Below are positions 1-21,672 of a stretch of DNA of 21,672 nt, piece after piece. The DNA is from a virus. Its lineage: Duplodnaviria; Heunggongvirae; Uroviricota; Caudoviricetes. Both the position numbers and the translations under genes were made by a program. Below the pieces are notes generated by a model. The model searched no databases. It saw only the letters and a list, made by a program, of their open reading frames with translations, and was not told the DNA's origin. Location of the stretch: the IMG/VR virus record IMGVR_UViG_637000261_000001, one strand, 5' to 3'. Within the stretch, counting starts at the first letter, position 1, and each line of letters starts with the position of its first letter.

Positions 1-1354
<1,354 letters not shown>

Positions 1355-1672
1355 TGGTTAGCAATAGCAAATTTACTCCCAGCTGCTCTGATTTCAAGAA
1401 AGCTGTACACCTCCCTTATGCCTATATTTTTAACCGGAACACCACCAAAGTATTCACTTATGATTTTCAACCTCTGGTTGTGTCTTTTCATGGTGTTTGT
1501 GCTTAATTGTCTACGCTCTATTTCATTTCTGAAATTTAATATCAGCTCGCAGAATAATGTTACGCTATTACCTTTTATTCTATCCAGTAAGCTTATATGT
1601 TGCGTGGATAATAATTCCATATTTGCCGCAATAGCCTCATTAACTGCAATTCTTTTGTCTCTTCCGATTCCA
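1355..1672 (-). pseudogene. Internal fragment of a tyrosine recombinase / phage integrase-like gene (N-terminal core-binding-like region), bounded by IS1 and IS911
   Basis: About 106 codons (…LSTNTMKRHNQRLKIISEYFGGVPVKNIGIREVYSFLEIRAAGSKFAIANQYRALLS) with the spacing pattern of an integrase SAM-like domain; both ends run into IS sequence. Confidence 0.3.
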
Positions 1673-1687
1673 GGTAATGACTCCAAC

Positions 1688-2191
1688 TTACTGATAGTGT
1701 TTTATGTTCAGATAATGCCCGATGACCTTGTCATGCAGCTCCACCGATTTTGAGAACGACAGTGACTTCCGTCCCAGCCTTGCCAGATGTTGTCTCAGAT
1801 TCAGATTATGTCGCTCAATGCGCTGAGTGTAACGCTTGCTGATAACGTGCAGCTTTCCCTTCAGGCGTGATTCATACAGCGGCCAGCCATCCGTCATCCA
1901 TACCACGACCTCAAAGGCCGACAGCAGGCTCAGAAGACGCTCCAGTGTGGCCAGAGTGCGTTCACCGAAGACGTGCGCCACAACCGTCCTCCGTATCCTG
2001 TCATACGCGTAAAACAGCCAGCGCTGACGTGATTTAGCACCGACGTAGCCCCACTGTTCGTCCATTTCAGCGCAGACAATCACATCACTGCCCGGTTGTA
2101 TGCGCGAGGTTACCGACTGCGGCCTGAGTTTTTTAAGTGACGTAAAACCGTGTTGAGGCCAACGCCCATAATGCGTGCACTGGCGCGACAT
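1688..2191 (-). CDS. insB: IS1 InsB
   Basis: 167 aa ORF identical in both IS1 copies; recalled InsB sequence. Confidence 0.9.
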
Positions 2192-2385
2192 CCGACGCCA
2201 TTCATGGCCATATCAATGATTTTCTGGTGCGTACCGGGCTGAGAGGCGGTGTAAGTGAACTGTAGTTGCCATGTTTTACGGCAATGAGAGCAGAGATAGC
2301 GCTGATGTCCGGCAGTGCTTTTGCCGTTACGCACCACGCCTTCAGTAGCGGAGCAGGAAGGACATCTGATGGAAATGGAAGCCAC
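2110..2385 (-). CDS. insA: IS1 InsA (zinc-finger DNA-binding protein)
   Basis: 91 aa [23 protein letters not shown]...; A6C frameshift motif (TTAAAAAAC on the minus strand) at about 2127..2133 in the insA/insB overlap. Confidence 0.9.
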
Positions 2386-2439
2386 GCAAGCACCTTAAAA
2401 TCACCATCATACACTAAATCAGTAAGTTGGCAGCATACC

Positions 2440-2589
2440 CAGCGAGGCAGCTCACGCCATAACGGGACTATATCGTTGGATATTACAGCGCACTAAGGAC
2501 CGCACGAATATACGGTGGGTTTACCCCCCAAACGAAATCGGAAAATCGATACTGGGAAAACTCTAACTCGGTGGCCAGTTTTTGTTGAC
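2440..2589 (+). pseudogene. 3' end of an IS3-family transposase OrfB (ISEhe3-like), continuation of the fragment at 5313..5556
   Basis: Reading frame continues ...[13 protein letters not shown]... across the shared 9 bp CAGCGAGGC; C-terminal motif ...YYSALR...ENRYW is visible in a +1 frame, implying an indel near 2467..2470. The family name is from memory and not verified. Confidence 0.45.
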
Positions 2590-2612
2590 CACTTCACCAT
2601 GGACATTTGAAA

Positions 2613-2637
2613 GAGCCCGCTTTATGCGGGTTTTTTT
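2613..2637 (+). terminator. Rho-independent terminator-like hairpin (CCCGC-TTTAT-GCGGG followed by T7)
   Basis: GC stem with 5 nt loop followed by TTTTTTT at 2631..2637, seen directly. It may belong to the IS3-family element end or be a phage tR'-like terminator. Confidence 0.5.
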
Positions 2638-2687
2638 ATACCTGAAAAACGGCACAGGACGTTAAACGTGCTGGTGGTCAGATGAGT

Positions 2688-2716
2688 TTGCAGATGTGAT
2701 GACATATGGTTATTAT
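2688..2716 (+). promoter_or_regulatory. Candidate sigma70 promoter for the tRNA cluster (TTGCAG, 17 bp spacer, TATTAT)
   Basis: -35 at 2688..2693 and -10 at 2711..2716, about 10 bp upstream of the first tRNA 5' end. Confidence 0.4.
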
Positions 2717-2725
2717 TCTGCCTCC

Positions 2726-2802
2726 GGCCCTTTAGCTCAGTTGGTCAGAGCGAGCGACTCATAATCGCCAGGTCGCTGGTTCAAGTCCAGCAAGGGCCAC
2801 CA
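2726..2802 (+). tRNA. tRNA with anticodon CAT, most similar to tRNA-Ile2 (ileX/ileZ type, lysidine-modified, reads AUA); elongator tRNA-Met not excluded
   Basis: Cloverleaf folds by eye: acceptor GGCCCTT/AAGGGCC, anticodon loop CTCATAA, T arm GCTGGTTCAAGTCCAGC, encoded CCA. Anticodon and T arms match the recalled ileX sequence. Confidence 0.75.
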
Positions 2803-2803
2803 A

Positions 2804-2880
2804 CCACCACTAGCTCATCCGGATAGAGCATCAACCTTCTAAGTTGACGGTGCGAGGTTCGAGTCCTCGGTGGTGGGCCA
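2804..2880 (+). tRNA. tRNA-Arg (anticodon TCT, reads AGA/AGG)
   Basis: Acceptor CCACCAC/GTGGTGG, D stem GCTC/GAGC, anticodon stem TCAAC/GTTGA with loop CTTCTAA, T arm CGAGG-TTCGAGT-CCTCG, encoded CCA; starts 1 nt after the previous tRNA. Confidence 0.75.
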
Positions 2881-2882
2881 GC

Positions 2883-2958
<76 letters not shown>

Positions 2959-2961
2959 TAT

Positions 2962-3036
<75 letters not shown>

Positions 3037-3042
3037 GTCAGA

Positions 3043-3088
3043 GTCTTTCAGTCTGCGATGATGGGAAATCCCGGAGTGACTGAAAGAC
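3043..3088. repeat. Perfect 11 bp inverted repeat (GTCTTTCAGTC / GACTGAAAGAC) with 24 nt spacer immediately 3' of the tRNA cluster
   Basis: Seen directly; could form a stable RNA stem-loop. Confidence 0.6.
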
Positions 3089-3095
3089 GTTTAAG

Positions 3096-3168
3096 TTATG
3101 AATGATCGCCTTTTTTTGCAAAATTGCTGTGCAGAAATACTAACCTTCGGGCGTGCGATCATTCATAA
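3096..3168. repeat. Perfect 14 bp inverted repeat (TTATGAATGATCGC / GCGATCATTCATAA) with 45 nt spacer
   Basis: Seen directly; the spacer contains a T7 run and the palindromic TTGCAA. Confidence 0.6.
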
Positions 3169-3328
3169 GCACTCTGCTTTTATTCCGATTAACTGTGGGT
3201 GGTTTGTTGGATAGAGTGCTTTCCTTACTGTATATATCGTTTCGCCCGCTTTTGCGTTTTTTTCTTTTCAAATCCCTTTCATTTCTCAGTGTAAAACTAC
3301 GCCATCCGTTATTTGCGGAGGTGAGGCT

Positions 3329-3520
3329 ATGAAATCCATGGACAAAATTTCAACGGGCATTGCCTACGGCACCTCCGCCGGCAGTGCCGGCTACTGGTTT
3401 TTGCAGTGGTTGGATCAGGTCAGTCCATCACAGTGGGCTGCGATTGGTGTGCTGGGAAGTCTGCTTCTGGGGCTTCTGACTTATCTGACGAATCTGTATT
3501 TCAAAATAAGAGAAGATTGA
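3329..3520 (+). CDS. Phage 21-type class II holin (pinholin S21-like), C-terminal end replaced by IS600 insertion
   Basis: [30 protein letters not shown]... with dual Met1/Met4 starts and two predicted TM segments; RBS GGAGGTGAGG upstream. The stop codon TGA at 3518..3520 is the first three bases of the IS600 terminal repeat. Confidence 0.65.
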
Positions 3521-4002
3521 GGTAGCCTGAGTTTAACGGACACTCCTTCCTGAAATAGAATGGCATCAGAAGGAGCTAATAATGAGCAGAAAAAACCAAC
3601 GTTACTCTAAAGAGTTCAAAGCCGAAGCTGTCAGAACGGTTCTTGAAAATCAACTTTCGATCAGTGAAGGCGCTTCCCGATTATCCCTTCCTGAAGGCAC
3701 TTTAGGACAATGGGTTACCGCCGCCAGAAAAGGGCTCGGTACTCCTGGTTCCCGCACGGTGGCTGAACTGGAATCTGAAATTCTGCAACTGCGTAAGGCG
3801 TTAAATGAAGCTCGCCTTGAGCGAGATATATTAAAAAAGCAACAGCGTATTTTGCACAGGAGTCGCTGAAAAATACGCGTTAATCGAACAATGGCGACAA
3901 CAATTTCCCATTGAAGCGATGTGTCAGGTATTTGGTGTATCCAGGAGCGGTTATTACAACTGGGTACAGCATGAACCCTCAGACAGAAAACAAAGTGATG
4001 AG
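3518..4002 (+). mobile_element. IS600 (IS3 family) 5' part, interrupted at 4002/4003 by IS629
   Basis: Left end TGAGGTAGCCTGAGTTTAACGGACACTCC at 3518; colinear with the intact copy at 16915..18178 (reverse complement). Confidence 0.9.
3582..3869 (+). pseudogene. IS600 OrfA with a 1 bp deletion in the frameshift A-run (A6 instead of A7), giving an aberrant C-terminus
   Basis: Ends ...ILKKQQRILHRSR, whereas the intact copy (17812..18114) ends ...ILKKATAYFAQESLKNTR; TTAAAAAAGC at 3831..3840 versus TTAAAAAAAGC in copy 2. Confidence 0.8.
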
Positions 4003-4044
4003 TGAACCGCCCCGGGTTTCCTGGAGAGTGTTTTATCTGTGAAC

Positions 4045-4935
4045 TCAGGCTGCCAGATCATCGTTTCCGATGGAAGCATAATAAGCTTTTTCTGCTTCTG
4101 CCGGAGGGATGTGGCCCAGCCTTTCCAGCAATCGTCGATTATTATACCAGTCCACCCACGTGAGTGTGGCCAGTTCCACTTCTGCACGGTTTTTCCAGCT
4201 CTTACGGTGTATTACCTCCGCTTTGTAAAGACCATTGATGCTCTCCGCCATCGCGTTGTCATACGAGTCGCCTGTACTTCCTGTTGATGCCAGTAATCCG
4301 GCTTCCTTAAGCCGCTGTGTGTAGGCCAGCGATACATACTGAGAACCTTTATCACTGTGATGGACCGTGCCGGACGGTCGACGGGCCCATAACGCCTGCT
4401 CCAGAGCATCCAGCACGAATGTCGTTTCCATGGACGATGAGACCCGCCACCCCACGATGTATCCGGCAAACACATCAATAATGAACGCCACATAGACGAA
4501 GCCCTGCCATGTGCTGACGTAAGTAAAATCAGCCACCCACAGCTGGTCAGGTCGTTCTGCCACGAACTGACGGTTTACGCGGTCGCCTGCGGCAACGGCT
4601 TTCCGGCTGATGGTCGTACGGACCTTTTTACCCCGGAGAACACCGGCAAGTCCCATAACCGCCATGAGACGTGCCACAGTGCATCTGGCCACTCTGATAC
4701 CTTCCCGTAACAACTGACGCCAGACTTTACGCACACCGTATACCTGATGATTCCCATCGTATACGCGCAGTATCTCTTTCTTCAGCCAGTCATCGCGCTG
4801 CGCACGGGCACTGCGTTTATCAGGATGATGTCGCTGTTGCTGACAGTGGTAATACGTTGACGGGGCAATATGTAGTTCACTGCATACCGGTCCGACCCCG
4901 TACAGCTTACGCAGCTTATCCAGCAGTGGCATCAC
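4045..4935 (-). CDS. IS629 transposase OrfB
   Basis: 296 aa ORF identical to copy 3 OrfB. Confidence 0.9.
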
Positions 4936-5258
4936 TTTTTCCAGAGGCGGTCGAACTCCGCCTTCGCAAAATAAGCGGAAGCCTGGCGAAGGATATCGTT
5001 ACTGCGGCGCAGTTCACGATTTTCACGTTCCAGCTCTTTCAGACGCTGACGTTCAGCGGTGGTGAGCCCGCCATCACCGCCTCCGGTATCCCGCTCATGC
5101 TGGCGTACCCAGACACGCAGAGTCTCCGGTGTACAGCCAATCTTTGGGGCAATGGAACAAATTGCCGCCCACTGTGAGTCATATTCGCCCTGACTTTCCA
5201 GAACCATACGAATCGCCCTCTGACGGACTTCGGGGGAAAAACGAGTATTTTTAGTCAT
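4932..5258 (-). CDS. IS629 OrfA
   Basis: 108 aa [23 protein letters not shown]...; overlaps orfB in the -1 frame. Confidence 0.9.
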
Positions 5259-5312
5259 CCTGTTTACCTCTTTCTCAGGAAGTTTAGTCTCCAGGATTCC
5301 CGGGGCGGTTCA

Positions 5313-6075
<763 letters not shown>

Positions 6076-6363
6076 CCGACGCCATTCATGGCCATATCAA
6101 TGATTTTCTGGTGCGTACCGGGCTGAGAGGCGGTGTAAGTGAACTGTAGTTGCCATGTTTTACGGCAATGAGAGCAGAGATAGCGCTGATGTCCGGCAGT
6201 GCTTTTGCCGTTACGCACCACGCCTTCAGTAGCGGAGCAGGAAGGACATCTGATGGAAATGGAAGCCACGCAAGCACCTTAAAATCACCATCATACACTA
6301 AATCAGTAAGTTGGCAGCATTACCCCATTGCTGGCATAAATTCAGTTTCGAATATTCAGTTAA

Positions 6364-6605
6364 TTAAAGTTCGTGTGCCATCTTGTCTTTTTCGGCACAA
6401 GCTGCACCGCAATATTTTCGTTTCTTTCTGGCAATCATGTTTCCATGCATATAAATAAGCTCGCCAGTAAAAGCTTTTTCAGGTAAAAACTGTTTATTGC
6501 AGAGATGGTAATCACATTGTATTAAATCCGGGTCACCTTTTTGCTGGAGAATTTTTCTGATTCTCCACAGCCATTTTTTAATCCCGGTATGACTGATGGT
6601 CTGCC
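6364..6605 (-). pseudogene. 3' fragment of an unknown gene with a Cys-rich (CxxxxC ... CxxxC) C-terminus, cut at 6605/6606 by the IS600 end
   Basis: ...LIQCDYHLCNKQFLPEKAFTGELIYMHGNMIARKKRKYCGAACAEKDKMAHEL-stop; the upstream part of the track ORF 6364..6621 is IS600 sequence. Confidence 0.2.
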
Positions 6606-7386
6606 TGAGGTGTACTGGCAATAGCGGACACTACCATTTGTTCTTTTTTTAAGCAGCCATCTGATGATATTTTTCCCTGAAGGCTGCCGGGGAGATATTC
6701 CCCAGACGAGAGTGACGACGCTGACGATTGTAGAAAATCTCAATGTATTCCCGTATTACTGAGATGGCTTCATCCCGGTTATTAAAACGATAGTGGCTCA
6801 GGCTCTCATTTTTCAGCGTTCCCCAGAAGCTTTCCATCGGAGCGTTGTCGTAACAGTGACCTTTACGCGACATTGATGTTTTCAGACCAGACTGCTCCTG
6901 TATGACCCGGTAATCGTATGCGCAGTACTGTGAACCTCGATCAGAGTGGTGGATTAGCCCGGCAGGTGGGCGCTGGCTCCTGAGCGCCATAAACAGGGCT
7001 TTACCTGTCAGCTCTTTTGTCATGCGCTCTCCCATGGCGTAGCCGACAATTTCGCACGTATAAACATCTTTGATGCCAGCGAGGTACAACCATCCCTCCT
7101 GTGTGGCAACATACGTCAGGTCCGCCACCCAGACCTGATTTGGTGCTGTAGGAGCGAACGTCTGGTTCAGCAGATTTGGCGCAACTGGCAGATTGTGGTT
7201 CGGGTTCGTAGTCGCTCTGAACTTGCGTTTCTGCTTACAGCGTAGCCTTAGCTCCTTACGAAGACGTGCCAGTCGGTCACGACCAACGATGATGCCATTC
7301 TCTGCCAGCTCCGTCTGGAGCCGCCGGGTTCCATATGTTTCGCGAGTGCGGATATGTGCCACCTTAATCTCCAGTTTTAGCCGCTC
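6606..7386 (-). mobile_element. IS600 3' part (orfB 3' portion plus right terminal repeat), inverted relative to the 5' part at 3518..4002
   Basis: Terminal repeat TGAGGTGTACTGGCAATAGCGG at 6606; the junction with IS629 at 7386/7387 carries CTC, the complement of the GAG at 4000..4002. Confidence 0.85.
6649..7386 (-). pseudogene. IS600 OrfB, 5'-truncated fragment
   Basis: Matches residues ...ERLKLEIKVAHIRTRETYGTRRLQ...YHQMAA of the intact OrfB at 16958..17776. Confidence 0.85.
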
Positions 7387-7440
7387 TGAACCGCCCCGGG
7401 AATCCTGGAGACTAAACTCCCTGAGAAAGAGGTAAACAGG

Positions 7441-7767
7441 ATGACTAAAAATACTCGTTTTTCCCCCGAAGTCCGTCAGAGGGCGATTCGTATGGTTCTG
7501 GAAAGTCAGGGCGAATATGACTCACAGTGGGCGGCAATTTGTTCCATTGCCCCAAAGATTGGCTGTACACCGGAGACTCTGCGTGTCTGGGTACGCCAGC
7601 ATGAGCGGGATACCGGAGGCGGTGATGGCGGGCTCACCACCGCTGAACGTCAGCGTCTGAAAGAGCTGGAACGTGAAAATCGTGAACTGCGCCGCAGTAA
7701 CGATATCCTTCGCCAGGCTTCCGCTTATTTTGCGAAGGCGGAGTTCGACCGCCTCTGGAAAAAGTGA
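7441..7767 (+). CDS. IS629 OrfA
   Basis: 108 aa, identical to copy 2 OrfA. Confidence 0.9.
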
Positions 7768-8654
7768 TGCCACTGCTGGATAAGCTGCGTAAGCTGTACG
7801 GGGTCGGACCGGTATGCAGTGAACTACATATTGCCCCGTCAACGTATTACCACTGTCAGCAACAGCGACATCATCCTGATAAACGCAGTGCCCGTGCGCA
7901 GCGCGATGACTGGCTGAAGAAAGAGATACTGCGCGTATACGATGGGAATCATCAGGTATACGGTGTGCGTAAAGTCTGGCGTCAGTTGTTACGGGAAGGT
8001 ATCAGAGTGGCCAGATGCACTGTGGCACGTCTCATGGCGGTTATGGGACTTGCCGGTGTTCTCCGGGGTAAAAAGGTCCGTACGACCATCAGCCGGAAAG
8101 CCGTTGCCGCAGGCGACCGCGTAAACCGTCAGTTCGTGGCAGAACGACCTGACCAGCTGTGGGTGGCTGATTTTACTTACGTCAGCACATGGCAGGGCTT
8201 CGTCTATGTGGCGTTCATTATTGATGTGTTTGCCGGATACATCGTGGGGTGGCGGGTCTCATCGTCCATGGAAACGACATTCGTGCTGGATGCTCTGGAG
8301 CAGGCGTTATGGGCCCGTCGACCGTCCGGCACGGTCCATCACAGTGATAAAGGTTCTCAGTATGTATCGCTGGCCTACACACAGCGGCTTAAGGAAGCCG
8401 GATTACTGGCATCAACAGGAAGTACAGGCGACTCGTATGACAACGCGATGGCGGAGAGCATCAATGGTCTTTACAAAGCGGAGGTAATACACCGTAAGAG
8501 CTGGAAAAACCGTGCAGAAGTGGAACTGGCCACACTCACGTGGGTGGACTGGTATAATAATCGACGATTGCTGGAAAGGCTGGGCCACATCCCTCCGGCA
8601 GAAGCAGAAAAAGCTTATTATGCTTCCATCGGAAACGATGATCTGGCAGCCTGA
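7764..8654 (+). CDS. IS629 transposase OrfB
   Basis: 296 aa; starts GTG 7764 / ATG 7767, overlapping the orfA stop. Confidence 0.9.
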
Positions 8655-8696
8655 GTTCACAGATAAAACACTCTCCAGGAAACCCGGGGCGGTTCA

Positions 8697-9707
8697 ATCG
8701 GGCTGAAAGTGGCGTCATGGGTGCGGGGGCTGACAAAAGCCCTCAGTGGCCCCGGAGGCCTTCTTTTTGCGATAACGGCGCTTTACCCGGTTGTTGACGG
8801 ATTACTGACATCCATTGTTGGCAGGGAAAATAAGGACTGGCTGGATTCACATGGTTTTTTCTGGGCTTCAGACGGGACTTTCTTTTTCAATAAGAAAGAG
8901 ATGGAGACGTATCAGACAAAACTGGATGTCGGAGAAAAGCCTGGCAACATCACCCGGGCACAATCACCCACAGTATGGCAGCAGGGCATGCTGGATACTC
9001 AGGCTTCTCAGGCAACCGGGAGGGAAGCAGCCTTCGGTGAATCCTGGCTACAGGGTATGCGTGCGACGCAGGAAAAACTCGGTAATGCCATGCAAAACCG
9101 CCAGCGACCGACGAAGACCGGGGAAGCCCTGTTAGGCTGGCTGCAACCGAAACTGTCTCAACTGGAGGAAAAATATAACCTGCCGCCCGGACTGCTGCGC
9201 AGCGTTGCGATCACCGAATCCCGTGGTAATCAGTTTGCCGTCTCACCTGCTGGTGCGATGGGACTGTTTCAGTTCATGCCGAAGACGGCCAGTGAATTTG
9301 GTCTGAGGGGGAACGATGCCTTTGATCCCGAAAAAGCCGCTGATGCCGCCGCGAGAAAACTTGGTGGCCTGATACGTTTTTTTCATGGCGATCTGGCTAA
9401 GGCTCTGGCGGCATATAACTGGGGAGAGGGAAATGTTCAGCGTAAGGGACTGGCTGCTGCTCCGGAGGAGACCCGCAACTATATTCCGCGGGTGCTGGCG
9501 AACCTGCCTTATCCGGGTGCGGCAATGGCCATACGGTCGCTCCATCCTGCGCCTGTATCGCAGTCCACCGTAACGGAAACCACGCATATCGGGACACTGA
9601 ATGTCACCACAACGTCGGACAATGTGAAGGGTATTACCGATGACGCACGTCGGCGTATCACGAATTCGGCGCTTGTGTCGGTTTATTCCAGCGGGGTAAC
9701 AGGATGA
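8697..9707 (+). pseudogene. Phage virion / tail-associated protein with a lytic transglycosylase (SLT) domain, N-terminally truncated by IS629
   Basis: Open frame runs straight out of the IS629 end; contains ...ESRGNQFAVSPAGAMGLFQFMPKTASEFGL...AYNWGEGNV..., matching the SLT catalytic-Glu / GLMQ / AYN signature. Confidence 0.6.
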
Positions 9708-10414
9708 GTTTTTCTTTCGATAATATTTCCCTGAATAACTTTTCGCTCAGTGAAAGTAACGTACTGAGTGCAGTTCGTGGCGGCGGTGTCCTGGGACTCA
9801 TTAATAGTGTACTGGCACCGTCATTCGGTATTTATTACGCACGGAATGATCCGGCAGGTGCCCATCAGAAGGGTGGCAAACCTTTCTCCCCGGATTCTTT
9901 TGTTGTCGTTGAGGTGGGCGCGGAGGCTTCTGTTTCCACCGTCCCCGTGGAGCAGGGGGCTTATACCACCTTTAATAAAATCCAGAGATCGCCGGAACTG
10001 CATGTGACTTTCATTGTAGAGGGGTGGACGGCCTTTTCCGGATCCGTCCCGAACCTGACAAATTTTTCCACCACCTCGCGGACGAATGTGCTGGAAACGC
10101 TTGAAAGGATGCGTACCACGGCAGGACTCTACGATATTGAGACGCCGGACAAGACATGGACATCCTGCGACCTTGTGAAATATGACTACCGAATGCGAAG
10201 TAATAATGGTCCGACCTTACTGACGGTTACTGCGGTATTTCAGACCGTAATGAATACAGGAGAGGTGTCAGTGGGAAGTACGGATAAGTCGTCTCCCACG
10301 GACAACGATAAAGCAAAAGGGGCCGCATCGGTTAAAACGCAGCCAGTTACGGCGTCGGTGACACAACCGTCAGACGCTGACAGACGAAGTGCCACGAACA
10401 GGGGGATCACCTGA
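9704..10414 (+). CDS. Hypothetical phage structural protein (236 aa)
   Basis: ATGA start/stop overlap with the upstream gene; Ser/Thr-rich; identity not recognised. Confidence 0.4.
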
Positions 10415-10716
10415 TGCTGGAAATTGTTTTATCTCCCGTTAAAGCCCAGCAGTTTACGGTGACACTGGGCGCTCAGGTCTGCACCATTCGCCTGAATCAG
10501 CGTACTACGGGGATGTATATCGATATCATTGTTAATGGTGAACCGTGCCTGTATGGCGTGCTGTGTCTGAATAATAACCGGATTGTCCGGTACGGATACC
10601 TGCCGTTTCAGGGGGACCTGTTTTTTACCGACACGGAGGGGAATAGTGACCCTGACTGGCGGGGGCTCGGATCCCGGTACCGGCTCTACTGGCTGTTACC
10701 TGAGGAACTGATATGA
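10414..10716 (+). CDS. Hypothetical phage structural protein (100 aa)
   Basis: TGATG overlap with the upstream gene; identity not recognised. Confidence 0.4.
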
Positions 10717-10737
10717 GCTACAGACAACGTAAAATAA
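10713..10737 (+). pseudogene. Eight-codon 5' stub (MSYRQRKI) of the next phage gene, cut by the IS66-family element
   Basis: ATGA overlap with the preceding stop; the frame runs directly into the IS terminal repeat at 10738. Confidence 0.3.
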
Positions 10738-10823
10738 GTAAGCGTAAACTGACCGCCGTATGTAGCCATTAAGCCTGTATTGGTAACGTAGGTGCCCACC
10801 TTTTCAACTAGTGGACACCTGTT

Positions 10824-11243
10824 ATGGAACAGAAAGCATTATCTGCAGAACCCCGCAGATCATTTTCAAATGAGTTTAAACTTCAAATGGTTAAACTGGC
10901 TTCACAACCAGGAGCCTCTGTTGCCCGTATTGCCCGGGAACACGATATCAATGATAACCTGCTGTTCAAATGGCTCAGGCTCTGGCAGAACGAAGGGCGC
11001 ATATCGCGGCGTCTTCCGGTAACAACCTCTTCTGACACTGGCGTTGAATTATTACCTGTGGAGATAACGCCGGATGAGCCGAAAGAACCTGTGGCTGCTC
11101 TTACTTCGTCTTTATCTACTCAGACTACAGTTAGTGCCAGCTCCTGCAAGGTGGAGTTCCGTCACGGTAACATGACGCTGGAAAATCCTTCACCAGAGCT
11201 GCTCACAGTGTTGATCCGTGAACTGACCGGGAGGGGACGATGA
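10824..11243 (+). CDS. IS66-family accessory protein TnpA
   Basis: 139 aa with N-terminal HTH-like region; first ORF of the element. Confidence 0.8.
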   Translation: MEQKALSAEPRRSFSNEFKLQMVKLASQPGASVARIAREHDINDNLLFKWLRLWQNEGRISRRLPVTTSSDTGVELLPVEITPDEPKEPVAALTSSLSTQTTVSASSCKVEFRHGNMTLENPSPELLTVLIRELTGRGR

Positions 11244-11590
11244 TCTCACTCCCGTCAGGCACCCGCATCTGGCTCGTTGCTGGGATAACCGATATGCGTA
11301 AGTCTTTCAACGGGCTGGGTGAACAGGTACAGCATGTGCTGAATGATAATCCCTTCTCCGGTCACCTGTTCATCTTCCGTGGCCGACGGGGTGACATGAT
11401 TAAAATCCTGTGGGCTGATGCTGATGGTCTGTGCCTGTTCACCAGACGCCTGGAGGAAGGCCAGTTTATCTGGCCTGCTGTGCGTGACGGCAAGGTATCC
11501 ATTACCCGCTCGCAACTGGCAATGCTCCTCGATAAGCTGGACTGGCGTCAGCCAAAAACATCCCGCCTTAATGCACTGACAATGTTGTAA
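11240..11590 (+). CDS. IS66-family TnpB
   Basis: 116 aa MISLPSGTRIWLVAGITDMRKSFNGL...; ATGA overlap with tnpA. Confidence 0.85.
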   Translation: MISLPSGTRIWLVAGITDMRKSFNGLGEQVQHVLNDNPFSGHLFIFRGRRGDMIKILWADADGLCLFTRRLEEGQFIWPAVRDGKVSITRSQLAMLLDKLDWRQPKTSRLNALTML

Positions 11591-11620
11591 AAATGTCATG
11601 GCCGGATTATAAAAACGGCC

Positions 11621-13213
11621 ATGAATCAAAAATACCTCATTCGCATTGCAGAACTGGAATGCCAGCTCCGTCAGAAAGACCAGCAACTGAGTCTGGTTGA
11701 AGAGACGGAGGCCTTCCTGCGCTCTGCACTGGCCCGCGCCGAAGAAAAGATCGAAGAAGATGAACGGGAAATAGAACATCTGCGGGCTCAGATAGAAAAA
11801 CTGCGCCGGATGCTGTTCGGTACCCGTTCTGAAAAACTGCGTCGTGAAGTTGAACAGGCTGAGGCCCTGCTGAAACAACGCGAACAGGACAGTGATCGTT
11901 ACAGTGGGCGGGAAGACGATCCGCAGGTTCCCCGCCAGTTGCGACAGTCTCGTCATCGTCGCCCGTTACCGGAGCATCTGCCCCGCGAAATAAATCGCCT
12001 GGAGCCAGAAGAAAGCTGTTGCCCGGAGTGTGGCGGTGAGCTGGATTATCTGGGGGAAGTCAGCGCAGAACAACTGGAACTGGTGAGCAGCGCTCTGAAA
12101 GTGATCCGCACAGAACGGGTAAAAAAAGCCTGTACAAAATGTGACTGAATCGTTGAAGCACCGGCACCATCCCGTCCGATAGAGCGTGGTATCGCGGGCC
12201 CGGGGTTACTTGCCCGCGTGTTAACGGGAAAATACTGCGAACACCTGCCACTGTATCGTCAGAGTGAAATTTTTGCCCGTCAGGGTGTCGAACTGAGCCG
12301 TGCATTACTCTCCAACTTGGTTGACGCGTGCTGCCAGTTAATGACGCCGCTGAATGATGCTCTGTACCGTTATGTAATGAACAGCCGCAAAGTTCACACT
12401 GATGACACACCAGTAAAAGTGCTGGCACCGGGCAGGAAGAAGGCGAAAACAGGATATATCTGGACGTATGTCCGGGATGACAGGAATGCCGGTTCGCCAG
12501 AGCCTCCGGCGGTCTGGTTCGCCTACTCACCGGACCATCAGGGTAAACATCCGGAGCAGCACCTTAGTCCCTTCCGGGGTATCCTGCAGGCAGATGCGTT
12601 TAATGGTTACGATCGGCTGTTCAGTGCCGAACGAGAAGGCGGCGCGTTGACGGAAGCAGGATGCTGGGCTCATGCGCGGCGCAAAGTCCACGATGTATAT
12701 ATCAGTACCAAAAGCGCGACAGCGGAAGAAGCCCTGAAACTAATCGGTGAGCTGTACGCCATCGAGCACGAAATACGCGGGTTGCCGGTGTCTGAACGCC
12801 TGGCGGTCAGGCAAATGCAGAGTAAACCGCTACTGACTTCCCTGTATAAGCTGATGCAGGAGAAAGAACACACGTTATCGAAAAAATGCCGTCTGAGAGA
12901 TGCGTTCCGGTATATCAGGAAGCACTGGGTTGCGTTGTGCAACTTCAGTGATGATGGTCTGGCTGAGGCGGATAATAATGCCGCGGAAAGAGCGCTTCGT
13001 GCAGTCTGTCTCGGAAAGAAAAACTTTATGTTCTTCGGCAGCGATCACGGTGGAGAGCGTGGTGCGCTACTGTACGGGCTGATCGGCACCTGCCGACTGA
13101 ACGGTATCGATCCGGAAGCGTATCTGCGCTATATCCTGAGCGTACTGCCGGAATGGCCTTCCAACCGTGTTGACGAACTCCTGCCATGGAACGTAGCACT
13201 CACCAATAAATAA
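11621..13213 (+). pseudogene. IS66-family transposase TnpC interrupted by an in-frame TGA at 12146..12148
   Basis: The track splits it into 11621..12148 and 12218..13213, but the frame is continuous across the stop (...CTKCD-stop-IVEAPAPSRPIERGIAGPGLLARVLTGKYCEHLPLYRQ...). Confidence 0.8.
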
Positions 13214-13243
13214 GCGTCAATACGGTGCTCCGTTGACGCTTAC

Positions 13244-13988
13244 CCATGATACTGATGTAGTCACGCTTTATCGTTTTCACGAAGCTCTCTGCTATTCCGT
13301 TACTCTCCGGACTCCGCACCGCCGTGTTCTTCGGTTCAAGTCCCAACATCCGGGCGAACTGGCGTGTTTCATTAGCCCGGTAGCATGAACCATTATCCGT
13401 CAGCCACTCCACTGGAGACGACGGAAGATCGTTGCCGAAGCGGCGTTCCACCGCACCCAGCATGACGTCCAGTACTGTTTCACTGTTGAAGCCGCCGGTA
13501 GTCACCGCCCAGTGCAGTGCCTCACGATCACAGCAGTCCAGCGCGAACGTGACACGCAGTCTCTCTCCGTTATCACAGCAGAACTCGAACCCGTCAGAGC
13601 ACCATCGCTGATTGCTTTCTTTCACGGCCACTCTGCCTGTATGTGCCCGTTTCGATGGCGGTACAGCAGGTTTTCGCTCAAGCAACAGCGCATTCTGGCG
13701 CATGATCCGGTAAACACGTTTGGCATTGATCGCAGGCATACCATCAAGTTCTGCCTGTCTGCGAAGCAGCGCCCATACCCGACGATAACCATACGTGGGC
13801 AGCTCTCCGATAACATGGTGTATACGGAGAAGCACATCCGTATCATCAGTGTGACGACTGCGGCGGCCATCCATCCAGTCATCGGTTCGTCTGAGAATGA
13901 CGTGCAACTGCGCACGCGACACCCGGAGACAACGGCTGACTAAGCTTACTCCCCATCCCCGGGCAATAAGGGCGCGTGCGCTATCCAC
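13244..13988 (-). pseudogene. insD: IS2 InsD (OrfB transposase), C-terminally truncated
   Basis: [34 protein letters not shown]...KRDYISIM, then unrelated residues read from IS66 sequence. Confidence 0.85.
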
Positions 13989-14311
13989 TTTTTTGCCCGT
14001 CCATATTCAACGGCTTCTTTGAGGAGTTCATTTTCCATCGTTTTCTTGCCGAGCAGGCGCTGGAGTTCTTTAATCTGCTTCATGGCGGCAGCAAGTTCAG
14101 AGGCAGGAACAACCTGTTCTCCGGCGGCCACAGCAGTAAGACTTCCTTCCTGGTATTGCTTACGCCAGAGAAATAACTGGCTGGCTGCTACACCATGTTG
14201 CCGGGCAACGAGGGAGACCGTCATCCCCGGTTCAAAGCTCTGCTGAACAATTGCGATCTTTTCCTGTGTGGTACGCCGTCTGCGTTTCTCCGGCCCTAAG
14301 ACATCAATCAT
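13946..14311 (-). CDS. insC: IS2 InsC (OrfA)
   Basis: [56 protein letters not shown]...; the track ORF begins 15 codons upstream inside the IS2 leader. Confidence 0.9.
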
Positions 14312-14401
14312 CTGTACTCCAATGACTAGTCTAAAAACTAGTATTAAGACTATCACTTATTTAAGTGATACTGGTTGTCTGGAGATTCAGGGGCCAGTCT
14401 A

Positions 14402-14727
14402 ATCAGGCACCGTTTTACAACGGAAAATCGGATACCCGGACTGTTGACCTGTCTGATGCTGTATACCGGCGGCTGATACTGATGAAAGCCATGTCGAACA
14501 TTACTGACTGTTCCGTTCCGGATATTAACCGGATGCTGAGATTTATGTTCGGAAAAAAACGGCGAGCTTATGTTCTGAATAATGGTGGGCTGAGGATGAG
14601 TTACATCTTTGAGTCCGCGCTCTCGTTGGCAGAACTGGCGATTATCCAGTCGTCGGGTGCACTGCCGTCCCCGCCGGGTGTTTATGTTTCAGTAGTTTTA
14701 AAGGAGTCCCGTAATGAAGGCCAGTGA
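14402..14727 (+). pseudogene. C-terminal fragment of a phage tail/baseplate gene preceding the tail fiber gene, truncated by IS2
   Basis: Open frame continues out of the IS2 end and overlaps the tail fiber start by 14 nt; function inferred from position only. Confidence 0.3.
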
Positions 14728-16099
14728 TAAACCCCGCCAGCTGGCGGTCCCCTTTGCGAGTACCGGAGATAAAAACCGTATCCCGGACAAGGCGACACAG
14801 CAGACCAGAGAGAGCGGTAATGCTGCGTATGATTCAGGTTTTCCTCCGGTGACCATGACAGCGGTCTCAGCGGGAGGTATACCGCCACACGGCAAGGATT
14901 TTAACGGTCTGATGTACGATATTACCGCAGCAATACGGTTCGCCCAGGCTGGCGGTTTGTACACGTATAATGCCGGTTTTGCGGGGGCCATTGGTGGATA
15001 TGCAAAAGGAGCCATTCTCGCCGGAGTCGCAACAACAGCGGTCTGGCTGAATACCACAGACGATAACCTGACCGATCCTGAAGGCTCCGACAGTGCGGGC
15101 TGGGTAAATCTTCTTGAGGATCCGAAAAGGATATTCCTGCGGCAGAAGAACAATCTGTCAGACCTTCAGAATAAAGGGACGGTACGGGATAATCTTCAGG
15201 TTTACAGTAAAGAGCAGTCAGATCAACGCTATGTTCATCGGGAAGGCGATAAAATAACCGGAGAGCTGAAAATCCGTGGTGTTAATGCGCTGAGGATTTT
15301 CAACGAAGCTTTTGGCCTGATTTTTCGTCGTTCGGAAGAGTGCCTGCACCTTATTCCCACCAGTGAAGGTCAGGGGGAAAATGGCGATATTGGTCCCCTG
15401 CGCCCGTTCACCATTAATTTGCGGACGGGTGAAATATCCATGTCGCATAAAGTGTCTGTTGGCGGTGGTTCGCAGGTCAATGGTGCGCTGGGTATCGGCG
15501 TTCAGAACGCCCTGGGGGGGAATTCAATTGTTCTTGGTGATAATGACACCGGATTTAAACAGAATGGAGACGGTATTCTGGATGTTTATGCTAATAGTCA
15601 GCGTGTATTCCGCTTTCAGAATGGAGTGGCTATTGCTTTTAAGAATATTCAGGCCGGAACTGCCAGAAAATTCACGTTATCCAGCGCCAACAACTCCACG
15701 AAAAATGCAGCGTTTTATTTGTGGGGTAATCCATCCAGGTCTGTTGTTGCAGAGCTTGGCGATGATTCAGGCTGGCATTTTTTCAGCCAGAGGAATACAG
15801 ATAACAGCATCACGTTCGCCGTAAACGGACAGGTAATTCCGTTAAATTACGGAAACTTCGATGCCCGCTATAAATATCGAACAGAGGGGGTACAGGATGT
15901 ACGGTATGGCCATGAAATGTATTACAGCCCCGGCAGTAACACCGTTTCGTGGAGATTTCGCGCACCTTCGGGACACGGGCTGTCAGGGATAGCGATATCG
16001 GATACCGGCCGTGACTCAGCGGATAACGTCAACGGCGTGTATTACCGCCCGCTTCAGAAACTGATTAATGGCACCTGGTATAACGTGGCGAGTGTTTAA
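14714..16099 (+). CDS. Phage tail fiber protein (461 aa)
   Basis: Strong RBS AAGGAG 8 nt upstream; N-terminal ...[17 protein letters not shown]... motif typical of tail fiber proteins; Gly/Asn-rich C-terminal region; followed directly by a tail fiber assembly gene. Confidence 0.6.
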
Positions 16100-16101
16100 C
16101 A

Positions 16102-16647
16102 ATGTTGCATTTAAAAAATATTACTGCGGGCAATCCGAAAACCGTGGAACAATATCAGCTGACAAAACAATATGATGTCACCTGGCTTTTTTCGAAAGAC
16201 GGAAAAAACTGGTATGAAGAGCTGAAGAATTTCGCCAGCGACACAATTAAAATAACTTACACCGGAGACGGTCGCGTGGTGTGGGTCGGTAAGGATGTGA
16301 CTGGCATTGAACCCCGTAACGCCAGTGTTATTGAAGTTCCTGATATTACCGCCAACCGCCGCATTACCGCGCCGGGTTACTGGTTTTACCGCAATGATGA
16401 ATTTGTCTTTGACTACAGACTCAAAGCGGAAGATGAGCGTGATGCCCTTCTGGCTCAGGTCAGTGCCCGGACAGGGGAATGGGAAGAAGACCTGCTGCTG
16501 GGGCTAATCAGCGACGAAGACCGGGAAAAACTGAAAGCGTACCGCATTTACGCGAAATCGCTGCAGGCGATGGATTTCAGTGTCATCACTGATAAAACCT
16601 CATACAACGCCATTGAATGGCCCGCCTCTCCGGAAATTTCTTCCTGA
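16102..16647 (+). CDS. Tail fiber assembly protein (Tfa family)
   Basis: C-terminal ...DREKLKAYRIYAKSLQAMDFSVITDKTSYNAIEWPASPE resembles the conserved C-terminus of lambda Tfa-type chaperones. Confidence 0.65.
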   Translation: MLHLKNITAGNPKTVEQYQLTKQYDVTWLFSKDGKNWYEELKNFASDTIKITYTGDGRVVWVGKDVTGIEPRNASVIEVPDITANRRITAPGYWFYRNDEFVFDYRLKAEDERDALLAQVSARTGEWEEDLLLGLISDEDREKLKAYRIYAKSLQAMDFSVITDKTSYNAIEWPASPEISS

Positions 16648-16957
16648 TTTAATTTATCGCGAGAAAAACTATGTCTGTAGTGATATCAGGTGCGCTGACT
16701 GATGGCGCAGGTATCCCCATGTCCGGATACCATATTATTCTGAAATCCCGGGTAAACACCCCGGAAGTGGTGATGCACACTGTTGCTGATGTGATGACAG
16801 GAAACGATGGTGAATACTGTTTCCATGCGCGGACTGGAAAATATGGTGTGTATCTGAAACCGGGCTGGCACAACGAGTACAACGTTGGCGACATTGCTGT
16901 ATATGAGGACTCAATGAGGTGTACTGGCAATAGCGGACACTACCATTTGTTCTTTTT

Positions 16958-17776
16958 TTAAGCAGCCATCTGATGATATTTTTCCCTGAAGGCTGCCGGG
17001 GAGATATTCCCCAGACGAGAGTGACGACGCTGACGATTGTAGAAAATCTCAATGTATTCCCGTATTACTGAGATGGCTTCATCCCGGTTATTAAAACGAT
17101 AGTGGCTCAGGCTCTCATTTTTCAGCGTTCCCCAGAAGCTTTCCATCGGAGCGTTGTCGTAACAGTGACCTTTACGCGACATTGATGTTTTCAGACCAGA
17201 CTGCTCCTGTATGACCCGGTAATCGTATGCGCAGTACTGTGAACCTCGATCAGAGTGGTGGATTAGCCCGGCAGGTGGGCGCTGGCTCCTGAGCGCCATA
17301 AACAGGGCTTTACCTGTCAGCTCTTTTGTCATGCGCTCTCCCATGGCGTAGCCGACAATTTCGCACGTATAAACATCTTTGATGCCAGCGAGGTACAACC
17401 ATCCCTCCTGTGTGGCAACATACGTCAGGTCCGCCACCCAGACCTGATTTGGTGCTGTAGGAGCGAACGTCTGGTTCAGCAGATTTGGCGCAACTGGCAG
17501 ATTGTGGTTCGGGTTCGTAGTCGCTCTGAACTTGCGTTTCTGCTTACAGCGTAGCCTTAGCTCCTTACGAAGACGTGCCAGTCGGTCACGACCAACGATG
17601 ATGCCATTCTCTGCCAGCTCCGTCTGGAGCCGCCGGGTTCCATATGTTTCGCGAGTGCGGATATGTGCCACCTTAATCTCCAGTTTTAGCCGCTCATCAC
17701 TTTGTTTTCTGTCTGAGGGTTCATGCTGTACCCAGTTGTAATAACCGCTCCTGGATACACCAAATACCTGACACAT
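16958..17776 (-). CDS. IS600 transposase OrfB
   Basis: 272 aa MCQVFGVSRSGYYNWVQHEPSDRKQSDERLKLEIKVAHIRTRE...; DDE-type motifs HHSDRGSQY and YDNAPMES. Confidence 0.9.
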   Translation of the reverse strand: MCQVFGVSRSGYYNWVQHEPSDRKQSDERLKLEIKVAHIRTRETYGTRRLQTELAENGIIVGRDRLARLRKELRLRCKQKRKFRATTNPNHNLPVAPNLLNQTFAPTAPNQVWVADLTYVATQEGWLYLAGIKDVYTCEIVGYAMGERMTKELTGKALFMALRSQRPPAGLIHHSDRGSQYCAYDYRVIQEQSGLKTSMSRKGHCYDNAPMESFWGTLKNESLSHYRFNNRDEAISVIREYIEIFYNRQRRHSRLGNISPAAFREKYHQMAA

Positions 17777-17811
17777 CGCTTCAATGGGAAATTGTTGTCG
17801 CCATTGTTCGA

Positions 17812-18114
17812 TTAACGCGTATTTTTCAGCGACTCCTGTGCAAAATACGCTGTTGCTTTTTTTAATATATCTCGCTCAAGGCGAGCTTCATTTAACGCCT
17901 TACGCAGTTGCAGAATTTCAGATTCCAGTTCAGCCACCGTGCGGGAACCAGGAGTACCGAGCCCTTTTCTGGCGGCGGTAACCCATTGTCCTAAAGTGCC
18001 TTCAGGAAGGGATAATCGGGAAGCGCCTTCACTGATCGAAAGTTGATTTTCAAGAACCGTTCTGACAGCTTCGGCTTTGAACTCTTTAGAGTAACGTTGG
18101 TTTTTTCTGCTCAT
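17812..18114 (-). CDS. IS600 OrfA
   Basis: 100 aa; A7 run (TTAAAAAAAGC on the minus strand) near its 3' end, orfB in the -1 frame. Confidence 0.9.
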   Translation of the reverse strand: MSRKNQRYSKEFKAEAVRTVLENQLSISEGASRLSLPEGTLGQWVTAARKGLGTPGSRTVAELESEILQLRKALNEARLERDILKKATAYFAQESLKNTR

Positions 18115-19096
18115 TATTAGCTCCTTCTGATGCCATTCTATTTCAGGAAGGAGTGTCCGTTAAACTCAGGCTACCTCACAAAGCCCGGCACGCTGAATGA
18201 CTTTCTGATTGCTCCTGATGAGGGCGACCTGAAACCGGATGTCGTCAAACGCTTTGAGGAAATGGTGGTGCAGGCGCAGCAGAGCGCCGGGGCCGCAGCC
18301 GGAAACGCACAGCAGACGGCGCAGGATGTGGCGGCAGCCGCAACGGCCCGTGATGATGCACAACGTTTTGCGGAGAATGCCAGACAGGATGCAACCGTCA
18401 CAGCTGAGGACAGAAAGGCCACTGCGGAAGATGTGACAAGCACAGGAGCAAATGCAGCCGCAGCCGGACAGAGCGCACAGGATGCCGCAGGTTATGCCCG
18501 CGCAGCAGAACAGGCCAAAAATGACATTGATGCTGCGCTGACCGGCACTCTGAAAATGGCTAACCATCTGTCAGAAATCGCAGCAGCAGGCGAAAAGGCA
18601 CAACAGAAGTCCCGGGATAATCTGGGGCTGAAAAGTGCGGCCACGATGGAAGCACAGAGCGACATTTACGACCGGACAAAAGGCCGTCTGGCGATACCCG
18701 GCGCATTCGGCTTTGGGTGTGCTTTTCTGCCTGAAGATGTTATCCGTTTTGACACTAAGAGTGATTTCCTGGCCTGGGTAAGGAATGCGCTGCCAGGTGA
18801 ATATTCCGTTGCTGGCCCCTACGACATCATCATACCCGACACACGGTTTGAAGGGGTGCTCAGCATCCGGTGGACTGATGCACGCCCTGAGACAACAGAA
18901 CCGCGGTACAGAGCCAAATCCCTTACTTTTTACGGCATTAACGGCCCCATTTATCACACCCGCTACTGCTACTGGCCCATATCCAGACTGACTGACTGGG
19001 TGAAAATAAATATAACCACAGAAGATATTATTTACAGAATCGTGGCGAGCTCTGTCCGCAACAGATGGGGAGCCCCTGACATTGGCGGGCTGATTA

Positions 19097-19681
19097 TTGC
19101 TGCGTACCAGGGAGAAGCTGACGGTGATAAAGTCATCAGACTTGTCAGGGGGCAGTCATACAGAGGCTCACGACTGGGACCGGTGGGGATTTCAGTGCCC
19201 AGTACTCCCCTACACAGCCACCGCTGATGATGTCGCTCCGACGGGTCAGCAAATCTGGCAGGAACTGCAAAGCGGCAAATGGGGTGAGATAGCCCCATTC
19301 ACTGTGACACCAGAAATGCTGGAAGCGGCCAGAGAGGCCAGACGTCAGGAAATTGAAGCATGGCGCGCAGAACAGGAGGCGAAGCCGTTCACGTTTGAAT
19401 GGAACGGTCGTATCTGGAATGCTGGTCCCGACTCACTGGGCCGCCTGTCCCCGGTAGTCATGCTGGCAAAATCTGTCGCGGCACAAACACATATGGTGTG
19501 GAGCGATGCGGATAATCAGCAGGTGAAACTGTCGATGCCGGAACTGGAAGAACTGGCGGCAGCAATGGTGCAGGCGCAGGTCGATCGCAACGATGAGATT
19601 TATCGCCGTCAGCGTGAAATGAAAGAGGAGCTGAGCGGTCTGGATGATTTGGCTTCAATTCGGGCGTTTGACGTTGAGTAA
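19097..19681 (+). CDS. Tail-fiber-associated C-terminal region or assembly-type protein; probably the frameshifted continuation of stf
   Basis: Overlaps the stf frame by about 130 nt in the +1 frame with no plausible independent start or RBS; a G5 run at about 19148..19152 is a candidate indel site. Confidence 0.4.
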   Translation: MLRTREKLTVIKSSDLSGGSHTEAHDWDRWGFQCPVLPYTATADDVAPTGQQIWQELQSGKWGEIAPFTVTPEMLEAAREARRQEIEAWRAEQEAKPFTFEWNGRIWNAGPDSLGRLSPVVMLAKSVAAQTHMVWSDADNQQVKLSMPELEELAAAMVQAQVDRNDEIYRRQREMKEELSGLDDLASIRAFDVE

Positions 19682-19798
19682 TGAATAAGCCGCAACTGGC
19701 GGAATCACAGAAGACCGCTTTGCTTACCGAAGCGGAGTCTGTCATCCGGCCGCGGGGGCGTGCTGTCAGGCTGAACAGGGAAACGGATGAATCCGGGG

Positions 19799-19825
19799 AG
19801 GCCCGGGGGCGGGCCTCTGTTTTTC
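19799..19825 (+). terminator. Rho-independent terminator of the tail fiber operon (GAGGCCCG-GGGG-CGGGCCTC followed by TGTTTTT)
   Basis: 8 bp GC-rich stem followed by a T-run, seen directly; lies between the convergent tail genes and ipaH. Confidence 0.6.
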
Positions 19826-19860
19826 CGGAGTCAGTCCGGTCTGTGGTTTATGCGATGTGA

Positions 19861-21672: not shown

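Follow-up and report, generated by a model that had tools for sequence, protein, structure and literature searches.

Sequence comparison indicates that, in this 21,672-nt stretch of DNA (the window), a non-coding RNA of about 180 nt with a conserved structure is encoded in the interval from the tRNA genes to the holin gene. It is located on the plus strand (3041..3222) and consists of three hairpin modules, SL1, SL2 and SL3. The element is supported by a covariance model (R1), the fold z-score and the alignment; R1 detected a single copy in the window (184.8 bits, E 2.7e-48), and the fold z-score was -4.07 on the plus strand against -1.9 on the minus strand. The best reading of these and the following data is a processed tRNA 3'-trailer RNA, the action of which, once released, we infer. 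We propose, with a probability of roughly 0.55, that a tRNA operon of the phage, self-contained and a 'moron' of lambdoid phages, has this RNA as its 3' trailer, and that the RNA is released to act in trans.

An earlier note on this region had described it as AT-rich and structured, with two perfect inverted repeats and without a credible ORF, and the analysis bears out this description. The G+C content of 3037-3328 is 42%, compared to 51% in the whole window. A repeat finder recovered both repeats, one of 11 nt (arms 3043-3053 and 3078-3088, 24 nt apart) and one of 14 nt (arms 3096-3109 and 3155-3168, 45 nt apart), each with 100% complementary arms, as well as a third perfect repeat of 9 nt (3167-3175 and 3213-3221, 37 nt apart) that was absent from the note. 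Among 2,000 dinucleotide-preserving shuffles of 3037-3328, seven contained a perfect inverted repeat with arms of 11 nt or more and a loop not exceeding 60 nt, and a single one contained such a repeat of 14 nt or more. The three exact repeats are far beyond chance.

The three repeats correspond to the three hairpins. SL1 (3043..3088, plus strand; inverted repeat I2; -22.5 kcal/mol, z -4.8) has an outer stem of 11+2 bp and an apical helix GGG-N3-4-CCC, and contains an asymmetric internal loop in which the near-invariant UGCGAWGAW lies opposite GGAGU. By eye only, this internal loop loosely resembles the loop E region of 5S rRNA. A K-turn or C/D-box, considered for SL1 on account of a weak sR38 match (E 7.1) and of the strings GAUGA and CUGA, was rejected, as the required tandem G·A register beside a 3-nt bulge is absent. 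GUUUAAG follows SL1. SL2 (3096..3168, plus strand; inverted repeat I1; -24.4 kcal/mol, z -3.2) is built from an outer stem of 14-15 bp, a 17-nt internal loop on the 3' side and an inner helix UUUUUGCA/UGCAGAAA that closes the near-invariant loop AAAUUGCUG. It directly abuts SL3 (3167..3221, plus strand; inverted repeat I6; -20.7 kcal/mol, z -4.35), in which an outer stem of 8-9 bp is combined with a G-U-rich inner helix of 10 bp, the 3' strand of which is the near-invariant GGGUGGUUUGUUGG.

In an alignment of 41 diverse phage and prophage sequences, which fall into two main clades (the window type and the HK639 type), standard pairs occupy 98.0% of the predicted pair cells, compared to 41-48% when the partners are slid. 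Compensatory changes were found at 10 pairs, with 94 cells altered on both sides, although much of this covariation separates the two clades, so that independent events are fewer than the cell counts would suggest; the observed covariation score was reached by none of 500 shuffles. SL1 alone, taken in 32 distinct variants, is paired in 94% of cells (35-48% with partners slid) with both-side changes at six pairs, while helices 3 and 4 of SL2 jointly display five pairs changed on both sides and helix 5 of SL3 three. G-U cells (349) greatly exceed A-C cells (16) in the 41-sequence alignment, which points to an RNA of the plus strand, rather than to DNA or to the opposite strand. The arms of the repeats, whose divergence in related prophages would have spoken against a structure according to the earlier note, were found to be conserved and to covary in the homologues.

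No conserved reading frame was found in the 41 homologues, in which the longest stop-free frame shifts in both strand and frame, and the longest ORFs of the window region are 38-59 aa; the earlier view of a structured and non-coding region agrees with this as well as with the three covarying hairpins. Two minus-strand candidates were rejected. The reading frame of a 43-aa 'hypothetical protein' that two phage records annotate does not stay open in the window, HK639 and other homologues, and an antisense ORF with 59 stop-free codons in many HK-type sequences is broken in HK639, the window and others and has no conserved start.

Immediately upstream of the element lies an array of four phage tRNA genes with the CCA end encoded (2726..3036, plus strand), as evidenced by ARAGORN, by Rfam tRNA matches of 56-70 bits and by the RefSeq annotation of an identical prophage stretch. 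The anticodons are CAU (Met by anticodon, Ile in RefSeq), UCU (Arg), UGU (Thr) and UCC (Gly). A six-nt single-stranded spacer, GUCAGA (3037..3042, plus strand), connects the CCA end of tRNA-Gly to SL1 and is a putative RNase E-type cleavage site; it reads GUUAAA or GUUUAA in relatives. A tRNA is present in 95 of 114 unique SL1 contexts and in all of these ends 5-8 nt before SL1 (6 nt in the window), and this tRNA is Gly UCC in 91 of the 95, carries CAU in two, is a tRNA-Val in one and has an unreadable anticodon in one. A candidate sigma-70 promoter (2687..2716, plus strand), read as TTTGCA-18-TATTAT or TTGCAG-17-TATTAT with 9/12 matches in the promoter scan, ends 9 nt upstream of the first tRNA. 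The pattern TTGNNN-N16-18-TANNNT occupies the same fixed position in 36 of 41 unique upstream sequences that are otherwise diverged (mean pairwise identity 59%), compared to 0.9% of shuffles, and the column consensus is TTGCa...TAT.AT. This predicted dedicated promoter is not universal, because no promoter-like site was found before the tRNAs of HK639.

Upstream of the array is a strong, tR'-like intrinsic terminator (2608..2638, plus strand; -18.2 kcal/mol, z -5.3), in which the stem AAAGAGCCCGC/GCGGGUUUUUU is followed by a U-run and which is overlapped by weak Rfam matches of the leader or terminator type; its position suggests that it is tR' itself. On the other side of the element, the T-rich tract described in the earlier note is indeed present and holds a decayed intrinsic terminator (3247..3270, plus strand), CGC-UUUU-GCG followed by U7CU4, with a predicted fold of only -3.3 kcal/mol in the window, whereas its intact counterpart in phage 689R5 reaches -11.5 kcal/mol. 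Relatives carry (G)CCCGC-UUUU-GCGGG(C) and then a U-run. This terminator starts no more than about 40 nt after SL3 in 66 of the 89 unique contexts containing SL3, and the linker ahead of it, the classical position of an Hfq-type seed, is not conserved between the clades. Usually one to three intrinsic terminators are located between the element and the holin gene. Because the element starts 5-8 nt after a tRNA, with a promoter-like site upstream and usually a terminator downstream, the predicted unit is one of promoter, tRNAs, structured RNA and terminator, inserted between Q/tR' and the lysis genes.

The gene downstream in the window encodes a class II (P21 S-type) holin (3329..3520, plus strand; Pfam PF04971, E 1.8e-33), with an RBS, GGAGG, at about 3317-3321. 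It is shortened by an IS insertion, homology to the intact prophage ending at 3516, and the unit of the window, with its weakened terminator and truncated holin, resides in a decaying, IS-ridden prophage. The element is preceded by Q and followed by a holin gene in CFSAN029787, 689R5, HK639 and Fels-1; STnc100 adjoins it in the latter two. Since the downstream holins in other contexts belong to four different Pfam families, the element is associated with a position and not with one particular gene. The lambdoid late leader, from pR' to the lysis genes, is a known hot spot of sRNAs (PMC4104026; bioRxiv 10.64898/2026.05.13.724894), and the element fits the positional class of moron-site sRNAs between pR'/Q and the lambdoid lysis genes (PMC4104026).

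The element is carried, unannotated, by about 530 (530-536) of 5,426 complete E. coli genomes, with identities of 95-99% across some 500 E. coli genomes and 72-82% in the second clade. Only seven records matched in a phage collection of 50,697, all of them HK639-like or E. coli temperate phages plus Fels-1, and no Stx-named phage was among them. Full or partial copies were also detected with R1 in contigs of viral and metagenomic origin. The three modules assort independently of one another: SL1 alone, SL1 with SL2, SL2 with SL3, and SL3 alone all occur, and the 'element' may for this reason be not a single RNA with a single task but a series of hairpins that function separately. SL2 was found without the other modules in the Salmonella prophage Fels-1 (59 bits) and SL3 in the locus L375, where it is located after a terminator; neither is preceded by a tRNA. 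A scan of the genome collection with the 14-mer GGGTGGTTTGTTGG listed chance matches from unrelated phyla, and these loci were reused as a negative control for R1, which found nothing in the 745 kb of unrelated DNA bearing the 14-mer (top score 14 bits, E 0.26). A 15-mer scan for an SL1 variant likewise gave mostly chance matches, together with a few true, more distant SL1 contexts that were recognised through the model.

A search of Rfam 15 with the region 2400-3700 at E up to 10 returned no family for the element, and AgvB, AsxR, STnc100 and Esr41 (RF02676) were absent within 3037-3328; at the gathering threshold the whole window gave tRNAs and ALIL only. A literature search for the exact conserved strings found no paper. 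These comparisons indicate an unannotated RNA family outside Rfam, which joins the known small RNAs of lambdoid late-gene leaders.

In the proposed pathway, the RNA would be cotranscribed with the tRNAs, from their own promoter in lysogens and by the Q-modified polymerase during lytic growth. Maturation of tRNA-Gly would cut it free at the AU-rich spacer, providing a stable RNA of about 215-235 nt that is guarded by the 5'-terminal hairpin SL1 and by the 3' terminator hairpin. The near-invariant loops would then be recognised by a partner, either protein or RNA, and the RNA would act in trans in the manner of a tRNA 3'-external-transcribed-spacer sRNA. When the window was searched for a pairing partner with the reverse complements of three conserved segments, only chance-level matches were obtained. 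A bolder version of this idea, which we put forward quite tentatively, is that SL1, SL2 and SL3 are autonomous recognition hairpins and represent an undescribed class of modular phage 'tRNA-trailer RNAs', whose loops (UGCGAWGAW/GGAGU, AAAUUGCUG and GGGUGGUUUGUUGG) might dock specific host or phage factors and so link tRNA excision to control over the fate of the late transcript or neutralise a host factor by this route. Candidates for docking would be RNase E or the degradosome, Hfq or ProQ, and a tRNA-maturation or tRNA-targeting defence enzyme.

The alternative that fares best, plausible but in our judgement holding only a minor share of the probability, is a leader acting in cis on the late (lysis) transcript. 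Excision of the tRNAs from the Q-antiterminated late RNA would leave a 5'-monophosphate on the downstream RNA, and SL1, at a distance of only a few nucleotides from this new end, would be an ompA-type 5' stabilising hairpin, shielding the holin/endolysin mRNA from 5'-end-dependent RNase E, while SL2 and SL3 would add determinants of processing or stability. The distance from the tRNA CCA end to the base of SL1 is short and fixed at 5-8 nt, the spacing on which a protective hairpin at a 5' end depends, as reportedly described by Emory, Bouvet and Belasco in 1992. A lysis cassette always lies downstream of the element, whichever holin family it encodes, and of the three modules SL1 has the tightest link to the tRNA end and is found without SL2 and SL3. 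A plain protective hairpin would, however, not need near-invariant internal-loop sequences, the intrinsic terminators that usually precede the holin gene would separate the leader from its target, and the conserved dedicated promoter suggests expression outside the late programme. Moreover, the holin gene of Fels-1 and HK639 is located several hundred nucleotides beyond the element, with further sRNA genes in between.

It is improbable that the hairpins are mere structures for tRNA 3' processing or termination that lack any further function, which was the first option of the earlier note. Their place immediately 3' of the last tRNA and an AU-rich spacer resembling an RNase E site would suit this idea, but neither of the two repeats is followed by a U-run or was called in the terminator scan, the real terminator being a separate hairpin downstream (3247-3256). 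An element of about 180 nt with conserved loops and three covarying hairpins also far exceeds the needs of processing, and in Fels-1 and L375 SL2 and SL3 occur with no tRNA before them. Among the functions that the note had listed, a small RNA or tRNA 3' trailer is the best fit in view of the covarying hairpins and of the tRNA end 5-8 nt away in 95/114 contexts, and the terminator option is abandoned.

The note had further suggested that the region could be the footprint left by a lost cargo module, with the slot that holds stx in Stx phages standing empty. The positional analogy is fair, as the element occupies the stx/moron insertion site downstream of pR' (PMC4104026), and the surrounding prophage is decayed; the slot itself is not empty, given that the tRNA-plus-RNA unit is there. 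A non-functional remnant is contradicted by the covariation and is very improbable, the sequence being under structural constraint in hundreds of genomes, with the identities within and between clades given above, compensatory changes and no Stx-named phage among the seven phage-collection matches.

Just as hard to sustain is a put-like processive antiterminator RNA, which would let the polymerase read through terminators located beyond it. In line with such a role, the hairpins are stacked and one to three terminators lie between them and the lysis genes, and the element is present in HK639, which, according to King et al. in 2011, reportedly uses antiterminator RNAs. The element is not, however, located just downstream of an early promoter, Q proteins are encoded in the four annotated carriers whose upstream gene was examined, no HK022 record is among the phage-collection matches, and lysogens would be killed if a constitutive tRNA promoter drove transcription on into the lysis genes. 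HK022 put, an RNA of about 70 nt with two stems that directly follows the early promoters and takes the place of the N protein (PMC9378689), resembles the element as a phage hairpin RNA in an operon leader upstream of terminators, whereas the element comprises three separable modules over about 180 nt and is found in the late leader, after tRNAs, in Q-encoding phages. A small protein on either strand or a DNA-level site (a cruciform or protein-binding palindrome) is the least probable of all: ORFs of 38-59 aa, the annotated 43-aa minus-strand ORF and the minus-strand frame that is stop-free in many HK-type sequences speak for a protein, but no frame is kept family-wide, the frames are broken in the window, HK639 and several others, 1-nt indels separate the two clades, and for a DNA site or the opposite strand the 349 G-U cells would be mismatches.

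The preferred reading, a tRNA 3'-trailer RNA acting in trans, has a close parallel in 3'ETS-leuZ, an sRNA sponge that Lalaouna et al. reportedly described in 2015 as a cleavage product of the 3' external transcribed spacer in the glyW-cysT-leuZ tRNA operon of E. coli. RNAs of this type are released by RNase E, are stable and Hfq-bound, and pair with sRNAs as sponges. Similar to 3'ETS-leuZ, the element comes immediately after the final tRNA gene in a polycistronic operon; it would be bounded by the predicted intrinsic terminator of the operon, and its release would likewise occur through tRNA 3' processing. In contrast to 3'ETS-leuZ, which has about 50 nt and is essentially a seed plus terminator, the element has about 180 nt and three conserved hairpins before the terminator, is phage-borne and shares no sequence with it. 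3'ETS-leuZ appears as 3'ESTleuZ in the supplements of PMC8550237.

STnc100/PasD (RF02076) occupies the same niche from Q/pR' to the holin gene and is also a structured RNA of about 200 nt with a terminator at its end, but differs from the element in sequence and fold, and no RF02076 match was obtained even at E up to 10. Identity with PasA, PasC or PasD, suspected from the adjacency to the holin gene, was rejected, as neither blastn nor the covariance model revealed similarity: four NC_011601 stretches around the RIL-seq coordinates of the Pas RNAs of EPEC E2348/69 gave only chance-level blastn matches and no R1 match at E up to 1. PasB is located in the tail-gene region of E2348/69. AgvB and AsxR (RF02702, RF02703), as well as PasA and PasC, are, like the element, encoded at the moron site, which in lambdoid prophages lies downstream of pR' and upstream of the lysis genes (PMC4104026; bioRxiv 10.64898/2026.05.13.724894). 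They are short (51-84 nt) and Hfq-dependent, and AsxR is antisense to the late operon, whereas the element is sense-strand and joined to tRNAs, with no sequence or covariance-model similarity to any of them. Phage T4 encodes the stable RNAs C and D ('species 1 and 2'), small RNAs of obscure function that lie within the T4 tRNA cluster and are cotranscribed with it. Similar to the element they are co-located with phage tRNA genes, as an analogy only, from an unrelated phage lineage.

Lambdoid late-gene leaders are a known nursery of regulatory RNAs that rewire host physiology and virulence, such as AgvB, AsxR, PasA-D and STnc100. What is new here is an unannotated RNA family with unusually good comparative support, present in about one in ten complete E. 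coli genomes and in many temperate phages; its covariance model could be used to annotate hundreds of genomes in which the interval is now blank or filled by a spurious 'hypothetical protein'. The predicted architecture suggests that a structured RNA can be the trailer of a phage tRNA array which, from promoter to terminator, is a complete unit. A trans-acting RNA would be a new prophage regulator in ExPEC/APEC, EIEC/Shigella-like and commensal lineages, and a cis-acting one would show how tRNAs can be excised from a late transcript without destabilising the lysis mRNA downstream.

The gap between the four-tRNA array (CAU, Arg UCU, Thr UGU and Gly UCC; 2726-3036) and the P21-type holin gene (start at 3329) is AT-rich, as the earlier note had remarked, with a G+C content of 42% against 51% window-wide. 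A repeat finder recovered both perfect inverted repeats that the note had placed there, one of 11 bp with 24 nt spacing (arms 3043-3053/3078-3088) and one of 14 bp with 45 nt spacing (3096-3109/3155-3168), as well as a third of 9 bp (3167-3175/3213-3221) adjoining the second. Perfect inverted repeats of at least 11 and at least 14 nt occurred in just 7 and 1, respectively, of 2,000 dinucleotide-preserving shuffles of 3037-3328. RNA folding of the + strand of the gap gave -89.1 kcal/mol (z -4.07), with none of 200 shuffles as good, and the - strand gave a z of -1.9.

Aligned, 41 distinct sequences yield a consensus structure of three hairpins, SL1 to SL3, and 58 pairs, with standard pairs in 98.0% of cells compared to 41-48% when the 3' partners were slid by 1-3 columns. 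Both-side changes were found at ten pairs (94 cells), many of them dividing the two main clades, so that the cell counts overstate the number of independent events. The observed covariation score and percentage paired were reached by 0 of 500 shuffles, to be read with the caveat in the covariation tool's notes that related sequences are able to beat shuffles without any structure. A separate test of SL1, on 32 distinct variants taken from wider contexts, gave 94% pairing versus 35-48% when slid, with both-side changes at 6 of 17 pairs, as in the outer stems GUCUUUCAGUC/GACUGAAAGAC, GCUUUCCGGUC/GACCGGAAAGC and GCCCUCCAGUC/GACUGGAGGGC. Helix cells hold 349 G-U versus 16 A-C combinations, an excess suggesting a + strand RNA, because those G-U pairs are mismatches on the opposite strand or in a DNA cruciform, which also disfavours a site acting at the DNA level. 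A small protein is disfavoured as well, since no reading frame is kept among the homologues, the best stop-free frame shifting strand and phase; single-base indels divide the two clades. Two phage records annotate a minus-strand ORF of 43 aa, which was rejected because it is interrupted in the window and in HK639. It is very probable, on these comparative grounds, that the element at 3041-3222 is a conserved structured RNA of the + strand.

The 11+2 bp stem of SL1 (3043-3088) is followed by an asymmetric internal loop that hardly varies, in which UGCGAWGAW faces GGAGU, and by a GGG-N3-4-CCC helix at the apex. In SL2 (3096-3168), a stem of 14-15 bp carries an inner helix, UUUUUGCA/UGYRRAAA, in which one pair covaries (U-A, C-G or U-G) and which is closed by the near-invariant loop AAAUUGCUG. 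SL3 (3167-3221) combines a covarying 8-9 bp stem with a G-U-rich inner helix that has the almost invariant 3' strand GGGUGGUUUGUUGG. Each folds well singly (z -3.2 to -4.8). R1, a covariance model built for the element (181 positions), found one copy in the window, scoring 184.8 bits, and its scores did not exceed 14 bits across 745 kb of unrelated DNA containing the same 14-mer. The modules are separable, as SL1 alone, SL1+SL2, SL2+SL3 and SL3 alone are each seen elsewhere among phage contigs, SL1 being followed in some by an unrelated long hairpin. This argues against one integrated tertiary fold of the riboswitch or ribozyme kind and favours independent recognition or stability elements. 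By eye, the SL1 internal loop (3052-3077; CGAUGAUGGG...CCCGGAGUGAC) is loosely like the loop E/helix IV region of E. coli 5S rRNA. A weak C/D-box snoRNA match (sR38, E 7.1) overlaps SL1, and a K-turn in the internal loop was rejected, as the register does not fit.

A tRNA ends 5-8 nt before the SL1 stem in 95 of 114 unique SL1 contexts (91 tRNA-Gly(UCC), 2 CAU, 1 Val and 1 unreadable), and some of the remaining contexts carry tRNA remnants, HK639 retaining the 3' half of tRNA-Gly. Past SL3, an intrinsic terminator begins within ~40 nt in 66 of 89 unique SL3-containing contexts; that of the window has decayed (GCGGG to GCGUU), at -3.3 compared to -11.5 kcal/mol for the intact version in phage 689R5. 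Upstream, TTGNNN-N16-18-TANNNT, ending 7-11 nt before the first tRNA, is kept in 36 of 41 unique sequences versus 0.9% of shuffles. These sequences have diverged to a mean pairwise identity of 59%, and strong conservation is confined to the columns TTGCa and TAT.AT and to a C/G-rich stretch abutting the tRNA. The window copy of this sigma-70-like candidate promoter lies at 2687-2716, directly before the first phage tRNA, and a strong tR'-like terminator (2608-2638) forms the upstream boundary. The fixed distance of the candidate promoter in diverged relatives suggests that expression of the prophage tRNAs need not depend on Q and pR'; no promoter-like site was found before the HK639 tRNAs, so some phages must rely on read-through from pR'. 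The downstream genes encode holins from four different Pfam families, indicating that the element is tied to position and not to one gene.

The second tRNA (tRNA-Arg UCU; 2804-2880) has one conserved scaffold, CCGCCACTAGCTCATC...GGTTCGAG...CGGTGGCGG.CCA, and an anticodon loop that is highly variable in relatives (Lys UUU, Arg UCU, Phe AAA, Leu UAA, a UUA 'stop' and Cys ACA; compared in contexts L012, L107, L301, L327, L341, L456 and others), several loops being unreadable by ARAGORN. Anticodon switching, or evasion of anticodon nucleases, may lie behind this variability. The CAU tRNA (2726-2802) is Met according to ARAGORN, and the identical gene is tRNA-Ile in RefSeq, presumably lysidine-modified and ileX/ileZ-like.

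The comparisons thus reveal a conserved + strand structure at a fixed short gap from the tRNA 3' end, with conserved promoter-like and putative terminator signals on either side. It is inferred that the RNA would be co-transcribed with the tRNAs and released by a cut within the AU-rich spacer of 6 nt as the tRNA 3' end matures, that SL1 at the new 5' end and the terminator hairpin at the 3' end would confer stability, and that the invariant loops would act as recognition sites. Such a trans-acting, 3'ETS-type stable RNA is the most likely reading, with a probability of about 0.55 for the whole statement. Its nearest functional analogue is 3'ETS-leuZ, an sRNA from a tRNA 3'-external-transcribed-spacer, which is alike in position and boundaries but differs in size and architecture. 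The main rival, a cis role in which SL1 would serve as a 5'-terminal hairpin shielding the lysis mRNA after tRNA excision, agrees with the spacing but leaves the invariant loops, the intervening terminators and the dedicated promoter unexplained, and we consider it unlikely. Hairpins for processing only and a put-like antiterminator are both disfavoured, with specific tests counting against each.

The gap is 100% identical to a prophage stretch in E. coli CFSAN029787, where Q and four tRNAs lie upstream and an intact holin-lysozyme-Rz cassette downstream. Its sequence was found in 530-536 of 5,426 complete E. coli genomes (~500 of them at 95-99% identity; every copy is chromosomal and unannotated) and in seven phage-collection records, namely four E. 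coli temperate phages (~97%), two deposits of HK639 (75%) and, partially, Salmonella prophage Fels-1. Many more copies came from pattern scans of contigs from viruses and metagenomes, among them partial versions and a second clade sharing 72-82% identity. Judged by these matches, the gap sequence is conserved and not a leftover; with none of the seven records named as an Stx phage, a lost-cargo scar is disfavoured. Of the interpretations in the earlier note, a small RNA or tRNA trailer is supported, while terminators and an empty slot or lost cargo are not.

The surrounding prophage has decayed, with homology to the intact prophage of CFSAN029787 confined to 2626-3516, the holin ORF (3329-3520) truncated to 63 codons by an inserted IS, and IS1 and IS3-family copies flanking the region. 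The RNA element is intact, its R1 score being as good as those of copies in functional phages. Three ALIL frameshift pseudoknots (1-72, 4861-4977 on the - strand and 7722-7838) indicate IS3-family copies, and nearby, at about 1688-2455 and about 5572-6340, there are two copies of IS1 (InsA/InsB ORFs), an IS density typical of Shigella/EIEC.

Rfam 15 holds no family for the element, AgvB, AsxR and STnc100 gave no match to it, and a full-text literature search for three conserved strings returned no paper. PasA-D of EPEC proved unrelated on direct check; PasB sits in the tail-gene region. STnc100 (RF02076) copies share the Q-to-holin leader with the element, arranged in tandem with it, in Fels-1 (L402, 1273-1486, 1687-1809 and 2810-3028), in HK639 (L002, 3254-3459), shortly past the element's terminator, and in a metagenomic phage contig (L375, 7149-7327), with none in the window. 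A short hairpin, CACCGGGAGGCACCCGGCACC, falls inside the STnc100 match in HK639 (L002, 3374-3394); it also occurs just before SL1 or tRNAs in contigs L067, L113, L149 and L383, in L149 taking the place of the tRNA-Gly T-arm directly before SL1.

The element is, with good comparative support, a putative prophage late-leader/tRNA-trailer non-coding RNA. Its unit reads as terminator, candidate promoter, tRNA array, structured RNA, terminator and lysis genes, the classic moron layout at a site described for moron insertions in lambdoid prophages (PMC4104026). The late leader is a known sRNA hot spot (PMC4104026; bioRxiv 10.64898/2026.05.13.724894), and the element is a further, undescribed occupant of it.

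Follow-up and report, generated by a model that had tools for sequence, protein, structure and literature searches.

A tail-operon relic bounded by insertion sequences in an ipaH-carrying prophage remnant of Shigella boydii Sb227

Introduction

Among the closest described systems to the locus treated here are the solved tails and baseplates of several phages. [quoted passage not shown] The tube initiator of phage phiTE has the same fold as the tube proper and makes up the first ring, of six-fold symmetry, on the hub (PMC11972413), and in the Pseudomonas phage Pa193 a transglycosylase domain has been reported within the tape measure protein, for which ejection to digest the peptidoglycan has been proposed (PMC11456595).

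Here we describe the remains of a gene block of this kind within a DNA stretch of 21,672 nt (the window). In a nucleotide comparison of retrieved loci the window was 100% identical to CP000036.1 over 20,414 nt. This accession is the chromosome of strain Sb227, which belongs to Shigella boydii serotype 4 (PMC8767353), and earlier papers already use this genome sequence as a reference.

Results

On sequence evidence, the window is part of a prophage remnant of S. boydii Sb227 that carries ipaH and is riddled with insertion sequences. By a rough tally of sequence matches, IS DNA makes up more than half of it: three copies of IS629, two of IS1, pieces of IS600 and IS911, one IS66-family element and another element of the IS3 family. 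Between these copies lie fragments of one prophage, among them an integrase remnant, the block under study (8697-10737), a second fibre gene split by IS600 and a DUF4376 gene, and the right end has, on the minus strand, a gene for an ipaH-type NEL E3 ligase. The wedge and fibre genes further downstream (Table 1) can be assigned, from their collinearity and domains, as the next surviving piece of the tail module to which the block belongs.

Table 1. Coordinates of the block, of its parts and of the neighboring elements in the window (L001, intact reference locus of Escherichia coli)
Feature	Position	Strand	Basis
IS629 copy, 1310 bp, upstream break; orfB ends at 8654	7387..8696	+	99.8-99.9% vs the window's other IS629 copy (4003-5312)
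Predicted 3' half of tail tape measure gene, 336 codons + stop, pseudogene fragment	8697..9707	+	collinear with L001 19998-21008, inside the 673-aa gene
ORF called in this fragment, 332 aa, GTG start	8709..9707	+
Predicted SLT domain (GH23-type lytic transglycosylase)	9162..9479	+	Pfam PF01464, E = 5e-26, 91 bits vs cut-off 21.3, residues 152-257
SLT motif TESRG (Glu codon 9216-9218)	9213..9227	+	read in sequence
SLT motif GLFQFMP	9261..9281	+	read in sequence
SLT motif AYNWG	9411..9425	+	read in sequence
Predicted tube initiator (baseplate tube, Dit-like), 236 aa, intact ORF	9704..10414	+	Pfam, family profile, predicted fold
Predicted baseplate plug (spacer between hub and wedge), 100 aa, intact ORF	10414..10716	+	Pfam Pam3_gp18 PF22479
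Putative hub gene start, 8 codons (MSYRQRKI) + 1 nt	10713..10737	+	equals L001 22014-22038, start of a 289-aa 'baseplate hub protein'
IS66-family element, downstream break; transposase split into two ORFs	10738..13213	+	HTH_Tnp_1, TnpB_IS66, LZ_Tnp_IS66/zf-IS66 and DDE_Tnp_IS66 in the ORFs
Wedge fragment (DUF2612/Phage_Wedge1), tail fibre (14714-16099) and tail fibre assembly (16102-16647)	14365..16647	+	collinear with L001 24638-27002; Pfam DUF2612 2.4e-31, Caudo_TAP 1.6e-25

The block had been described beforehand, in a reading made from the letters alone (the sequence-only reading), as three consecutive genes joined by overlapping stops and starts and interrupted on both sides, with IS629 upstream and, eight codons into a fourth gene, an IS66-family element. 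Both statements proved accurate. The overlaps can be read directly in the DNA (ATGA at 9704-9707, TGATG at 10412-10416 and ATGA at 10713-10716), and the 4-nt ones reflect the close spacing of genes that is common in late operons, an arrangement that would probably allow coupled translation. The junctions fall at 8696/8697 and 10737/10738. On the upstream side, the IS629 copy has terminal inverted repeats (TGAACCGCCCCGGG...) at both ends, and the last base of the repeat that closes it (...CCCGGGGCGGTTCA) is at 8696; a deposited phage record annotates the stretch that matches this end as the IS629 right inverted repeat. On the downstream side, similarity to the intact locus ends at 10737, and the IS66-family element begins with GTAAGCG at 10738, its far end adjoining the other IS3-family element.

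Intact versions of the block, with all the genes whole and 99.6-99.8% nucleotide identity, were present in 9 of 5,426 complete E. coli genomes. As the intact reference we have used the one in NZ_CP119441.1 (L001), an enteroinvasive-type E. coli with 99.8% identity over the block, in which positions 19998-22038 correspond exactly to 8697-10737 of the window. The element in L001 is located between yebY and pphA and includes an integrase, an excisionase, Rha, CI/Cro-like regulators and a replicative helicase. Its tail genes are, in order, a DUF3383 sheath (split by an IS), a protein of 148 aa at the tube position (which resembles Pfam E217_Gp32), a tail assembly chaperone of 134 aa, an ORF of 60 aa, an SLT protein of 673 aa, the 236-aa protein, the 100-aa plug, the 289-aa hub, spike, sheath initiator, baseplate J, wedge and fibres, followed by ipaH3. 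The RefSeq proteins of the intact allele are WP_000079878.1, WP_000010342.1 and WP_000890114.1, the 673-aa product being named 'lytic transglycosylase domain-containing protein'. The intact alleles of E. coli and S. flexneri serotype 6 have the same chromosomal site and ipaH cargo as the copy in the window, and in the E. coli copies the genes for hub, spike and sheath initiator are preserved as well.

The first gene is represented by an ORF at 8709-9707, but this is not a complete gene with its native start: the homologous frame is already open at 8697, and the GTG at 8709, chosen as start by the ORF finder, encodes a Val inside the parent gene. The window copy keeps residues 338-673 of the 673-aa protein, and this fragment aligned to positions 315-656 of the 657 of phrog_2013 ('lytic tail protein') with E = 7.8e-122. 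The N-terminal half, preserved in L001 and missing in the window, matched phrog_9570 (7.1e-18), phrog_2276 (3.4e-15) and phrog_8125 (5.1e-9), all three labelled 'tail length tape measure protein'. Both in L001 and in the phage Edno5 the gene occupies the position expected for a tape measure gene, after the chaperone (phrog_1932, 3e-59, for the L001 gene upstream) and before the tube-initiator and baseplate genes. In a PDB search the SLT region of the full-length protein found the tape measure protein gp41 of Pa193 (9b45_a, E = 1.7e-9) and also gp16 of T7. All this assigns the first gene, by its sequence relationships, to the C-terminal half of a tail tape measure protein and not to a free-standing virion lysin, although what remains in the window is a fragment and not a complete protein that spans the tube and sets the length of the tail.

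Family-1 lytic transglycosylases carry a catalytic Glu-Ser motif together with GLxQ and AYNxG motifs, and enzymes of the SLT/GH23 class cleave the MurNAc-GlcNAc bond with formation of 1,6-anhydroMurNAc. The clear SLT motif that had been pointed out in the first product is well founded, with a Pfam score far above the cut-off and each of the three motifs located within the domain (Table 1). We consider it a genuine SLT domain, of the kind that breaches peptidoglycan at infection, with predicted catalytic activity.

The second and third products had been left outside any known family. Pfam searches of the three products gave SLT, Dit_like and Pam3_gp18, all above threshold, so both small proteins can be placed. 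The observation is not due to chance: homologues reached E values down to 1e-133, and the family of the 236-aa protein includes 1612 representatives of 50%-identity clusters (E <= 1e-3). This protein scored 29.6 bits with Dit_like PF21821 (gathering threshold 24.2, E = 8.4e-7), a domain that is precomputed for most of its homologues, and RefSeq names it 'phage baseplate protein'. When compared with the PDB, a profile of 110 sequences (A2) matched the chain 9cuy_K of phiTE, described as 'Tube initiator protein' (5.9e-7), and gp135 of Phi92 (6e-4); the match to the tube initiator gp17 of Pam3 was weak (E = 0.6). Neither a single-sequence phmmer search of the 236-aa protein against the PDB nor a shallow profile of 16 sequences gave a meaningful match.

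An AlphaFold model of the 236-aa protein built from A2 had a mean pLDDT of 76, with a core of about 85-95. An earlier model from a shallow alignment was poor (pLDDT 53.7), and its fold matches, similar in direction, have not been relied on. A Foldseek search of the PDB returned 36 matches at E <= 1e-3, all of them baseplate, tube or related tail chains. At the top of the list were Bas63, Pa193, phiTE 9cuy_K, E217 and the tube initiator gp17 of Pam3 (7yfz_a), and lower down pyocin, tail tube, Hcp-like and SPP1 Dit chains. The model has a tube-like beta-sandwich core that resembles the solved tube initiators, with TM-scores that are modest (0.4-0.58). From the profile matches and the predicted fold, the 236-aa product is assigned as a tube initiator which, by analogy with the solved virions, would form a hexameric ring between hub and tube.

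For the 100-aa protein the match to PF22479 was extensive (profile positions 1-99 of 101; E = 1.7e-22; 80.2 bits against a gathering threshold of 24.2), and phrog_349 was also found (E = 7.8e-30). In the PDB it matched gp34 of Pa193 (9b45_A) and gp33 of E217 (8env_G), both baseplate components, with E about 0.006. RefSeq names it 'phage baseplate plug family protein'; none of the NCBIfam models reached this protein or the 236-aa one. In the window, in L001 and in Edno5 its gene follows that of the tube initiator and precedes the hub gene, of which the window has only the start. The profile matches and the gene position identify the predicted product as a baseplate plug. The eight-codon stub that follows is, judging from its correspondence with L001, the start of the baseplate hub gene; the 289-aa hub protein of L001 matches Pfam E217_GP41 and phrog_196 'baseplate hub'. 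With the three products and the stub placed in tail or baseplate families, the description of the block as virion genes of a phage holds.

The sequence comparison found in the window no part of L001 17781-19997 or 22039-24637. The sheath, tube, chaperone, hub (beyond the stub), spike, sheath-initiator and baseplate-J genes are absent from it and most wedge genes are missing, so that no tail could be assembled from what is left. [quoted passage not shown] The junction between the hub gene and the IS66-family element was identical in 8 of 8, whereas the junction between IS629 and the tape measure gene appeared only in Sb227 among the loci examined; the others, including the intact E. coli and S. 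flexneri serotype 6 alleles, keep the full 673-aa gene. Because the first junction is common to the eight loci and the second is restricted to Sb227, the IS66-family insertion appears to be the older event and the truncation by IS629 the later one. The losses on the downstream side, namely the hub gene past codon 8 and the genes for spike, sheath initiator and baseplate J, came from the IS66-family insertion and a further deletion; on the upstream side, the half of the first gene that makes up the tape measure was lost, plus the tube and chaperone genes, through IS629 and a deletion associated with it.

Over the nine loci compared, the copies of the block differed by 0-5 substitutions per 2 kb, and neither the 236-aa nor the 100-aa ORF had a disabling mutation in any of the nine. 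With so few differences the intactness of these small ORFs says nothing on selection, and for the comparison of synonymous and non-synonymous changes the 0-5 differences are too few to gauge it.

Discussion

The block is best understood as what is left of the late (tail) operon in a temperate, contractile-tailed phage with a 'simple' baseplate of the Pam3/E217/Pa193 type. In the live phage, by transfer from the solved homologous virions, we infer that the 673-aa tape measure protein would fill the lumen of the tube, with its anchorage at hub and spike. The 236-aa tube initiator would be present in six copies, arranged on the trimeric hub as the first ring resembling the tube, from which polymerisation of the tube would start. 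On contraction, the tape measure protein would be ejected and its C-terminal SLT domain would cut the glycan strands of the peptidoglycan. For the window copy, we consider that the block is an inert relic of a dead prophage's tail operon, with a probability of roughly 93%. This is so because no tail is possible and because the SLT fragment lacks a native start, a Shine-Dalgarno-like sequence and any promoter-like site upstream, and is separated by in-frame stops from the IS629 orfB. Most likely, the SLT fragment and the two intact ORFs are carried along inertly and remain undegraded because their inactivation is recent.

The surviving genes might instead have been co-opted: read-out from IS629 might express the SLT fragment, for example, as an accessory peptidoglycan hydrolase, or the host might have retained the plug and tube initiator for some function of its own. 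In keeping with this, the two small ORFs are intact in the nine loci, the exact 236-aa protein occurs in 673 blocks of the assembly collection, and the SLT fragment retains all the catalytic motifs and has a hydrophobic stretch at its start. However, with copies that differ by so little over 2 kb, intactness reflects recent common ancestry rather than selection. Besides, the number of sites given by the promoter scan did not exceed that of shuffled sequence and none of them lay upstream of 8709, no Shine-Dalgarno-like sequence was found before the GTG at that position, in-frame stops at 8652-8654 and 8664-8666 part the fragment from the IS629 orfB, and the tube initiator and plug have no binding partners remaining in the window. 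We therefore regard co-option as very unlikely. The more particular proposals, i.e., that the fragment works in S. boydii as a periplasmic or membrane-anchored hydrolase, or that the orphan tube initiator or plug benefits the host next to ipaH, are more doubtful still.

Two other origins for the module have been considered and rejected. One is a tailocin or an extracellular contractile injection system in place of a prophage, which would agree with the pyocin R2, diffocin, AFP and PVC baseplate chains among the fold matches and with the lack of visible head genes in L001. Yet the intact locus has the integration, regulatory and replication genes of a phage, IS421 and IS600 insertions occupy its head region, which points to loss and not to absence, and the best matches of both fold and profile are to phage virions. 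The closest deposited phages, temperate or isolated, have matching synteny (Edno5/GF-2, the Klebsiella temperate phages and Pantoea PA-1), and it is the synteny with Edno5 that favours a prophage origin, leaving the tailocin as an extremely improbable source. Edno5 also comes near to being an intact, plaque-forming relative with head, portal and terminase genes beside this tail module. The other is that the SLT protein is a housekeeping or secretion-associated lytic transglycosylase (Slt70, MltC/D/E/F or IpgF/VirB1-like) that happens to lie beside phage genes. The NCBIfam models of MltD, MltC, Slt70 and MltF did match weakly across the SLT domain, but with 16-40 bits against cut-offs of 354-536, while the whole fragment aligned to the phage tail family phrog_2013 and the complete gene, located between chaperone and baseplate genes, encodes tape-measure sequence in its N-terminal half. 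A housekeeping family such as MltE or Slt70 with chromosomal synteny was the outcome that the sequence-only reading had named as fatal to its own proposal; what appears instead are scores below the equivalog cut-offs in a prophage context, and we give this origin a practically negligible chance. The reading of the block as an inert tail-operon relic is the one that we follow below.

The feature is real but ordinary: all its parts belong to described families and the intact alleles already bear the corresponding names in RefSeq. It provides one more example of prophage decay driven by insertion sequences in Shigella. Its value is mostly corrective, in that tube initiator and baseplate plug are the proper labels for the 236-aa and 100-aa proteins, and the 332-aa ORF should be flagged as a truncated tape measure pseudogene and not a stand-alone lytic transglycosylase. 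In addition, S. boydii Sb227 and S. flexneri serotype 6 are known to be related, and the junction of hub gene and IS66-family element found in both agrees with this and provides a minor marker of the lineage.

Comparison with known phages

A megablast search of the block against deposited phage genomes gave matches only over 38-47 nt of the IS629 end included in the query, with no close phage in the collection. The closest deposited phages are Pantoea PA-1, several Klebsiella temperate phages (ST15-VIM1phi2.1 and KP12 among them), and Edwardsiella GF-2/Edno5 (Gofduovirus). In these the homologue of the 236-aa protein has 31-45% identity over 92-95% of its length, and the SLT protein of the Klebsiella phages has 47-50% identity over residues 138-329. 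Unlike the locus in the window they are complete phages and not remnants, and their records label the proteins as hypothetical. The isolated phage Edno5 has the sheath, tube, chaperone, SLT protein, tube initiator, plug, hub, spike, sheath initiator and baseplate J, the order being the same as far as the fibre, but with a Mnt/Arc/Ant regulatory cassette between the SLT and tube-initiator genes.

The Pseudomonas Pbunavirus phages Pa193 and E217 (PDB 9B45, 8ENV/8EON; PMC11456595) have, as here, a tape measure protein with an internal SLT domain; residues 465-579 of Pa193 gp41 were aligned with 463-580 of the 673-aa protein (1.7e-9). The plug resembles Pa193 gp34 and E217 gp33, and the predicted fold of the tube initiator is like those of 9b45_S/V and 8eon_A/D. 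They differ in being lytic phages with genomes of about 66 kb and another gene order, with the plug-like gp34 of Pa193 placed before its tape measure gene, gp41. Moreover, there are three tube-like baseplate proteins in Pa193 (the baseplate tube and two ripcords), whereas only one was seen here.

Compared with Pam3 (PDB 7YFZ), the sequence identity is very low, and the profile match to gp17 reaches only E = 0.6. This locus also differs from the cyanophage in its enterobacterial host, in coming from a temperate phage, in the presence of an SLT domain in the tape measure protein, and in that the window copy is truncated and non-functional. However, the 100-aa protein belongs to the Pfam family built on Pam3 gp18, and 7yfz_a is among the fold matches of the modelled 236-aa protein. 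The gene order of Pam3, i.e., tape measure, gp17 tube initiator, gp18 plug, gp19 hub, gp20 spike, gp21 sheath initiator, gp22/23 wedge and gp24 fibre, is identical to that found in L001.

Insertion sequences and degraded genes of the prophage

The coordinates of the features found around the tail-gene remnant, together with one gene of the E. coli locus L001 (NZ_CP119441.1), where an intact counterpart of this remnant is present, are listed below.

Features identified in the window and in the E. coli locus
Feature	Location	Strand	Remarks
Lambda-type integrase N-terminus remnant	window 1243-1686	-	Weak matches to Arm-DNA-binding and SAM-like domains
IS66-family element	window 10738-13213		Transposase in two ORFs, 11621-12148 and 12218-13213
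Another IS3-family element	window 13200-14356		Adjoins the far end of the IS66-family element
Second tail fibre gene, ORF pieces	window 16671-16961 and 18130-19227		"Prophage tail fibre N-terminal" domain
IS600, complete copy	window 16911-18178		Disrupts this fibre gene
ipaH-type type III secretion effector gene	window 19861-21672, continuing beyond the right end	-	LRR_TTSS and NEL E3 ligase domains
148-aa gene between sheath and chaperone (tail-tube position)	L001 17929-18375		PGAP name "phage tail fiber protein"

The clearest marks of lineage are the junctions of the insertion sequences. An identical junction between the hub gene and the IS66-family element (window 10723-10754; position about 11019 in the eight Shigella-type loci, L002-L009) occurs both in Shigella boydii Sb227 and in the chromosomes of S. 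flexneri serotype 6, and the truncation of the tape measure gene by IS629 was found, among these eight loci, only in Sb227. Both junctions could be used as lineage markers. The IS66-family element of Sb227 is itself probably defective, since its transposase is split in two, whereas three of the loci (L003, L005 and L009) carry an unbroken 530-aa version.

The integrase remnant is truncated beside an IS1 copy (1673-2440). The flanks of IS600 match the E. coli locus, one side up to 27002 and the other from 27000 on. The ipaH-type gene is collinear with ipaH3 of this same locus, and it is probably owing to this cargo gene that the dead prophage is still recognisable.

Annotation and accession records

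The 148-aa product of the E. coli locus matches the Pfam family E217_Gp32, "Tail fiber protein gp32". Its position and size suit a tube protein, which is what it looks like, and for this reason its PGAP name may be a propagated mislabel. There is also a minor accession inconsistency: CP160646.1 (L008) is recorded as a 4,631,379-bp chromosome, whereas the table in PMC11708030 places 4,631,379 bp under CP160645 and gives CP160646 as the virulence plasmid.

Comparison with Edwardsiella phage Edno5

The tail operon of Edwardsiella phage Edno5, an isolated phage with the same tail-gene order, includes a Mnt/Arc/Ant-like antirepressor cassette resembling P22 immI (6545-7962), which in Edno5 is located between the tape measure and tube-initiator genes.
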